A stretch of 64,000 nucleotides of DNA from a virus (Duplodnaviria; Caudoviricetes): positions 2,017 through 66,016 of the IMG/VR virus record IMGVR_UViG_3300049580_000022. One strand, 5' to 3'. A program made the position numbers and the translations under genes. The notes under the pieces were generated by a model, which was given only the letters and a program-made list of their open reading frames with translations, was not told the origin of the DNA and did no database searches. Positions 1 through 64,000 of the stretch are shown here, piece after piece (within the stretch, counting starts at the first letter, position 1; every line of letters begins with the position of its first letter).

Positions 1-447
1 TTCGCGCTGTCCTGCACTGTCGGTGTGGCCCAGGGCCACACCGTTCTGACTTGCTCCTGCAAATCCGCGCCGCCCGCCCCGCGCTCCTTGCGTTTCGAGT
101 TTGGCCCCCCCCGTTAAGGTTTTCGGTGTCGCCCATGAAGATACGAGAGCCACCGTTTTGCGCGACGAGTCGTTGTTGCCCGCTTCGTTGTAATTCTCCG
201 TCGCCTTCGCGCCAGCCATAGGAGTCGGCCACCCAGTAGTTCCGATATCGGATGTGCGGCGCGCCCGCACCCGCAGAGCAGAGATTGATGGCCCCGCAGG
301 CATATCTATCTCCTTCCAGATCAGCACGAACTCCGGCGAACCATTCAAGTCCATCTTTGCTCGCAACTTGTTCGCCAAGCACCGTTGGAGGTCTGCGCTC
401 GGAGATAAGCTGGCAAAAAGCGGGCCAGAGGTGTCGTTCGTCGGCAT
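1..447 (-). CDS. Overlapping +1-frame ORF, putative methyltransferase beta polypeptide with WPTP/WATP repeats (partial)
   Basis: MPTNDTSGPLFASLSPSADLQRCLANKLRAKMDLNGSPEFVLIWK...GWPTPMAG...SWATPKTLTGG lies wholly inside the alpha ORF and has no stop codon. Confidence 0.7.
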   Translation of the reverse strand, partial: MPTNDTSGPLFASLSPSADLQRCLANKLRAKMDLNGSPEFVLIWKEIDMPAGPSISALRVRARRTSDIGTTGWPTPMAGAKATENYNEAGNNDSSRKTVALVSSWATPKTLTGGAKLETQGARGGRRGFAGASQNGVALGHTDSAGQRE

Positions 448-724
448 GGCCTTTTCGCGATCCCGCAAGCGAAAGCGGCTGACAGGGACATGAGCCAGTC
501 CAGATGGGCCGGTCGGTTGAGACGCCAGCAAGCGCGAGGGCGAGCGCCCATCCGCCTGCACCTGCGAAGAAGTGGCATTGGGTGTAACCGGTGAGGTCGG
601 AGGCTTTGACATCGAGAATACTCCTGTTGTCCACATCGCCATGCGGAATGAGGCCATCGCGCATAAGCTGTTCGAGCGCCGCGCAAACGAAATCGTCATT
701 ATCGTTGTAGTAAACGCGCCCCAT
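1..724 (-). CDS. DNA (cytosine-5) methyltransferase, phage type, alpha ORF (3'-partial, not in ORF track)
   Basis: Manual translation from ATG 724: MGRVYYNDND...TQCHFFAGAGGW (motif I)...WTGSCPCQPLS (catalytic PC)...GEQV...APHIRYR. The frame is open to the window edge, with a frame disturbance at the G8 run (105-112). Confidence 0.9.
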   Translation of the reverse strand, partial: MGRVYYNDNDDFVCAALEQLMRDGLIPHGDVDNRSILDVKASDLTGYTQCHFFAGAGGWALALALAGVSTDRPIWTGSCPCQPLSLAGSRKGHADERHLWPAFCQLISERRPPTVLGEQVASKDGLEWFAGVRADLEGDRYACGAINLCSAGAGAPHIRYRNYWVADSYGWREGDGELQRSGQQRLVAQNGGSRIFMGDTENLNGGGQTRNARSAGRAARICRSKSERCGPGPHRQCRTAR

Positions 725-725
725 G

Positions 726-2321
726 TCAGCCTGCCATATCGGCGGCGAGCGTATCGAGATTTAGGCTTGGCTGCGCTGGCGTTTGGGAGGTTGCGTAGCT
801 CGGTGCTTCATCACGGATAGCTGAGACTTCCATGCTGCACCATAGATCGAGCGAGAGCTTCGATATGGCGCCGTCACGGTTTTTGTAACCTACGGTGCGG
901 CATGAATTTTCCACCTCGCTCAATTCGGCTCGCCAGTTAATCCACGATTGCGAAACCGTGCCATCCGCATTCTTGTATTCTGGCGGTCGTTGTTCGATGA
1001 ACCATGCCTTGCGGAAGATGGTGAAGAGAATATCCACGGCCTGTTCAATGCCGCCGGACTCCCGGATGTCTGCGACGGTCGGAGGCGATTCCCGTAGCTT
1101 GCCGTTGGCATCGACATCCTTGTTTTTCATCTGCGCCAAGCCCACCAAGTCCCACCCGATATCTTTCACGATGTCGCCCAGCGCGTAGATGATGTCCGTA
1201 ATTTCCTGATCGCGGCGCACATCTCTTCCGCGGCGTGGGTCTTTCAGCTTTTGCACGAAGTCCACGACCAAGCGTCCCTGCTTCTTCGGATACTTCTTTG
1301 CCATCGCGCGGGCACGCATTCTGATGGTCGGCACATCTATGTCGCCTTCATCGCATACCGTGAGAGGCCAAGTTGCAATCTCACGCTGGGCCTCCAAAAG
1401 CTGCTCAATCTCGATGTTTGTGAGATTGCCGGAGCGCAGTTTCCAAGACGGTATGGGAGCAACGCCGTTGTAAATGAGGTGATGATATTCGCAGAGCGTC
1501 CGATTGCTCCACTGCTCGGCGCTCATGTCGGCGGAGATGATAAGCGTGGGGTTGCCGTCTTGTGCGGAAGCCCGGCCTATCACGTTGGCGATGGCGCTCT
1601 TGCCCATGCCGGATCGTGCGGCAATGACCGCCCGGTCGCCGGGCATCAATCCGCCGCCAAGCGCCCGGTCGAGTTTGCCCAAGCCCGTTGAGATACCGCG
1701 TGGCCGTTCGTTGCCATGTTTGAGCCAGCGCTCGGCCCGTTCCAGCGCCCCAAGCATGATGTCGCCGGCTGAGCGTGTGCGGTTGGGCGCATCGGCCCGC
1801 AGGTTCAATATCGCCTCAACGGATTCGGATGCGATCTTGGCCGACGAAAACTCATGTGGTGCCTCATAAGCGGCATTCACGACATCTTCACCAATGCGAA
1901 TAAGCGCCCGCCGCGCGGACAGTTCTTTGAGGATGCGAACAAAGGCTTTCACGTTTGGCATCGCTGGCGCGCTGAGTGCCAGACCCGCAAGGTAGCCATG
2001 GCCGCCCACCTCTACCAAGCCCGGATCGGCCTTCATCTCCGCGTGGAGAATGAGCGGTGTTACTTCGCCCTGCGCAGCGAGAACACAGAGGATTTGGAAT
2101 ATCCGCTGATGAAGAGCCTCGTAGAAATCTTCCTCCCGCAGGCTCGCTGCGGCTTCATCAATGAAGCTGTTATTGACCAACAGACTGCCAAGAAGAGCTT
2201 GCTCGCATTCGATATCGTAAGGGACATGGCGATATTCCTCAATCATCTCTGCGCCGCTCCCTGAAGCTCTGCGTTCAATTCCCGCTTGGCCTGTTTCCTG
2301 CGCCATCGTTCCTTGCGCCAA
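726..2321 (-). CDS. dnaB: Replicative DNA helicase, DnaB family
   Basis: N-terminal PYDIECEQALLGSLL...DFYEALHQRIF; ISTGLGKLDRALGGGLMPGD; Walker A ARSGMGKS; DIRESGGIEQAVD; KNRDG. Confidence 0.93.
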   Translation of the reverse strand: MAQGTMAQETGQAGIERRASGSGAEMIEEYRHVPYDIECEQALLGSLLVNNSFIDEAAASLREEDFYEALHQRIFQILCVLAAQGEVTPLILHAEMKADPGLVEVGGHGYLAGLALSAPAMPNVKAFVRILKELSARRALIRIGEDVVNAAYEAPHEFSSAKIASESVEAILNLRADAPNRTRSAGDIMLGALERAERWLKHGNERPRGISTGLGKLDRALGGGLMPGDRAVIAARSGMGKSAIANVIGRASAQDGNPTLIISADMSAEQWSNRTLCEYHHLIYNGVAPIPSWKLRSGNLTNIEIEQLLEAQREIATWPLTVCDEGDIDVPTIRMRARAMAKKYPKKQGRLVVDFVQKLKDPRRGRDVRRDQEITDIIYALGDIVKDIGWDLVGLAQMKNKDVDANGKLRESPPTVADIRESGGIEQAVDILFTIFRKAWFIEQRPPEYKNADGTVSQSWINWRAELSEVENSCRTVGYKNRDGAISKLSLDLWCSMEVSAIRDEAPSYATSQTPAQPSLNLDTLAADMAG

Positions 2322-2431
2322 TCATCATCGTATTGGCCTTGATCGAGGCTGTTGTAGAGTATGGATGTGCACGGGTCTTCGCAGAATGCGCGAACGTCGC
2401 GCCACATATCTTTCTTTTCCGCGAGGCTCAT
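2243..2431 (-). CDS. Hypothetical protein
   Basis: Fills the gap between MT-A70 and dnaB. Start uncertain; overlaps the dnaB 5' end. Confidence 0.4.
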   Translation of the reverse strand: MSLAEKKDMWRDVRAFCEDPCTSILYNSLDQGQYDDDWRKERWRRKQAKRELNAELQGAAQR

Positions 2432-2441
2432 GCGGTCGTAA

Positions 2442-3056
2442 TCAAATGCTGTTGCTGTGATCCTGGAATTTTCCGACTTCATTTCCATAGCTATCCCATC
2501 CCTTGCGCGCGTTTCGCGCAAACATTTCCAAATAAGGTCCATCTGCCAGGCGCTCGATGCGCCCATATACGCAGTCCGGTTTTCGGCTGTGCTGGCGCGC
2601 CGGTTCTATGATGCCCATGCGAACGCCAGCATCGTTGCGCTTGGGCTTCCCGCGCGTGGCAAGCAAGCACGGTTCGGTGTTGCTCCGTGTCCAGAAGCCA
2701 AGTTTCATATCGGCTTTGATGGAGTCGTCAAACATGTCCATCTGCATTCCGTTCGCCTTCATCCAATCGAAGCCGGCCGTCTTGTATGTGAAGCCATAAG
2801 CCTCAATACATTCAAGCGCGCGCGGAAGCATCGGCCACGTTGCCCACATCAAAAGGATGCAATCCTTCGCGGCGATGTCCGCGATGGGAAGCGCACACAG
2901 GTCTTCATGCGATAGTGTCTTGTAATGCTTTGTGGCGTTGCGATTGAGGGGCGCATCCGGCGCAGCCTCTTTCCACGGTCGCCAATGCCATGGGAAGTCT
3001 GCGTAGATGACGCGGTAATGGTTGCGCGGTATCGCAGCCAGTTCGGTATAGATCAT
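2442..3056 (-). CDS. MT-A70-family N6-adenine methyltransferase
   Basis: YRVIYADFPW, HYKTLSHEDLCALPIADIAAKDCILLMWAT, GFWTRSNTEPCLLATRGKP, HSRKPD, YLEMFAR..W..YGNE. Start chosen at the ATGA overlap at 3053-3056. Confidence 0.88.
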   Translation of the reverse strand: MIYTELAAIPRNHYRVIYADFPWHWRPWKEAAPDAPLNRNATKHYKTLSHEDLCALPIADIAAKDCILLMWATWPMLPRALECIEAYGFTYKTAGFDWMKANGMQMDMFDDSIKADMKLGFWTRSNTEPCLLATRGKPKRNDAGVRMGIIEPARQHSRKPDCVYGRIERLADGPYLEMFARNARKGWDSYGNEVGKFQDHSNSI

Positions 3057-3295
3057 AGACGCGAGAGCCAGATAAGCGCGTGACTGTCCATGATCTTCCC
3101 CCGTTCGTTCGGATGCTTCTTGACGAAATGATCCGCGCCATTGCGCAAAACCACGTAGCCGCGTTTGCGCAAGGTCATGATGGCCGCATAAACGGTTTTC
3201 CGTTCTGGGTATTTCGAGGGCGATTGCGTCTCGTTGAGCGGCAGACGATCCTGTCTCACAGCAATTTCTCTTGCAGGAATTGGCTGTGTCCCCAC
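3053..3295 (-). CDS. Hypothetical basic protein
   Basis: Its stop overlaps the MT-A70 start (ATGA). GTG start inferred. Confidence 0.5.
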   Translation of the reverse strand: MGTQPIPAREIAVRQDRLPLNETQSPSKYPERKTVYAAIMTLRKRGYVVLRNGADHFVKKHPNERGKIMDSHALIWLSRL

Positions 3296-3768
3296 ACAAG
3301 GATGCACGCGGCTTCGGCGGCGTTATGATCCGTGATGGTCCAGCCCTGCATGGCGCAATAGCGTAGCGCGTGGGCCTTTGGATTTGCCACGCGGCCATCG
3401 CCAAATAAGGCCTTGCGCCACGACTGCGGAGCAACCAGCAACACCTTCTTGGCGCCGCCCTCGATCGCTGCGCCTTGGGCAGCACCGGAAAGCATGACAA
3501 GCGAGCGGTCGCCGTGGGAGCTTGTCTGCACCCATGAGCCATCTTTGCGCTTGCGTTGAATGCCCATGAGAGCGCTTTCCATCACAACAACATCAACGCC
3601 GTTGGCCTTCACGAAGGCGCGCACATTGCCTGCGATGCTGGCGAGTGAGCGAGGCCGCTCTTGATCGCTAAACCCTTTGAGCTTCCATGTGCCCGACAAT
3701 GGGCGTCCGGTTCTTTCACCGAACGCCCATCCGGTCACATTGGCGAGGTCCAATGCGAGACACTTCAC
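3256..3768 (-). CDS. RuvC-like Holliday junction resolvase
   Basis: CLALDLANVTGWA (first acidic residue), VVVMES, VAPQSWRKALFG, DHNAAEAACI. Confidence 0.8.
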   Translation of the reverse strand: MKCLALDLANVTGWAFGERTGRPLSGTWKLKGFSDQERPRSLASIAGNVRAFVKANGVDVVVMESALMGIQRKRKDGSWVQTSSHGDRSLVMLSGAAQGAAIEGGAKKVLLVAPQSWRKALFGDGRVANPKAHALRYCAMQGWTITDHNAAEAACILVWGHSQFLQEKLL

Positions 3769-3771
3769 GGA

Positions 3772-4368
3772 TTATTCCTCTTCTTCGTGTTCGTCGTCTT
3801 CGTGCCAATCACCGTCACCATCGCTGGTGTCGGTGCCCTTCATCACCATGTCTTTCTGGCCCGCGTTCCAGCCACGCATGTATTCGTCGTAGCCTTTCGT
3901 GCCTTCGCCCCAGCGTTTGAGGTTGGCATTGCGACCGTTCTTGCCGTCGCCATAGCCTTCCGCATAAGCCTGCTCTTCGACCGTGCCATACTTGGCTTCG
4001 TAAAGGTCGATCTGCACCGGCAAGCCGCGCAGCTTGGCGAGTCTGCGCATCTCCATAAGCTGCGCAGCCAAGTCTTCGGGGTCGAGCCGTTCCAGCTTCA
4101 TGGTTTCCGTGAAGGCTTGGACGTTCATGCCCATTTCCTTCATCTTCTTCTTGTGATCGCCCACCTTCCCGGAGGCCGACCGCGCTTTCGCCATGAGATG
4201 CAGGAGCGTTTCATAGGCGAATGTTGCGTCTTTGTCGGATGGCAAATTGCTCAGCAACAATTGAGCGCCATGCGATGTCTCAACGGCTTCTTCCTTCGTG
4301 GGCTTCGCGGCGCGGCGTCCCCTTGCGGCTGGCTTCTTCTTGCCAGCAACTTTTCTTCCTTTCGGCAT
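3772..4368 (-). CDS. GapR/DUF2312-like nucleoid protein with C-terminal AYxEGY...YMRGW motif
   Basis: Basic N-terminal tail; KKKMKEMGMNVQAFTETMKLERLDPEDLAAQL resembles the UPF0335 core; AYAEGYGDG...YMRGWNAGQ. Confidence 0.5.
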   Translation of the reverse strand: MPKGRKVAGKKKPAARGRRAAKPTKEEAVETSHGAQLLLSNLPSDKDATFAYETLLHLMAKARSASGKVGDHKKKMKEMGMNVQAFTETMKLERLDPEDLAAQLMEMRRLAKLRGLPVQIDLYEAKYGTVEEQAYAEGYGDGKNGRNANLKRWGEGTKGYDEYMRGWNAGQKDMVMKGTDTSDGDGDWHEDDEHEEEE

Positions 4369-4519
4369 TCATCTTTCTCCGGTGGCGGCAGAGGGTTACG
4401 GAACACAGGCTTGCCGCCAAAGGCCGTGCGCCGAGAAAATGGTCCGTATGCAATTTTGTGCTTGGCAAACCACTTCGCAGGATTTATGCGTGTGCGAGGT
4501 AATTTCCGCAAGAGGCACC
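4369..4519. promoter_or_regulatory. Divergent intergenic region between the replication and recombination arms
   Basis: The coding strand switches here. Non-coding, with an AT-richer core; GAGG Shine-Dalgarno at 4512-4515. Confidence 0.6.
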
Positions 4520-4915
4520 ATGCAACAAAGTATCTTGTCGCTCGCACATCGCGCGCACTTCGCCATCTCGGCCCGTTACAGACGGGCGCTAGGCGATCTG
4601 ACCGACGCTCGTTTCCGCGTTCTGGAAGCTCTGATGGTGGACGAAGTGCCTGTTAGCCAAAGTGTTTTGCTGGGTTATGGCTTCGATACCTCCACCATTT
4701 CCGCAATGCTCCCCACGATGGAGCGCGACGGCCTGATACGAATCGTCCGTGATATGCAGGATCGGCGCCGCCGCATCGTCAGCCTCACACCGGATGGGCG
4801 CAAAGCCTATAAAAAGGCTGCAAAAGCTATCGAGAAGGTGGAGCAAAGTATCCCGGGAATCATACTGAGACAGTGGCGGACGGACCTGGAATCCATCATC
4901 CAATTGGAAGTGTAA
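4520..4915 (+). CDS. MarR-family winged-helix regulator
   Basis: DLTDARFRVLEAL...STISAMLPTMERDGLIRIVRDMQDRRRRIVSLTPDGR; GAGG upstream of ATG 4520. Confidence 0.85.
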   Translation: MQQSILSLAHRAHFAISARYRRALGDLTDARFRVLEALMVDEVPVSQSVLLGYGFDTSTISAMLPTMERDGLIRIVRDMQDRRRRIVSLTPDGRKAYKKAAKAIEKVEQSIPGIILRQWRTDLESIIQLEV

Positions 4916-4918
4916 GCC

Positions 4919-6202
4919 ATGAAGCATCTGGTTCTTGTCGATGCCAGCGGCTTCGCGCACAGGGCATTTCACGCGCTTCCCGCCACATACCGCGCCAAGG
5001 ATGGCTTCCCCACATGGGCAATCCTTGGGTTCATGGACATGGTGTGGAAGATGTTGGGGCGCTTGCAGGCCGACCCGGCGGATTATGGCGCAGCGGTATT
5101 TGACTTTCCGGGCAAGAACTTCCGGCACAAGCTGTTCCCCGAATACAAAGCCAACCGCGCCGCCGGCCGTTCGGAAGAATTGAACGTCCAGCTTCCGGTG
5201 ATGCGCCACGCCGCAGAAGCCTTGGGGCTGTGTCCTATCGAGGCAGAGGGCTACGAGGCGGACGATCTGATTGCGTCTCTGTGCGCTTGGGCGAGAGCGC
5301 AGAACATTCGGACCACCATTGTTTCCTCAGACAAAGACTTCGGCCAGTTGGTGGAGGATGGCTGGGTTGAGATAGCCGACCCCATGAGTCGCAAGCGCGT
5401 GGGTGAGGCGGAAATCAAAGAGCGCTGGGGGGTGAAGCCAAAATTCGTGCCGGAAGTGCAAGCCTTCATGGGTGATTCCGTCGATAACATTCCGGGCATT
5501 CCGGGATGCGGGGACAAGAAAGCCTCGCTGTTGATCCGCCGTTTCAATTCCATCGAAGGGGTGTTGGAAAACCTGAACCTCATTCGCTGGCCTGCGATTG
5601 AGCGGGAGTTGCGCAAGAAGGGCGCGCGCAAGCGGTTGGAGCTTTACCGCGATCTGGCAACGCTGCGGAGCGATGTGGAAATTCCCGTGACGCTGGAAGA
5701 GTTGACGCTCAGCCCAACGCAGCCCTCGCATGTCAAGGAAATCCTGCGTTTCCTGGATGCCGCGCACAAATACGAAGCGATGTTCGGACAGTCCACGGAT
5801 TATGATTTGGTGGCCGACAAGGTGCCAAACCCAAAGCAATGGTGGCGCGATGCCGTTGCGGGGAAGATCGCGCACCTGAATGACACGCCGCTTGTCCCAC
5901 AGGTGGGGTTCTATCAGCGCCGCCTTGTGCGTGGCGGTCCATGGGTGCCGTGCCGTATCTGGCGCGATCCGCAGATGGACTTTGAAACCGAACGCCCCAC
6001 GGGCCGGGACATCATCCGTTGCGAGGTCAACGGCAAGATCGCAAGCCCGGTGCGAGAATGGGACATCCTCTCCCGCTATCCCATCAAGGAAGAGCTATAC
6101 GATTACATGGTGGCGAATGCCGCGTGGGCAAAGCAGCATTCTCCCAACGAAGCGATTGCCCGGCCAACCGAACCGATTAACTGGCTTACCGAACCAGTTT
6201 AA
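4919..6202 (+). CDS. PolA-type 5'-3' exonuclease/flap endonuclease with extra C-terminal domain
   Basis: LVLVDASGFAHRAFHA, FRHKLFPEYKANR, GYEADDLIASL, IVSSDKDFGQL, GDSVDNIPGIPGCG. The last ~130 aa (PQVGFYQRRLVRGGPWVP...) are a different domain. Confidence 0.9.
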   Translation: MKHLVLVDASGFAHRAFHALPATYRAKDGFPTWAILGFMDMVWKMLGRLQADPADYGAAVFDFPGKNFRHKLFPEYKANRAAGRSEELNVQLPVMRHAAEALGLCPIEAEGYEADDLIASLCAWARAQNIRTTIVSSDKDFGQLVEDGWVEIADPMSRKRVGEAEIKERWGVKPKFVPEVQAFMGDSVDNIPGIPGCGDKKASLLIRRFNSIEGVLENLNLIRWPAIERELRKKGARKRLELYRDLATLRSDVEIPVTLEELTLSPTQPSHVKEILRFLDAAHKYEAMFGQSTDYDLVADKVPNPKQWWRDAVAGKIAHLNDTPLVPQVGFYQRRLVRGGPWVPCRIWRDPQMDFETERPTGRDIIRCEVNGKIASPVREWDILSRYPIKEELYDYMVANAAWAKQHSPNEAIARPTEPINWLTEPV

Positions 6203-6210
6203 CCAACCAC

Positions 6211-6222
6211 GAAAGACGAAAG
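6211..6222 (+). promoter_or_regulatory. GAAAGACGAAAG leader motif, copy 1
   Basis: Exact 12-mer, 11 nt before ATG 6234. Confidence 0.65.
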
Positions 6223-6233
6223 AAAGAAGACCC

Positions 6234-7415
6234 ATGACAGACGAAACCTCAGCCCCTATTGGGCACAACTCGCAAGAGACGCTTCCTACCGTCGATGCGC
6301 TCATTGACGATCTGACCGAGCGCAACAAAGATGCGCTTGAACATGTGGATGCGCTGCTGGAACGCGGCCAAGAATTTCTCGTTATCGAGAACGATGAACA
6401 GGATGCGCAAGCCACCGAGTTCATGGTGAAGGTGCGCGCCCGCTGGAAGGCCAGCGAGGCCGAGCGTGTGGCGGAGAAAGCGCCTTACGATGATCGCGCG
6501 GGTGCCATCCATGCGTTCTTCAAGACCCGCATTCTGGACCTCATTGGATTGGCGCCGGCGAACAAGGATGAATCGTTCGATCCGACACAGCGCGCGGACC
6601 TTGGTATCGGCCCGCGGGTGAACATGGCGCAGACGATCTACAAGCGCCGCAAGGTCGAAGAGGAACGCAAGCGCCGCGAAGAAGAGGCGCGCAAGCTCCG
6701 GGAGGCCGAGGAAGCCGCGCGCCGGGCGCGGGAGGTGGAAGCCCAACGCCAGCGTGAGGAAGAGGAACGGGCGCGCAGGGCCCGTGAGGAAGCCGAGCGC
6801 AAGGCCCGTGAAGAGGCCGAGCGCGCCAAGCGGGAGGCGGATGCCGCAGCGGCCAAAGCCCGTCAGGAGGCCGAGGAAGCCGCCGCAGCCGCAGCCCGCA
6901 AGCGGAACGCCTCCGCCAAGGCCGAAGCCGAAAAGGCCGCTCAGGAGGTCCGCAAGGCCGCTCAGGAGCGCGAGGAAGCCGCCCGGAAGGAAGCCGAGCG
7001 GCTGGCGCAAGAAGAGGCTGAGCGCCGCCGCAAGGCCGCTGTGGCGGAAGCGGAAGCCCAGGCACGGGAAGAAGAGCGCCAACGCAAGGCCCGTGAGGAA
7101 GAGAACCGGCTGGCCGAAGAGCGCGCCAAGGCCGAAGCGGCTGCGGCTGCGACTGCGGCGGAGATGTCCCGCAACCGCGGGCAGAAAGGTGGTGTGTCCA
7201 GCCTGCGCACCCGCGTCACCTTCCGGGACGTGGATCGTGAAAAGCTCGATTACGCCAAACTTGGCCCATATTTCAAAGACGATCACATCAAGGTCGCGCT
7301 CAACGCCTTCAAGGATGCCAACAAGGCGACGGTCCAGAATGGCATCAAGACCGGCAACCAGCCGATTGATGGGGTGATCTTCTACGAAGACACCGTGAAC
7401 AGTGGGAGGGCGTGA
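6234..7415 (+). CDS. Phage recombination-module coiled-coil protein (PIGHN N-terminus) with long E/R/K/A helix
   Basis: MTDETSAPIGHNS...ERVAEKAPY; ~150 aa of EEAERKAREEA-type repeats; C-terminal SSLRT...IDGVIFYED. Confidence 0.75.
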   Translation: MTDETSAPIGHNSQETLPTVDALIDDLTERNKDALEHVDALLERGQEFLVIENDEQDAQATEFMVKVRARWKASEAERVAEKAPYDDRAGAIHAFFKTRILDLIGLAPANKDESFDPTQRADLGIGPRVNMAQTIYKRRKVEEERKRREEEARKLREAEEAARRAREVEAQRQREEEERARRAREEAERKAREEAERAKREADAAAAKARQEAEEAAAAAARKRNASAKAEAEKAAQEVRKAAQEREEAARKEAERLAQEEAERRRKAAVAEAEAQAREEERQRKAREEENRLAEERAKAEAAAAATAAEMSRNRGQKGGVSSLRTRVTFRDVDREKLDYAKLGPYFKDDHIKVALNAFKDANKATVQNGIKTGNQPIDGVIFYEDTVNSGRA

Positions 7416-7657
7416 TGGCCGAGAGAATGGGTGTCTGTTCAGGGTGCGTTTTCTTCCAGTCCAATCCGAAGCTGGACGGAACGACCTTTGAAGGCGGAAC
7501 ATGCCGGATCAATCCGCCAGTCGTGCCATTCATGGATGTGCGGATATTTCTGGATGACGGCCAAGAAAATTCTAGTTCCACGCTTTCCAGCGGCTGGCCG
7601 CACACGCCGTATGATGGATGGTGCGGAAAGTTTGAGGCGCGCCGTGGACAAGGATAG
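7412..7657 (+). CDS. Small Cys-rich phage protein
   Basis: CSGC...GTCRINPP...WPHTPYDGWCGKF; GTGA overlap with the upstream gene. Confidence 0.65.
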   Translation: MMAERMGVCSGCVFFQSNPKLDGTTFEGGTCRINPPVVPFMDVRIFLDDGQENSSSTLSSGWPHTPYDGWCGKFEARRGQG

Positions 7658-7853
7658 CGTCCATCTCGCACTCGGAAAGCACTTCGGCCATCCGGTGTCG
7701 CGCGAGCTTGCCATTGTGATGACGGCTATCCTGGCGCTTCCGAAGGATGACCGTTGCCGGATCGCGGATGCCTGCGAGGCATTCTTTTGCCCGCGGTGCG
7801 GCCAAGAAGACCCGACATCAGTTCACTTATTTTTCTGCGGCTTTGACGATTAA
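7644..7853 (+). CDS. Hypothetical protein (CPRC motif)
   Basis: GTG start overlapping the upstream stop; fills the gap before recT. Confidence 0.5.
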   Translation: MDKDSVHLALGKHFGHPVSRELAIVMTAILALPKDDRCRIADACEAFFCPRCGQEDPTSVHLFFCGFDD

Positions 7854-7871
7854 CCGAACGAGGAACCCATA

Positions 7872-8987
7872 ATGGACCAACACCCCAAAATGCCGGAGGT
7901 AAATTTGTCTCCGGAGAATTTGCCAGCGCATATCACGACCGACGACTTGCATATGGCTGGCTTGCCGCAGGGCATCAAGATGAACAGCGGCCTTGCGCTT
8001 CTTTTCAACAATCCGCTTTACGAGCGCTGCAAAAACGTAGCGGCAGCGATGGCGCGGGCGAAAGGCTTTACGCCAGATCATCTGCTTGGCAACGAAGCGG
8101 CGTGTTTCGCCGTCATCAGTCTGTCGATTGGCTGGAACCTCAACCCCTACATGGTGGCGCGCTCTACCTATCAGACGCCCGGCGGCAATCTTGGATTCGA
8201 GGGGAAATTAATTCAGGCAATTTTGGAGAACAGCGGCGCGATCGAGGGCCGCGTTGAGTTCGAGCATTTCGGAGATTGGGACCGTATCCTTGGCAAGTTC
8301 ACTCTTCAAACCAGCCAGAAAACGAACAAGAAATATCCCGTTCCGGCATGGAAGGAAGAAGACGAAGAAGGGTTGGGCGTCATCGTTCGCGCGCAGGTGC
8401 GCGGCGAAGCCAAGCCGCGCGAAGAGAAGTTCTATCTCAAGGAGTTCTGGCCGCGCAATTCCACGCTCTGGCCGCTGCGTCCCAAACAGCAGATTTGCTA
8501 CGCGAGCGTGCGCGCCTTCTCCAACATCGCAACGCCTGGGTTGCTGATGGGCATTCCCTTCGATGTGGACCCCACGGACTTCTACTCCGGCGAGCCAATG
8601 CAGGAGTTGAATCCACGTCCCGCGCGCCCGGAGCGCAACGAGTTCGTCCGCAAAGTCGAAGATATCAAGGATTCTTCGCTCACGTCTGGCGAAAAAGAGC
8701 CGGAGAAGGAAGAGCCGCAAGATGTCACAACGCAGGAGGATTCCGTCGAGGCCGAAGACGAAAGCCAGGATGGTCATACGGCGGAGTCGCAGGAAGAAAC
8801 CGCGCTTGATCGTGGCAAGCGCATCCTTGCCAGCCTTACCAAGGTGACGGACATCGCGAGCCTTCGCGAGACGATCCGTGAAGAACTTGAAGACGACGCC
8901 GATCTGGTGGAGTGGACGAAGGTTTGCAATGCACGGTCGGACGCTCTGATGTCGAAGGCGCCGGGCGCGAAGAACAAGAAAAAATGA
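7872..8987 (+). CDS. recT: RecT-family single-strand annealing protein
   Basis: PDHLLGNEAACFAVISLSIGWNLNPYMVARSTY...GFEGKLIQAIL...RNSTLWPLRPKQQICYASVRAF; acidic C-terminal tail. Confidence 0.8.
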   Translation: MDQHPKMPEVNLSPENLPAHITTDDLHMAGLPQGIKMNSGLALLFNNPLYERCKNVAAAMARAKGFTPDHLLGNEAACFAVISLSIGWNLNPYMVARSTYQTPGGNLGFEGKLIQAILENSGAIEGRVEFEHFGDWDRILGKFTLQTSQKTNKKYPVPAWKEEDEEGLGVIVRAQVRGEAKPREEKFYLKEFWPRNSTLWPLRPKQQICYASVRAFSNIATPGLLMGIPFDVDPTDFYSGEPMQELNPRPARPERNEFVRKVEDIKDSSLTSGEKEPEKEEPQDVTTQEDSVEAEDESQDGHTAESQEETALDRGKRILASLTKVTDIASLRETIREELEDDADLVEWTKVCNARSDALMSKAPGAKNKKK

Positions 8988-9400
8988 AAGCGCCGTTCTG
9001 CCCAATGTGTGCGCGCATCTCGCGGCTTACCACAGGTTCGGAAGTCTATCCGCACCGGCCCGATTTGCGCGCCACGCATTACTACAAATGCGACGGCTGC
9101 GGCGGAAGCGTGGGCGTTCATAAAGGAACGCTGCGTCCGCTTGGGACGCCAGCCACCGCCGAACTACGCAGGGCGCGTTCACTCTTGCACGATGAACTTC
9201 TCGACCCGCTTTGGAAGGGCGGCGCGGTATCGCGATCTATCGTCTATGCGTATCTGGCACAACACATGGGGCTTTCCACAAAGAAGATGCATGTTGGCAT
9301 GTTCAATTTGGTTCAATGCCGGGAGGCGTGGAAAATTCTCAAGGGAAAGAAAGCCGCGGATATTCAGGCGTGGAAAAGCAACCAAACAAAAGGCGCGTAG
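8984..9400 (+). CDS. Zinc-finger protein, DUF3268-like
   Basis: CPMC...GSEVYPHRPDL...YKCDGCGGSVGVHKGTLRPLGTPATAELRRAR..H...DPLWK...HVGMF. Confidence 0.8.
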   Translation: MKAPFCPMCARISRLTTGSEVYPHRPDLRATHYYKCDGCGGSVGVHKGTLRPLGTPATAELRRARSLLHDELLDPLWKGGAVSRSIVYAYLAQHMGLSTKKMHVGMFNLVQCREAWKILKGKKAADIQAWKSNQTKGA

Positions 9401-10077
9401 ATGTCCGCAAGCCTCCCGTGTCGGCCCGGCTCAAGCTCCATCCGCAAGGTGTTCGAGGCATCTGCGGATGGTGCGGTCTGCCTGTCACGGAAACCACATC
9501 GAAGCGCGGCTGGCTCAAGTTCTGGCATGATGCCTGCTCTGCTGAGCGTACGATCATTGAACAGCCAGCCGCCGCACGGGAAGCACTCTTCAAACGTGAT
9601 CGCGGGGTGTGCGTGGATTGCGGCGAGGATTGGAGCCAAAAGGTGCGCTTCGTTCCTGAGTTCTACGCGCAGGCATGGCAGCGGGATCGCGCCGAAGAGG
9701 GAGAGTTCTGGACGCTTGGACCGGATGGCAAGAGATTTGTCCACCTATCCCGTGTGCATGGCGCCCCTTACGTCTCTCTCATTACCGTTTCTCTTTGGCA
9801 CGCCGATCACGCCGTTCCGCTTTGGGAGGTCGCACATCTTCCAGATATCAAGCGCCTGGAATATTTCATGCTCGCCAACCTGCTTACACGGTGCGAGCGA
9901 TGCCACATCATCAAGAGCCGTGAGGAAGCGGCGCGGCGGGCGAAGTTTGACCGCATGGCGCAAGAGCGCGTCACAAAATCCCAGCAGAAATTGAAATGGG
10001 GAAGCCGCCCCATGAAAAGCGGCAATCGTTTTCCGCCGCGCGGATCGCGGCCAATGAAGGGGAAAAACCGTGAGTGA
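9370..10077 (+). CDS. HNH endonuclease with zinc-binding motifs (start uncertain)
   Basis: CGWC, LFKRDRGVCVDCG, WHADHAVPL, NLLTRCERCHIIKSREEA. Confidence 0.75.
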   Translation: MEKQPNKRRVDVRKPPVSARLKLHPQGVRGICGWCGLPVTETTSKRGWLKFWHDACSAERTIIEQPAAAREALFKRDRGVCVDCGEDWSQKVRFVPEFYAQAWQRDRAEEGEFWTLGPDGKRFVHLSRVHGAPYVSLITVSLWHADHAVPLWEVAHLPDIKRLEYFMLANLLTRCERCHIIKSREEAARRAKFDRMAQERVTKSQQKLKWGSRPMKSGNRFPPRGSRPMKGKNRE

Positions 10078-10468
10078 GAATATGAGAGGCAAGAGGCGCC
10101 CGTCCGATATAGATATTGCAATCGGTCGGCGGCTTCGTATGGCGCGCGCCATCCACATGAAGAGCCAGACTGATGTTGCAAAGGCTATCGGCCTGACCTT
10201 CCAGCAAATGCAGAAATATGAGAACGGTCTGAACCGCATTTCTGCGGCGACGTTGCTCAAAGTCGCGGCCTATTTTGGCGAAAGCACTTCCTATTTTCTC
10301 GAAGCCATCACTGATGGGGAAGTCTCAGCGGTCAAAGAGCAGAAGAACCTATCGGCAGACATGCTCATGGTGGCGATGAAGCTTGATCGGTTGCCGCCCA
10401 AAGAGCGCAGCGCGATCACGTCGCTAATTCATTCGGTGGATGAGCTTTTGAAGGAGAAATTGGCATGA
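10070..10468 (+). CDS. XRE-family HTH regulator (alphaproteobacterial type)
   Basis: DIAIGRRLRMAR...SQTDVAKAIGLTFQQMQKYENGLNRISAATL. Confidence 0.9.
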   Translation: MSENMRGKRRPSDIDIAIGRRLRMARAIHMKSQTDVAKAIGLTFQQMQKYENGLNRISAATLLKVAAYFGESTSYFLEAITDGEVSAVKEQKNLSADMLMVAMKLDRLPPKERSAITSLIHSVDELLKEKLA

Positions 10469-12180
10469 GCAAGATGGTCATTCCGGGCGCGGCGCTCGAA
10501 CAGCACACCATTGTTCTGGGCAAAACCCGCGCGGGCAAATCCTCGAAGATGCGCTACCTCGTAGAGCATCTGCTGGAAGGCGGCATTCCAACAATCGTGA
10601 TCGATCCCAAGGGTGACTGGTGGGGCATCAAGTCTTCCGCCGATGGCAAGACGCCCGGCTATCCGGTCGTGATCTTCGGCGGCGAACATGCAGACGTTCC
10701 CATCAATGAGCATTCCGGTGCGGCGGTCGCGGAGCTTGTGGCGACAAGCAACCGTCCGTGCGTGATCGACTTGGGCGGCTGGATGGTGCGTCCGCGCACA
10801 CGCTTCTTCATCGACTTCGCCTCCACGCTCTTCAAGCTCACGAAGGGGCGCCGCTGCCTTGTGATTGATGAAGTTCACAACTTCGCACCGCAAGGCAAGG
10901 TGATGGACCCGGAAGCGGGCAAGATGTTGCATTGGGCCAACCGGCTGGCGAGCGAAGGTGCAGGCAAAGGGCTTATCCTATTGTCGGCCTCGCAGCGTCC
11001 CCAGAAGGTGCATAAGGATTTTGTCACATCAAACGAAACGCTGATCGCGTGCCGGGTCATTCACAACCTCGACCGAGGTGCCATCAAGGAGTGGATTGAC
11101 GGCTGTGCTGATCCGGCAATCGGCAAGGAAGTTCTCACGGGCTTGGCGCAATTGCAGCGTCCGCAAGCCTATGTGTGGTCGCCGGAGATTGGCTTCGGTC
11201 CCAAGCTGGTGGAGTTTCCGCTGTTCTCCACCTACGATTCCTTCAAGCCGCAGGATCATCGGACAGGCAGCTTGAAAGGCTGGGCATCGGTCGATTTGGC
11301 GGATGTGAAAGACAAGCTTGCCAAGGTGGTTGAAGAAGCCAAGGCGAACGATCCGAAAGAACTCAAGGCCAAGGTCGCAAGCTTGGAGAAGGCGCTTGCG
11401 GAAAAGAACGCCGTGAAGACGGTGGATGAGGGCACGGTCACGGATGCGCACAACAGCGGATATGAAACCGGTTATTTGAAAGGGCATGAAGATGGTTTCA
11501 AACTTGCGGCCAACGCGATGGTGAAGAATGCCGCCGATGTGATTGCAGCCGTCCGCATCGTTCCTCCCGAATATGTGGTGCCAAATGCAATTCCGCAGAT
11601 GACAAGTGGCGCGAGAAAGAAGCTCGTTCCTCAATCAACAGAATCCCAAGTGCCCGTTTCAACGCAGGCGGCGGCTTCGCGTTTCCATCTGAGTCAAGCG
11701 CGCGCTACGAAAGTGGATGGTATCAGCGCGCCTATGCAACGCATCCTGAACTCAGTCGGGTTCTGGAATTCGGTTGGCACACCGCAGCCCTCCCGCGCGC
11801 AAGTCGCTGTCGTTGCCGGTTACAGCCCAAGCTCCGGCGGTTTCAACAATCTGGTCGGCAAGCTCAATACCGAAGGTCTGTTGCGCATTCCTGGCGCAGG
11901 CCGTGTTGAATTGACGGAGAATGCGCCATGCGAAATCATGGGTGGCAGCGATGCGGTAAGCAAGCTGCGCTCCGTTCTGAGCGCGCCACAGCAAAAGCTT
12001 GTCGATAGTATGGGGTCGGAAGCCATGACGCGCGAGCAACTGGCGAGCCTCACTGGTTATTCTGCGGCAAGCGGAGGTTTTAACAATCTCATTGGATCGC
12101 TCTGCACTCTCACGGTCTTTACCAAACCTGCGGCGGGGTTCGTGGAGCTATCCGATTGGGCAAAGGAGGTTCTGCTGTAA
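10465..12180 (+). CDS. HerA/DUF87-like P-loop ATPase with tandem C-terminal winged-helix repeats
   Basis: Walker A GKTRAGKS; IVIDPKGDWWG; Walker B LVIDEVHNFAPQ; ASQRPQKVHK; two GYSxxSGGFNNLxG repeats. Confidence 0.8.
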   Translation: MSKMVIPGAALEQHTIVLGKTRAGKSSKMRYLVEHLLEGGIPTIVIDPKGDWWGIKSSADGKTPGYPVVIFGGEHADVPINEHSGAAVAELVATSNRPCVIDLGGWMVRPRTRFFIDFASTLFKLTKGRRCLVIDEVHNFAPQGKVMDPEAGKMLHWANRLASEGAGKGLILLSASQRPQKVHKDFVTSNETLIACRVIHNLDRGAIKEWIDGCADPAIGKEVLTGLAQLQRPQAYVWSPEIGFGPKLVEFPLFSTYDSFKPQDHRTGSLKGWASVDLADVKDKLAKVVEEAKANDPKELKAKVASLEKALAEKNAVKTVDEGTVTDAHNSGYETGYLKGHEDGFKLAANAMVKNAADVIAAVRIVPPEYVVPNAIPQMTSGARKKLVPQSTESQVPVSTQAAASRFHLSQARATKVDGISAPMQRILNSVGFWNSVGTPQPSRAQVAVVAGYSPSSGGFNNLVGKLNTEGLLRIPGAGRVELTENAPCEIMGGSDAVSKLRSVLSAPQQKLVDSMGSEAMTREQLASLTGYSAASGGFNNLIGSLCTLTVFTKPAAGFVELSDWAKEVLL

Positions 12181-12356
12181 TGGGAAAAGCAACCGGTCAT
12201 CCGAAGTGCAAGCTGTGTGGCGAAGAGCATCCTCTCGGTCGCTGCCCGAAGTTCTACAAATCGTCGCTGGCCGATAAGGTCCGTGAGATTGAGCGCCGCC
12301 CGCCGAAGCCAAAAAAGAAAAAGCCGGGGAAGCGCAAGGCCGCCCCGGCTGAATAA
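12180..12356 (+). CDS. Small basic CCHC zinc-knuckle protein
   Basis: CKLCGEEHPLGRC, Lys-rich tail, TAATG coupling to the ATPase. Confidence 0.6.
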   Translation: MGKATGHPKCKLCGEEHPLGRCPKFYKSSLADKVREIERRPPKPKKKKPGKRKAAPAE

Positions 12357-12374
12357 ACTGGCGGGATTATCCCG

Positions 12375-12677
12375 TCAGGTCTGGTTGCCCATCTTGGCGG
12401 TCGTGGCGTCGATCCACGCGCCAAGAAGCTGGCGACCCACCTTGTCCAGTTCGGTTTTCTCTTCGCCCAGCCACGTTGTCTCTGCGGCGTTGAGGGCGTC
12501 CGCCGCCGAGCCGCCGGCCGCCAGCACCTTGTTGGCCGCTGCCAGCGCATCGTGCAGGATCGTTACCTGATCGTCGGGCATTTCGTTGATGATGAGATTG
12601 ATGGTCGTGGCGACACGCGACCAAACCGAAATCGCGGCATTCGCGAACAGTGCCAGCACAGTCTTTATCCAATCCAT
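12375..12677 (-). CDS. Hypothetical protein, last gene of the late operon
   Basis: AAAGGA upstream of the ATG; amphipathic, Ala-rich. Confidence 0.65.
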   Translation of the reverse strand: MDWIKTVLALFANAAISVWSRVATTINLIINEMPDDQVTILHDALAAANKVLAAGGSAADALNAAETTWLGEEKTELDKVGRQLLGAWIDATTAKMGNQT

Positions 12678-12740
12678 GTTGAACAGTCCTTTCTTTCGTT
12701 CACCCCACATCGGGGCGGCCCGAAAGTCATGCCATACCGG

Positions 12741-12989
12741 CTAGCTGTTCTCAAACTGGCAGCGGCGGATTTTCTGCTTGAGGGCTGGAAGCTCTTGGCT
12801 TTGCAAGGTGTGGAGCGCGTGGGCGCTGTTCCACAGCTTGGGCATATTCGATACCTGGTAGTTTATCGAACACGCTCCCCACCCGATGATGAACGCCATG
12901 CCAAGATAGGCCAGATGGGTAAGAACTTCGTCGCGCCGTGCCCACTTGCCCGGCTTCGGATTGCCCTTTTGCGCCGTCATCGTCTGCAT
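12741..12989 (-). CDS. Single-TM protein in the lysis region
   Basis: Hydrophobic LAYLGMAFIIGWGAC segment. Confidence 0.55.
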   Translation of the reverse strand: MQTMTAQKGNPKPGKWARRDEVLTHLAYLGMAFIIGWGACSINYQVSNMPKLWNSAHALHTLQSQELPALKQKIRRCQFENS

Positions 12990-12992
12990 GTC

Positions 12993-13418
12993 TCAGCCTC
13001 CTTCCGGCGGTTGCGGTGCTGGCGCTGCTGGGACACCGCGGGCATGGAGCGCGCCGCTTATGAAATCCACAAGCTGTGCAACGCTCTTCGGCCCGGAGAA
13101 ACCCAGCAATGACAACGCCATCACGGCAAACGCATCTACGGACCAATGGATGCTTTGAAGGAACGCAAGATACAGAATTGTCACAAAGGGCGCGCCGAAG
13201 ATGCCACAGCCAATCCAGGCGAGGCTCCGGGCAAGCTGCACCTTGTCACCACGTTCGAGCGTCTTTTGCATTTCCAGCATTCCGCGCCCGATGACACCGA
13301 TGGCCGCAAAGAGCGTGCCGATGGCGATGTCTTCCAGAGAAACCCCGAAGGGTGCAGAGCTAAACCACGCGGCGAAGCCTAGCGCGGTTGCGGTCTTGGC
13401 GGGCGACGTGGTGAACAT
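12993..13418 (-). CDS. Multi-TM protein, holin candidate
   Basis: Three to four hydrophobic segments; lies downstream of the spanins and the putative endolysin. Confidence 0.55.
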   Translation of the reverse strand: MFTTSPAKTATALGFAAWFSSAPFGVSLEDIAIGTLFAAIGVIGRGMLEMQKTLERGDKVQLARSLAWIGCGIFGAPFVTILYLAFLQSIHWSVDAFAVMALSLLGFSGPKSVAQLVDFISGALHARGVPAAPAPQPPEGG

Positions 13419-13509
13419 GACCGGCGCTTCCTTGTGAAAGAGGATGAGGCCGGATGGCGAAGGAAAAGGTGGAACGTCGCTCCGGCCTTCTTTCTTTCGT
13501 CGTCGTCTT

Positions 13510-13881
13510 TTACTGCGCAGGCTGGCAGAGCGCCCCGATGGCTGCGTTATTCAGCTTCACCCGCAGAATCGTGTCGTCTGTATCTCCCACGATATGCCGC
13601 ACAGCGCCAGCCCAATCCCGCTCATTGAGCGCGGCCAGCACATCTTCCTTCGTGAGGTCTTGCACGCCAGTCGCAGTGATCTTGCCCAGATGGTAATGGA
13701 TGATCTTCACTTCATCGCAGACGAAGGCGCGCAGCGGGATCGAGGCGTTGGGAACCGGATTAACTGACGCCATCGGCACCGCGGCTTGCTGCGTCCCCAT
13801 CAGGCTCGCGCACCCGTTCAGGGTGAGAAGCGATGTCAGAATCGACACGATCACGCGCTTGTTGTGCAAGGTCGATTTCAT
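13510..13881 (-). CDS. Lipoprotein, o-spanin (Rz1-like)
   Basis: MKSTLHNKRVIVSILTSLLTLNG-C lipobox; overlaps the Rz-like gene; GGAC/GGAG-rich leader. Confidence 0.65.
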   Translation of the reverse strand: MKSTLHNKRVIVSILTSLLTLNGCASLMGTQQAAVPMASVNPVPNASIPLRAFVCDEVKIIHYHLGKITATGVQDLTKEDVLAALNERDWAGAVRHIVGDTDDTILRVKLNNAAIGALCQPAQ

Positions 13882-14032
13882 GGAGTCCCTCTTGTGCGAT
13901 GGCCGATTGTGTCTTGACGGTCCCAAGCTCTTCGCCGGTCTTTTGTGCCAGGGCAACCGGGTCGGCGGCTTTGGAATAGCCGAACAATCCCAAGACGAAA
14001 TTGAGCGCGGTGCCGATCCAACTGAGATTCAT
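13760..14032 (-). CDS. i-spanin (Rz-like)
   Basis: N-terminal TM helix then a helical domain; ATGA-coupled to the endolysin candidate. Confidence 0.6.
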   Translation of the reverse strand: MNLSWIGTALNFVLGLFGYSKAADPVALAQKTGEELGTVKTQSAIAQEGLHEIDLAQQARDRVDSDIASHPERVREPDGDAASRGADGVS

Positions 14033-14502
14033 TTCGGAACATCCTTTACGTCGAGCCACGCTTCGCCGCCGTCAATCGCCTTGTAGAACAGCGGGTAGAT
14101 TTCTTCAAAGGCTGGCATACTTGTGCCCGGCGGTATCTGATAGCCGTTCGGCGTTTCGGCAATTCCCGGTGTGACTTTCCCGGTGCCCAGACATCCGAGC
14201 AAATCCGTGTAGCGGTTGGCGGTATGGATGAGAATGGCGGTGCGTCCCGGCACCTGTGAGACTTCCACCATGTTGCGATACCAGCGCGGGAAGCGCGCCT
14301 TATAGCGGGCATCGAAGCGACTCCCGCCGGGCTTGTGAATAAGCGGGTATCGGCCAGCGGGGATGCAGGGATGATCCATGGGCGCCGGGCCGCGCTCCAA
14401 GATCGTGGCAATGAGGCGATCCCTGCCGTCGCGCAACTCGCCCCAGGTCGAAACCTTGTCATGCCCCCGGCGCTGTAGCGTAAAGGTCGTAATGACGGTC
14501 AT
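14029..14502 (-). CDS. DUF5675-family protein, putative endolysin
   Basis: TILERGP...CIPAGRYPL...VPGRTAILIHTAN...DLLGCLGTG; first gene of the lysis cassette. Confidence 0.75.
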   Translation of the reverse strand: MTVITTFTLQRRGHDKVSTWGELRDGRDRLIATILERGPAPMDHPCIPAGRYPLIHKPGGSRFDARYKARFPRWYRNMVEVSQVPGRTAILIHTANRYTDLLGCLGTGKVTPGIAETPNGYQIPPGTSMPAFEEIYPLFYKAIDGGEAWLDVKDVPK

Positions 14503-14515
14503 GCGATACCCTTTC

Positions 14516-17500
14516 TCACGCGGCCTTCAAAAGCCGGTCTTGTAAGTCTGGCCGCAAGGGATAGCGCGCCTCACGCAAAAGCGCAGCCGTCTCAGGCTGG
14601 CCCGCGTCGGTCGCGGCCTGAATGGCATCCTCCCGGCTCCATGTCGCCCCGGAGGCCGCGTAGCGGGTCAGGTTGCCCGTTTGGAGCGCGGCCTTGAGGT
14701 TGGGTGCCGGAAGGGCCGAACGCTGATCCTGAGCCTGCGCTGGGGCTGTGGCAGGCTTCGGCGTGGGCGTCTGCCCCGGCTCAAGCCCCTTCTCAATGTA
14801 GAGCTTGTTGAAGCCGGAGATGATCCGGTCGGAGGCCGCGTTAAACCGGTCGAGGCTCTGCTGGTAGCTATCCTTGGAGATTTCGTTGCGGTCGTAGCGC
14901 AGGCGGATGGCCGCCTTGTCCTTGTTGATCTTCGACAACATCGTGCGCGCCCGGTTGGCGACGTTCGACAGGGACAGGAGCGTTTGCTCCTGCTTCACGA
15001 ATGCGCGCGCGCCTTCGGGATCGCGGTTCTTCCGATAGGCTTTCAGGTAGGCAAGCTGCTGATCCACCTCTTGCGCGCGGTCATAGAAAAGAGAGCGGTC
15101 GATGGACTTGCTGGGGGCGCCCACAAGACGCCGGGCGAACGGCACATCGTTCCATGTGAATTCTGCCGCCGGGTCGGTCATCTTTTGCCACAGGTCGGCA
15201 TTGCGCAGATAGAAGCTGCCCGCCGCGCCCGTCGCCTGTCCGAACATATATTCGAGGACTTCGGGAGATACATCGATCGCGCCGGGACGCACTTCATCGC
15301 CACCGCTGATCTTGTTGAGGAAGTCCGTCACGTCTTTGGCGACCGGCGACACGCTATTCCAATAGCGCTGATTTTGCGGAACCTCCGGGCCGAATTGCTT
15401 TTGATCCGGCATGATGGGCCGGTCGGCATAATCGCGGTTGCGCACAAGGTCCACGATGGGATCGGCCACCGTGGGCGCGAGGAAGTTCAAGATGCTGCCC
15501 GTGCCGCCCACCGGATTGAAGGCGTCCACCGTGGAGGAAACGAGGCTGGACATAACGTCCGAGAACCGCTTGCCGCGGTAAAGCTCCACACCCGAACGGC
15601 CCACATTGAAGAAGGTGCCGTATCCGTATGGCAATGGGATTTTGAAGAACGCGCCCTTATCGGAGGTCGGGTCCATGATGATGAGGTTATGGTTTTTGTC
15701 ATAGTCGCTGATCTTGTCGTAGAAAAGCTGGCCGTCCTTGTCCTTCTGGCTGCTCATGCTGTTCATCACTTCGAGCGCCGCGCCCGTCGCCACCGCGCCA
15801 TACATGAGCTTGCGCACCGCCGGAGAGCGAAGCGCGTGAAGCATCGTCGCGGTGCCCTGCATACTGGCGTTGAAGAACATGTAAAAGCTGTTCATCAACG
15901 GGCCGTAGGTGCCGCGGCGATTGAAGTTGATGGTGAGATTTTTGGCGAGGCTCGCGGCCCGCGCCGGCGACAATCCGGCCTCGCGCGCGTTCTTGTAAGC
16001 CGCCAAGCGGATGCCGTTTTCCACGCCGTTGTTCACACGCTCCACGGTCTGGAAGACGGCCTTGATGGCCTTGCGCGCGCTCGCGCCCGGCTTTGCATCA
16101 CGGAACGCCGTCTCTAGACGATGGCGCTGCGAGGCGATGTCATCCATGCGATTGAAATACACCCGGCCACCGTTGGCACGGAACTCATGCGCGTATTCGC
16201 TCCACTTGCCTTTGTCGTGTCCGAACTCATGTTGCAATGAGGCTTTGAGCGCAGGCAGATAATCGCGCAGCACGCCGCGGCGCAGACCCTTGAGGCCATG
16301 CTGGCCGAGATTGAAGGTCGCCTCCTGCAAATCGCGGAATGCGTTGCTGATGACAAACTCCGGGTTAAAGGAGGTGTTCACCGTCGAGAGGAAGCGCGTG
16401 ATGGAACCAGCGAAGCGCACCACGAAACGCAATTGATCCTCGTCCAGAGAACGCATGGAACGCGCCAGCCGCACCGCCGCCGGATTATGACGGCTCATGG
16501 TGACGCGATGCTCTTGCCCGTCGATCTTGGCCGAGACGGTATAATCCTTGTCTTCCGCCAAAAGCTTGTCGGTGGTTTCTGTCCGCACCTCTCCTGTGCG
16601 CTTGTCGAAGACGCGGCGCTTGGAGAGCTTGTTGACCTTCCAGAAATCCGGCTCCTTCGCACCTTCGGCCAACTTCACGAATGCCTGAGCGACACGGTTT
16701 TTCTCACCGCGCAGGATGGCTTCCTCAGCCTGCATGATGACGTAGGGCAGAATATCGCGCGCCTTGGTGCGGCGCCCGAAGGCCATTTGGCTTTCCTTGC
16801 CGCGGATGTTGATGCCCTGCCCCGTGCGCGGACGTTCCGCGCCAAGCTCCGGGTCGGCCATCGGATCGCCACGGAGCGGAACATAGTTCTTGTAGGTCGC
16901 GCGCCATTTGTCGGCGTCGGCCCGCGAGAGAAGCCCGGAGTCCACACGCTCCTTCATCGCGAAGTCCAGGATGTCATCTACTTGCTTGGCGAGAGCTTGA
17001 AGCTGGTCGAGCTTCCCGGATTGCTTCGCTGCGTCCATGATCGTGGCGGCTTCCGCGTCCGTCATGCCGGAGCCTGCGCCCTCTTCCTTGAGCATGTCGC
17101 CACGAAACTCGGGATTGATCTTGGCAATGCGCGCGTTGCGCTCCGGCGCATGGCGGGCATAGAGGAAGGCTTCCAGTTCCGGGACCGTCACGCCCGCTTG
17201 GTGCATTCCCTCCACAAGCGGACGCACCATGTTTTCGCTTAAGTCTTCAAGCTTCGCGCCCTTGCGACCGGTGGAAAGCTCTTCGGTCAGATAAGGATTT
17301 TCGTCTTCCGCGAGCTTGCGGCGGAATTGGGTTTCGATGGCGTTCTGCACGCGCAAGAGGGGCAAGAATTTATCTTGCAACGCCGTGCGCCAGCGGTCAG
17401 TGGTTTCCTGAATGACTGCCGGGGACGCACCCATCTTGAGGCGATCCATCAGGGACAGATTATGCGCGGCCAGAACTTCGCCTAACGAAGGGTCGGGCGC

Positions 17501-19240
17501 GCTGCTGAGTTTGTCGAAAAGGTTTTCTTTGCGCTGGCGCTCTTGCTCCTGCGCCATGCGGTCGAATGGTTGACTGTCTTCGGCTAGTCCGGGATGTCCG
17601 CCAAGATTGCGTTGGCCTTCCGGCGCGCCTCTTTCACTTCCGGCCTCGCCGGCAACCCGTTCAGGCTTGCCAAGAAGTCGCTCACTTCCTTCTTCGAGGC
17701 GAAGGGGCTGGGCTGATCTATCAGGAGCAGCGGCGTATTCGATCCCGAGTTCTTGGGCTTGCTTGCGGGCATTGTCGGTGGCCTTTCCAATGAGCATGTC
17801 CAGACGGCTTTTCAGTTCGCCCGGAAGCTCCGCATTGCTGACGTAGTGGAGGATGCCCGCCCGATCAAGGGCGGTGTTGACCATGTGCGCCCACCAGCGG
17901 TTCGCCATCTGACGGCTGATCGTGCCTGCGTTAACCAGCTTTTTCAGCCGATTATAGAGCGCGTTTTCCGCGCTGGTGATGATGGAATTGAGCTTCATGT
18001 CGCGCCCAAAGAGGCGCGTTTCGGCGTGCAGGCTGGCGGAGGTTTCCGGTGTGAGGGATGCGCCGTAATAATCGCCATTGTGCGCGTAAGCGAAGATCGC
18101 CTTCATGCCGGGATAACGGAACGCGCGAAGATCGCCCGGCGACAATGAAGAGCTTGAGGGATGATTGTGATGCACAACCATCTCTGCGCCCGGCTTGGAC
18201 ATGGACGCAGCCATCTCCGGCGTGATGTCCACGGTATTTGCGGCGCCCACCGTTCCAGCATGGACGGTTTCACCCGTCGCATGATCGCGCATGATGAGGC
18301 TTTCGGTGCCGGTGTCTTTGCCTCGATCGACAAGGTAGGAGCGCAGTTCTTCCGGGCCGGAGCGTGGCGGAATGCGCTTATCGACTTCCGCCGTCAGGTC
18401 TTTGTATTCGCCTTTGGGCGGCGCGGTGACAAAGCTTCTGGAAAGCGGCTCCTTGTTCTCGAACAACGGCTGGCCTTGCATGACGCTCTCGCGCATCGCT
18501 GGGGTGATGTCGATGGAGTGCCCTTCGCGATTAATGGCCTCAAGAACAGCGGAGCGACTTGGAAATGTGGCGCTTGACGCAACTTCGTTATTGGAGCGGT
18601 TGCGAAACGACCATGTGCCATCAGACCTTTCGTATGGCTCCCATAGAGATTCATTGCCACTGATCTTTGTGTTTTCAACCTTCGCACCCCATTTCTTCGC
18701 ATACTTGTTTACGAATTGCGGGAGAATGCGGTCATAGAAGCCACGCATCCCTTCGCCGCCGACTTTCAGGTCCAATCCTTTCAGCGCGCGCCAATCGCGA
18801 TAACCACCCTCGTTGACGCGCTCGCCTTCGTCGGCTTCGATCTTCTTTGCGATGTCTTTCCCAAATAGGTCTTCCACGCGCTTAAGGTCGATATCGTCTT
18901 CTTCGATAACGCGACGGTTTCCCTTGTCGTATGCGTGAACCTCAAACCTTCCTTCGCCCGCAGGCTCGTATTCGATGCGATCAAGATGATTGCCAAGGTC
19001 GTAACGCGCAGTCTGCGTCTCGCCCGTATCCCACGACAGCTTGTCATAACCATGCTCTGCCGCGTAACGCAGCATTCGTTTCATCGCCAGTTCATGCCAT
19101 GTCGATTTGAAAGGCGCGGTAGGCACGAAATTTCCGCCGACATATTTCGTGAATAAGTCGCGGTCCTTCAGCAGGAGTTCTTTGAACTCATCATGGGAAT
19201 AGGTCTTGCCGTCGATGGTATATGTGCAGTTAGGCCCCAT
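14516..19240 (-). CDS. Large polyvalent/DNA-ejection protein part B (JAB-like + LPD38-like)
   Basis: N-terminal VPTAPFKSTWHELAMKRMLRYAAEHGYD; HHNHPSSSSLSPGD; C-terminal FNRRG...FYMFFNASMQG...KIPLPYGY. Confidence 0.85.
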   Translation of the reverse strand: MGPNCTYTIDGKTYSHDEFKELLLKDRDLFTKYVGGNFVPTAPFKSTWHELAMKRMLRYAAEHGYDKLSWDTGETQTARYDLGNHLDRIEYEPAGEGRFEVHAYDKGNRRVIEEDDIDLKRVEDLFGKDIAKKIEADEGERVNEGGYRDWRALKGLDLKVGGEGMRGFYDRILPQFVNKYAKKWGAKVENTKISGNESLWEPYERSDGTWSFRNRSNNEVASSATFPSRSAVLEAINREGHSIDITPAMRESVMQGQPLFENKEPLSRSFVTAPPKGEYKDLTAEVDKRIPPRSGPEELRSYLVDRGKDTGTESLIMRDHATGETVHAGTVGAANTVDITPEMAASMSKPGAEMVVHHNHPSSSSLSPGDLRAFRYPGMKAIFAYAHNGDYYGASLTPETSASLHAETRLFGRDMKLNSIITSAENALYNRLKKLVNAGTISRQMANRWWAHMVNTALDRAGILHYVSNAELPGELKSRLDMLIGKATDNARKQAQELGIEYAAAPDRSAQPLRLEEGSERLLGKPERVAGEAGSERGAPEGQRNLGGHPGLAEDSQPFDRMAQEQERQRKENLFDKLSSAPDPSLGEVLAAHNLSLMDRLKMGASPAVIQETTDRWRTALQDKFLPLLRVQNAIETQFRRKLAEDENPYLTEELSTGRKGAKLEDLSENMVRPLVEGMHQAGVTVPELEAFLYARHAPERNARIAKINPEFRGDMLKEEGAGSGMTDAEAATIMDAAKQSGKLDQLQALAKQVDDILDFAMKERVDSGLLSRADADKWRATYKNYVPLRGDPMADPELGAERPRTGQGINIRGKESQMAFGRRTKARDILPYVIMQAEEAILRGEKNRVAQAFVKLAEGAKEPDFWKVNKLSKRRVFDKRTGEVRTETTDKLLAEDKDYTVSAKIDGQEHRVTMSRHNPAAVRLARSMRSLDEDQLRFVVRFAGSITRFLSTVNTSFNPEFVISNAFRDLQEATFNLGQHGLKGLRRGVLRDYLPALKASLQHEFGHDKGKWSEYAHEFRANGGRVYFNRMDDIASQRHRLETAFRDAKPGASARKAIKAVFQTVERVNNGVENGIRLAAYKNAREAGLSPARAASLAKNLTINFNRRGTYGPLMNSFYMFFNASMQGTATMLHALRSPAVRKLMYGAVATGAALEVMNSMSSQKDKDGQLFYDKISDYDKNHNLIIMDPTSDKGAFFKIPLPYGYGTFFNVGRSGVELYRGKRFSDVMSSLVSSTVDAFNPVGGTGSILNFLAPTVADPIVDLVRNRDYADRPIMPDQKQFGPEVPQNQRYWNSVSPVAKDVTDFLNKISGGDEVRPGAIDVSPEVLEYMFGQATGAAGSFYLRNADLWQKMTDPAAEFTWNDVPFARRLVGAPSKSIDRSLFYDRAQEVDQQLAYLKAYRKNRDPEGARAFVKQEQTLLSLSNVANRARTMLSKINKDKAAIRLRYDRNEISKDSYQQSLDRFNAASDRIISGFNKLYIEKGLEPGQTPTPKPATAPAQAQDQRSALPAPNLKAALQTGNLTRYAASGATWSREDAIQAATDAGQPETAALLREARYPLRPDLQDRLLKAA

Positions 19241-19898
19241 GGATGAGCCTCAGAGTCGTGCGGTTTTTCCGATTTCCCGTAAGCATCCCGTGAAGATTCT
19301 GGACCGTCATCCCCTCGGCAACGGCGGCTGCGGTAATGCTTGGATAGCGGATGCCATTGGCGGCATCGACCACGAACCGGCTTCGATGGTGGGCATCGCC
19401 CGTTTTTCCATACATTGGGTTAAGCGAACCGACCTTCGCCTTTGCGATCCGATCTTTCCACCAGGCAGGCAATTTATCGCCACGTTTGACCACTCCGCCA
19501 TTGCCGCCATTCTTGCGGGCTGCGCGAATTGATGCCACCCAGGCCGCTGACCGCTTTCTTTTGGCGTTCTCGCTGCGCTTGATCCGTTCCGCTTGGGAAA
19601 AGACGCCATTCCTCCGTCCATCGCCGCCATCGGTCGCGTTGACCAAATTATCGCGACCCCGCTCCAAAATGCGGGCGATCTCAAATTGGCAGGCGTCATC
19701 GTCTGTTTGGAAATGGGCGATGATATCTACTCGGTATCCATGTGCGGCCATCGCTTTCCAGCGGCGATTACTCCGGTTTTTAGTGTTGGCGCGCTCATAA
19801 AGCGGCTTCCGATTTTTCCGGAATGCACCCTTGCCGACATAAAACACCTCATCGGTGTCCAGCCGCACATGCTCATAAACATAGTGCCGCCAAATCAC
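19230..19898 (-). mobile_element. Free-standing GIY-YIG-type homing endonuclease with NUMOD3/NUMOD1-like tail
   Basis: YVYEH...VFYVGKG...R...E...LVNATDGGDG; KAKVGSLNPMYGK; YPSITAAA. Overlaps both neighbours (GTGA; 11 nt). Confidence 0.8.
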
Positions 19899-22800
19899 TT
19901 GCAGACCTCCGTGAGTAGGCCATCTTTTTTCATACGGTCGATAGCGGATGCCAGCTTATCATCGGTCAAGGCTTCTCGCATCCTCCGATGTGATTGCAAC
20001 CAATCACTCTGCACTTCCGCGATGTGAAGGATTTTCTCACCATTCGGCCCTGTGCGGTCATCGAAGCGCACATGCGCGAGGATGTTGGGCTCGTCGAAGT
20101 GGCTGGATTTGAAAGGCTGGTATTTGGAGCTTGCTTCCTGGCGCGCGTTTCTCGCGGCATTGAGTGCGTCCCTAGCCTCGTCGAAGGCCGTGATGATCTC
20201 CGGGTGCTGGTCGAGCGTGCCAGCTTCGCGGGCGTCCTGCATTTTATATGAGGCCGTGCGGAAGCGATCATTGGCCAAATCTTGTGCATGTTCCAACGCA
20301 TCAAGTTTTGCGCTGCCATCGTCGGCCTTCGTCAGAAGCAGCTCGCGGTAGTTCTCGCCACCGGGGAGCGTGTATTCGCCGTACTTTCCCCGGGTGTCGG
20401 ACGACAACCAAGGATTCGGCTGGTCGTCGAGCACCTCCCGCGCCTTATCCATTTCAGTGGCTTCGGCATCCGAAAGTGGGGTCTTTTCCGACTTGTCGCT
20501 CAGTTGCTGGAATCGTTCACGCGCGGCTGCGATCGCAGGCGGCTCCGTCGGGGCGCCGTGCTGGACCTCCTGCACGCGCACTTCATTCTCGCGCAGATGT
20601 TGGAGCACCGCGTCTTTCGTGACCGGCCCGGCCTGGGTGGCGAGCCAGTCCTTCACGCCGCTCCAATTTATCTCTTCGGCCTTCACACCTTTGGAGCGCA
20701 GATTGTCGATGATGCCTGCCCATTGTGCGGACGGCGCTTTCTCCTGCTTGAATCCTTCGATGGCGCGTGTGAGCGCGGAATAGAACGGCGGTTCTTCGCG
20801 TTTCGAGAACGGCTCGTTCTCTTCATAGAATGCAGCCGGTTTCTGGCCGCTAAAAGATAGCTCGCCTTCATCGTTGTAATGCGCGGCCTTCAACAGGCGC
20901 GCGGCATCGTGGAAGTCATGTGCGCCCGGAGCGATGTTGATATTCACGGACGCTTTGCCGTGGATGACATGACCGACGCTTGATGTGTTTGGGTGATCGG
21001 AGATGCGAACGCCAACGGAAATATCCTCTGGCGTTTCACCATCTTCATCCGTGACGCCGCGCCGTTTCAAATCCGCGACTTCTTCCGGCGTGAGCTTGCG
21101 CGTTGCCATGAGATAGCGGTCGCCTTGGCCGCGCGTCGAGCGATCTACTTTCCAGCCACGGCCTTCCGCCATTGTGCGGAATGCTTGCGCGGCGGCATAT
21201 TCCGCGCCGGATGTCTGTGTCTCAAGCCCGCGCATGACATGATCGAGTGTATCGGCGGGGAGCAAGCCGCCCTCGTCTTCAACGGATTGGCGTTCAAACT
21301 CTTCGCGCGTGGGAGCTTTGTCAGGTGACAGATGTTCTATGCTGTTTTCGTCGGTCATAATCTCGACCGCGTGCCCATGCTTTTCGAGAACATCGCGAAG
21401 ATCGGGCGGCCAATCTTCCTTGTCCGATCCGAAGACATCTTCGGCATCCTTGGGCGTCATCACTTGATAGTGACGTTTCTCGCCCGCGAATTGATTGTAT
21501 TGGTCGCGCACCGAAGGCAGTTCGGCATTGTAGGCCGAAACCATGCGGCCTTCTTCATCGCGCCCGATGTCGCCACGTTCTTCTTGGGCGCGCTGCGGTG
21601 TTACTTCTGGTTCTTGAACGCCTTTTGCGCGTAGGCGTTCGCTTCGCGCCTCGCCTGCCTTAGCGATTGCAGTTCGGAGGGCGTCAGCATCCCGGAAGTT
21701 GGCGAGGTAGTGCGCTTCATCGGCTGTGAGAGCGCCGGGTTCGATCCCAAGTTTGTTGCGGACTTCATCGCCAAAGCGCTCTCCTGCGATCCTCACATGC
21801 GGAGGATGAGGGGCGAATTTACCCGTGCGGCTCGCATTTGCAAGCGTTACCACGCCCGCGACTTCACCGCCATTGCTGCGGATGTGATTTGCCAAGTCCG
21901 CTAGCGAGCCGCCCATAACGGTTGTATCGTCCACCAGCACATAGCGGCGCCCAGCCTCTACCGGGCCGTCGAAGCTCGCCCGCGAGGCCATGCGCTCCAT
22001 GGGACCGGCACCCGTATGGTAGGCGCGGTTTGATTGCATGATGCCGGTGTCCGCAGTCGCGCCGGTCTTGGCCGCATAGTAATCCGCGAGCATGGATGGG
22101 ATTTGGTTACGGCCAGTCATTTCCTCAGCCATGACCGGCACATACGTCACGTCCGTTCCAAAGCGGCGCTTGGCTTGCGTGACCGTTTCCGGCTTTACCA
22201 TCTGCTGGACGAAGCGAGCCGCCGCCGCCGGATCGCCAGCCTTGGCGGCTTTGTAATCGGGATGCTCCTTGAGGATGGCCGGATCGTTATAAGAATGGAT
22301 CGGCTGGCTGGCGGCTTTGGGAATGCCAAATTTCCGGGGCGCGAAAGCATTCTCGTCTTCCTCGAAGCCGGGCAGTTTTGCTTCTTCCTCCGGCTTCTCC
22401 GCGAACATGCCGCCAGCTTCGCGCTGTTCGGCGCGTGGTGTCACACGTCCGCGGCCTGCACTTTCGCGCGCTTGTGCAAGCTGACGGGCGGAACCTTCCG
22501 CGCCGGGAATTACAGTTTGGGGGAGTCCTTCGGCGCCGGCTTCTTCGCTTGGTGCGCGTGGACCTTCTTCAACAGGTCCGCCGTTCTCAGGGCGCGCTCC
22601 CGCGTTTGCGGTTTCAGCTTCGGATGCGCGGCCATCTTCTCCAACTGCGCGGCCATTTTCTGCCGGTTCATCATACGGGATTTCGGCATAGTGGTTCTCG
22701 CCAGTCTCTTGCGCGCCTTCGTCCGCCAAGCGCATGGCATCGCGTTCGGCATATTCCGCAACGGCATTCTCGGCGTCAAGCTGCGGGTTCTCTGCCATCA

Positions 22801-25195
22801 TGCCAAGGATTTCGTGCTGCTGATCCGGCGTGAAGTCGTAATTCAAGGCTTTGCCATGTTCGGCAATGTCCGCCATGGCGGCGGCATTCTGCTCTTCCGC
22901 CCGCGCGCCGCCCTGCGCTTCTCGGACAGCCGCTTCGCCTTCCGGCGCATAGACTTTGTTGCGGCCCGCGGTGCGTTCCAGCAATTGCAAGACATCGTTT
23001 TCGGTCGGGCGCGGCGTGTGGTCGGGAGGTCCGAAGAAACCGTTTTCCCACAAAAGCTCGCCCGCGCTGTCGATCGAGCGCCCGGTGGGCCGGATCAATG
23101 GCCCGGCGCCCGGCACCATCTGTTGCAGCCCGCGGCCGGCGCGTAAGTCGTGGCCCTCATCGTCCCGGATGCCGCCGTTCTTCGCCAGCAGCCGGGCAGC
23201 ATCGAGCGGCCCTGTAAGAACCGGCGCGCGCCGCAGCACACCGTTGCTCCCCACCGTAACGCCGCTGTCTTTCTGAGCCGCGGTCGCCGCCAGAACGCGG
23301 GCCGCTTGGTCGGCGGAGATGCCAAGATCGTTGCCGACCGCAGCCGGGGTGAGAGGCTTCTTGGTGTCGCGGATGCGCGCCAGCACCGCCGGAACGTGGG
23401 CCTGCGGGTCAAACTCCGGTGGGGTGTTAATTTTTTCGACCCTATCGGATGGGGAAAAACTAGAAGTATTTTCGATCGCCGGGCGCACCTCTTGGGGCCG
23501 CGGCGGCTCAAGGTCGATGATTTTCTGCATTCGCGCGCGCATCTCGCGCAGCGCGGTGTTGCCCTTGGGACGCTGGCCGGTCGCCGGGTCGATATTGGTT
23601 TCGAGCGCCTGGGCAGCGGCGTCGGGGGTGATTTCCTCCGGGGCATTTGCAGGTGCAGGCGCGGGAGTTTCCTGTGCAGCAACAGGCTCTTGGCTCGGCG
23701 GAGGGGTGATTTCCTCCGGGGCCGCCGGTGCGCCGCGCGTTCCCTGCGCGTCGGAAGGGAGGCTTTGCGCGTTCTCTGCGGCGGAGAGCGGCGTCTCTGG
23801 CACCGGTGGCGTGCCGGGCGCACCTATCGGCAGCACGGACCCATCCTGCGCCTCCCAGCCCACCTGGGCGTTTGTGTCAGGGTCGAATACCGGCTCGAAG
23901 GCTGGCGCGGGTGTTTCATGTGAAACATCGCCAGCGGGCTTAGGAGCGGGCTGGGCAGGCGTTTCCGGTTGGGGCTGTGTGGGAGCGGCTTCGGGCTGGG
24001 TGCCCTGCGGAGCCTCCGCTGTGGGCGCTGTGACGGGTTTCCTCGCGATGGCGCGCGCGCCGCCCTTGACGGCCAGATGGCCGATGGCCGGAACGAGGGT
24101 GCCAGCCACGCCGCCAGCCGCCGCCTGCCCGATGCCTTCGCTTGCTGGGCGTCCCGCGGCCACGTTCTGCAAAGCTTGGCCGCCAGCCATGACGCTGGGC
24201 TGGATCGCGAAGGCTTGGAGCATGAGCTTCTTAACGGCGCTGTTGCGGAAAACCGGAAGGCCGAACGCCGCCACGCTCGCAGCGGATATGCCTGCATCCT
24301 GGGCCGTCTTTTTCAGAGCGCGGTCATAGGCGCCATCCGGGTCTTTCGGCGTGGCCTTCAGTTCCTGCGCAAGGTTCGGGCCGAAGACCTGAAGGGCGGT
24401 TCCCGCCGCGCCGCCAGCCGCCATGCCGCCAAATTCGCCCACGCCGGTTTCACCCAAGACGGGGATGGCGCTTCCGGCGATGCCGCCTGCAATCGTGCCC
24501 GCCAACATCGGCGCGGACTTGCCGAAGCCATAGGCGGTTTTTGACAGGGCGTTGAGCGGATGAAGAAGGTCCGACCACTCGTAGCCTTGGGCCGCGGGAT
24601 TGGCTTCGTCGGCGCTGCCGCCTCCCACGCCAAAGGTCTGGCCTACATCTTTGCCGCCGGCGACGATGCCTTGAACGAGAGCGGACAGCGGGTTCGGCAT
24701 CGCTGGAGCCGCAGGAGCGGGAGGCGTCTTTGGAATCAGGTCAGCAAAGACGTTCCCTTGCGCGGGGAGCGCGCCGCCCTGCGAGCCGTTTGGAATTAGG
24801 TCTTCAAAGGCATTCCCTCCGGGGAGCGCCGCGGGGGCGCTGGGTGTCTTCGGACCAAACCCCCAATGGATGTGATCGCCTGTTGAATGAGGATCGCCTG
24901 CCCGCTCATGCAGCCATTCGGTCGTGGGATAGCCTGCCGCGCGCGCCGCTTCCTGGATTTGCGCGCCGGTCACGCCCGCGGGCGGCACAAAGTCCACGGC
25001 TTCTCCTTCGCCGCGCGTGTGGAGGGAATGCGCCGCACCGCCGATGGCCGCGTTATGATCCGGCGTCCGATACCCGCTGGTGATGCGCGTGCCGGGGAAA
25101 GCAGTCGTGAGGAATTGTTGGACGTTATCCTCACTCGGAAGCGCGCCACCGCTCGTTCCGTCCGTGGGAACGAGGTCATCAAATGCTCCGGCCAT
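19895..25195 (-). CDS. Large polyvalent/DNA-ejection protein part A (M15 peptidase, PRTase-like and other domains)
   Basis: TSGYRTPDHNAAIGGAAHSLHT...AVDF...HIH; VLVDDTTVMGGSL; PFYSALTRAI...TLPGGENYRELLL...HFDEPNILAHVRF...AEVQSDW. Confidence 0.85.
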   Translation of the reverse strand: MAGAFDDLVPTDGTSGGALPSEDNVQQFLTTAFPGTRITSGYRTPDHNAAIGGAAHSLHTRGEGEAVDFVPPAGVTGAQIQEAARAAGYPTTEWLHERAGDPHSTGDHIHWGFGPKTPSAPAALPGGNAFEDLIPNGSQGGALPAQGNVFADLIPKTPPAPAAPAMPNPLSALVQGIVAGGKDVGQTFGVGGGSADEANPAAQGYEWSDLLHPLNALSKTAYGFGKSAPMLAGTIAGGIAGSAIPVLGETGVGEFGGMAAGGAAGTALQVFGPNLAQELKATPKDPDGAYDRALKKTAQDAGISAASVAAFGLPVFRNSAVKKLMLQAFAIQPSVMAGGQALQNVAAGRPASEGIGQAAAGGVAGTLVPAIGHLAVKGGARAIARKPVTAPTAEAPQGTQPEAAPTQPQPETPAQPAPKPAGDVSHETPAPAFEPVFDPDTNAQVGWEAQDGSVLPIGAPGTPPVPETPLSAAENAQSLPSDAQGTRGAPAAPEEITPPPSQEPVAAQETPAPAPANAPEEITPDAAAQALETNIDPATGQRPKGNTALREMRARMQKIIDLEPPRPQEVRPAIENTSSFSPSDRVEKINTPPEFDPQAHVPAVLARIRDTKKPLTPAAVGNDLGISADQAARVLAATAAQKDSGVTVGSNGVLRRAPVLTGPLDAARLLAKNGGIRDDEGHDLRAGRGLQQMVPGAGPLIRPTGRSIDSAGELLWENGFFGPPDHTPRPTENDVLQLLERTAGRNKVYAPEGEAAVREAQGGARAEEQNAAAMADIAEHGKALNYDFTPDQQHEILGMMAENPQLDAENAVAEYAERDAMRLADEGAQETGENHYAEIPYDEPAENGRAVGEDGRASEAETANAGARPENGGPVEEGPRAPSEEAGAEGLPQTVIPGAEGSARQLAQARESAGRGRVTPRAEQREAGGMFAEKPEEEAKLPGFEEDENAFAPRKFGIPKAASQPIHSYNDPAILKEHPDYKAAKAGDPAAAARFVQQMVKPETVTQAKRRFGTDVTYVPVMAEEMTGRNQIPSMLADYYAAKTGATADTGIMQSNRAYHTGAGPMERMASRASFDGPVEAGRRYVLVDDTTVMGGSLADLANHIRSNGGEVAGVVTLANASRTGKFAPHPPHVRIAGERFGDEVRNKLGIEPGALTADEAHYLANFRDADALRTAIAKAGEARSERLRAKGVQEPEVTPQRAQEERGDIGRDEEGRMVSAYNAELPSVRDQYNQFAGEKRHYQVMTPKDAEDVFGSDKEDWPPDLRDVLEKHGHAVEIMTDENSIEHLSPDKAPTREEFERQSVEDEGGLLPADTLDHVMRGLETQTSGAEYAAAQAFRTMAEGRGWKVDRSTRGQGDRYLMATRKLTPEEVADLKRRGVTDEDGETPEDISVGVRISDHPNTSSVGHVIHGKASVNINIAPGAHDFHDAARLLKAAHYNDEGELSFSGQKPAAFYEENEPFSKREEPPFYSALTRAIEGFKQEKAPSAQWAGIIDNLRSKGVKAEEINWSGVKDWLATQAGPVTKDAVLQHLRENEVRVQEVQHGAPTEPPAIAAARERFQQLSDKSEKTPLSDAEATEMDKAREVLDDQPNPWLSSDTRGKYGEYTLPGGENYRELLLTKADDGSAKLDALEHAQDLANDRFRTASYKMQDAREAGTLDQHPEIITAFDEARDALNAARNARQEASSKYQPFKSSHFDEPNILAHVRFDDRTGPNGEKILHIAEVQSDWLQSHRRMREALTDDKLASAIDRMKKDGLLTEVCK

Positions 25196-26803
25196 TTACA
25201 GCCCCGTTGGATCGCCACCCATTGCCTTCAAGCGTGCCTTCACCGTGGCGGGATTGGCACCTCTGGCGATAGCGGCTTGCGCCTGCTGGCGTAAAGCCTG
25301 TGGCGTCGGTAGCGCGCCACCTCTGCCGCCAGCCCCAGGCGATGGCAACGCACCGGCGCCCATGTCTTCCGCCGCCGAGTTGACACGCGAGCGCACATTG
25401 GCGCGCGCCATCTTCTCAAGATCGGCGTCCGACATGCCCGCGCCATCGGGCGAGCTTTGCAGAATTTTCTTTTCAGACTGCACAAGCCGGTTGAACTCGA
25501 CCGAATTGTTGACGCCCGAACGCAGCATCTTCACGGCAGACCCGATATCCTTTGCCACGCCATTCCGGACGAGGAATTGCGCGTTCTTCTCCAAGCCCGT
25601 GGGCTGATTGCCGGGACCACCCGTGACGGTGAAGCCGGGATAGAATTGCGGTGCCCCACCTTGGAGATTGGCTTGCAAGACGCCATTGACGGTCTGGCCG
25701 GTCGCGGGATCGATTCCGCTTCCGGGAAGAAGGGTGCTGTATCTCCCTGCCGCCGCGCGCGCGGCGTTCGCCTTCGCATTCGCCAGCGCCGCATCGGCGG
25801 TCTTGCCTTTGGCGGTCGTTTCGTCCGGGATCGCGCCAGCTTGCGCAGTGTAGAGGTTCCCCTGCGCGGCGTCTTTGTCTGCCTCGGCCTTGGCCTTGAT
25901 GGCCGCCAGCTCCGCGTTCTGTTGGGCGACACGCTGGTCATAGACCGCATTGATGCCGGTGAGTGCGCCGTTGGAAAGCGCATCGCCAAACGTGCCCGGC
26001 GCGGAGGATCGGCCCAGCATGGAAAGACCGCCAGTTACGAGCGCGAGCGCCAGCGGGTTTTTCTGCAAGCGCGTAAAGTAATCATCCTGTGTTGCGTCGG
26101 CTGGCTGGGCCGAGGGAGCCGCGGCGCCGGGAACATCGGACGTGGCAAGCGGAGGGGCTGCATTCGCAGCCTGCGTAGAGGCTTTGTCGCCGTGAAAGAA
26201 GTTCATCAGCTTGTCGAACATGCCGCCTTGCTGCGAAGGATCGTTTACCGCGGGCGTGACGGTCACGTCCGGGATGGCACCGGTGGGCGCGCCGCCGATG
26301 ACTCCGGCCTTCTTTGCTATCCCTGCCACCAGCGCACCCAGAGCCGCGCCGTTGTCATCCTGCGGCTTCGGCACAGGCGTTGGCATCCGCAAGATGCTTC
26401 CGGGCTGGCGGGGATGAAACCGATGGGTGTTGAGCGCAACCACGTTGTCGCCCGGAAGTGCTCCGCTGGGTGACACCGCGCCGCTCGCGCCAGCGGCATT
26501 GATGGCGCGCGCCAATGTGCGCTCGCCGGAGTTATTGAGCAACGCAGCCGCGATGGCCGGTGCTGCGGAGGCATTGATAGCGCCCCGGCGTGGGATGAGC
26601 GCGCCATTCAGTGCCCCGGCAGCAATGGCGGGAGCCGCAGAGGAAGCGGCAATGTCGTTCGTTTCCGGCGGGGCATTGAGAGCCGCAGCCGCCGCAGCGG
26701 GGGAAACGGGATTGACGTTCACAAGTCCGCCACCGCTGGCAGGCACAAGCGTTCCGTCCGGGAGCGTAACGAGGGAATCGTAGCTGTTCGCCAAAGCGGC
26801 CAT
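25196..26803 (-). CDS. Ala/Gly-rich internal virion (ejection) protein
   Basis: Position between the tail and the giant ejection proteins; low complexity; ends LKAMGGDPTGL. Confidence 0.7.
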   Translation of the reverse strand: MAALANSYDSLVTLPDGTLVPASGGGLVNVNPVSPAAAAAALNAPPETNDIAASSAAPAIAAGALNGALIPRRGAINASAAPAIAAALLNNSGERTLARAINAAGASGAVSPSGALPGDNVVALNTHRFHPRQPGSILRMPTPVPKPQDDNGAALGALVAGIAKKAGVIGGAPTGAIPDVTVTPAVNDPSQQGGMFDKLMNFFHGDKASTQAANAAPPLATSDVPGAAAPSAQPADATQDDYFTRLQKNPLALALVTGGLSMLGRSSAPGTFGDALSNGALTGINAVYDQRVAQQNAELAAIKAKAEADKDAAQGNLYTAQAGAIPDETTAKGKTADAALANAKANAARAAAGRYSTLLPGSGIDPATGQTVNGVLQANLQGGAPQFYPGFTVTGGPGNQPTGLEKNAQFLVRNGVAKDIGSAVKMLRSGVNNSVEFNRLVQSEKKILQSSPDGAGMSDADLEKMARANVRSRVNSAAEDMGAGALPSPGAGGRGGALPTPQALRQQAQAAIARGANPATVKARLKAMGGDPTGL

Positions 26804-26813
26804 GGTGTTCTCC

Positions 26814-28403
26814 TTACGCGGCGCGTTTCAAATGACGGGTGCGCTTTTCCAGACCGCGCACCGCAGAGGTGAGGGCGCCCACGGCTTCCGGCATGGGAAT
26901 GACCTTGCGGTTTGGATCGCCTGCAAACTCACGGCCCCAATCCTGCGCCATGGGGCCAATGCGCTTTCGGCCATCATCGCCAATCTGGGCGCGCACCTCC
27001 GGCTTGTAGCGATAGCCTTTCGCGCCGACGCGGCGCAGCTTGTCCAGCACGTCTTCATCATCGACTGGCTTGATGTCTTCCTTGGCGTTTTCGTCCGATG
27101 CGATGATTGCGCCGCCAATTGTCGAACCGGCGCCAAGCAATTGGCCCAACAGATTGCTGGGCTGGGATGTCGTGGTGGTTCCCGTCGCAGTCGTGGTCGC
27201 CCCATAAGGCACGCCGCCCGCCGCAGCGATGAGCGCATTAAGCTGGGTTAACGGATAATTCTGCTCGTTCTGCCATTGCTGGTAGGCGGCATTGTCTTCG
27301 TTCTGGCCCTGCTCCTGTTGGAGCGCGCCGGTGGACAGGAGACGGTTGAGCGCATCGTTCGCAAGCTGGCTTTGGGTGGTAGCCGTGCTGTTGCCCATGC
27401 CTGCGACCGCCAGCAGGCGGTTCACGTCATCGGTCGAAAGCTGGCTTTGCGTGGTGCCCAGATTAAGCTGGTTCTGCCCGGCCTGGCTGAGACGGTTAAG
27501 CGCCGCCGTCGCCAAATCGCTCTGGGTCGTTCCGGCGGTTTCGTTGGCGCTGGCGGCCTGCGTAAGCCGCGAGAGCGCATCATTGGACAGCGTGTTGGCC
27601 GTGGAGGCGTTCGTCTGGGACAGCCCCGCCGCGGTTGCATCGCGCGCTGCGCGGTTCTCTGCCTCCGCCACCGCAGCATTGTAGGCGTCCGAATAACCCT
27701 GCCCGGTGACCTGGGCGACCTGATTGAGAAGATCGGACTGGTTCTGCGCATCCTGCAATCCATAACGGGAGCCGCCGAAGCTGCCTCCCATGGCGGCCTT
27801 GGAGGCGAGATTGACGGAGTTCTGCCCGGCGACTTTCTGCAATTGCGCAACCACCGGATCGACCGCCGCCGAAACATACGGGTTGATGTAGCTGTTGATT
27901 TCGTCCGGGGAGAACGAGCCTGCGGAGTTCGCCGTGTAGGTGCGCGCCGCGTCCAGGTCGGCCTGCCCGGCGGTGTTGTCATTCACAGCCTTGTTGCCAG
28001 CCAGCGCCGCGAGGGCTGCGGCATTGTTCGCGGAGGTCGCGCCGGCACCCGTGGTCCCGGCGGCAAGATCGCCGGCCGCATTGTAGAGGCCAGTGGCGTT
28101 GTTGACGGCGCCCATCCAGTTCCCCGTTGCTCCATTGGCCGTGCTGGCCGCGCCGCCCAGCGCATTGCTGGCCGTCGATGCCGCGCCCTGCCCAGCTCCG
28201 GCGAGCGTCGGCGCCAGCGAGATGGCGGAATTCTGATTGCTGGAAAGCGGTGCGACAAGCTGGCCTGTGTATGGCGTGTAGGGTTTGTTCGCGATGGTCT
28301 GCGCTTTGTTGACCGCAGCTTGCCCGGCCTGATTCAGCCATTCGGGAAGCTGGACGGTCTGGGTCTGATTTTGCTTCTGCGTCGTCTTGCTGGAACCGCC
28401 CAT
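26814..28403 (-). CDS. Ejection/pilot protein with C-terminal peptidase S74-like domain
   Basis: MGGSSKTTQKQ...LPEW; YINPYV; GGSFGGSR; ASDENAKEDIKPV...YRYK...RIGPMAQD. Confidence 0.75.
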   Translation of the reverse strand: MGGSSKTTQKQNQTQTVQLPEWLNQAGQAAVNKAQTIANKPYTPYTGQLVAPLSSNQNSAISLAPTLAGAGQGAASTASNALGGAASTANGATGNWMGAVNNATGLYNAAGDLAAGTTGAGATSANNAAALAALAGNKAVNDNTAGQADLDAARTYTANSAGSFSPDEINSYINPYVSAAVDPVVAQLQKVAGQNSVNLASKAAMGGSFGGSRYGLQDAQNQSDLLNQVAQVTGQGYSDAYNAAVAEAENRAARDATAAGLSQTNASTANTLSNDALSRLTQAASANETAGTTQSDLATAALNRLSQAGQNQLNLGTTQSQLSTDDVNRLLAVAGMGNSTATTQSQLANDALNRLLSTGALQQEQGQNEDNAAYQQWQNEQNYPLTQLNALIAAAGGVPYGATTTATGTTTTSQPSNLLGQLLGAGSTIGGAIIASDENAKEDIKPVDDEDVLDKLRRVGAKGYRYKPEVRAQIGDDGRKRIGPMAQDWGREFAGDPNRKVIPMPEAVGALTSAVRGLEKRTRHLKRAA

Positions 28404-28404
28404 T

Positions 28405-28908
28405 TCAGTTCTCCGATTTCGGCGGGAAGAAAACGTGGTTTCCGCCAACGTAGGTGAAGCCCTTGATTCTGCGATAACGGTCTTGCGCTTCCGGACGCAT
28501 ACCCCACACGTTGTCCATGCGCAGCATCATGTTGTTTGTGATGGCCGCTGCTTGGGCGGCGCGCAGGAGCTTATCCGACGCATCCGTGACGCGCCGGTCT
28601 GGACGCACATAGAACCACAGGGCATTGAGGTGCTTGGAAAGCGGTGCCCATGGGAAACTGTCCACTTCCATGCCGACCGATCCGATAATCTGGCCGCCTT
28701 CTTCCGCGACGATCACGCCTTGGCGCAGGATGACATTAAGCCCCCATGCAATCGTCGGCGCTTCCTCCGCCGCCGGATAGGCGAGACGCAGTTCTTCAAA
28801 GTAGCCTTTCAGGAGAACATAGAGCGCGATCACATCGCGAGGTGTGGCGGCGCGCAGCGTAATTTCGCTGTCAGGAATCGCTGCCTTGGCTTTGGTCTTC
28901 GGGGCCAT
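28405..28908 (-). CDS. GNAT-family acetyltransferase
   Basis: ITLRAATPRDV...VIVAEEGGQIIGSVG...WFYVRPDRR...LLRAA...GFTYVGG. Confidence 0.75.
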   Translation of the reverse strand: MAPKTKAKAAIPDSEITLRAATPRDVIALYVLLKGYFEELRLAYPAAEEAPTIAWGLNVILRQGVIVAEEGGQIIGSVGMEVDSFPWAPLSKHLNALWFYVRPDRRVTDASDKLLRAAQAAAITNNMMLRMDNVWGMRPEAQDRYRRIKGFTYVGGNHVFFPPKSEN

Positions 28909-28937
28909 ATTCGCTCCGGGCGTTAAGCTTCTTTCTC

Positions 28938-28949
28938 CTTTCGTCTTTC
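28938..28949 (-). promoter_or_regulatory. GAAAGACGAAAG leader motif, copy 2
   Basis: Exact; intergenic, 29 nt before the GNAT ATG. Confidence 0.65.
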
Positions 28950-28950
28950 A

Positions 28951-29190
28951 TCAGCCCTTGGCCGCGCGGCCAACCGCCTGAAGGTCAGATATCAGAGTGG
29001 CGAGGAAATTTCCAATGTCATCCGCCGTCGCCGTCCCCATGTCCAAGGTGCGCGTTTCGGTGTAGTTCGCCACCGTGTAGGGGCCAATCATCTTTTCCAG
29101 CACCTGAAAACGCCGGTCGATGTCCGTGAGGATTTGGCGCATCCGGCGCGCATCGTAGGTCTGGCTTGGCTCAGATATGCGCTTTGTCAT
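28951..29190 (-). CDS. Small tail-associated protein
   Basis: Coupled (TGATG) to the tail tubular gene. Confidence 0.7.
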   Translation of the reverse strand: MTKRISEPSQTYDARRMRQILTDIDRRFQVLEKMIGPYTVANYTETRTLDMGTATADDIGNFLATLISDLQAVGRAAKG

Positions 29191-31028
29191 CAGCGGCGCC
29201 CTGCGGGTGAGCCATCAACGCGCCATTGGCCCAGCGAGATGTCATTGCCCAATTCGTTGCCTTCCCATCGCAATGCGATCTGGCGCGCGCGCATGTGCAT
29301 ATCCAATCGCAGCGTCGAGACATTGAAGGACTTTGGACCTTTCACCATCTGCTGGCCCACTGGATATTTGCGTGCCTTCACGGAGAACTTGTGATTCCCG
29401 ATGATGACCGGCGCGCCGTCCCGATAGGCATAGTCGGGGAAGAAGCGCGCAAAGCGTTCGATGATTTCGCCCGAGCCTGTGGAAGCACCTGTGAGGACCG
29501 AACTCGAAGCCGGAATTTCCATATCGTAGGTTTCGAGAAAGTAGGGCAACGGGTCCACATCTGCGTCATGCCCAACCTCGGTTTGGCAAAGATAGCTGTT
29601 GTTGCCAGAGGGCTTTGCAGCCATTGGCACATCGCCAAAGACGTTTTGATCGAGAAGCGCGGTGAAGTTCCACGGATCGTCGCCAACCCACCATGTGCCA
29701 TCCTCGTAATTGAAGCCGGCGACCTTATCGACCTCCTGAGCGTTTTTGGACGGCCAGAAAATGAGGATTTCGTTCTTCGACTTGTTGCGGCCAACAACGC
29801 ACTTCGCCGCCTGGACGATGTTGATGTTCTCGAAAATCTTGCTCTGCACATCGCAAGGCAAAATCTTCACCGAACCATCGTAGGTCCAGAACGTGCCGCG
29901 GCCCATCGCATAAACGACGCCGTTCACATCGCACGCCGCATTCGGGCCGGTGAGCGATGCCACCTGTCCCTTGTCGGCAAAGTTGAAGATCAGATTGTCG
30001 CCGGAGAGCGTCATGGAATAGACGGTCGTATCGGTGATAACCACGATTTCATCCCGGCTGAGTAGGGCCGTGATGATTTGGCTTCCGTTATCCAACCGCT
30101 TGTCGCCCGCCGCATTTGTCGGGCTGGGCGTCCAGTCCGTGTAATCCTCACTGTCGGACCAGCGGATCAACATGGGATCGGGATTGGTTCCGTCATGCGA
30201 GCCGCACGAAACGAGAATGCGAAGCTGCGGCGATAGGATGACGCGGCGGTTTTGCGAAGGCGCTTCGGAGATGAGTGTGGCGCGCGTATCCGTTCCGCCG
30301 CTGGCCTGCCAGATATAGATTTCACGATCAACCGGAGAGGCAACCAGGTCTTCGCCCCAATTCACCAGCGACCAGATGCGCGCGATGGTGAGGAATTGCG
30401 AGACGCGCGCAGTCCCCCATGTGCCGCTGCCCCAGCCTCCGGCTCCCCATCCCGTGCCCAAGATAGAGTCCTGCGGGCCAGTGGTAATCTCATAGGCATA
30501 ATCCACGGCATCGCCACCGCCGGTTTCGGTCGCTGTGGCTTCGCTATCGTGGATGAACGTGTAGGTGTCATCATCCGGCACGGTGTCGATCACCCAACCG
30601 GCGTTCATGTCGAGGCCACCCACCGTGTCGGCACCCGTGAAGTTCACAAAATCTCCAACCGAGCGTCCATGGCCTGTGTCGGTAACGGTGACTTCGGCGC
30701 TTCCGTCTGTGGTGGAGAAAGGATCGGTGCCGAGCGTTCCGCTTTCGGCAATCGGCGTGATGTCGAAGAACGACACGCTGTCCGAAAGGTAGAGCTTCAA
30801 ATTCGTGCCCAGCGCCAGAATGTCTTGAAACGAAAGCGTCTGCCAAGACAGCAGAGAACGGCATATACCCAGCATGGAAGTGGCGATGTATTTCACCCAG
30901 CCGCCAAGCTTTTCGGGATTGGATTTGAAGAAGCGGACATTCGAGCCGTTCTTGAAACGGCCAACCGCCGTGCGTGGCGAGGCTTCCGAATAGATGCCTG
31001 GATTAATCGCGATGGGAAGCAGGCTCAT
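29190..31028 (-). CDS. Tail tubular/stabilisation protein (gp10/gp12-like beta-propeller)
   Basis: PGIYSE...NVRF...KLGGW; WSLVNWGEDLVA; IRWSDSEDYTDWTPSPTNAAG; RARQIALR...G.WR.D..P.GRR. Confidence 0.85.
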   Translation of the reverse strand: MSLLPIAINPGIYSEASPRTAVGRFKNGSNVRFFKSNPEKLGGWVKYIATSMLGICRSLLSWQTLSFQDILALGTNLKLYLSDSVSFFDITPIAESGTLGTDPFSTTDGSAEVTVTDTGHGRSVGDFVNFTGADTVGGLDMNAGWVIDTVPDDDTYTFIHDSEATATETGGGDAVDYAYEITTGPQDSILGTGWGAGGWGSGTWGTARVSQFLTIARIWSLVNWGEDLVASPVDREIYIWQASGGTDTRATLISEAPSQNRRVILSPQLRILVSCGSHDGTNPDPMLIRWSDSEDYTDWTPSPTNAAGDKRLDNGSQIITALLSRDEIVVITDTTVYSMTLSGDNLIFNFADKGQVASLTGPNAACDVNGVVYAMGRGTFWTYDGSVKILPCDVQSKIFENINIVQAAKCVVGRNKSKNEILIFWPSKNAQEVDKVAGFNYEDGTWWVGDDPWNFTALLDQNVFGDVPMAAKPSGNNSYLCQTEVGHDADVDPLPYFLETYDMEIPASSSVLTGASTGSGEIIERFARFFPDYAYRDGAPVIIGNHKFSVKARKYPVGQQMVKGPKSFNVSTLRLDMHMRARQIALRWEGNELGNDISLGQWRVDGSPAGRR

Positions 31029-31266
31029 TTTTCTTCGCCTTTACGATTTGCTTGTTCCAGTCATCGAACATCGCTGTTGCGTCGATCGTATCCCGGCAGA
31101 ACTGCGGAGCGTTCATATCGCAATGCGCTCCCGGATAATTGGCGAGACGCCAAATCAAATCCATCTGCGCTTGCGTGAGGGTGAGCGTATAGGTCTGCTG
31201 TGCTTCACCCGCCGAGGCGCAAGCGCAAGACGCGATAATTGCTAGGGCGGCCACAAGCGCTTTCAT
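31003..31266 (-). CDS. Small protein with Sec-type signal peptide
   Basis: MKALVAALAIIASCACASA|GE. Confidence 0.6.
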   Translation of the reverse strand: MKALVAALAIIASCACASAGEAQQTYTLTLTQAQMDLIWRLANYPGAHCDMNAPQFCRDTIDATAMFDDWNKQIVKAKKNEPASHRD

Positions 31267-31278
31267 GCGTTGCCTCGT

Positions 31279-31770
31279 TTATGTTCTGACAAGCGTAACG
31301 GAAACCGCACCCTGCGCAGTCTTTCCCGTCGCATCCGTTACCGTGCAAATGAAGGTGCCATCCTTCTCATTGCCCGGCGTTACGCCAGACTGAAAGCCCG
31401 TTGTTGCAGATGTGGGTGCCGTGATGGTCATGTTATCGCCGCTCGCATACGTCCATGCGTAAGTGTATGGCGCGGTGCCCCCGTTCACCGTGCATGTCGT
31501 ATAGCCGGCGAAGACCGGTGACGTTGAGCTTCGCCCTGTCAAAAACGATGGATCGGCATAAGCGGAATAGTAGGTGTAAACGAGATGCCATGAGCCACCG
31601 CTTCCCGCATAGACGGATTGCGGCAACCGATAAGCTCCGCCCGAACCCCCATAGGGAATAGTCACGGTGCGCCATGAGCCGCCCGAACCCGCATAGATGG
31701 TTGCCCATGCGGTTGCAGTCAGGAAGCCTGCGAAGATTGCGCCGAGCGCGAGTGCGAGAAGTTTGCGCAT
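31279..31770 (-). CDS. Tail-fibre-associated Ig-like protein with signal-peptide-like leader
   Basis: MRKLLALALGAIFAGFLTATAWA|TIYAGSGGSWR; GGTAPYTYAW; FICTVTDA. Confidence 0.75.
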   Translation of the reverse strand: MRKLLALALGAIFAGFLTATAWATIYAGSGGSWRTVTIPYGGSGGAYRLPQSVYAGSGGSWHLVYTYYSAYADPSFLTGRSSTSPVFAGYTTCTVNGGTAPYTYAWTYASGDNMTITAPTSATTGFQSGVTPGNEKDGTFICTVTDATGKTAQGAVSVTLVRT

Positions 31771-32888
31771 CAGTAGGTCATCCAGATGTCGCCATTGGCG
31801 GGAGTGCCAGATGGGCCGGAAGTGCTGACGGTGATGGTCGCCGTTGCACCATTCGCAAGACCGAGATTGGAACGCGCAGCACTGGCGCTTCCGAGATCGC
31901 TCAGGTTGCTTGCGCGCTGTAGGCTCGCAGCAATGGCGCTGGAATAATAGCTGGCTGCGGTGCCCGCCGCGTCAAACGCCGTGGTGTTGGAAGTTGCCGC
32001 GGTGCCAAGGCCAAGAGCCGTGCGCGTTCCCGCCGCGTTGGAGAACACCGGAGCCGCCGTGAAGGTCTGCGTTGTCGCCCAGGTGTTTGCGCCGTTGAGA
32101 AGCGGGATCGTGCCCCCCGATGTGCCGATGCTGTAAACCGCCGCATTCCCCAAGCCCAAGGCCGTGCGTGTCCCCGCTGCGTCCGAGAACACCGGGGCGC
32201 TGGTGAATGTCGCAGTCGTGGAGAACGTCACCGCCGAAGAGAATGTCTGCCCGGCGCTCCATGTATTTGCGCCGTTGAGAAGCGGGATCGTTGCGCCGGA
32301 AGTGCCGGTGTTCTGTGTGGCTGCTGTGCCCAGCCCCATGGCAGTTGCAAGCGCGGAAAGCGATGTGACGCCCGTGCCGCCATTGGCGACCGGAAGCGTT
32401 CCCGTCACCGCCGACAAATCGCCCACGGGAAATAGTTGATAGACGTTCCCGGCGGCGTCTCCGAAGACCTGAGCGTATTGATGGCTTGGCAGGCTTACCG
32501 TCACGCCGGAGCCTGCGGTGATGGTGATGGCGCTGTCAGAGGTGTTGTAGATCGCCGCCGTCTTGGCGAGGTCCGGGATTGTGATGGTGCGCGCCGTGCC
32601 CGGCGTGCCGGTGATGACCACCAGAGCATTGCGGGCCTGATCGGGCGAATTGTTCTCGGTCGTGAGCGTCACGTCCCCGGAGGTATCGTCCACGCTGACA
32701 ACGCCACTGGCGCATTTGTCCAGCATGGCAAACGCCGCATTGGCCTTGGTGCCCCACTGGGTATCGTTCGAGCCTGTCGGCATCTGCACAATGCGGCAGT
32801 TGGGCGTGTAGGTGTCGGCGCCGAAGGCCGGAGCGCAAAGCCACGCGCTTGCGGCCAGCGCCAGAGAAAGAAGCTTCCACAGTTTCAT
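31770..32888 (-). CDS. Tail fibre 1 with signal-peptide-like leader
   Basis: Leader then ADTYT...MPTGSNDTQWGTKAN (uvMED-type fibre anchor); LGLGTAAT/PLLNGANTW repeats; PANGDIW at the C-terminus. Confidence 0.8.
   Translation of the reverse strand: MKLWKLLSLALAASAWLCAPAFGADTYTPNCRIVQMPTGSNDTQWGTKANAAFAMLDKCASGVVSVDDTSGDVTLTTENNSPDQARNALVVITGTPGTARTITIPDLAKTAAIYNTSDSAITITAGSGVTVSLPSHQYAQVFGDAAGNVYQLFPVGDLSAVTGTLPVANGGTGVTSLSALATAMGLGTAATQNTGTSGATIPLLNGANTWSAGQTFSSAVTFSTTATFTSAPVFSDAAGTRTALGLGNAAVYSIGTSGGTIPLLNGANTWATTQTFTAAPVFSNAAGTRTALGLGTAATSNTTAFDAAGTAASYYSSAIAASLQRASNLSDLGSASAARSNLGLANGATATITVSTSGPSGTPANGDIWMTY
32086..32291. repeat. 180-bp-period intragenic repeat in tail fibre 1
   Basis: tttgcgccgttgagaagcgggatcgt at 32086-32111 and 32266-32291. 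Confidence 0.9.
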
Positions 32889-32890
32889 CG

Positions 32891-33310
32891 TTACGCTCCC
32901 ACGCGGATGATTGCGTTATTGTCGGTCGGCTGCGGCCATATCAGTGCGAAGCTGTTTGCAGCCGTATAGATGGCACCCAGGTCAATGACCGCGATGGCGC
33001 GATTATCCTTGGAGGCATTGTAGATCAAGCCGCAGCGCGCCGTGAACTGCGCGGGATTGACGATGATGTCCTCGAAGTCGATCAGTAGCTTGAAGGCGTC
33101 GGTAGCGAGTTTCGGAAAGCCATCGCTCAAAGTGAGGTCGAAGCCGCCAGCCGCATAGCCGGTCCCGGACGTTTCGCCATCGCTTGTGTAGGCGGTGAGC
33201 GTATCGGGATCGAGCGTGTCGCCTTCGTAGAGCGCCAGCTTCATCTGGTCCACGCCCCATTCGTCTTGAGCGCTCGCCAGCAGGTAGGATTTGCAGATGC
33301 GCTGTTTCAT
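32891..33310 (-). CDS. Conserved tail structural protein (KLALY...SGTGYxAGG family), paralog 1
   Basis: MKLALYEG...TAYTSDGETSGTGYAAGG...ARCGLIYNAS...AVIDLG...AIIRV. Confidence 0.8.
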   Translation of the reverse strand: MKQRICKSYLLASAQDEWGVDQMKLALYEGDTLDPDTLTAYTSDGETSGTGYAAGGFDLTLSDGFPKLATDAFKLLIDFEDIIVNPAQFTARCGLIYNASKDNRAIAVIDLGAIYTAANSFALIWPQPTDNNAIIRVGA

Positions 33311-33969
33311 AGCGGTGTGTTCGCCACGCTGGATTGACGGGATAGCTGATACTCTGCTCTGGCATTGCCGCGAAACTCGATCTTCGCCTTGGGCAATTGA
33401 TCGGCTGTGTAGCGGTTCTCCCAGACCTTCACCTGATCGGGATTGGTGAGATATTCCTCCGACGACAGCAGGCAGGCATAGAGAAGCAACTCCGGCACGT
33501 TCTTGGAGAGCCATGTGGTGGGGTTGGTTTCCGACAATCCCGCCGGCCGCACGATGCCGAAGGTCAAGACCTGATAGGCTTTGTCGGGCGCGTTCACGAA
33601 CAGGAGCGTTGATGGGCTGACTTCCGCATAGAAGGTCGGAAGCTCATTGTCCGTCTGGTTTTCCGCCCACGCCTCGCAATAGCTCTTCGTCTTGCGCACA
33701 ACACGCTTACGCTTTTGCGTGTCGGGATCGACCACATAGAGGTCGCGAATTTTCAGGACGCCATCCGGCCTTGTGAAATTGCGGCTCCCCACCGTGAGAT
33801 TGCCGCTGTTCAATTCGTCTTGGAAAATCTCAAGGTCCAGATCGCGCAGAACCTTCGACTCGCCCAAGCCAATGATGGCGTCCAAATTGGAAATCATGTC
33901 GTCCGACTGATCGTCCGTCATCTGCAAGATGTCGGCCTTGAGGCCCGCATATGTGGTTGGTCCCATCAC
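33307..33969 (-). CDS. Head-tail adaptor-like virion protein
   Basis: TYAGLKADI...I.LGESKVLRDL...TTWLSKNVPELLLYACL; coupled on both sides. Confidence 0.75.
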   Translation of the reverse strand: MMGPTTYAGLKADILQMTDDQSDDMISNLDAIIGLGESKVLRDLDLEIFQDELNSGNLTVGSRNFTRPDGVLKIRDLYVVDPDTQKRKRVVRKTKSYCEAWAENQTDNELPTFYAEVSPSTLLFVNAPDKAYQVLTFGIVRPAGLSETNPTTWLSKNVPELLLYACLLSSEEYLTNPDQVKVWENRYTADQLPKAKIEFRGNARAEYQLSRQSSVANTPL

Positions 33970-34280
33970 GTCACCTGAATGGTCGGAACGCCGACTTCGT
34001 AGAACATTGCGAGCGAACGCGGAACGTCGCCCGTGGAAAGATCGAAGGCATTGGCGAGATATACGACCGTGCCGATTTGATCGAGGTCGGGCGCGGGGCG
34101 TTCCAACGCGATGCCATCGTTCAAGTCTTCCGGCGGTCGCATGAGCGGCGGCTCAGCCCATGCTGGGTCCACCAGCAATCCGGTAAGCGGGTCTTCCACC
34201 ATGTCGCGAAGGAGCATCCGACGATTACTCCGTGCACACATTCCATACGCTCTTGAACCTCGCGCATATATCGTGTTCAT
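33966..34280 (-). CDS. Conserved neck-region protein (YAxGxxAxGxC family)
   Basis: YARGSRAYGMCARS...GLLVDPAWAEP. Confidence 0.75.
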   Translation of the reverse strand: MNTIYARGSRAYGMCARSNRRMLLRDMVEDPLTGLLVDPAWAEPPLMRPPEDLNDGIALERPAPDLDQIGTVVYLANAFDLSTGDVPRSLAMFYEVGVPTIQVT

Positions 34281-34309
34281 AATCTGCGCCCCCCAAGGTT
34301 AATCCCCAC

Positions 34310-34837
34310 ATGCAAGAGAAAGATAAGATAGAAATATGGAAGCCCGTTCCAGAAGTTCACGGAATTTATGAAGTTTCTGATTGGGGAAGAGTTCGGCGTG
34401 CGGCCTGTCCCCATTGCAGAACAAAACCGAGATTGGTTACGCCGTGCCTTGATGGTTCTGGTTATTTCCAAGTTGGACTTTCCTATGGCGGCAGGAAGCC
34501 AATTCGTCGGAAAGTGCATCGTCTTATCATGGCTGCGTTTCATGGTGCCGATCCACGATGGGTAAATCATATTGATGGCAACCCGTCTAATAATCATCTT
34601 GAAAATTTGGAGTATGTAACTCCGCGCGAAAACGCTCTTCACAAGAGTCGAGTTCTTGGCAGATGGGGAGGTCCAGCGGGCAACAAGAATCATAAAGCTC
34701 TTGATCTTGATGTCGCCGCCATTCTCGAAATGAAAGCGCAAGGGATGAGTAATCGCGCAATTGCCCGTGAGCTTGATTTGAAATGCCACAAGGTCATCGG
34801 CGTTGTCGTTAATAGACGGCATTGGTCGCAACGATAA
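34310..34837 (+). mobile_element. NUMOD4-HNH homing endonuclease, antisense insertion
   Basis: EIWKPVPEVHGIYEVSDWGRVR; VHRLIMAAF...VNHIDGNPSNNHLENLEYVTPREN; lower GC; opposite strand. Confidence 0.9.
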
Positions 34838-34842
34838 GAATT

Positions 34843-35556
34843 TCATCGTCTCGGCCTCCGGTTCTTGTGAACAACGAAGGTCGTATCGGCGCGCTCGCGG
34901 TTGCCCATGCGGGCGATGGCATACGCTCCCACGGGTTTGCCAGCCGCATAGGTGGATGTGCCGGGACCGCCGTATTTGACATCCTTCTCGGCCATCCTTG
35001 CGGGCGCGAACTTCTCCGCCAGATACCATGTCAGGCCAGCCGTGAAAGCTTCGTTCCAGGTCGGCGGGACATCCGCTTGCGCATTCAGGATCGCGGAATC
35101 GTAGGAGCGCACCATCGCGTCGTAGATGATGATGTCCGTATCGTTCTCGGCCTTCGGATAGATGTAGCACTCCGCGCTGTTCTGTAGGCGCTGCACCCAG
35201 CAACGGTTGGGCATTCCGCGCGTCACGTCTTTGTCCGGGATGGCGAACCAATCGCTGGCGGCAATGAGCGTGATGGGCGTCGTGTAGCTGTCCCGCTTGA
35301 GCGTCATGCGCAGCATGTCGATGAAGCCATCGACCGCCGGGGTGAAGGTCTGCATCAGAACGGAGGTCGGTTGCTCAACACCTGAAACGACCTTCCAGAA
35401 ATCCACGCTGTCATTGTTCCAGAGGTCCAGCATGAGATGGATGGAGCGCCGGGCCGATGCGAGATGACGGGCGGTCAAGCCTTCCGGGTCGAAGCCGATG
35501 CGCTCGAAAGCTTCGTCTATCGCCTCGTAGGTTTTGAAGATGGGCGGCAGGGTCAT
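34843..35556 (-). CDS. Tail tubular protein A / head-tail connector
   Basis: EAIDEAFERIG...ARRSIHLMLDLWNN...P.RCWVQR...IYP...PPTWNEAFTAGLTWYLA. Confidence 0.8.
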   Translation of the reverse strand: MTLPPIFKTYEAIDEAFERIGFDPEGLTARHLASARRSIHLMLDLWNNDSVDFWKVVSGVEQPTSVLMQTFTPAVDGFIDMLRMTLKRDSYTTPITLIAASDWFAIPDKDVTRGMPNRCWVQRLQNSAECYIYPKAENDTDIIIYDAMVRSYDSAILNAQADVPPTWNEAFTAGLTWYLAEKFAPARMAEKDVKYGGPGTSTYAAGKPVGAYAIARMGNRERADTTFVVHKNRRPRR

Positions 35557-35564
35557 CGTTGCCT

Positions 35565-35909
35565 CTATCCTGCGGCGGCGACAGCAGGCGATACGACCAC
35601 GCGGCCCGATGCCACCACGTTTGATCGCTGCGCCAGCGTCACTTCCAGATTGTGCCAATAGAGGCCCGATTGCGGGATATCGCCATCCGAAATCTTGAGC
35701 CAGACGTTTCCATTCTTGGGATCGCCGTTAATCATCACACCGTTGGGCGATGTCTTTTGCAGCGTGGCCGCGCCTCCGGCCTGCGGGCCCATGCGCCAGC
35801 GCAACGTTGCGCCTGTCAGATCCAGCGGCGTATCGCCGTCCAGGAGGTTGAAATACACGTCTTTCGACATGCCGGCGTCCATCTCGAAATCTTGCCGTTT
35901 GTCGCTCAT
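35565..35909 (-). CDS. Ig-like virion protein (BppU N-terminal-like)
   Basis: PLDLTGATLRW...GNVWLKISDGD...YWHNLEVT...VASGRVVV. Confidence 0.6.
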   Translation of the reverse strand: MSDKRQDFEMDAGMSKDVYFNLLDGDTPLDLTGATLRWRMGPQAGGAATLQKTSPNGVMINGDPKNGNVWLKISDGDIPQSGLYWHNLEVTLAQRSNVVASGRVVVSPAVAAAG

Positions 35910-37006
35910 AGGAAATTTCCTCCAAGGACTGTGCGGCTTGAGCGGTTTCCAGCCAATGTTGGCGGCGATACCGAAGAATCACCCGACAGCGTGACGGACG
36001 ATATTAGGTTTCCGGTCAGGACGTCATAAGGCCCGACAAGACCGGCCATGTGCCCGGCCGCGCCGGTCGCACTCACGCCCACAAGCCAGACTTGCGCCGC
36101 TGTCGTGAAGCTTCCTGCCGCCGCATGCGCAATGGCCGCGCCGAGTGGGAAATCAATCTCCGGCAGGGTGAAATCTGCCGCATGCGCGGTCGCGCTGACC
36201 ATCGCAAGCTGGATGCTCTCTGTCTTCGAGAACGAAGCGGCGGCGCCTGTGCAGGTCGCGGCGGTAAGAGCATGTTGTTCTGCGATGGTGAAAGCTGCCG
36301 CATGCGCGGTGCAACTTGCCGCTGGCAGAGACTTTTGTGCCGAAGGGAAGAACGCAGCAACCGCGCCCGTCGCAGCGGCGGCCACAATGCTCGGCCCAGA
36401 CACCGGGGCGAATGCGGTCGCACTTCCGGACGCCGCCACACCTGCGATCGCTACGTCCACGCTTGAGACGAAGGCGGCAGCGGCACCGATCGCTGCAATG
36501 GCCGGCAACGTCTTGCTGGAAGTCGTGCCGATCAGTCCGGCGGCGCCGGTTGCGGCAACGCCAGTGAGCCCGTGTGCGATGGTCTTGGACGGGAAAGACG
36601 CAGCAACACCCGTCGCGTGAACGCCGGTGAGATTGAAGCTTGGCGAAGAAAGGATGGCTGCGGCTGCGCCAGTTGCGCTCACCGCCGTCATGGCATGCGT
36701 GGCGCTCTTTCCGAAGCTGGCAACCGCGCCGGTCGCCGCTGCGGCTGCCAGCGCGAAAGACGGTGAAGGCACGAAGGGCCTGACCGCCGCTGTTGCGCTT
36801 ACTCCAGATAGCGCGCGCGTATCGGATGGCGTGAAGCTCGCCACGCCAGCCGCGATGGTCGCTGCCGAGAGAACCAAGGACGCGGTTTTTGAGAACGCGC
36901 CAACCGCTGCCGTAGCGGATGCGGCGGGAAGTGCCGCGTTGACCGGGATCTGGCCTGATGTTGAAGCGGCAATCGGCCTTGAGGAAATAGGCGCAAAGCC
37001 CAGCAT
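35906..37006 (-). CDS. Ala/Thr-rich repetitive virion protein
   Basis: MLGFAPISSRPIA N-terminus; repeated LxGVxATGAxx units. Confidence 0.75.
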   Translation of the reverse strand: MLGFAPISSRPIAASTSGQIPVNAALPAASATAAVGAFSKTASLVLSAATIAAGVASFTPSDTRALSGVSATAAVRPFVPSPSFALAAAAATGAVASFGKSATHAMTAVSATGAAAAILSSPSFNLTGVHATGVAASFPSKTIAHGLTGVAATGAAGLIGTTSSKTLPAIAAIGAAAAFVSSVDVAIAGVAASGSATAFAPVSGPSIVAAAATGAVAAFFPSAQKSLPAASCTAHAAAFTIAEQHALTAATCTGAAASFSKTESIQLAMVSATAHAADFTLPEIDFPLGAAIAHAAAGSFTTAAQVWLVGVSATGAAGHMAGLVGPYDVLTGNLISSVTLSGDSSVSPPTLAGNRSSRTVLGGNFL

Positions 37007-37016
37007 TGCCTACCTC

Positions 37017-38318
37017 CTATGCCGGTGCAGCTTTTTCCAATGCCTCAATGCGAGCAACGAGAGAGGCAATAGTGGCTTGATCTTTTTGGCGCAGCCATCG
37101 CTGATAAATTACTTCCATGGAGTGAGCTTCGGCATATCGGATTCCGTATTCGACGACCTGCTTACCGTTCACATCAAGCACTGCCGTCCAAATGCCATTC
37201 GGATGATCAGCCTCGACATAGATGTCATCGGGAGAGCTTGGATAGGGAACGACTTCCCATTTCGGATCGGCGCAGAAGAAAGAATAAACGCTGATGTCCA
37301 ATCCTCGGTCGGAAAAGACCTTCATTGCCTGTTGGGCGATAAGGCCCATTTTATAACGTGCGCCGCCTTGTGCCGGATCATCGCTTTCCTTTTCCGCGAT
37401 ACTTTCAAGAAGTTGGTAGCGACCCCATTCGATCTCTCCCCACGCTTCCATTTCGGTATCGCTGAGAGGCGAGAGTGGTGTCTTAATGCGCGCATCCGAT
37501 CCTGTCGTAATTCCATTAACGACGTAGCCATTTGAGTATCGAAAGGATGTCGGCACTCCGAGCTGCTTTGCATTGTCCTGCACAGGAAAAATCTGTTGCG
37601 TATCAAATTCCCACGTCGCAGGAATGGAGCCGCCGTTTTGAACATAAATATTAAATCCAGAAGTGGTCGAACCTCCGATTAATTGCCCCACGGTGGACGT
37701 GCTGGATAGTGACCAGTTCCTAGAAGCCGTCCCATCAGACAGGATCAGACCGGTTGATGAATATGGTCTAACGCCACCGCTGCCATCAATCTGTACCGGG
37801 TGGGAAAGGGCGGAACCTATAAGAAATAGAGATGTTCCATCGGTGCCAATATAACCGCCCGTCGTACCAGCATAAGAGATTCCAATGCTGTAAGTGTTGT
37901 TAGTGCTTCCAAAGACATTCGCAACGCTACTACCGACCGAATATAGGGCGGTAGAACCTGCGGAGCCCGGAGCGCCACCGATGCCAACCTTGTTGAATTG
38001 CGGGTTCTGCAAGAAATCCGCGCTCGCATCGCACCACACGGTCGGCGTGTTGGCGAAAGCCACCTTCGTTGTGCCACCGGCGCTCGATGACGTGACCGTG
38101 CGCGAAAGCGTGTTGGTGTCGCTGTTATAAGTCGTGAGGCCGACTTCCCATGTCGGCGGGACCGCAAGATCGTCTCGCGCCGAATATCGGCTCGTATCGC
38201 CATTGGCGAGGATGGCCGACCACGCGCGAAAGCCTGATACCGCTCCCGACAAGGTGAAATCGGCCGTGCCCGTGCTGGATGCGGTCTCTTTGACGTTATC
38301 ACCAAGGACGAAACTCAT
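37017..38318 (-). CDS. Tail fibre/spike 2 with C-terminal S74 chaperone
   Basis: MSFVLGDNVKETASSTGTADFTL...WEVGLTTY anchor; GSDARIKT...GLIAQQ...YGIRYAE...IEALE. Confidence 0.85.
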   Translation of the reverse strand: MSFVLGDNVKETASSTGTADFTLSGAVSGFRAWSAILANGDTSRYSARDDLAVPPTWEVGLTTYNSDTNTLSRTVTSSSAGGTTKVAFANTPTVWCDASADFLQNPQFNKVGIGGAPGSAGSTALYSVGSSVANVFGSTNNTYSIGISYAGTTGGYIGTDGTSLFLIGSALSHPVQIDGSGGVRPYSSTGLILSDGTASRNWSLSSTSTVGQLIGGSTTSGFNIYVQNGGSIPATWEFDTQQIFPVQDNAKQLGVPTSFRYSNGYVVNGITTGSDARIKTPLSPLSDTEMEAWGEIEWGRYQLLESIAEKESDDPAQGGARYKMGLIAQQAMKVFSDRGLDISVYSFFCADPKWEVVPYPSSPDDIYVEADHPNGIWTAVLDVNGKQVVEYGIRYAEAHSMEVIYQRWLRQKDQATIASLVARIEALEKAAPA

Positions 38319-38359
38319 GCGCCACCTTCCATGACGCCGGAGCGGTCGCTACCCGGCGT

Positions 38360-38821
38360 TTAATTCAACTGAAGCAGGCTCGTACCTACGCCGTTCGTCG
38401 GCTGGACCAGCGTGAGCGTTCCGCCCGCAACGGTCTGGGTGCCACCGAAAGAACCAACATATACGGCTTTGTTCGTGGCAGACGAATTGTAGATGATAAG
38501 CCCATCGGTGCTGAAGCTTGCGCCGGTCCACGATGGATTGACTGACCATTGCCAGTACGCGCCTGTTCCGGACGTCAGCGGTGTGATGTTCTGCGCCGCC
38601 GTCCAGGCGAAACCGCCCGCCGTGTAGCCTGTGCCCGATACCTCGTCGGAATTTCCGGTAAGGTTGGAATAGTTCGTCGTGCCGGCGCCGTATGTTCCGG
38701 TCGGGGAGTTTTTGCAAAGCGCGGCCTTGAAGACATGGCCGGTCGTCGCCACGAAATTATGGATCGCTTGCGGCAGTTCGCCTTTGAAGCTCGTCGGAAA
38801 GGCGGTGGTGATTCCGGCCAT
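38360..38821 (-). CDS. Conserved tail structural protein (KxALY...SGTGYTAGG family), paralog 2
   Basis: TSFKGELPQAIHNF...FKAAL...EVSGTGYTAGG...LIIYNSS...FGG. Confidence 0.8.
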   Translation of the reverse strand: MAGITTAFPTSFKGELPQAIHNFVATTGHVFKAALCKNSPTGTYGAGTTNYSNLTGNSDEVSGTGYTAGGFAWTAAQNITPLTSGTGAYWQWSVNPSWTGASFSTDGLIIYNSSATNKAVYVGSFGGTQTVAGGTLTLVQPTNGVGTSLLQLN

Positions 38822-38833
38822 CGTGGTTTCTCC

Positions 38834-39409
38834 TTACTGCGGCTTCGCGCCATGCTTGTGCGCATGGTGGCGGCGGCGGACGTGTTTGTGGGTCGCCATG
38901 TGGGTGCCGATCACTTGGCGGATCGTCTGGGTGCGGATGTAGCGGTCGTATTCGACCTGCTGGCTTGCAGAGAGAGGCTCGACGTTCTCCGCCCCCAGCT
39001 CGTCGATGTCCTTCTCGCGCTGATCGAGCCACGTCGGACGTGCGCCATAGGTGAAATTGTCCGCCCATTCCGTGCCCTTCACGGCTGCGGAGATTTCGGC
39101 CATCGCGGCTTCGACTTCGGTGTCCTCCATCTTCACCTCGGCATCGGCATGGACCATGCCGCGCGTGGAGAGAAGACTGGCTTCCTTGGAATGCAGATCG
39201 TTGTGATGCTTTTCCAGCACCGTCGCGATCTTGTTCTGGAAGTCCTGAGCCGCGCGCAGACGCGCACCTGTCAGGCCGTCGCCCAGCGGCGCAAGCTGGC
39301 GCGCAGCGGCTTCGGCGTAAAGCTCCGGCGGATGCTCGCCGTGGGACGTGACCATCACCATGCCGCCCGTCGCCGGGTTATGGCTGATGTGAGATTTTGT
39401 TGCGGGCAT
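38834..39409 (-). CDS. Hypothetical virion-region protein
   Basis: GGAGG Shine-Dalgarno; fills the operon. Confidence 0.7.
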   Translation of the reverse strand: MPATKSHISHNPATGGMVMVTSHGEHPPELYAEAAARQLAPLGDGLTGARLRAAQDFQNKIATVLEKHHNDLHSKEASLLSTRGMVHADAEVKMEDTEVEAAMAEISAAVKGTEWADNFTYGARPTWLDQREKDIDELGAENVEPLSASQQVEYDRYIRTQTIRQVIGTHMATHKHVRRRHHAHKHGAKPQ

Positions 39410-39418
39410 ATCTGCCTC

Positions 39419-39589
39419 CTAACCGTTTGTTTTCTTGATGCGGCCGACCGCAGCATTGGCCTCGCGGATCGCCGCACCTTCGGAGAGCCCGCGCTTCAAC
39501 CCATCGTTCGCCACGCTGGCCCACACACGGCCTTTGTTGCCGGTGGCTTTCTTATTGTGCCGAGTGGCATCGGTGGGTTTCCACGGCAT
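39419..39589 (-). CDS. Small ChaB/DUF2188-like protein (not in ORF track)
   Basis: MPWKPTDATRHNKKA...WASVAN..L..G.SEGAAIREANAAV (56 aa); TGATG coupling. Confidence 0.65.
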   Translation of the reverse strand: MPWKPTDATRHNKKATGNKGRVWASVANDGLKRGLSEGAAIREANAAVGRIKKTNG

Positions 39590-40263
39590 CAGGGACGCCC
39601 CAAGCTGTTGGGCGCGACGGAGAATTTCTGGCTACCGCCGCTGGAAAAGTTCGTAAGCGTGAAGCGAATGGCCGTGATGTTGCGCACCGATCCAATCGCA
39701 TCCGCGCTCAGATTGTCATAGTCAGTGAGCGCCACAGGTGTGAGATAGGGCGCGCCTTTGGGATTGATGTTGCCGCCGCCTTGGGTGATGGGGAACGGTT
39801 CTTCGGCGGTGACTTCGATCTTGCCCGCGAACGTGCCTGCGAGCTTCGATACCTGAAAGCCAATGCCGTTGTTGTCGTATCGGTCCACGATAAACCAAGG
39901 CGTGGAGAGCGCCGCCGCGGTGCCGACCGTGATGTTGCCCGTCGCTGCGCCGTCGATCGACACGGCAAGCGGGCCAGTGCCGTAATCCTTGAGGCTGGTC
40001 ACGCTGGCTGTGTCGGGACCGGCAAGCTCTTCGGATTGCACGTTGCCGTTGCGATCCACGCCCGTAATGGTGAACGTGCGCCCGGTGTCATCGGCATCCG
40101 ACGCAATGGCGATCCGGCGCGGCATGTCGAACGTCACTTTCCCGGCGTCCATCATCGTGCCCGCCAAGGTGAGGTTTCCAGCAGCGCCGGGCTTTTGCGA
40201 AGCCGCAATGCCATCTGCGTCTGCGTCTTCGGGAGCCAGTGTCCAGAAACGGCTGCGTTGCAT
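39589..40263 (-). CDS. Virion structural/decoration-like protein
   Basis: PRRIAIAS...FTITGVDRNGNVQSEEL, similar to a segment of 41084-41890. Confidence 0.7.
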   Translation of the reverse strand: MQRSRFWTLAPEDADADGIAASQKPGAAGNLTLAGTMMDAGKVTFDMPRRIAIASDADDTGRTFTITGVDRNGNVQSEELAGPDTASVTSLKDYGTGPLAVSIDGAATGNITVGTAAALSTPWFIVDRYDNNGIGFQVSKLAGTFAGKIEVTAEEPFPITQGGGNINPKGAPYLTPVALTDYDNLSADAIGSVRNITAIRFTLTNFSSGGSQKFSVAPNSLGRP

Positions 40264-40272
40264 CGTGGCCTC

Positions 40273-40707
40273 CTATGCCGTCCGCAAGCGGCGCGTTCGC
40301 ACCATGCTTACGGTTGCTACGATGGCGAGTTGCACCATGTAGGCCAAGTTCAAAGACAGATCGTAGGCATAGCGGGCCGCGTAGCTGTTATCTCCGCCAT
40401 GGAAGAACGCCATGTGGCGTGCGCCCATGAGCATGAAGAGCGCTGCGATCCCGAAGGTCCACCATTCGTTGTCATCGTCCTTGAGCCACATGGTCAGGAA
40501 GACGATGCCGAAAACGCTGTCCATCAGCGGATAGAACTGGCCGTGGAAAGGCCGGGCATAGAGGACGAAAAGGTTGGATAGAACATACGAGCAAGCCAGC
40601 AGGTAAGCCGCTGGCCGCACGCCCTTGATGGCGTCAGGCGCCCGAAAGGCGATGCCGACCGTGAGCATGGTCAAGATGCCGTAGAAGATCGTCCAGCCGT
40701 CCAGCAT
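40273..40707 (-). CDS. Polytopic membrane protein (4-5 TM)
   Basis: MLDGWTIFYGILTMLTVGIAF...; TGATG coupling to the upstream peptide gene. Confidence 0.7.
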   Translation of the reverse strand: MLDGWTIFYGILTMLTVGIAFRAPDAIKGVRPAAYLLACSYVLSNLFVLYARPFHGQFYPLMDSVFGIVFLTMWLKDDDNEWWTFGIAALFMLMGARHMAFFHGGDNSYAARYAYDLSLNLAYMVQLAIVATVSMVRTRRLRTA

Positions 40708-40934
40708 CACGCCCCCGTGCCTTTCGATGTGCCGCCGCTGTCCGGGTGAACCGTGCCCGCTACGCCGCCATAGGCGCCCTGCGGCTGGCCGTCCTGATCC
40801 TCCATAGCGAGGGCCACGGTGTTGAGTTGCGCGTGGAGGACGGCAACCAACCGACATTCGGGATAGCGGCTTTCCAGCGCGGCCAACGTGGTGCCGATCC
40901 TGGATGCCAGCTTCTTGCGTTCCTCAATGGTCAT
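40707..40934 (-). CDS. Small protein with Gly-rich tail (PDSGGTSKGTGA)
   Basis: GGAGG Shine-Dalgarno; 75 aa. Confidence 0.65.
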   Translation of the reverse strand: MTIEERKKLASRIGTTLAALESRYPECRLVAVLHAQLNTVALAMEDQDGQPQGAYGGVAGTVHPDSGGTSKGTGA

Positions 40935-41079
40935 GCAGCCCTCCGGTCGGCCAGCAGGCGTTGGCCTCGCTCATTTTCACGACCGCCCGATACTCGCCCA
41001 CCGTGAGCAAGATGCAGATGCCGTAAAAGATGATCTTGAGCCATTTGGTGGCCTCGATCTTTCGCAATCGCCCCCACAT
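40924..41079 (-). CDS. 51-aa single-TM protein (not in ORF track)
   Basis: MWGRLRKIEATKWLKIIFYGICILLTVGEY... Confidence 0.5.
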   Translation of the reverse strand: MWGRLRKIEATKWLKIIFYGICILLTVGEYRAVVKMSEANACWPTGGLHDH

Positions 41080-41083
41080 ACGT

Positions 41084-41890
41084 TTATGCCGGTGTGACAC
41101 CGAAGAGCGTCTTGGCGGCCTGCTTATCGTCTGCGGTGGGCGTCAGATAATACTCGTAGGTCTTCGTGCCATCAGGCGCGGAGTTGGGCGCGTAGGTGCC
41201 GCGCACATCGCCCGTGCTGGCGCTGGCGGCGTTATCGTCTGCGACGACCACGGTGCCGGAGGTGTCCAGCGCGCCGTTGCCGAAGGCCAAAAGCTGGCTC
41301 TTGGCGGCAATGCGATACTTCAGACCCAGCACATTGCCCCAGCCAAGGTTCACGGTGTTGGCGGTTGCATCGCTCGCGGAGATGAGCGCCATGGAGAAGA
41401 TGGCCGCAAATGCCTTCTTGCCCGCCACGGTCTTGGACGTGCCGGTCGCGCTCACCGTGAGAGTTTCGCTCTGCGGCTGGCCGTAGATGTCGGCACCCTT
41501 GACGGTGATGGTCATGGGGACGATCGAGGTTTCGTGGGTGACGCTGGCGCTGACGTTGCGCGCCACATCGAGCGTGTAGGCGACCTGGCTCTTGCCGTCC
41601 GTGCTGCGATAGCCGTCCTTGACCGTCGCGCGCGTGCCAGCGTCGAGCGGCGACGTGCCATCCGTCGCAGGCGTGTAGGTCTTGGTGGCGTTGTTGGGCA
41701 GTTCCGCGCCCGTGGCGGCATTGATGAGGCCCGTGGCGGCTGCGGTTTTGACCGCGCCAAGCTGCACATAGCAGGCCGGGAGAAATTCGTAACCGCGCGC
41801 GTTGGAGCCATCATACTGCGCCATGTGGGGCGGGAAGACAGCGGCGCCAGTCAAAAGACGGTCGGCGGCGGTGAGGTGATGCTTGTTCAT
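41084..41890 (-). CDS. Virion structural/decoration-like protein
   Basis: AAGGAG Shine-Dalgarno; VARNVS...TITVKGADIYGQPQSETL...GKKAF; GDVRGTYAP. Confidence 0.75.
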   Translation of the reverse strand: MNKHHLTAADRLLTGAAVFPPHMAQYDGSNARGYEFLPACYVQLGAVKTAAATGLINAATGAELPNNATKTYTPATDGTSPLDAGTRATVKDGYRSTDGKSQVAYTLDVARNVSASVTHETSIVPMTITVKGADIYGQPQSETLTVSATGTSKTVAGKKAFAAIFSMALISASDATANTVNLGWGNVLGLKYRIAAKSQLLAFGNGALDTSGTVVVADDNAASASTGDVRGTYAPNSAPDGTKTYEYYLTPTADDKQAAKTLFGVTPA

Positions 41891-41965
41891 CGTAAGCTCC
41901 TTTCGAGCAACCCAATGTTTCAGGGCAACGAATGACTGCGCTGCCTATCTCCGGCGGCGGGTCTT

Positions 41966-41977
41966 CTTTCGTCTTTC
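41966..41977 (-). promoter_or_regulatory. GAAAGACGAAAG leader motif, copy 3
   Basis: Exact; downstream of the capsid terminator, 75 nt before ATG 41890. Confidence 0.65.
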
Positions 41978-42026
41978 GAGAGGAGTCGGCGGATATGACA
42001 CCGGAACCGCCCAAAGATCAATCGGC

Positions 42027-42058
42027 AAAAAAAGAGGGGCAGCATTTCTGCCGCCCCT
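42027..42058 (-). terminator. Intrinsic terminator after the major capsid gene
   Basis: AGGGGCGGCA-GAAA-TGCTGCCCCT followed by C and T7. Confidence 0.85.
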
Positions 42059-42081
42059 AGTTACTCCCCATGAAGAAGAAC

Positions 42082-42990
42082 TCAGTCGTTGCCCGCGGAA
42101 GCGAACGTGCCGCGCGGGTCATGCCATCCAAATACGTACCGTTCTCTGCACTTATAGCGCATGTTGCCCGTCTCGAAATCCCCTTCGATCCCGCGGCTGA
42201 GCGCCTTGCGCTTGAAGTGCTGCAAGCCGCCTTCCTGATCGGTCGTGAGGAAGAAGGCATCGGGGTCCGTGAGGAACAGGTTGCAAGACCAATCCGGGAT
42301 TGTGCCCAGCTTGTTCATCGCGTTGATGTCGCGATCCGCCGTTCCCGGACGTTCCACGCCGGCGAGCAAGCGCTCGGCCACGAACTTCAGTTCCTTCGGA
42401 AGGATCATCTTCTTGATGCGGATTTGCGCAGGGATACCGCGGTCATCCACCGTGCCATCAACCATGATGGACAGCGCTTCGAGGGAGCTTTCGCTCAGGT
42501 CTGCCGGGGTATCCAGCGTATTGGCGAAGGTGCCTCCGCCGCCCAGAGGATGGGAGGTGGAATACAACGACTGGCCGTCACCGCCCTTGTAGTTAGGGTC
42601 GAAGCCGTTGTTGAGGATCGAGGCACCCTTGATCTCCTTGGTAAAGACCATGGAGCGCGCCAGCGACTTGGCATACTTGCCGCCGATGGAGCCATAGAGG
42701 CCATCCTCTTCCGCTTCCTCGGTGATCGCGAAGGCCAGCGCGATGGTTTCGGCCTCGAAGCGCGAGAACCACAGTTCACGCCCTTCGTCGTAAGCCACCC
42801 CGGAGCCTTCCGGTTTCACCCGGCCGGCACCAAGGCCCATCTCCTGCACCTGTTCCTCGACCGCCTTGTCTGCGGCAACCTGCTCGTAGATGTCTTTCCA
42901 CATCTCCGGGTAGGAGCGGTATTTCAGGCCGAACACCGCATTCAGCCCCAACTGAAGCTGCTTGCGGAATAGATTGCGATTCATAACCAT
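42082..42990 (-). CDS. Major capsid protein (HTVC010P/uvMED-like family)
   Basis: QLQLGLNAVFGLKY...ETIALAFAITEEAEEDGLY...LARSM..TKEIKGASILNNGF...GDFETGNMRYKCRERYVFGWHDPRG. Confidence 0.92.
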   Translation of the reverse strand: MVMNRNLFRKQLQLGLNAVFGLKYRSYPEMWKDIYEQVAADKAVEEQVQEMGLGAGRVKPEGSGVAYDEGRELWFSRFEAETIALAFAITEEAEEDGLYGSIGGKYAKSLARSMVFTKEIKGASILNNGFDPNYKGGDGQSLYSTSHPLGGGGTFANTLDTPADLSESSLEALSIMVDGTVDDRGIPAQIRIKKMILPKELKFVAERLLAGVERPGTADRDINAMNKLGTIPDWSCNLFLTDPDAFFLTTDQEGGLQHFKRKALSRGIEGDFETGNMRYKCRERYVFGWHDPRGTFASAGND

Positions 42991-43005
42991 GGGTTCGCCC
43001 CTCCG

Positions 43006-43593
43006 TTAGATACCGACAATCGCGCCGGCGAAGAGTTCATGCTGAGCGATCAGCACCTCCGCGACAGCGTAATCGCCGTAAGCGTTGAACCCGCGACCGG
43101 GCAGAACCGCAGATTCCGCAAGGCCAAGGATTTTGATTTGGTTCTCGGTGTTGCCCGGCGGCTGGGCGGCGGTCCAACCAGACTGTCCAGTCTGAGTGTT
43201 GCCTGCGCCGGATACCAGGTTGGCGAGCGCCCGGACGTTCGCCGCAGAGAGCGCATCGAACATCACCTCATAGACGATGAACGGATCGTCGTAGATGAGC
43301 GCCTTGGCACCTTCGCCGTTGTAGGTCGCTTGCGCGGCGGGCCAGATTTTCGAGAAGTAGGTGTCGCCCGCGGCGTTGCGATATTCGCAGCCGTTGAAAA
43401 CGCCCGTGATTTTGTCGCTATCGCCAGCGCTTGCAAGCTGGATGTTGCGACCAGTCCCCGTGCAGACGACAGGATCGCCAATGCACAGTTGGGTGCCGTA
43501 GCCGTCTGCGATTGTGTAGGCGTTGTCGCGCACAAGGCCACCGAAGTAGTGGCGCTTCACTCGCAGACCGAACGGCGCGTTGGGATTTCCCAT
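43006..43593 (-). CDS. Capsid cement/minor head protein
   Basis: MGNPNAPFGLR...IGDPV...GVFNGCEY...YDDP..VYEV...I.ILGL...V.I..H. Confidence 0.8.
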   Translation of the reverse strand: MGNPNAPFGLRVKRHYFGGLVRDNAYTIADGYGTQLCIGDPVVCTGTGRNIQLASAGDSDKITGVFNGCEYRNAAGDTYFSKIWPAAQATYNGEGAKALIYDDPFIVYEVMFDALSAANVRALANLVSGAGNTQTGQSGWTAAQPPGNTENQIKILGLAESAVLPGRGFNAYGDYAVAEVLIAQHELFAGAIVGI

Positions 43594-43617
43594 AGCTTTT
43601 CTCCGTTGATTTCAGGT

Positions 43618-44211
43618 CTATTCGTCGCTCGCAGCGATGGGCTGGCGAACGCCTACTTTCGTCTTTCGCGACATGGTGATTGGCCCGAAGGCATCGCCAC
43701 CTTCAGCCCGGAGGTTGTGATCGCTGATGTGCGATTGCACCAAGGACTGGACCTGACGTTGACGCAGGCTGCGATAGTAAGCCCGCTTTTGCTCGAAGAG
43801 CGGGCGCGGCATCTCGCAGAGGACCAGATCGCCCTGCTTGATGACTTCGCCCAAGGATTTGGTTTGCACGGACGGGAACTTGCTGCGTTCGCCCGCGGGA
43901 ATGCTGCTGAACGGACGCGGGCGCCAGCCTTGGCGGGATTGGTTCGCCACGTTCTTCGCGTCGGCCTTCCCGACAAGATCGGTGCGTATCCAGCGCTGCA
44001 CCATGTTGGGACGCGCCGGCGGCGCATCGAGCGCGCCCGGCGGCGTCCACTCCTGCGGCCACTGATCGTGCACCTCGTTGTCGAAGTGCGACATGGCGTC
44101 GTGAAGATCGTGCATCCCGTGGTGCATCGGCTGATTGTTCTCGACCATCTTCGGCTTCTTGGTCGAGGACGGCGCAGCGGCGGCGGGAGATTGTGCGGGT
44201 CTGCGGACCAT
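43618..44211 (-). CDS. Conserved head-module protein
   Basis: WTPPGALDAPPARP..VQRWIR...D..NV....QGW...GDLVLCEMP...RAYY. Confidence 0.8.
   Translation of the reverse strand: MVRRPAQSPAAAAPSSTKKPKMVENNQPMHHGMHDLHDAMSHFDNEVHDQWPQEWTPPGALDAPPARPNMVQRWIRTDLVGKADAKNVANQSRQGWRPRPFSSIPAGERSKFPSVQTKSLGEVIKQGDLVLCEMPRPLFEQKRAYYRSLRQRQVQSLVQSHISDHNLRAEGGDAFGPITMSRKTKVGVRQPIAASDE
43656..43667 (-). promoter_or_regulatory. GAAAGACGAAAG leader motif, copy 4
   Basis: Exact; within the 3' end of the upstream CDS, 62 nt before ATG 43593. Confidence 0.45.
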
Positions 44212-45326
44212 TAGGCTTGTGCCCTTTCTTTTGCGGCAAGCTGGCGTTTGTCGAACAGCCATTGTCTGCGGTGGGCCGGAATAGCCGGGTCCATGCCAAA
44301 GCGTCTCATCTCGCGGAGGTCCGCATTGTCCAGCTTCACCTCCTTGGGATTGACGGGTTGGCGCTGGACGCCGCTTGTGCCGCTGGGGACTGGGGCTGCG
44401 CCGCTACCGTTGCCGCGGGTGCGCGTGCCGGTGGCGATGGCGCGACCGTCCGTGGTCTTGATGATGCCCGGATGCAGGCGGTTGAACCGCTTGCCGAGTT
44501 CCACGAAATACTCCGGCGTATCCTTGTCGAGCTTGCCTTCGGCGGAGAGGTCACGATCAAGGGCGCGCAAGACCGCTGCCTTGCTGGCGTATTTCGGGTC
44601 CGTAAACCACTTGTTGTGCTGCAAGAACTGAGGGGTGAGCTTGGAGCCTTGCTGTTGGGCAGGCGCGGCCTTGGTCTGGGCGCGCACAACCTGATCGACC
44701 ACCGGATTGCCAGCGGCGTCACGCGGCGCGCGGGCAAGCAAAGCATTGGCGCGCGCTTTCACATCGGCGCGCTGGTGGGCGATGGTCTGCAAATCCACCG
44801 CGTTCTGCCGCTGGTTGGCGACCAGATCGGCCAGGTCGTTCGTGAGGCGCACAACCTTCTTGGAATCGCCTGCATCCTGGGCGGCTTCCAGATCGGCATT
44901 CAGGCGGTCACGTTCGGCCTTGAAGCGCTCTTCATCGCGTTTCGCTACGGCCTCCCGCGCATCGAGCGCGTTGGCTTCGCCCACGACAATCTGCACGTCC
45001 TTGGGGTCGAAGATGATTTCACCTTCGGCCTGGGCTGCGGCGGGGGCGGCTTCTTCCGCAGCGGGTTCTTCGCCCTCGTCAATGATTGGGGATGGTTCGG
45101 ATTCTTCCTCCGCGACCTTGAGGTCGGGATCATCCGCAAAAGGATCGTCCAAATCCTTCTCGCTGGCCGGGCGCTTCTTGGACGAACGCCGCTCGCTTTC
45201 GGCGGCTATTTCGTCATCGAAATTCAGGTCATCCGTTTCGGTATCGAAATCGGGATCGGGATTGCCACGGAGGTCCGTGAAGTCCTCGAAGTCGTCTTCG
45301 GCGGCGGCGGTGCGGCGCGGTGCCAT
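44211..45326 (-). CDS. Scaffolding protein (putative)
   Basis: Acidic N-terminus, coiled coil, NKWFTDP, VKL...MRRFGM...W; between portal and capsid genes; AAGGAG Shine-Dalgarno. Confidence 0.75.
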   Translation of the reverse strand: MAPRRTAAAEDDFEDFTDLRGNPDPDFDTETDDLNFDDEIAAESERRSSKKRPASEKDLDDPFADDPDLKVAEEESEPSPIIDEGEEPAAEEAAPAAAQAEGEIIFDPKDVQIVVGEANALDAREAVAKRDEERFKAERDRLNADLEAAQDAGDSKKVVRLTNDLADLVANQRQNAVDLQTIAHQRADVKARANALLARAPRDAAGNPVVDQVVRAQTKAAPAQQQGSKLTPQFLQHNKWFTDPKYASKAAVLRALDRDLSAEGKLDKDTPEYFVELGKRFNRLHPGIIKTTDGRAIATGTRTRGNGSGAAPVPSGTSGVQRQPVNPKEVKLDNADLREMRRFGMDPAIPAHRRQWLFDKRQLAAKERAQA

Positions 45327-45398
45327 TGCATCTCCTTGCGGAGCCGCCCGGCGCACACGCGCGCGATGTCAGCCCCTTCGTCTGGCGTTCGACATCTT

Positions 45399-45410
45399 CT
45401 TTCGTCTTTC
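45399..45410 (-). promoter_or_regulatory. GAAAGACGAAAG leader motif, copy 5
   Basis: Exact; intergenic, 72 nt before the scaffold ATG. Confidence 0.65.
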
Positions 45411-45436
45411 TTCTTTCGGGAGGAAGCGTTGCCCGG

Positions 45437-45667
45437 TTAGGCAAGCTCGACATCAACGGCGCAGTCGCGTCCGTTGAATTGGCCGACATTGCACAGAAGG
45501 TGGACTCCTTTCAAGAGTCTGTCCGGTGGGACATGTCCCTTCCGCACCTCGTAAGCGTGGATGTAGAGGTCGTGAGGATAGCCGTCGAGCTTGAGGAACC
45601 CATGCCCTTTGTCCCGGCTATACCAGATGACCTCGGCCCGATGTTTCGATTTTGCGTGCGCGCTCAT
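45437..45667 (-). CDS. Cold-shock (CSD) domain protein
   Basis: VIWYSRDKGHGFL (RNP1-like), DLYIHAYEV (RNP2-like), AVDVEL. Confidence 0.85.
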   Translation of the reverse strand: MSAHAKSKHRAEVIWYSRDKGHGFLKLDGYPHDLYIHAYEVRKGHVPPDRLLKGVHLLCNVGQFNGRDCAVDVELA

Positions 45668-45668
45668 A

Positions 45669-46157
45669 TCACCGTTCCAGCTTGAAATCCCACGGGTTTG
45701 CACCCTTTTCAGTGGGGATGCGTCCCAGCAGCGTTTCATCGTTCATCACGATAAGCCGCGTGTCTTTCCACTTCATCCGCTGGTAGCTGTTGAGCGGGTA
45801 GAGCCACCACTCGCCACGCTTGGGAATGTCCGCTTGGGTTAAGCCCATCTCGGCGTATTTCTGATGCTTGTAGGCCAGCGGGCCGAGCGCAACGATTCGC
45901 CCAACGTAGGTGAGATATTCGTCCAGTTCCTGGCGCACCTGCGGGATGAGGATGCCGCCTTCCGACACCATCGCCGGCCGCAGCGGCATGACAAGGATGC
46001 GCCAGCCGAACACCCGCACAACACCTTCGGGGTCAGGTAGTGGCGTGCGCTCATCGTTCGTCCAGTCGAGGCCGCTATCGGCGCCACGCTCTTCCACGCC
46101 TATGTCATCCAAGCCGCTTGTGCCCAGCGCACCCAGAATGTCCTTTTCGTCGTTCAT
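45669..46157 (-). CDS. GroES-like co-chaperonin
   Basis: GWRILVMP...SEGGILIP...VGRIVALGPLAY...IVMNDETLLG. Confidence 0.85.
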   Translation of the reverse strand: MNDEKDILGALGTSGLDDIGVEERGADSGLDWTNDERTPLPDPEGVVRVFGWRILVMPLRPAMVSEGGILIPQVRQELDEYLTYVGRIVALGPLAYKHQKYAEMGLTQADIPKRGEWWLYPLNSYQRMKWKDTRLIVMNDETLLGRIPTEKGANPWDFKLER

Positions 46158-46336
46158 CAGTCGTCTTCCTCTTCCTCACCTGCAAGCATTTCGATTTCCG
46201 CTTGCGTTCGCTTGTAAAGCCGGAGCGCCATTGTGGCCGCCCGGTATTCGAGTTCGTTCATCTGCCCCGTTAAGATCATGCGCTCCTGATCGGCTACGAG
46301 GCGCGTCATGTATTCACGAAGCTTCTTGTTCTTCAT
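46157..46336 (-). CDS. 59-aa hypothetical protein (not in ORF track)
   Basis: MKNKKLREYMTRLV...LEYRAATMAL...EEEEDD; TGATG coupling to the GroES-like gene. Confidence 0.6.
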   Translation of the reverse strand: MKNKKLREYMTRLVADQERMILTGQMNELEYRAATMALRLYKRTQAEIEMLAGEEEEDD

Positions 46337-46616
46337 GTCCGCTGTCGTAGAGAAGTTTCTGGTTCGGCGTCATGTCGCCCAGCGCCCGCTGGGGGTCGAG
46401 ACGATCTTCGCCGGCGGTCGCGATGGGCGACGGTCCATTGCCTGAGCCGCCCGAAAGCAGGAGCGCCAGATAGTTCAAGGTCTGAGAGAACGTCTTACCC
46501 GTTTCCTTCGCCACGGCCACGAAGCGCCGCGGTGCGATGTCGGACGTGCGCACGCCGCGCTGTTGCAGGAAGGCGCGCGCTTGACGGATTTCCAGTGGCG
46601 TCACGGCTGCGGTCAT
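46314..46616 (-). CDS. Hypothetical protein
   Basis: ATGA-coupled start at 46616. Confidence 0.65.
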   Translation of the reverse strand: MTAAVTPLEIRQARAFLQQRGVRTSDIAPRRFVAVAKETGKTFSQTLNYLALLLSGGSGNGPSPIATAGEDRLDPQRALGDMTPNQKLLYDSGHEEQEAS

Positions 46617-47044
46617 AGACTGAGGCTCCTTACGCTTCCGCCACTCCATCCATCCACTTTCATGGCGATGGCAACGGCCTCGCGGGCATCGGCGCCCATG
46701 TAGAGCGCGCCGTATGCCGCCGCGGCTCCGCTTCCCCACGCTGCAAAGGTGCGGATCGTGAGCCGGAAATAACCGTGCTGTTCATAGATGCGCGCCTTTG
46801 TGCGGCTATAAATCTCCACAACGCGGGTGCTGTCGTTCTTGATGGTTGGAAGCGGCCATGGATGCTTCGTCTCTGCGAGAATCCGGGCAAAATCGCAGCC
46901 CTCCGCATAATCGCCTGTGACGGCAAGGAGACGCCCATCTTCGGTTTTCCACGCCTTGGGGCAAGGATTGGGCGTTTTCATCTCGCCTTGAGACATGAGC
47001 GTGTCGAACGCCAGCACGCCATCCCGATAGACAATGGTGGTCAT
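46613..47044 (-). CDS. Proteasome-beta/HslV-like Ntn peptidase
   Basis: N-terminal M-TTIVYRDGVLAFD; AWGSGAAAAYGAL..GADAREAV.IA.KVD.WSGG. Confidence 0.75.
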   Translation of the reverse strand: MTTIVYRDGVLAFDTLMSQGEMKTPNPCPKAWKTEDGRLLAVTGDYAEGCDFARILAETKHPWPLPTIKNDSTRVVEIYSRTKARIYEQHGYFRLTIRTFAAWGSGAAAAYGALYMGADAREAVAIAMKVDGWSGGSVRSLSL

Positions 47045-47298
47045 GCGTCACTCCCATCGCTCAGGCCCACCAGCGTCACCCGGTCTAGCAGGTTGATGGA
47101 CGATACCAGCTTGGAGCGCGCGCCTATCGCTTGGGTATAGCGGGCGTGCTGGGCATTCAGCCATGCCTCGGCTGTCGCACGATCGACATTGCCCAAGCTG
47201 ACTTCCGGCTTGACGGCTTTCGGGTCCAGCACCTGCTTGTAGAGCGGCTGCAAGTCCGTGAAGGACGCATCCTTGGAATGATCGAAGGTGAACGTCAT
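47041..47298 (-). CDS. Hypothetical protein
   Basis: ATGA-coupled on both sides. Confidence 0.6.
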   Translation of the reverse strand: MTFTFDHSKDASFTDLQPLYKQVLDPKAVKPEVSLGNVDRATAEAWLNAQHARYTQAIGARSKLVSSINLLDRVTLVGLSDGSDA

Positions 47299-47540
47299 GC
47301 GCGGCCTCCGGGCGTGATGATGCGAGGCTGCGGCACTTCCATGAAATTGCCGCTGATCTGCACGAAGGCAATGAGGTTGGCGCGGAAGAACCGCACCGGT
47401 CGATTGTGCGCCTTGTCGATCAAGTCGATGAACCCACGCTCTGTCAGAATGTCACGCGCTTCCTCAAAGGTCTGGAAAACGTCGCTTGTGCAGCGCACGG
47501 CCCCGATAGCCGACACGCAATCCACTTCAAGCTTTGCCAT
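47295..47540 (-). CDS. Hypothetical protein
   Basis: Follows the portal gene; ends PRIITPGGRA. Confidence 0.6.
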   Translation of the reverse strand: MAKLEVDCVSAIGAVRCTSDVFQTFEEARDILTERGFIDLIDKAHNRPVRFFRANLIAFVQISGNFMEVPQPRIITPGGRA

Positions 47541-47543
47541 CTT

Positions 47544-47555
47544 CTTTCGTCTTTC
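47544..47555 (-). promoter_or_regulatory. GAAAGACGAAAG leader motif, copy 6
   Basis: Exact; intergenic, 3 nt before ATG 47540. Confidence 0.65.
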
Positions 47556-47561
47556 TGCCCA

Positions 47562-50003
47562 TCATTGGGCGGCTGGTGGTAACGGCGGCCCTGCTTCCTG
47601 GGCACCAATGTCTGGTTGCGGGGCGGGCGCAGCGGCTTGCATTTCCTTGTCGATTTGCCCTGCCTGAGCGGCGCCGGGCTGTATGGCACCTCCGGCTTTC
47701 GCCAACGATGCCACGCCGGCCGCGACGTTCTTGAAGATGTTGGCCTTGGTTTCATCGTCCGAGAGATTGTCCTTCTCGGCATCTGCGGGCGGGATTGTGA
47801 GGCCGGAGGATTGCATGAACGCGCCCACCATCTGGGCCGCCGCCTGGGCGATGGCATTCGCGGGGATGGGCGATTGATCGGGGTTGTCGAGCGGCGTGCC
47901 CGGCGGGGCTGCGATGTTGATAGGCGGCACGGGAACGCCAGCGCCGCGGTAGATGTCCGCCTGCTTGAGCGCGAGATGCTGGGCAATGTGGGCGATCATG
48001 GCCGGTCCCAGCGCCTGCTGGGCCTGTGGCAAGCCACCGAATTGCGGGTGCTGCATGAATGCCATGTGGACGGCAAGATGCGCGTCATGGTCCTGGCCCT
48101 CGATCGCCACCGCAGGGTGGCCGGTTGCCATGGCGGCATTCTCCGTCACCGGGTCGATGTCGGGCAGCTTCTCGCTGTCGATCAGGACGGTATCAATCTC
48201 CGGGTCTTTGAGCGCGGTAAGGAGCGAGCGCAAGACGGGCGTGCGGCGAAAGTCTTGCGGATTGTCCCGGAAAAGCTGGTAACGCGCCTGCGCCAGCGCG
48301 ATGCGCTGCGTCTGGCTGAAAATGTTGGGATCGCTCACCGGTTCGGCACCGGTAATCTTCTCGTTGTAATCCTGCTGATAAACCGCGAGGTCTTCGCCCG
48401 GCACGGTATATTCGTAGCCTTCCGCAGGAATGAACTTGGCATTGAGCTTGTAGAGAATGCGCAACTCCACGCCGTTGGAGAAATGCGCGCGCTTGTGAAT
48501 GCCCGAATAGACCTTCATGCCCTGTTCGATGAGGGCGACGATCGATCCGACCGGCGCACCCTTGGCATCTTGCTGGCCGGTCAAGAGGTCTGTGGTGGAG
48601 GCGAATTTCTGCGCCAAATCCACCAGCGTTCCGAACAGCTTGTAGAGCGCTTCGCTGGGTTCCTTGAACGGCGGCGTGTGGAACGCCTTCGCAAGCTCAT
48701 CCGATGTCATGTCCACATCGGTCCACTGGCCGGGGCGCATGTGAATCTCGCCCGCCTTCGATGAGGCATCCTTGGCTTTGAAGCCGCCTTGCAAGTTCGC
48801 CCATGTGGCGCTGTCCAAGAGCGCTCGGAGCGTATCGGTGCCCGCTTCCGCCAGCGTGCCAAGCCAATGCAAAAGGCCCGTGCCGTAGGCTCCCAAGCCG
48901 GGCAGATACCAGTATTCCGCGTAGCGCACGCAAGGCAGGCGTAGCGGGTCTTCCTCTTCCCAGTTGCGGCGAATGGAAACGATCTTGCGGGAATCCTTTT
49001 CCATCGTGACCGTGTAGGGCAGCGCTATGCCGTCTGGGTCCGCCATGGGATCATCCGCAAGCACAAGGCGCAGATCGGTTTCGTAGAACGTCCACGCCAC
49101 ATCCTTGGAGGCTTTCTCGGGCGTGAGGCTGTCGGACTTGTCCATTTCCTGCTGGACTTCATCCGGCTGTTCGATGTCGCCAATTTCGTCCAACTGGACA
49201 TTCTGCGCATATGCGCCGGCGCGCTGGCCCAAGATGTATTCGTTCTTCTCGACCGGGTAACGATGGGTGGCGCGGGGCGCGCTTTGCAGATTGCGCGCGC
49301 CGTAGGGGAGAATGAGGTCTTCGGCTGTCACGAAGCGCAGCAAGTTCTGGTCGCGCACATAGTCGTGATAGCCCTTGCGATAGCCGCTCCCATAGATCGC
49401 CAGATAGAGCGCGAGCTTTTCGCTCTCCGGCATGTAGATCGGGTCTTCAACCGTAAGCTGGTGGTTCATGTGCTTTTGCACACGGTCGGCGGCTTCGCGC
49501 TTCTCCGGCGTTTCCTTGCCCATCACCACGGTTTTGCAGGGACCCTGGGCGGGAAAGATTTCTTCCATGAAGCGCGCCTGGCTCTGCACAACAGCCGTTG
49601 TCATCAGCGGTGCAATGACCGTGGACGCGCCCTCAAAGGGTGCGGTGCCGTTCTGCCAGACGTAATCCTTGAGACCGACAATCTCTAGCCCGCGGGCGAA
49701 GCGCTGATACCAGTCTGCGCGAGAGCGGAGGTCTGCCTCGATCGCTTCGCTCAGATCGTCTGCGATTGTCGTGAGGTCTGAGCTAGAGACGAATGCCACA
49801 AGATTTTCGTCATGCGAAACCGATATCGGCCCCTGTTCCTCCAATGGCCCCGACGCGCTGATTTCTTCCAAGGTGAGAAGATCGGCGTCCGGGATATCGG
49901 AGCCGGTCCCATCCATGAGCGTTGTCATGTCTGGGTTGCGCGGATCGGGTGCAGGCGCTGGCGTGCCTTGCACCCGCATGGCGGGGATACCGGGGCCGCT
50001 CAT
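47562..50003 (-). CDS. Portal protein
   Basis: SRADW...GL...PFEGASTVIAPLMTTAVVQSQAR..EIFPAQGP...EAADRV..HMNHQLT; PFKEPSEAL; APVGSIVALIEQG.KVYSGIHKR.H. Confidence 0.92.
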   Translation of the reverse strand: MSGPGIPAMRVQGTPAPAPDPRNPDMTTLMDGTGSDIPDADLLTLEEISASGPLEEQGPISVSHDENLVAFVSSSDLTTIADDLSEAIEADLRSRADWYQRFARGLEIVGLKDYVWQNGTAPFEGASTVIAPLMTTAVVQSQARFMEEIFPAQGPCKTVVMGKETPEKREAADRVQKHMNHQLTVEDPIYMPESEKLALYLAIYGSGYRKGYHDYVRDQNLLRFVTAEDLILPYGARNLQSAPRATHRYPVEKNEYILGQRAGAYAQNVQLDEIGDIEQPDEVQQEMDKSDSLTPEKASKDVAWTFYETDLRLVLADDPMADPDGIALPYTVTMEKDSRKIVSIRRNWEEEDPLRLPCVRYAEYWYLPGLGAYGTGLLHWLGTLAEAGTDTLRALLDSATWANLQGGFKAKDASSKAGEIHMRPGQWTDVDMTSDELAKAFHTPPFKEPSEALYKLFGTLVDLAQKFASTTDLLTGQQDAKGAPVGSIVALIEQGMKVYSGIHKRAHFSNGVELRILYKLNAKFIPAEGYEYTVPGEDLAVYQQDYNEKITGAEPVSDPNIFSQTQRIALAQARYQLFRDNPQDFRRTPVLRSLLTALKDPEIDTVLIDSEKLPDIDPVTENAAMATGHPAVAIEGQDHDAHLAVHMAFMQHPQFGGLPQAQQALGPAMIAHIAQHLALKQADIYRGAGVPVPPINIAAPPGTPLDNPDQSPIPANAIAQAAAQMVGAFMQSSGLTIPPADAEKDNLSDDETKANIFKNVAAGVASLAKAGGAIQPGAAQAGQIDKEMQAAAPAPQPDIGAQEAGPPLPPAAQ

Positions 50004-50009
50004 GGGAGG

Positions 50010-50387
50010 TTATGCGCCCTTCGGCTCGGCGTTGGCGAACTCCCAATAGTTCTCGCCGTTGCCGCGCTCGCTGGCGTGTTTGATGTTGTGATGCGTGATA
50101 CCGCGCCCATCTTCGTCTTCCGTGCGGATATCCACGATGTTGGAGCCGTCCGTTTCCTTGACGATCACGCCTTCCTTGGGCGGCTGATAGCCTGAGGCGG
50201 GACGCCCATCGGAAGCGACGTTGGCCTCATGGAGATAAACACTCGCGCCCAACTGCGGGATGTGCTGGACCGCCGCGCTCATTGCGGTGCCTTCCAGAAC
50301 GGCCACGCGCTTTTCGAGATCGGATACGCGCTGCGTAATGTCCAGCACACCGCCCACATTCTGCCCGCTGGTGTTGATACCGTCCAT
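50010..50387 (-). CDS. Hypothetical protein
   Basis: GGAG Shine-Dalgarno; lies between the accessory genes and the portal. Confidence 0.6.
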   Translation of the reverse strand: MDGINTSGQNVGGVLDITQRVSDLEKRVAVLEGTAMSAAVQHIPQLGASVYLHEANVASDGRPASGYQPPKEGVIVKETDGSNIVDIRTEDEDGRGITHHNIKHASERGNGENYWEFANAEPKGA

Positions 50388-50465
50388 GAGGATGCTCCCG
50401 GTTCCAAGTGATTCAGGATCGCACCGGTAGCACGGTTAATGGCGTTTCGCCACTAGACCTTGTGG

Positions 50466-51243
50466 TTAGGGTTTTTCGGGTGGGTAGAATAGATCGGAAT
50501 CTGCAAGCACGGTGCGCGTGATCGCCAGTCGTGCATGGGCACGAAAGCGCCGCGTCCCGCTCCCCGTTTGCATGTCTAGCTCAGGCGGGGTGCGCCATAT
50601 CAGCGTTCCGCCATCGAAATGGCCGTCCAAGATTGCGCGCTTGAGAGCGTGAAGTGCTTGGGTAGCTGTCTCAGCCCACGATCTTGGCGATCCTTCCCGT
50701 ATGATTCCTGTCAAACCATATGTCTGGAATGCCTGACCGTTTGGCGCAAATGCTCCGCAGCCGCCGTCCCATACCTTTGTGAAGTGCGCTTCGATTTCCT
50801 TGCGTGTCTGCTCGCACATGCGCGCCCATTCTATGGCAGAGTCGTCCGCTTGCATTTCGGGAAGGACCTCTTCACCGGCGCGCGCAGTTTCCAGCCGCGA
50901 GAACGCATAGAGCGGCCATAACTGGCGTATGCAATCCTCGTAGGAGAACTTGCGGCCAAGCTCATCATTGAAGTTCGCCGGATCGAGTGGCGCGGATTTG
51001 CCTATCACCACGAAGCCGTTGCGCATGGTGAGGACGCAGATCGTCATGGCACGTAGATGTGCGCGCGGCGAGTGTCCTATCCTGAGTGTTATCAGGTGCA
51101 TATTCGACCGTCGCCCGTCCCAGCGCATCAAGGCCGGTCGTAAAGGATTTCGTGTCGATCTGGCTTTCGATGAACGCCAGCGAAATACGGTTGTCGTTCT
51201 TCGCAATGGCGCGGCTGGCGGCATCGGTTTCTTCAACTGACAT
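50466..51243 (-). pseudogene. Gp49/Gp66-family protein split by a +1 frameshift (or recoded)
   Basis: N-terminal half (MSVEETDAAS...RISLAFIESQI) is in the 51243 frame; the family core (MTICVLTMRNGFVVIGKSA..DPANFNDELGRKFSYEDCIRQLWP) is in the next frame. Confidence 0.65.
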
Positions 51244-51255
51244 CTTTCGTCTTCC
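51244..51255 (-). promoter_or_regulatory. Leader motif variant GGAAGACGAAAG
   Basis: 11/12 match, abutting ATG 51243. Confidence 0.55.
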
Positions 51256-51257
51256 TC

Positions 51258-51467
51258 TCAGTGGAGGCGCAGGTTTCCATCTTCATAATCTTCGCGGCGG
51301 TCCATCGCATGATGGATGATCGCACCGCCATCATCGGTCGGAACACACCAGCATTCCTCGCTGTGAACGTGAGGCATGAGGTCGTTCACCGGCATGACGT
51401 GACCGGTATCGTATTGGCTCCAACCCATGCTGGCGAAGCCGTGCTGCCTGACATCTGTGCCGGTCAT
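51258..51467 (-). CDS. Small His/Cys-rich phage protein
   Basis: HVMPVNDLMPH...CWCVP...HHAMDRRE; ATGA-coupled to terL. Confidence 0.7.
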   Translation of the reverse strand: MTGTDVRQHGFASMGWSQYDTGHVMPVNDLMPHVHSEECWCVPTDDGGAIIHHAMDRREDYEDGNLRLH

Positions 51468-53188
51468 CGCCGCGCTCCGTAGAATTGTCTGGACGGCCGG
51501 CGGATGCGCGCCTTGGCCTCTGCTTCTTCGTCTATATCCGATCCCAACTCCACCCGGTAGGTCTGGCGGACGTAGATCATGGCGCTTGTCACTGTGTCGG
51601 GTAGATCGTCGCTATCGTCGGTCCCGTCGAAGCGGCACTCGGCGCATTCCTTGATGACATCCTGCGCCCAATTGCGGTTCATATACCAGACGGCCCCTTG
51701 CTCAAGCACAAGGCTTGCCATCACGGCGCGGGCGTATTTGCCCATTTCCTGTCCGCGGCCGCCGCGCGGTGCCATCCACGGCCAGATAGGCAACGGCCTG
51801 GGCTTGCGGATTTTGCGTAGCTCCTTGATGAGCCAGATGCCGGATGCCTTGTTTTCGATCAGGATACGGTCGGGGTGCATCCCGATCTTGGTTTCGTCTA
51901 TGTCTGCCGCCATTTCTGGGTCGGTCGGGTTCATCTCCAAGAGCGCGCGCTTCGCTTCTTTGCCGCCCCATGCGCCCACAAGCACATGCTTCTTGAGGTC
52001 AGGCGCTTCCACGCGATCCTTCCAGCGATCGAGCAGGATCATGTGCATTGAGGGGCGTTCGCCATCGCGCTCGCGATGCTCGAATACGCCCCATGTTGTG
52101 CGCGCGCTGTAATCGTTCCGAGTCTTCTCATCGAAGGCGGTATCATACATTTGGAAGACAAACAGGCATTGCGGCGGGTCCTTCTTCGGCCACAGCCGCC
52201 AGTGCTGCGACTTAAGGACGAATCCTTGGCTGCGGGTGGGCGTGCCCTGGTAGAGCGCGTTCCAATCGTCTTCGGTTAGCTGGGCTTTGGAGCGCAGCAA
52301 TTCTTCCTTGCTCCATCGCACGGGGCTGAAGGAATCGCCTTCCTCAAATTTGTGCACATGTTCCATCGCGCCGTATTCCTTGGCGACGATGTAGAGCTTG
52401 CGGGCGCTATCTTTGTCCAGGAAGGCCGGGATGTTGAGGACGGTCCATTTGTCCGCACCGGTGTTCTGTCTGGCCTGATCCAGCAGTCGGCCCGGCAAAT
52501 CGTCTTTCGCCCACCGCGTCATGCTCAGCACGATGGCGTTCTTTTCCGGCTGGCGCCGCGTGTAGAAGCCCGGCCCCCACCAGTTCCAAAGCCGGTCTTT
52601 CACCAGCTTGGAATCCTTGTCCTGTTCGGACATCGCGTCATCTACAACGCCCAGGTTAAAGCCTATGCCAGCAATGCCAGTGGTGACGCCGGCGGCTTTG
52701 TATTCGCCCTGCTTGCGGCGCTGGATGGTGGACTCCACTTGCGCCAGCGAAGCCCCGATTTCTTCCAAGCGCCAGCGTCCCGCGGCGCGTGCGGACTTGG
52801 ACATCTGCACACCGGGGAATATCCACCGGTAGGCGGGCAGCGCCATAAGCTCCCGCACATCGAGGGAGAAATTTCGGGAGAGCGGCGTGGAGTGGCCGAC
52901 CTGAAGGATTTTGTCCGATGGGAATTTGCCGCCCCACCATGAGGGCAGGAATATGGATGCCATCTGGGATTTGCCGGCGCGTGGCGGCATGGCGATCATC
53001 AGGCGGTCTATTTCGCCACGCGCGACCGCTTCAAGATGTTCGGCTATGACGCAGTGGACTTCCTCGATGGTAAACCACGGCGCGACTTCACGGATAAACT
53101 CGATCAGGCTTTCGCGGCATAGGACGCGCCGCATCTGCGCCCAATCGGTATCAAGCTCTTCGGGTGTCGCTATGGGGGTTCCAGCCAT
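51464..53188 (-). CDS. terL: Terminase large subunit
   Basis: Walker A MPPRAGKS; Walker B VVDD; VLSMTRWAKDDLPG; WNALYQGTP; YDTAF...DYSA; IENKASG; DDLPDTVTSA. Confidence 0.95.
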   Translation of the reverse strand: MAGTPIATPEELDTDWAQMRRVLCRESLIEFIREVAPWFTIEEVHCVIAEHLEAVARGEIDRLMIAMPPRAGKSQMASIFLPSWWGGKFPSDKILQVGHSTPLSRNFSLDVRELMALPAYRWIFPGVQMSKSARAAGRWRLEEIGASLAQVESTIQRRKQGEYKAAGVTTGIAGIGFNLGVVDDAMSEQDKDSKLVKDRLWNWWGPGFYTRRQPEKNAIVLSMTRWAKDDLPGRLLDQARQNTGADKWTVLNIPAFLDKDSARKLYIVAKEYGAMEHVHKFEEGDSFSPVRWSKEELLRSKAQLTEDDWNALYQGTPTRSQGFVLKSQHWRLWPKKDPPQCLFVFQMYDTAFDEKTRNDYSARTTWGVFEHRERDGERPSMHMILLDRWKDRVEAPDLKKHVLVGAWGGKEAKRALLEMNPTDPEMAADIDETKIGMHPDRILIENKASGIWLIKELRKIRKPRPLPIWPWMAPRGGRGQEMGKYARAVMASLVLEQGAVWYMNRNWAQDVIKECAECRFDGTDDSDDLPDTVTSAMIYVRQTYRVELGSDIDEEAEAKARIRRPSRQFYGARR

Positions 53189-53242
53189 GAGGCCGGAAGC
53201 TGTCAGGGTTCGTGTGTCTTCGCAACCTTGGATCGGTTGCGA

Positions 53243-53347
53243 TTATCTGCGTCCCCAGAGACTCACGATTATTGCCGCGAATGCCAAGATGACGGCTACG
53301 ACATCCAGCACCACCAAAAACTGAATTTGCGTCGGATCGCTCATCAT
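53243..53347 (-). CDS. 34-aa single-TM peptide
   Basis: MMSDPTQIQFLVVLDVVAVILAFAAIIVSLWGRR; ATGA overlap. Confidence 0.5.
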   Translation of the reverse strand: MMSDPTQIQFLVVLDVVAVILAFAAIIVSLWGRR

Positions 53348-53451
53348 TGACGCATCCACAGCCGCACCGCGGCGGCGATCAACACGATGGCGATAATGCC
53401 CCAGCCCATGGCAATCAGAACGCCCGCTAAGGTTTGGTCTTCCATTCCCAT
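53344..53451 (-). CDS. 33-35-aa single-TM peptide
   Basis: MGMEDQTLAGVLIAMGWGIIAIVLIAAAVRLWMRQ; GGAG upstream. Confidence 0.5.
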   Translation of the reverse strand: MGMEDQTLAGVLIAMGWGIIAIVLIAAAVRLWMRQ

Positions 53452-53565
53452 CTTCCAAACTCCCCGGCTTCGATACACACCCATGCGCCTATGATGGCGC
53501 CCCGCTCATCGTGGGCGCAAATGATCCGTCCCACGTCATACCACATGCGGCCCAACTTGGACGCC

Positions 53566-54186
53566 TCAGCCCTGCTTTGTGCTTCGTGCGTCTGGTTCAT
53601 GGCCCTTGCCGCCCTCGATCACCTGAATGCCTTTCGCCTGCTTTTTGCGATAGCGCTCAAGGCGCTCAAGGATGCGCGGGTCTTCCACATTCTTGGGAGC
53701 GGCTAGATCGGCCGGCGGCGGAGGCTGGAACTCGGTCTTGAACATGCCCTCTTCCATGCCCAGCAGATGCAGGGCGCGGAGCGCGGAGGCGGGCTTGTGA
53801 ACGAATACGTCCATGACCTCAACCTTTTTCGTGGCGGGGTTGAGGCGGCGTTTGCGCAAAGGTTTTTCACCCATGCAGACCTGGACGTTGTGAACGAGCT
53901 TATCCAGCACCCACTCCCGGCGCCCGACGCTCGCCTCGATCGTCTCAACCATGCGCTGGGATACCTTGCGCGCCGCCTGTTCTTTCAGGTAGCCGATGCG
54001 CGCGGAGACGAGGGGGTGATTGTAGAGGTGCGATGCGCTCACCTTGGCGGCGCGCGCCTTACTGAAGCCCGCCTGTCCATACGCCTCCTTGATGGACCCG
54101 CAGGCTCCCGTGGCGACGAGCTGGGCGAATAGCTCCCACTTGCCGCGATACAAGGGGACATTTGGGGGCGTGGGGTGCGTTAACAT
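53566..54186 (-). CDS. terS: Terminase small subunit
   Basis: ELFAQ...EAYGQAGFS...ASHL..HP.VSARI..L; WVLDKL; ALRALHLLG...GMF. Confidence 0.8.
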   Translation of the reverse strand: MLTHPTPPNVPLYRGKWELFAQLVATGACGSIKEAYGQAGFSKARAAKVSASHLYNHPLVSARIGYLKEQAARKVSQRMVETIEASVGRREWVLDKLVHNVQVCMGEKPLRKRRLNPATKKVEVMDVFVHKPASALRALHLLGMEEGMFKTEFQPPPPADLAAPKNVEDPRILERLERYRKKQAKGIQVIEGGKGHEPDARSTKQG

Positions 54187-54392
54187 TCGTCTCTCGGATT
54201 GCTGGGAACGATGAACTCGAAAAGCAGGATAAGCATGATGCCGAACGGCCAAAGCGCCACGATCCACGGGTCTTGACGCTCCCAGCCATCTATCCCGCGC
54301 CGCTGATTATGCGCAGAGATATCCACACCCATCAGGCACGCGCCAGCCAAGTAAAGCCACACGCCGATTATCCATCCCCACATGGCGCTCAC
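54180..54392 (-). CDS. Small 2-TM protein
   Basis: Two hydrophobic segments; GTGA coupling. Confidence 0.5.
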   Translation of the reverse strand: MSAMWGWIIGVWLYLAGACLMGVDISAHNQRRGIDGWERQDPWIVALWPFGIMLILLFEFIVPSNPRDEC

Positions 54393-54757
54393 TCCGATAC
54401 CTTGAGGTGGGTGAACTTGCCCTTCACATGGGCGCCGAAGCGCTTGCCTTTGGATGGCGCGGCTACGAAGGCGGCGTGGTGATCGGCGGTGAAATTCTCG
54501 TAGCGATAGATCGAGCCGGGAACCTGGTTCAACACTGGACCACTATTTGCACCCGGTTCAGGAGCCTTCCAATTCGCATGACGAAAGTTCAAGCGGCCAT
54601 TCTGCTGGGCGTCTTCGCGTTCGACATCTGAAGGCTTGCGCCAGAACTGCACGAACAGATGGTTCTTCGCCGGGTCGTGGCCTATGCGGGCGATCTGGCT
54701 TGAGCCGGTTACGTCCGTCATGAGCGGTAACACGGGCTTGCTAGGCATGTCTGACAT
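54389..54757 (-). CDS. KTSC-domain protein with insertion
   Basis: SSQIARIGHDP...LFVQF ... IYRYENF...F..APSKGKRF..HVKGKF. Confidence 0.75.
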   Translation of the reverse strand: MSDMPSKPVLPLMTDVTGSSQIARIGHDPAKNHLFVQFWRKPSDVEREDAQQNGRLNFRHANWKAPEPGANSGPVLNQVPGSIYRYENFTADHHAAFVAAPSKGKRFGAHVKGKFTHLKVSE

Positions 54758-54860
54758 AAGCTTTCATCCTTCTTTCGAGAGAAAGTGGGGCGTCCCTTCC
54801 GGCACCGTCGCCCCGCCGGCCGTCTCAGGTGGGGGATGGCTCACCCGCCGGAGAGATTTG

Positions 54861-55025
54861 TCAGCCCTTCACCTTCTTCAGGCGTGGGTTCTTAGCCTTT
54901 GCGGCCGCGCTGGCATTGCGCGTGGAGGCGGCAAGGACCGCACCGGCGCGCTTGGGCGATATCCCCATGCGCTTGGCGATCTGCGATTGCGCGGCCTTGA
55001 AGCCTGGGTGGGATTTGGAAGCCAT
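54861..55025 (-). CDS. 54-aa basic conserved phage protein
   Basis: MASKSHPGFKAAQSQIAKRMGISPKRAGAVLAASTRNASAAAKAKNPRLKKVKG. Confidence 0.7.
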   Translation of the reverse strand: MASKSHPGFKAAQSQIAKRMGISPKRAGAVLAASTRNASAAAKAKNPRLKKVKG

Positions 55026-55290
55026 CAGCTTGAGCCTTTCGTGGAGGTTGAGAGCGACCGCAGGTATTTCACCACGCCGGGTGAGATGGACGGACGCCTC
55101 AGCATTTCCCGGCTGGCCGCAGATGAGCCAAGCAAGCTTGCCCGCAGGCTGCGAAGAGGCATTCGCATGTGGGCCTTGAGCCTGAGCGGCTTGGGTGCGG
55201 TCGGCTGGGTGGTCATTGTGCAGGTGGTCCCGGTTGGAATCAGACTTGCTCTGAGAGCCGTATAGCACGCTCAGGAGCGCCAGTCGTGGG

Positions 55291-55548
55291 TTAGGGATGG
55301 TTCCGGGTGGGCTCCCATACGTCCACGTCCGTGCAGGTGCCGTCTTTGGGCGTCTGGTGGCAAACGACATGACCGGAAGCTTTCGGGGTCGGGAGGGTGA
55401 TGGCATCGCCTTCGGTGTGGAGGGAGGCTGGGCGGTTATTTGCGGCGTCTGTTTCCTCGTAGATGGGCGCGGGGGCTGGCGGCTGGGCTGCGAAGGCTGG
55501 GGTGGCAGAGATGAGTTGGAGGGCGAAGATTATGGTGGCGAGCATCAT
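55291..55548 (-). CDS. Small secreted protein
   Basis: Signal peptide ending PAFA; ATGA coupling. Confidence 0.55.
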   Translation of the reverse strand: MMLATIIFALQLISATPAFAAQPPAPAPIYEETDAANNRPASLHTEGDAITLPTPKASGHVVCHQTPKDGTCTDVDVWEPTRNHP

Positions 55549-55754
55549 GCTTTTCCTTTGGCTTTAGAGATTGGCGTTTTGTTCTTCAGCTTCAAGTTCT
55601 GGCATGTGGCGCAGTCGCAGGATTTAACCGGCGTTTTGGTTGCCGCTGGATCGTGATAGATCGCGCCGGTTTTCTGTGAGGTATGGCGCGTCATATGAAA
55701 AGCTCGCTCCCATTGGGAAGTGAAAGGGATGTTGGTGTCAGTAGTGTGGGTCAT
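55545..55754 (-). CDS. Hypothetical protein (CDCxxC)
   Basis: Overlapping tandem small ORF. Confidence 0.45.
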   Translation of the reverse strand: MTHTTDTNIPFTSQWERAFHMTRHTSQKTGAIYHDPAATKTPVKSCDCATCQNLKLKNKTPISKAKGKA

Positions 55755-55920
55755 GGCGCTTCCTCAAAAACTCTTTTGTTTGTTTCGGATATTCGCGAAC
55801 GAGTCTTTCCAGAGTTTGCATGTCTCTCTGGAATTCTGCGGAGGCGCGAGCAAAACTCCGAAAAAATTCCACTTGCCGTTCCCAGTCTCTTTGCGCTCGC
55901 ACTATGCTTTTGGCGCTCAT
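55738..55920 (-). CDS. Hypothetical protein
   Basis: ATGA coupling. Confidence 0.5.
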   Translation of the reverse strand: MSAKSIVRAQRDWERQVEFFRSFARASAEFQRDMQTLERLVREYPKQTKEFLRKRHDPHY

Positions 55921-56378
55921 CTCTTGTTTGCCTCTTGTGTTTTGAGCGAGCGGATGGCCGGATACCGCTTCCAGTATTCGCTGTCGCAGCCTTCGTCATA
56001 GATCGCGAGTGAGGCTTCGCAATCTGCTAAGTGCCGTTTCAGTTCTTTGAAAGCTTCGGTTTCGTTCACCGCGTGGTGCAGGAGTCCGTCACACTTGGCT
56101 TGGAGGGACGCGAGGGCCGCAGCCGGAACGTATTTCACCATATGCCGCTCTATACAGCACGGGATCGGGCTTGGCGACAGCTCCAACCAGTTACAGCTTG
56201 AGCAGACTTCAATCTCATCTTCTACCGGTTCGGTGAGAGCTTTGATGAGGCGCGCCGCTGCGAGAAGGCACTCCGCTATTTCTTTCGCTGGCACAGGCTC
56301 GGCTATCAGAAATATGGCTTCGCTCATTACCCCCAAGCGCGTAATAAGCGCGGCTATGGCTGCATCAACTGTGGTCAT
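55917..56378 (-). CDS. Hypothetical protein
   Basis: Start at ATG 56378 overlapping the upstream stop region. Confidence 0.55.
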   Translation of the reverse strand: MTTVDAAIAALITRLGVMSEAIFLIAEPVPAKEIAECLLAAARLIKALTEPVEDEIEVCSSCNWLELSPSPIPCCIERHMVKYVPAAALASLQAKCDGLLHHAVNETEAFKELKRHLADCEASLAIYDEGCDSEYWKRYPAIRSLKTQEANKR

Positions 56379-56676
56379 CGAAGATATCCTTTGTTTTGTC
56401 GCAACGATATGGAATCTCTTGACCCTCTTCCACGAAGGCCGTGCACCGCGCGCCTTTGCCTCCGATAAGACCTCGTTCGGCGTCTTCGTCCCGCACCCAT
56501 TCTTTCGGATAATGAGGATCGGAAGTGTAATAGGCGAAGGCCGCGAGAAGGATTGGACATGAAACACCTTCTTCAGGATCATCCCGAAATTCCACGTCGC
56601 GCGCGCAGCGATGGCAAAAGCGGGACATGAAGATGTCGCCTTCCGTGCCATTGCTGGGACGATAGGGCACCGTCAT
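56365..56676 (-). CDS. Conserved Cys-rich phage protein (YRPSNGTEG family)
   Basis: YRPSNGTEG.IF...CHRC...CPIL...PKEW...CTAF. Confidence 0.7.
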   Translation of the reverse strand: MTVPYRPSNGTEGDIFMSRFCHRCARDVEFRDDPEEGVSCPILLAAFAYYTSDPHYPKEWVRDEDAERGLIGGKGARCTAFVEEGQEIPYRCDKTKDIFDDHS

Positions 56677-56912
56677 GGCAGGCTTCTTTCGTAGCCGTTC
56701 ACCAGCAATGGGGCATGTCCCTGTGGTTCGGCCGGCGGAACGAGCGCGTAGATAATCAGTAGTGCGCCGATGGCGAGCGCGAAGAACAACAGCCGGAACC
56801 AGAACGGCGCGCCGGTTGGCTCGGTGGGCTGCAATTCCAGGAAGGCTCCGTTCCAGAAATCCTCTTCCTCGCGCTTTGTGAGGCGCCGCATACCTTTGGG
56901 ATAGCGGGTCAT
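56673..56912 (-). CDS. Small single-TM protein
   Basis: FWFRLLFFALAIGALLIIYALV; ATGA coupling. Confidence 0.55.
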   Translation of the reverse strand: MTRYPKGMRRLTKREEEDFWNGAFLELQPTEPTGAPFWFRLLFFALAIGALLIIYALVPPAEPQGHAPLLVNGYERSLP

Positions 56913-57133
56913 TTGGATGTTTCCTTTACGGAAATTGCATTCATCTCATCGTTTATCAGCGTTACGATCCCCGCATATTTCAGCAGCAACTTTACTGCGC
57001 TGAGATGATCCATGGTAGCGGCCTGATCGAGAAGCGCAGCGCCTTCTCGCGCAAGCGCCGCGGCGCTCCGCAGTCGAGCGCTGTAGAAGTATTCGCCCGG
57101 CTGTAGCGCCTTATGATCTTCTTTCATTTTCAT
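56909..57133 (-). CDS. Hypothetical protein
   Basis: ATGA coupling. Confidence 0.5.
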   Translation of the reverse strand: MKMKEDHKALQPGEYFYSARLRSAAALAREGAALLDQAATMDHLSAVKLLLKYAGIVTLINDEMNAISVKETSK

Positions 57134-57139
57134 CCTTCA

Positions 57140-57364
57140 TCACTCCCACATTTGAGGGTTGTAGAAATCGGCATCATGCTCTTTGGCGATCTTTTCCAGC
57201 AGTCTGACAATGGGGCCGCTGATATCCCGCTTTCCGGTTTCCATGAGGTGAACGCGCTCGCGGATCGCGTCCGCGTTGCCGCTCAACCCCAATTCCCACC
57301 CCATGCGAAACTGCGACCAGCCCAAGAAGCCGCGCAGGTGAAGCATCCTGTCTGCGTTGGTCAT
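57140..57364 (-). CDS. Small HTH DNA-binding protein
   Basis: LRGFLGWSQFRMGWELGL...VHLMETGKRDISGP. Confidence 0.7.
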   Translation of the reverse strand: MTNADRMLHLRGFLGWSQFRMGWELGLSGNADAIRERVHLMETGKRDISGPIVRLLEKIAKEHDADFYNPQMWE

Positions 57365-57588
57365 TGCGATTGCTCCACGATGTAGCTGCCAGCCGGTTCC
57401 GCATGGTGTTCGCCGCCCAACAGCACGCCGTAGGCGTTCGGCTCAATGGCGATCACGCGCTTGCGCAAGCGTATCAGGGTTGAATGCAAGACAGATTTGG
57501 CGAAGCCGCGCGGGTGCGCGCAGCCTTCCGGTATCTCGATTGTCATTCGGACTTTCATTCCCATGGGCAATGTAACCTCGCGATCCAT
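57361..57588 (-). CDS. Hypothetical protein
   Basis: ATGA coupling. Confidence 0.5.
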   Translation of the reverse strand: MDREVTLPMGMKVRMTIEIPEGCAHPRGFAKSVLHSTLIRLRKRVIAIEPNAYGVLLGGEHHAEPAGSYIVEQSQ

Positions 57589-57779
57589 ACAAAACCGGTT
57601 AAAGGGTAGAGCGTGTCATCGCCTGTGATGAGGACATATAATTCTCCTGTGCCATCACAGGGGTCACCCACCGCCACAAACTCAGGCCGAAGCGCTTGAC
57701 CGCCATCCCATCGCGAACGCGCGATATACCAACCCGTTTCGGTTGGCAGTCCATTCATGGTTTCAGCTTCAATTGTCAC
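57555..57779 (-). CDS. Hypothetical protein
   Basis: PTETGWYIAR motif; tandem overlap. Confidence 0.5.
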   Translation of the reverse strand: MTIEAETMNGLPTETGWYIARSRWDGGQALRPEFVAVGDPCDGTGELYVLITGDDTLYPLTGFVWIARLHCPWE

Positions 57780-57993
57780 GAAGCCTCTCTTTCCACGCCC
57801 GGTCGGCGCGTTCGCGTTCGATTTCCTCCCGCTTGGCGCATTCGTCCAGGTAAAGCCCGCGCCTATGGAATTGCAGCGGAATGCCCAGCGTGAGGAACAC
57901 GATGCCCCACACGATGGGATGTTCGAGCGGTAGAAGGTTGGCGACGATCAAGATCGCGCCAGCCGATAACAGGAAGTCCGTGAGAGTTTTCAC
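57769..57993 (-). CDS. Small 2-TM protein
   Basis: Two hydrophobic segments. Confidence 0.5.
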   Translation of the reverse strand: MKTLTDFLLSAGAILIVANLLPLEHPIVWGIVFLTLGIPLQFHRRGLYLDECAKREEIERERADRAWKERLRDN

Positions 57994-58382
57994 GCATTGT
58001 TTCCTTTCGCTCGCTCGGCGGCAAAAATAGCTTTCACCTTGGCACGCATCTCAATGAGGGCGTCTGGATCGTAGGTAATGATATCCGTATAAAAATTGAT
58101 CGACGGCTCAAGCGTGAAAAGCATGTGAAGCTGTGGGTGATAGTTCGGATACACCTTGTCCAAGCTTGGAGAGTATTTCCACGGCCAATCTTTATAGGCT
58201 TCTCGTTCGCCTTCCGTCATGGGTTTGCGGCGGTTCAGCGCGACCGGCAACATGTCTTCCATGCTGGTGCCCCAAAATCCGAGGGTTTCGATATCGTCGG
58301 CTAAATTGCTTGTCGTGAGATTGCAGACAAGACACTTCGCACTTTGATAATCGCGGAGAATTACAAGGCGTAGCGCGATCAT
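57990..58382 (-). CDS. Hypothetical protein
   Basis: Coupled tandem ORF. Confidence 0.5.
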   Translation of the reverse strand: MIALRLVILRDYQSAKCLVCNLTTSNLADDIETLGFWGTSMEDMLPVALNRRKPMTEGEREAYKDWPWKYSPSLDKVYPNYHPQLHMLFTLEPSINFYTDIITYDPDALIEMRAKVKAIFAAERAKGNNA

Positions 58383-58678
58383 TTTGCACCATCCTTCTTG
58401 TTGCGCAGTTCAATGCCAGCCTTCGCAGCCGTTCTTTCAAAACGGAAATTCTTGGGAATGAGATTGCCGTCCACATACACTGAGAATGTTTTGGCGTGGA
58501 AGCGGCGCTCAATCACGATCCGGGCATCATCGCTGCGCCACTCGCGGGACCACATGGCCGTCCGATAAAGGCGAAACGTGACACCAAGATATTTTCGCAT
58601 GTGCCCGGAGAGCAGTTGCGCGCTGCCGTGTTCTTCCCCCGGCACAAAGCCATCCGGGGATTTGAATTGTCTCATCAT
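58379..58678 (-). CDS. Hypothetical protein
   Basis: ATGA coupling. Confidence 0.55.
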   Translation of the reverse strand: MMRQFKSPDGFVPGEEHGSAQLLSGHMRKYLGVTFRLYRTAMWSREWRSDDARIVIERRFHAKTFSVYVDGNLIPKNFRFERTAAKAGIELRNKKDGAK

Positions 58679-58860
58679 GGGGTGCCTCTGAAATTCAGGA
58701 TTTCAAAGCTCTGGCGAATGATCTTTTGGAAAATCTCCCACTGCGTATCTGTCATTCGACAAAGCTTCTCGTAGGTTTCTGGGGTAATGGTGATGGTCGG
58801 CCCAAACTCATTGTTTCCGATAACGGTTGAGCTTTCTGCGTCTTCGATGGCAATTCGCAT
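58675..58860 (-). CDS. Hypothetical protein
   Basis: ATGA coupling; preceded by the leader motif. Confidence 0.5.
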   Translation of the reverse strand: MRIAIEDAESSTVIGNNEFGPTITITPETYEKLCRMTDTQWEIFQKIIRQSFEILNFRGTP

Positions 58861-58871
58861 CGGACTTCTAC

Positions 58872-58883
58872 CTTTCGTCTTTC
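58872..58883 (-). promoter_or_regulatory. GAAAGACGAAAG leader motif, copy 7
   Basis: Exact; 11 nt before ATG 58860; 8-bp hairpin at 58899-58924 just upstream. Confidence 0.65.
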
Positions 58884-58935
58884 AAGATCACACCATGACG
58901 CCCAGCAGCCGGAGCCGCTGGGCGCTTGCTATGGT

Positions 58936-60021
58936 CTATGCGGCCTCTGCGATCTGGCGCCAGTCGTTCGCCGCCAGTTCGACAATCTGGCCGCCAGCGC
59001 GTTCCAGTTCGGTTGCCCGATCATAGGACGCAGCATCCTCCGCCGTGCGTGTGATGGCATTCAGAACGCCATAGCGGGTGAGGTCGCCACCTTCGATCAA
59101 GTGCCGCAGCACGGACTTCTTCTCGGCTTCCACAAGGTTGAGCCAGGCCGATGTCAGTTCCACAACCTTGATGGGATCGCCGCTGATCCGCTGCTCTGTC
59201 AGCGCGCGGACCTGATCCACGTTCTTCTCAAAGCGCACGGTATCGAATGCGCCCTTCACCACGTCCTGGACCTGCATCCAAAGCGCGGCGTCGGTGACGC
59301 GGCGCGTCTTGTCCGACATAAGCTCGCGAAGGTTCTCTCCGAAAAGCTCATGCTTGCCGCCGACATGATATTTCTTCAGCGAAGACTCACGGAAGAGCAT
59401 CATGTTTTTGCAGGCGTGGGTGAACATGCCCACGTCCAGCGACAGCGCGCCCATGCCGACTTCCGAATTGGAAAGGCACAGGGTCGGGCACACGTCATCG
59501 TAGGTCACAAGGCTACCGTTCACCATGCGGCGGGTCGGAACCTTGGAAACGATGCGTGGGTCCACGGCCTTGATGTAGAGGCGGTAGTCGGTGACTTCGC
59601 AGGAAACCACTTGGAGCTTGAGGTCGGCAAAGATCGGAAGCGCCGCCTCCGCTAAGTCCACGTTCTCAAGCGGACGATACTTGTCCGACAGGAAGGCGCG
59701 GACCTTGCCATCGAGCGAACGCACCATGCGTGAGGATGGCTCCTGACGCATCCATGTGTTGACGTTCTCGGCCAAGAGCGCCGGATTCTTGGTCAACATG
59801 CGGTCGTAGTAGATCGCCGGGATGTTGGTATGCGTCCCGATCTGGCGGTGTCCCACCTGATTGATGCCGAAGTCATCGTTGCCCAGCGCCAGCGAGACAG
59901 CGGTATTCTCTGTGTTCGCCTTCACTTCAATCGCGCGGGTATCCACCACGAAGTCGCGCTTCGTGAGGTTTTGCCGTTCGATTTCCTGCGCCAGTTCCGA
60001 GAGTGTCTTACCGTTTTTCAT
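58936..60021 (-). CDS. DUF932-family protein
   Basis: HRQIG...IPAIYYDRM...RAFLSDKYRPLEN...LSNSEVGMGAL...ACKNMM...HVG...TRYGVLNAITRTA...YDRATELERAGG. Confidence 0.8.
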   Translation of the reverse strand: MKNGKTLSELAQEIERQNLTKRDFVVDTRAIEVKANTENTAVSLALGNDDFGINQVGHRQIGTHTNIPAIYYDRMLTKNPALLAENVNTWMRQEPSSRMVRSLDGKVRAFLSDKYRPLENVDLAEAALPIFADLKLQVVSCEVTDYRLYIKAVDPRIVSKVPTRRMVNGSLVTYDDVCPTLCLSNSEVGMGALSLDVGMFTHACKNMMLFRESSLKKYHVGGKHELFGENLRELMSDKTRRVTDAALWMQVQDVVKGAFDTVRFEKNVDQVRALTEQRISGDPIKVVELTSAWLNLVEAEKKSVLRHLIEGGDLTRYGVLNAITRTAEDAASYDRATELERAGGQIVELAANDWRQIAEAA

Positions 60022-60134
60022 AGCTTCTTTCTTCCTTTGTCATTCCCGAAATTCTCAGCATCATTGCCAAGACCATCCGGGATACGGTGCCAATCGCACC
60101 ACAAGGCGCACCCGAAGATGCGCCCAAGCTGCGG

Positions 60135-60359
60135 TTAGTCTTTTCTGCCAGAGCGTGCGCGTGCCTCTTCTTCGTCCGCTTGCTGGCGGAGAAGGCGGCG
60201 CGCTGTAATGAGGTGCATACTGTGAGTGGTGCCAAGTTCAACTCGGCCATAGTCCATCATTTCGATGACGACGACATCGAGCATCGCCAAGATGCGCTCG
60301 GTGCGCGTGGCGTCTGCTTCTGATGGAACTGAGGTGGAAAGGGGTCGGTTATCGGCCAT
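60135..60359 (-). CDS. Hypothetical protein
   Basis: GGAG Shine-Dalgarno; first gene after the candidate promoter. Confidence 0.6.
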   Translation of the reverse strand: MADNRPLSTSVPSEADATRTERILAMLDVVVIEMMDYGRVELGTTHSMHLITARRLLRQQADEEEARARSGRKD

Positions 60360-60400
60360 TTCAATTCTCCCGCCCGTTGGGCTTTTGAGATAACGACCCT

Positions 60401-60429
60401 CACATAATCCGCAAGCGAACCAATGTCAA
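60401..60429 (-). promoter_or_regulatory. Sigma70-type promoter candidate (leftward)
   Basis: TTGACA-N17-TATGTG, bracketed by a 9-bp inverted repeat (ATAATCCGC 60404-60412 / GCGGATTAT 60445-60453). Confidence 0.6.
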
Positions 60430-60449
60430 CTGCCCGCGGTTTGCGCGGA

Positions 60450-60677
60450 TTATTTCATCCCCGCAGCCATCCATGTGGCATCTTCATAAGGCTTGGCTGG
60501 CTTGCCATCCTTGGCGCATTTCAGTTCCACCAGCCGGCAAAGAACCTGGATAAGCGCGGCTCGATCGTTCGGCGTGTTGCCGATGCCAAGACCTTGCCGC
60601 ACTTCTTCCAAGGTGAAGGATTTGCGCGGGCGCAAGCGTAACCATTCTTGCACTTGCTTGAGCGTTGGCTCTGTCAC
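60450..60677 (-). CDS. Small winged-helix-like protein
   Basis: GTGA-coupled start; FTLEEVRQGLG...LCRLVE. Confidence 0.5.
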   Translation of the reverse strand: MTEPTLKQVQEWLRLRPRKSFTLEEVRQGLGIGNTPNDRAALIQVLCRLVELKCAKDGKPAKPYEDATWMAAGMK

Positions 60678-61270
60678 GCTTTCTGCCGCTGTTCGGGATG
60701 GGCCGCGTTGAATTGCGCGAGTGCTTCGGGCGGGACTTTGTTGCGCGGATCGTCTGGCGGAAAGCTCCATCGTCCAGACCAGATGCCGGGGCGTTCGGGA
60801 TTGTAGAATATCTCAAGCCTCTTCACCCATCCTTCGATTGTCGTTTGCTCGAAGATGACCGTTTCGGATTGTGTCTGCTTGGCGCTCGGCGCGCGGATGA
60901 AGTTCACCTGATTGCGATACCATGTTGTCCATGTGCGCGGCCAACTCTTGGCGCGCGTCGGCGTCACAGGATCGCCATGATGGGCGCGGAAATCATCCAC
61001 GATCCGCTCTATTGCCCCGCATAGGTCGGCGCGATTGTGCTTCGTCCAATAGGTGATGGCGGTGGTCTTGGCAGCTTCGTCTGGGAAATCGTCCGGGAGG
61101 AATGTCTGCGCTGATGTCGATGGTGGGCGCTTTTTCTTCGGTGCTGGAATAAGCCCGATGATCCGTGACCATCCACCCTCAGTCTTCACCAGCTTCACAA
61201 TCTCCGGTGCTGCTGTTGGGCCTTGGGCTTTGAGTGCGTGTAGCTGTCTGGCAAGTTCTTCGTCCGTCAC
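60674..61270 (-). CDS. Replication-organiser C-terminus-like protein
   Basis: GTGA-coupled start; DDFRAHH...KSWPRTWTTWYRN; W.KRL..F...W...W..PP...VP. Confidence 0.45.
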   Translation of the reverse strand: MTDEELARQLHALKAQGPTAAPEIVKLVKTEGGWSRIIGLIPAPKKKRPPSTSAQTFLPDDFPDEAAKTTAITYWTKHNRADLCGAIERIVDDFRAHHGDPVTPTRAKSWPRTWTTWYRNQVNFIRAPSAKQTQSETVIFEQTTIEGWVKRLEIFYNPERPGIWSGRWSFPPDDPRNKVPPEALAQFNAAHPEQRQKA

Positions 61271-62511
61271 AGCCGATATTCCTTGTCGATAAAGCCAAGA
61301 TCGGGATTGCCGCGCAGGAACGCCTTTATCCACGCCTTGTGATTTGGATAGTGGCGCCAATGTCCGCGGACGATGTGCAGCCGTGGGTGGCGTTTGTCGT
61401 TCTCGACTTCGCCCGGCTCAGGCAGGCGCGCCGCATAGCGCGTGCGATGGGCGAGATTGACAATGTGATAATCGTAGATCGGTAGCTTGCCGGCGTGTTC
61501 GCGTTTCTGGTTGAGCTTGTGAGGCGCGCGCACCACTTCGGTTTCCGCAACCTCCATGTCCAGCGCCAGACACATGGCGCGAATTTGTGACCAGCAGAGT
61601 GCGAAAATGTTTTCGCTAATGCTGCCCGATTCCTCTATGAGGTGGAATTTTCCGTGTTCCCAATCATGCAAGGATGCGAGCGCCCATTCGCCGCTTGCCA
61701 GTTCAATGAACATCGCAAACCAATTGTGCATCCCCTCCTTGCCATCGGCGCAAAGGACCACGCGATGCCCGGAAATGCGAAACTCGTAATCGGCCTTCTC
61801 GTAAGGCACGCGAATTTCGCCTTCGTGAATGTCCGTGGACTTTGCAAATGCCGCCGCCCAATCGTGTTGAACGACAAAGGTGTGACCGCCGCGCACTTCT
61901 TTCTGGAATGCCGATCGTGTTCCTTCCGGCATCCCCGCCAAGATAAGCTCACTTGTCATCGCGGCTTCCATGATCTTGTGCATACCGGTTTCGCCAAGGC
62001 GTTGGAGAACCGGCGATTTGTTTATCTCCCAAATCTCACTTCTGGCTTCGGCGCGTTTCAGCCTTCGCTGCGCCTCTGTGAGTTGTTGCTGTTTCTCCGT
62101 GTATTTTTCTCGGAGAGCTTTCAGCTTCTCCTTCCGTTTCAACCGTTCAAAAGCGCGCTGCACCAAGCCTGCGCGCCGATGATTCTCTATGGAATGTTCT
62201 TCCAATATCGCGTTTATCCGCACCGCCTCCTTTTCCACTTCATCATCGGAAACATGGGAAAGAGATGCCTTGAGGCGTTCGAGCATCCCATGTGCACCGT
62301 CTTGAAAGAATGCCGCGTCGGCCTTTTGTGGATTTACCGCGTCTAATTTCTTCTCGAAATTATCAATGTTGACTTTTTTAATCACATGGAAGGTTGGCGT
62401 CTTGCCGTCTTTCGATAGCTCGCGAAGATCGACCTTCTCGTCCATGCCGATATGTTTCAGCTTCCCGGCTTTCATTGCCAGCAAGCGCGCGAGGTCTGGA
62501 TCATCGCTCAC
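61267..62511 (-). CDS. Hypothetical protein with C-terminal PRxHxxRGHWR domain
   Basis: Coiled-coil N-terminus; PRLHIVRGHWRHY...W...F.RG..DLGFIDKEY. Confidence 0.7.
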   Translation of the reverse strand: MSDDPDLARLLAMKAGKLKHIGMDEKVDLRELSKDGKTPTFHVIKKVNIDNFEKKLDAVNPQKADAAFFQDGAHGMLERLKASLSHVSDDEVEKEAVRINAILEEHSIENHRRAGLVQRAFERLKRKEKLKALREKYTEKQQQLTEAQRRLKRAEARSEIWEINKSPVLQRLGETGMHKIMEAAMTSELILAGMPEGTRSAFQKEVRGGHTFVVQHDWAAAFAKSTDIHEGEIRVPYEKADYEFRISGHRVVLCADGKEGMHNWFAMFIELASGEWALASLHDWEHGKFHLIEESGSISENIFALCWSQIRAMCLALDMEVAETEVVRAPHKLNQKREHAGKLPIYDYHIVNLAHRTRYAARLPEPGEVENDKRHPRLHIVRGHWRHYPNHKAWIKAFLRGNPDLGFIDKEYRL

Positions 62512-62750
62512 GGCATATCTCTCTCGGTTAAATCCTCGATCCCACCGATAATCTCATTGCGCGGACGGATGAGGAAAGCATTGCTGGGAGTGCGCAAGCC
62601 TGCCGTCCCAACACCTCCGACCCGCTTCCACGCATCGGCATTCACACGCACGATAACCGGCGGACGCGCACAGCCGGAGTGCGTCATAATTTCAATCTCG
62701 CAATCCTTCGGATACCGGGAAAGTTCTGCGATCAATTCTGCGATGGTCAT
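62508..62750 (-). CDS. Hypothetical protein (MTxxELIxEL family)
   Basis: MTIAELIAELSRYPKDCEI; ATGA coupling. Confidence 0.65.
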   Translation of the reverse strand: MTIAELIAELSRYPKDCEIEIMTHSGCARPPVIVRVNADAWKRVGGVGTAGLRTPSNAFLIRPRNEIIGGIEDLTERDMP

Positions 62751-63028
62751 TTGTCCCTCGCCAGTGGAATGTTGTTCTTCGTCGCAAACCAGCGGAAAAC
62801 CTTGATGGCGACAAGCTGCCCTTCCTGCTGGCGCACGGTCTTTTCGTGCGGCCCGAATATCAGCGAACGCGGAATCCACCGGATGACGCCCGCGCTGTCC
62901 CGGACCTTAATCGCTGCCCGCCCATGGGGTGCTGCAATTATATCCACGTTGATCTTCACATAATCATCGCCGGGATTGTGACGTTCCTCCCGTTCGGGCC
63001 TTGGTTCGTTAAACGGCATTTTGCTCAT
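62747..63028 (-). CDS. Hypothetical protein
   Basis: WIPRSLI motif; GGGAG upstream. Confidence 0.6.
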   Translation of the reverse strand: MSKMPFNEPRPEREERHNPGDDYVKINVDIIAAPHGRAAIKVRDSAGVIRWIPRSLIFGPHEKTVRQQEGQLVAIKVFRWFATKNNIPLARDK

Positions 63029-63049
63029 CCCATTCTCCCTCTCTAGAAA

Positions 63050-63540
63050 ACTTCCCTAGTGATTGCTCACTGGAGAAGTGACCGTGAAGCGGTAGAGGAC
63101 CGTCTGCTCCCCATATCTCAGGGTAGTTACGGTCCCTACCGGGGGTGCTTGCTCACCGGAGCCAGCGACCGCTTGCGGTATCGGATGTGGGGTGCAGCCC
63201 CATCCAACGGAGGTGTTCTTTCTCTAGGACCTTGCACGGTCCCGGTGGACAGGCATCACCCCTTCGGACTGCCATCGGCCCATGTGTCCACGCTCCCGAC
63301 AGTTGGGCCTGGTTATCGACTCGCTACCCTGCCGGTCACGGACCCGGAAAGCCTCCGGGGGCGCGCAAACGCCAGCGAGCCGCCTTGGAAAGCCAAGGCA
63401 CCGAAACCGTCTGTAGCGATTGGAGGGGTTGCTTTCCGGCCTATAAATCGCGATATTCTGCGCAAGGCTTCAAGCCCTCCGATGCCGCTACATCGGTTTC
63501 GCCCCTGCCGAGTTTGCGCTTGGCGGGGGCAATTTTTTCT
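63050..63540. ncRNA. Candidate structured non-coding RNA/DNA element
   Basis: At least 7 closely spaced hairpins and no convincing CDS; strand unresolved. Confidence 0.4.
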
Positions 63541-63808
63541 GAGGGAATGGTTTCCCTTCGACACGCCGATCATGGGCGCGATTCAGGTTCCGGCACAAGT
63601 CCTTGAATTGGTAGGCGCCCGGTGCCGACTCGCAATTTGTTGTGTCAACCGGGAACGGCTGTTGAACGGGTTGATGGAAGTCTCGGACATCCGCTATAAG
63701 GCTCGCGCAGGGATACGTCACTAGCAGCGACGGCCTGTCAGACCAGATCATCTGGTGATCCGGTCCCTAAGCGTCCCTCCCGTTACAAGTATTTCGTATC
63801 ATTTTGCG

Positions 63809-63830
63809 AAATATCGGAATTTCGATATTT
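63809..63830. promoter_or_regulatory. 22-bp near-perfect palindrome, operator candidate
   Basis: AAATATCG-GAATTT-CGATATTT in an AT-rich non-coding patch. Confidence 0.5.
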
Positions 63831-64000
63831 GTTCTCTATGCAGGGCTTTTTCATGCGCCATAGCGGCGAGCCTTCGGCTTCCGGGACGAACCGATGGACG
63901 GTAACCAATCCGCGCCGTTGTCAGGTCGGGGACGAAGGCTCACCGCTGCGGCGGCGGGGGAAGCAGACCCGCATGGAGAGCAATGGCGGCAACGGCGCGT

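What the first reader, a model, noticed from the sequence alone, without database searches (positions are those of the whole stretch)
31003..32888. Three consecutive tail-module genes with Sec-type signal peptides, including a tail fibre
Seen: MKLWKLLSLALAASAWLCAPAFG|ADTYT, MRKLLALALGAIFAGFLTATAWA|TIY and MKALVAALAIIASCACASA|GE each have a basic n-region, hydrophobic h-region and AxA/AxG site. The fibre ATG has GGAG at 7 nt, and the conserved fibre anchor (xxTYT...TG.N...WG...N), which normally follows the initiator Met directly, begins right after the predicted cut. Established: tailed virions assemble in the cytoplasm. Inference: fibre 1 and its partners are exported or membrane-tethered and matured by signal peptidase. 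That would point to periplasmic or lysis-time fibre attachment, a receptor-blocking decoy, or a membrane assembly platform. Fibre 2 has no leader.
Basis: partly seen in the sequence, partly recalled or inferred. Interest (0 to 1): 0.72.

Follow-up and report, generated by a model that had tools for sequence, protein, structure and literature searches.

The report
Phage tail fibre carrying export signal
A complete 66-kb short-tailed phage puts ordinary bacterial secretion signals on its main tail fibre and the two small proteins encoded after it, so these host-recognition parts probably fold in the periplasm and not in the cytoplasm where tailed phages build their particles; I found no paper describing this.

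Summary
Three consecutive minus-strand late genes carry n/h/c leaders ending in AxG or AxA: fibre 31770-32888, a 163-aa Ig-like protein 31279-31770, and an 87-aa Cys-pair protein 31003-31266.

The fibre is the canonical one of a conserved module (adaptor, phrog_644 protein, fibre, nozzle). Its anchor domain occurs in 122 proteins:
- 98 start at Met plus 0-2 residues, including all 80 IMG/VR relatives.
- 24 carry a divergent 21-35-aa leader whose -3/-1 site lies exactly at anchor residue 1. They form one nested clade, so SPase cleavage would give the same mature end (ADTYT) as Met removal in the leaderless forms.

A covarying Cys31/Cys59 pair occurs only in leader-bearing fibres (15/24 against 0/98). 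A syntenic relative also has leaders on both the fibre and its partner. In a third phage the same fibre-partner-nozzle module has no leaders.

I read this as Sec export with signal-peptidase processing (about 0.7). Whether the exported fibre ends up on the virion at lysis (about 0.25) or acts in the envelope is unresolved. I ran no trained predictor and no experiment. Six literature searches found no description, but this scan has noted the same pattern in other phage genomes.

The parts
32896..32900 (-). Shine-Dalgarno GGGAG, 7 nt before the fibre ATG; the upstream gene's TAA is at 32891-32893
   Evidence: read from the sequence
32820..32888 (-). fibre leader, codons 1-23: n-region MKLWK, h-region LLSLALAASAWL, c-region CAPAFG with A at -3 and G at -1
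   Evidence: AF2 helix 2-17 lies outside the fold
32439..32819 (-). fibre N-terminal anchor domain, residues 24-150, with Cys31 and Cys59
   Evidence: anchor HMM found in 122 proteins; ESM Atlas TM 0.8 to N-terminal domains of viral proteins, aligned from residue 23; weak fold hits to tailspike N-domains and T4 baseplate proteins
31770..32438 (-). fibre shaft repeats (NLSDL..AR.NLGLG..AT) and short C-terminal motif ITVSTSGPSGTPANGDIWMTY, plus stop
   Evidence: PHROG tail-fibre families; profile match to solved fibres 9zd7 gp92 and 7z47
31279..31770 (-). 163-aa partner: leader (codons 1-23, 31702-31770), GGxW beta-repeats, C-terminal PKD/Ig-like domain with Cys93 and Cys142
   Evidence: Pfam PF22352; AF2 pLDDT above 94 for residues 70-163 and Foldseek PKD/Ig hits; homologs elsewhere lack a leader
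31003..31266 (-). 87-aa protein: leader (ASA|GE or lipobox IAS|C), mature part with a CX7C pair; GAGG at 31273-31276
   Evidence: single homolog P0135 (35% identity, leader and Cys pair conserved)
32891..33310 (-). phrog_644 protein (139 aa from the ATGA-coupled start); no leader; precedes the fibre in most relatives; candidate docking partner
33307..33969 (-). SU10-type tail adaptor; no leader
   Evidence: Pfam PF24175, E 5.8e-16
29190..31028 (-). nozzle or hub-like virion protein (phrog_3287); no leader; its start overlaps the end of the 87-aa gene by 26 nt

Best explanation
The canonical adaptor-proximal tail fibre of this podovirus-like phage, the Ig-like protein encoded after it and a small Cys-pair protein are late proteins that carry real Sec-type signal peptides. 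They are translated from the annotated ATGs and threaded across the inner membrane. Signal peptidase I then cuts them (the 87-aa protein possibly by the lipoprotein route) exactly at the first residue of the conserved mature domains. They fold in the oxidising periplasm, using a disulfide in the anchor (Cys31-Cys59), one in the Ig domain and one in the small protein. Fibre and partner must share a compartment, which explains why both gained leaders. Shown: the leaders, their conservation, the position of the cut site, and the clade-specific Cys pair. Inferred: export, cleavage and disulfides. What happens next is open. My leading guess is that the fibre set meets the fibreless particles when holin, endolysin and spanin lysis merges the compartments. 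I rate that last step at only about 0.25.
For: (1) 24 of 122 anchor-bearing proteins have 21-35-aa leaders with a basic n-region, a hydrophobic core and [AVS]-x-[AGS] ending exactly at anchor residue 1. Mean pairwise identity is 38% in the leaders and 65% in the anchors. (2) 98 relatives, including all 80 IMG/VR ones, start M-A-[DS]-T-Y. Met removal and SPase cleavage would therefore give the same mature N-terminus. (3) The leader-bearing fibres form one nested clade. (4) Cys31 and Cys59 occur together in 15 of 24 leader-bearing anchors, in 0 of 98 leaderless ones, and never singly. (5) The syntenic relative G001:C25 has a leader-bearing fibre followed by a leader-bearing 297-aa GGxW protein with 8 Cys. 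p163 homologs elsewhere lack leaders, and L205 has the same fibre-partner-nozzle module entirely without leaders. (6) 0 of 77 fibres sharing the shaft in other viral contigs have a leader. (7) No alternative start exists before residue 34. (8) A spanin-like pair and a holin-like gene point to a diderm host. (9) Exported trimeric fibre-like proteins with a signal peptide followed by a ~130-aa beta-rich domain exist in Bdellovibrio (PMC10769870).
Against: No trained predictor (SignalP) and no experiment was available; the leader test is home-made. Tailed-phage virions assemble in the cytoplasm, and the candidate docking proteins (phrog_644, adaptor, nozzle) have no leaders. An exported fibre is therefore topologically separated from its particle until lysis. 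The even Cys count is not discriminating, since nine other structural proteins of this phage also have even counts. The AF2 model of the fibre is poor (pLDDT 52).
Confidence: 0.7

Rival explanations
1. The proteins are exported but never join the virion. The fibre and its partners act in the envelope of the infected cell, for example by masking or sequestering the receptor so that progeny are not lost on debris or superinfecting phages are excluded. This would be functionally like T5 Llp or the Cor lipoproteins. Adsorption would then be left to fibre 2 and the other S74 proteins.
For: The phage has other leaderless fibre-type proteins (37017-38318 and 26814-28448, both PF13884). Small exported proteins next to receptor-binding genes are a known kind (my own knowledge of Llp and Cor). 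The 87-aa protein has a loose lipobox. Relatives carry further leader-bearing proteins in their tail modules (G001:C25, L032, L205). This reading needs no unprecedented assembly route.
Against: The leader-bearing fibre is the only protein in the genome with this anchor, and it sits in the canonical fibre slot. Its anchor stays as conserved as the virion proteins (65% within the clade; 53% to L120, against 45-62% for adaptor, phrog_644 and nozzle). That is hard to explain if it no longer docks. The genes are translationally coupled inside the late operon, with no promoter or terminator signal above chance. There is no sequence similarity to any Pfam or PHROG exclusion family. From the periplasm a protein cannot reach the outer face of the outer membrane.
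Confidence: 0.25
2. The leader is translated but does not drive productive export during infection. The fibre stays in the cytoplasm or on the cytoplasmic face of the membrane and is loaded onto particles there. The hydrophobic N-terminus would serve as a transient tether or assembly aid, and would be removed by some other protease or kept.
For: This fits the textbook cytoplasmic assembly of tailed phages. The window's leader has a moderate h-region (best 8-residue Kyte-Doolittle mean 2.48) and an AxG site.
Against: A basic n-region followed by a hydrophobic core gives N-in orientation and translocation of the rest. Conservation of a -3/-1 small-residue site exactly at the domain boundary in 24 divergent leaders has no reason in the cytoplasm, because signal peptidase acts on the periplasmic face. 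The clade-specific Cys pair and the 8-Cys partner also argue for an oxidising compartment.
Confidence: 0.1
3. Annotation artefact: translation really starts downstream (Val34 or Met36, as in database entry P0001), and the leader is untranslated upstream sequence.
For: A 337-aa version starting at Met36 is in the protein collection.
Against: Residues 24-35 (ADTYTPNCRIVQ) align with the N-termini of 98 leaderless relatives. The ORF and a leader are kept in 24 independent sequences. GGGAG lies 7 nt before the upstream ATG. P0001 comes from a 1.4-kb contig.
Confidence: 0.02

Closest known systems
Leaderless adaptor-proximal tail fibres of the same phage group (IMG/VR relatives L001-L080; fibre of Phage DSL-LC04, OR003939)
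   Same: The N-terminal anchor domain is homologous. The gene position is the same, between the phrog_644/adaptor genes and the nozzle gene. The shaft repeats and the C-terminal motif are also shared.
   Different: They begin M-A-[DS]-T-Y directly. Here a 23-aa secretion-type leader precedes the same residues, and a Cys pair has appeared in the anchor.
Bdellovibrio bacteriovorus MAT fibres (Caulton et al. 2024, PMC10769870)
   Same: The architecture matches: signal peptide, then a conserved beta-rich N-terminal domain of about 130 aa, then a phage-tail-fibre-like trimeric shaft. These proteins show that such fibres can be exported and fold outside the cytoplasm.
   Different: They are chromosomal genes of a predatory bacterium, displayed on its own surface. 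Here the gene is the structural fibre gene of a complete phage genome. Homology of the N-domains was not tested.
T5 Llp and Cor-type lipoproteins (exported phage proteins encoded beside receptor-binding genes)
   Same: They are small exported proteins encoded next to the fibre or receptor-binding gene. They are a possible analogy for the 87-aa protein.
   Different: No sequence similarity was found. They are not fibre-shaped and are not expressed as part of a coupled late structural operon. This comparison rests on my own knowledge of those systems.
Secretory and SAR endolysins; filamentous-phage pIII and pVIII
   Same: These are phage late or structural proteins that use the host Sec system and signal peptidase.
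   Different: Endolysins are not virion parts. Ff phages assemble at the membrane and have no cytoplasmic capsid. I found no tailed-phage fibre of this kind described.
Signal peptides noted on Porphyromonas phage genes (Matrishin et al. 2023, PMC10367356)
   Same: Tailed phages encoding proteins with predicted Sec signal peptides adapted to the host.
   Different: In that paper the signals are on capsid, spanin and unknown genes. Tail fibres are not mentioned.

Membership tests
Sec-type (signal peptidase I) signal peptide | Basic n-region, hydrophobic h-region of about 7-15 residues, c-region with small residues at -3 and -1, and no Pro at +1 | tested here: met
   All three window proteins and 24 of 24 leader-bearing fibre homologs pass a rule-based test. 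The site coincides with the domain start.
Sec-type (signal peptidase I) signal peptide | Positive call by a trained predictor (SignalP, DeepTMHMM) | not testable with these tools
   No such predictor is installed.
Sec-type (signal peptidase I) signal peptide | Demonstrated export and cleavage | not testable with these tools
   This needs PhoA or GFP fusions, fractionation and N-terminal sequencing.
Lipoprotein (signal peptidase II) signal, for the 87-aa protein | Lipobox [LVI][ASTVI][GAS]C at the end of the h-region | tested here: inconclusive
   IAS|C fits. The only homolog, P0135, has LAN|C at the aligned Cys, which is not canonical.
Tat signal peptide | Twin-arginine motif in the n-region, with a longer and less hydrophobic leader | tested here: not met
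   The window leader has no RR. One sub-clade of homologs (P0011, P0015, P0019, P0020, P0025, L120) has RRN[LFV]AE in 32-33-aa leaders; this was not followed further.
Adaptor-proximal podovirus tail fibre of this anchor family | Homologous N-terminal anchor domain | tested here: met
   HMM score 199 bits for the window protein; 122 members; Atlas structural TM 0.8.
Adaptor-proximal podovirus tail fibre of this anchor family | Gene lies between the adaptor/phrog_644 genes and the nozzle gene | tested here: met
   Synteny across the IMG/VR loci and G001:C25.
Adaptor-proximal podovirus tail fibre of this anchor family | Anchor begins directly after the initiator Met | tested here: not met
   A 23-aa leader precedes it.
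Adaptor-proximal podovirus tail fibre of this anchor family | Present in purified virions | not testable with these tools
   The phage is uncultured. No cultured member of the leader-bearing clade was found in the phage collection.
Llp/Cor-type exclusion lipoproteins | Sequence membership in a described family | tested here: not met
   The 87-aa protein has no Pfam or PHROG hit. There is one uncharacterised homolog among 1.8 billion representatives.
PKD/Ig-like domain (163-aa protein) | Beta-sandwich fold and family profile match | tested here: met
   PF22352 at 27.7 bits, cutoff 27; AF2 pLDDT above 94; Foldseek hits to PKD domains of AAVR and KIAA0319.

The most novel reading that the evidence does not exclude
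The virion's own fibre set is made as a secreted complex. The fibre, its Ig-like distal partner and a small helper are exported, trimmed by signal peptidase and disulfide-bonded in the periplasm. They are attached to fibreless particles, finished in the cytoplasm, only when lysis merges the two compartments. That would be a two-compartment assembly pathway for a tailed phage. It seems to have arisen in one clade of about 65-kb soil and freshwater podophages, and this scan's other notes suggest it has arisen in other phage groups too.
Probability: 0.25. Interest if true: 0.9.

Novelty: new variant of a known kind. Interest (0 to 1): 0.62.

Why it matters
All textbook tailed-phage morphogenesis is cytoplasmic. 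A canonical fibre that has been converted into a secreted, disulfide-bonded protein, with the processed N-terminus exactly preserved, would mean one of two things:
- The last assembly step happens at or after lysis.
- A receptor-binding protein has been redeployed into the host envelope.

Either outcome bears on how host range modules evolve, and on how fibres are stabilised in harsh environments. It also matters for recombinant expression of such fibres for phage engineering or diagnostics, because they would need periplasmic expression. The clean contrast between leader-bearing and leaderless orthologues makes the question directly testable.

Tried and rejected
- **Downstream start (Met36, database entry P0001).** Rejected, because it would delete conserved anchor residues.
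- **DNA-pattern scans for QMPTGSND.** Viral contigs gave 0 hits. Metagenome contigs gave 28 hits, none homologous by tblastn, so all chance. Genome contigs gave 11 hits, of which only L120 is real.
- **Equal contig length of P0016 and L055.** This suggested the same record, but a search found no match.
- **Loci for P0082 and P0081.** The matches covered only the common shaft. They served as a negative control: 0 of 77 have a real leader, and five rule hits were false positives at internal starts.
- **AF2 of the fibre.** The model is poor (pLDDT 52), and Foldseek gave only weak hits to tailspike N-domains and T4 baseplate proteins.
- **The 87-aa protein.** No Pfam, PHROG or usable ESM Atlas lead.
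- **Cys-count parity.** Dropped as an argument, because the other structural proteins also have even counts.
- **Independent promoter or terminator (moron-like).** Nothing above chance.
- **Tat export.** Not applicable to the window's leader.
- **Literature.** Six searches found signal peptides only on endolysins, spanins, capsid or unknown genes, or the unrelated eCIS loading signals.
Full report
**What is there**

The window is 64 kb of a complete 66,016-bp IMG/VR phage record with direct terminal repeats. On the minus strand a late structural operon runs in this order:
- portal (47562-50003) and major head protein (42082-42990);
- a first phrog_644 gene (38360-38821) and leaderless fibre 2 with an S74 chaperone (37017-38318);
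- an SU10-type adaptor (33307-33969, PF24175);
- a second phrog_644 gene (32891-33310, ATGA-coupled to the adaptor stop);
- the three genes of the finding;
- a 612-aa nozzle or hub-like virion protein (29190-31028, phrog_3287), then ejection-type proteins.

GGGAG lies 7 nt before the fibre ATG. The 163-aa gene overlaps the fibre stop by one base. The 87-aa gene has GAGG 6 nt upstream. Promoter-like and terminator-like sites are not above chance, so these are coupled late genes and not an independently expressed insertion.

**Are the leaders more than chance?**

No trained predictor was available. I wrote a rule requiring net positive charge in the n-region, an uncharged run of at least 10 residues with a hydrophobic 8-residue core, and small residues at -3 and -1. 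Of 395 ORFs of at least 60 aa in the window, 13 pass. A stricter version passes 6. The three genes are the only convincing ones on the coding strand.

The stronger argument is comparative. A profile of the fibre's residues 24-150 finds the domain in 122 proteins:
- 98 begin at Met plus 0-2 residues (M-A-[DS]-T-Y-[ST]..LR), including every one of the 80 best IMG/VR relatives.
- 24, including the window and L120, have 21-35 extra N-terminal residues. All 24 pass the rule, and a [AVS]-x-[AGS] site ends exactly at the first anchor residue.

Leaders average 38% pairwise identity and anchors 65%. That is the expected signature of a signal peptide, selected for physical character and not for sequence. 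Met excision in the leaderless forms and signal-peptidase cleavage in the others would produce the same mature N-terminus, A-D-T-Y-T. No ATG, GTG or TTG lies between codons 2 and 33, so a downstream start (database entry P0001, Met36, from a 1.4-kb contig) would remove conserved residues. I reject that start.

**Evolutionary pattern**

In a quick maximum-likelihood tree of the anchor domain, the 24 leader-bearing rows sit in one nested group. At least two gains or losses are needed, and one origin is not excluded. The leaderless P0005, L001 and L002 lie next to them.

Cys31 and Cys59 occur together in 15 of 24 leader-bearing anchors, never singly, and in none of 98 leaderless ones. A covarying pair limited to the leader-bearing clade is what a periplasmic disulfide would look like. 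I do not use Cys-count parity, because nine other structural proteins of this phage also have even counts.

**The partners**

The 163-aa protein has GGxW beta-repeats and a confidently modelled PKD/Ig-like domain (PF22352; pLDDT above 94; Foldseek hits to PKD domains). Its two Cys lie on the strands modelled at 86-96 and 134-145. Its eight homologs from metagenomes start directly with the first repeat and have no leader.

Three module states are available:
- In viral contig L205 the same module is entirely leaderless: a short fibre ending ...STSAPSGGSNGDIWFVY, a p163 homolog, then the nozzle.
- In the one syntenic relative I could read, a 31-kb MAG contig (G001:C25; 45-62% identity across adaptor, phrog_644 and nozzle), the fibre carries a 33-aa leader. 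It is followed by a 297-aa GGxW protein with its own leader and eight Cys.
- In the window, fibre and partner both carry leaders.

So fibre and partner gained leaders together. This makes sense if they must meet in one compartment.

The 87-aa protein has one homolog among 1.8 billion representatives (P0135, 35% identity). The leader, a Cys at the end of the h-region and a CX7-9C pair are conserved. Whether it is a lipoprotein is undecided.

**Is it a real fibre?**

Four results say yes:
- The shaft repeats match solved virion fibres (9zd7 short tail fibre gp92, E 8.5e-19; 7z47 putative tail fibre) and PHROG tail-fibre families.
- The anchor fold matches N-terminal domains of viral proteins with varied C-terminal modules (TM 0.8, aligned from residue 23). 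It weakly matches tailspike N-domains and T4 baseplate proteins.
- The gene holds the canonical slot between the phrog_644/adaptor genes and the nozzle gene across the IMG/VR relatives.
- It is the only protein with this anchor in the genome. It is therefore the orthologue of the normal fibre and not a duplicated decoy.

**Controls and breadth**

None of 77 complete fibres sharing the shaft in other viral contigs has a real leader. Among 1,214 plus-strand ORFs of at least 120 aa in 162 loci, 12 pass the strict rule. These include three consecutive ones in L032 and two in L205, all inside tail modules. G001:C25 has three more, of 794, 92 and 74 aa. Of the 120 closest shaft homologs in the large protein collection, 22 belong to the anchor clade and about 21 others, with different N-terminal domains, also look leader-bearing. 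Their context is unknown.

**Host and lysis**

Four neighbouring genes suggest a diderm host with standard three-step lysis. This is an inference:
- a TM-plus-coiled-coil ORF (13760-14059);
- an overlapping lipobox ORF (from 13881);
- a multi-TM 141-aa ORF;
- a DUF5675 protein.

**Mechanism**

I take Sec export, signal-peptidase processing and oxidative folding in the periplasm as the best-supported reading, at about 0.7. The destination is not settled.

For attachment at lysis: the fibre is orthologous to the normal one, it is the sole copy of the anchor, the anchor is conserved, and the mature N-terminus is exactly preserved.

Against it: the candidate docking proteins have no leaders, no precedent exists, and the phage has other fibres. 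I give the full two-compartment assembly reading about 0.25 and an envelope-acting, non-virion role about 0.25. Cytoplasmic retention gets about 0.1 and an artefact about 0.02.

**Literature and earlier notes**

Six full-text searches found signal peptides discussed for endolysins, spanins, capsid or unknown genes (for example PMC10367356) and the unrelated loading signals of contractile injection systems. None concerned a tailed-phage fibre.

Caulton et al. 2024 (PMC10769870) describe exported Bdellovibrio fibres with a signal peptide directly followed by a conserved ~130-aa beta-rich domain. This is the closest published architecture.

This scan has noted the same pattern on other phage genomes. 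Later checks of two of those notes kept the observation but priced the virion-export reading near 10%, which made me lower my own odds for that step.

**Limits**

- There was no SignalP and no model coordinates.
- The fibre model is poor.
- The tree is a quick search.

Noticed in passing
window 38360-38821 and 32891-33310 (minus strand): Each of the two fibre genes is directly preceded by a phrog_644 gene. The family also precedes the fibre in most IMG/VR relatives, so it may be the fibre's docking or adaptor protein.
   Followed up: partly
L123:14722-15000, L124:2632-2856, L124:4366-6750 (G001:C25, minus strand): The syntenic relative has three further coding-strand ORFs with leader-like N-termini in its tail region. 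One is a 794-aa protein. Another is a 92-aa protein with a CX7C pair that resembles the window's 87-aa protein in layout. None has a family hit.
   Followed up: partly
L032:3747-6360 and L205:2520-5566: Other IMG/VR phages of this group have two or three consecutive leader-bearing ORFs inside their tail modules, although their anchor-type fibre is leaderless.
   Followed up: partly
homologs P0011, P0015, P0019, P0020, P0025 and L120:2347-3303: One sub-clade of leader-bearing fibres has longer leaders (32-33 aa) with a conserved RRN[LFV]AE motif and no Cys at all in the mature protein. This hints at a possible Tat-like route, which exports folded proteins.
   Followed up: no
window 12993-14502 (minus strand): Candidate lysis cassette: a DUF5675 protein (14029-14502), a TM plus coiled-coil ORF (13760-14059), an overlapping lipobox ORF (MKSTLH...LNGC, from 13881), and a multi-TM 141-aa ORF (12993-13418).
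   Followed up: partly
window 34310-34837 (plus strand): A 175-aa ORF on the opposite strand inside the tail module looks like a NUMOD4/HNH homing endonuclease (IWKPV...GYEVS and NHIDGN...NLE motifs, judged by eye).
   Followed up: no
window 55291-55548 (minus strand): An 85-aa ORF in the early region has a leader-like N-terminus, MMLATIIFALQLISATPAFA|AQPP.
   Followed up: no
protein collection hits P0038, P0056, P0058, P0063, P0079, P0081, P0082 and others: About 21 further proteins sharing the fibre shaft but with different N-terminal domains also carry leader-like N-termini. In P0082 the leader precedes another common fibre-anchor motif (TNLG...GADADAWG). This suggests independent gains. 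Their genomic context is unknown.
   Followed up: partly
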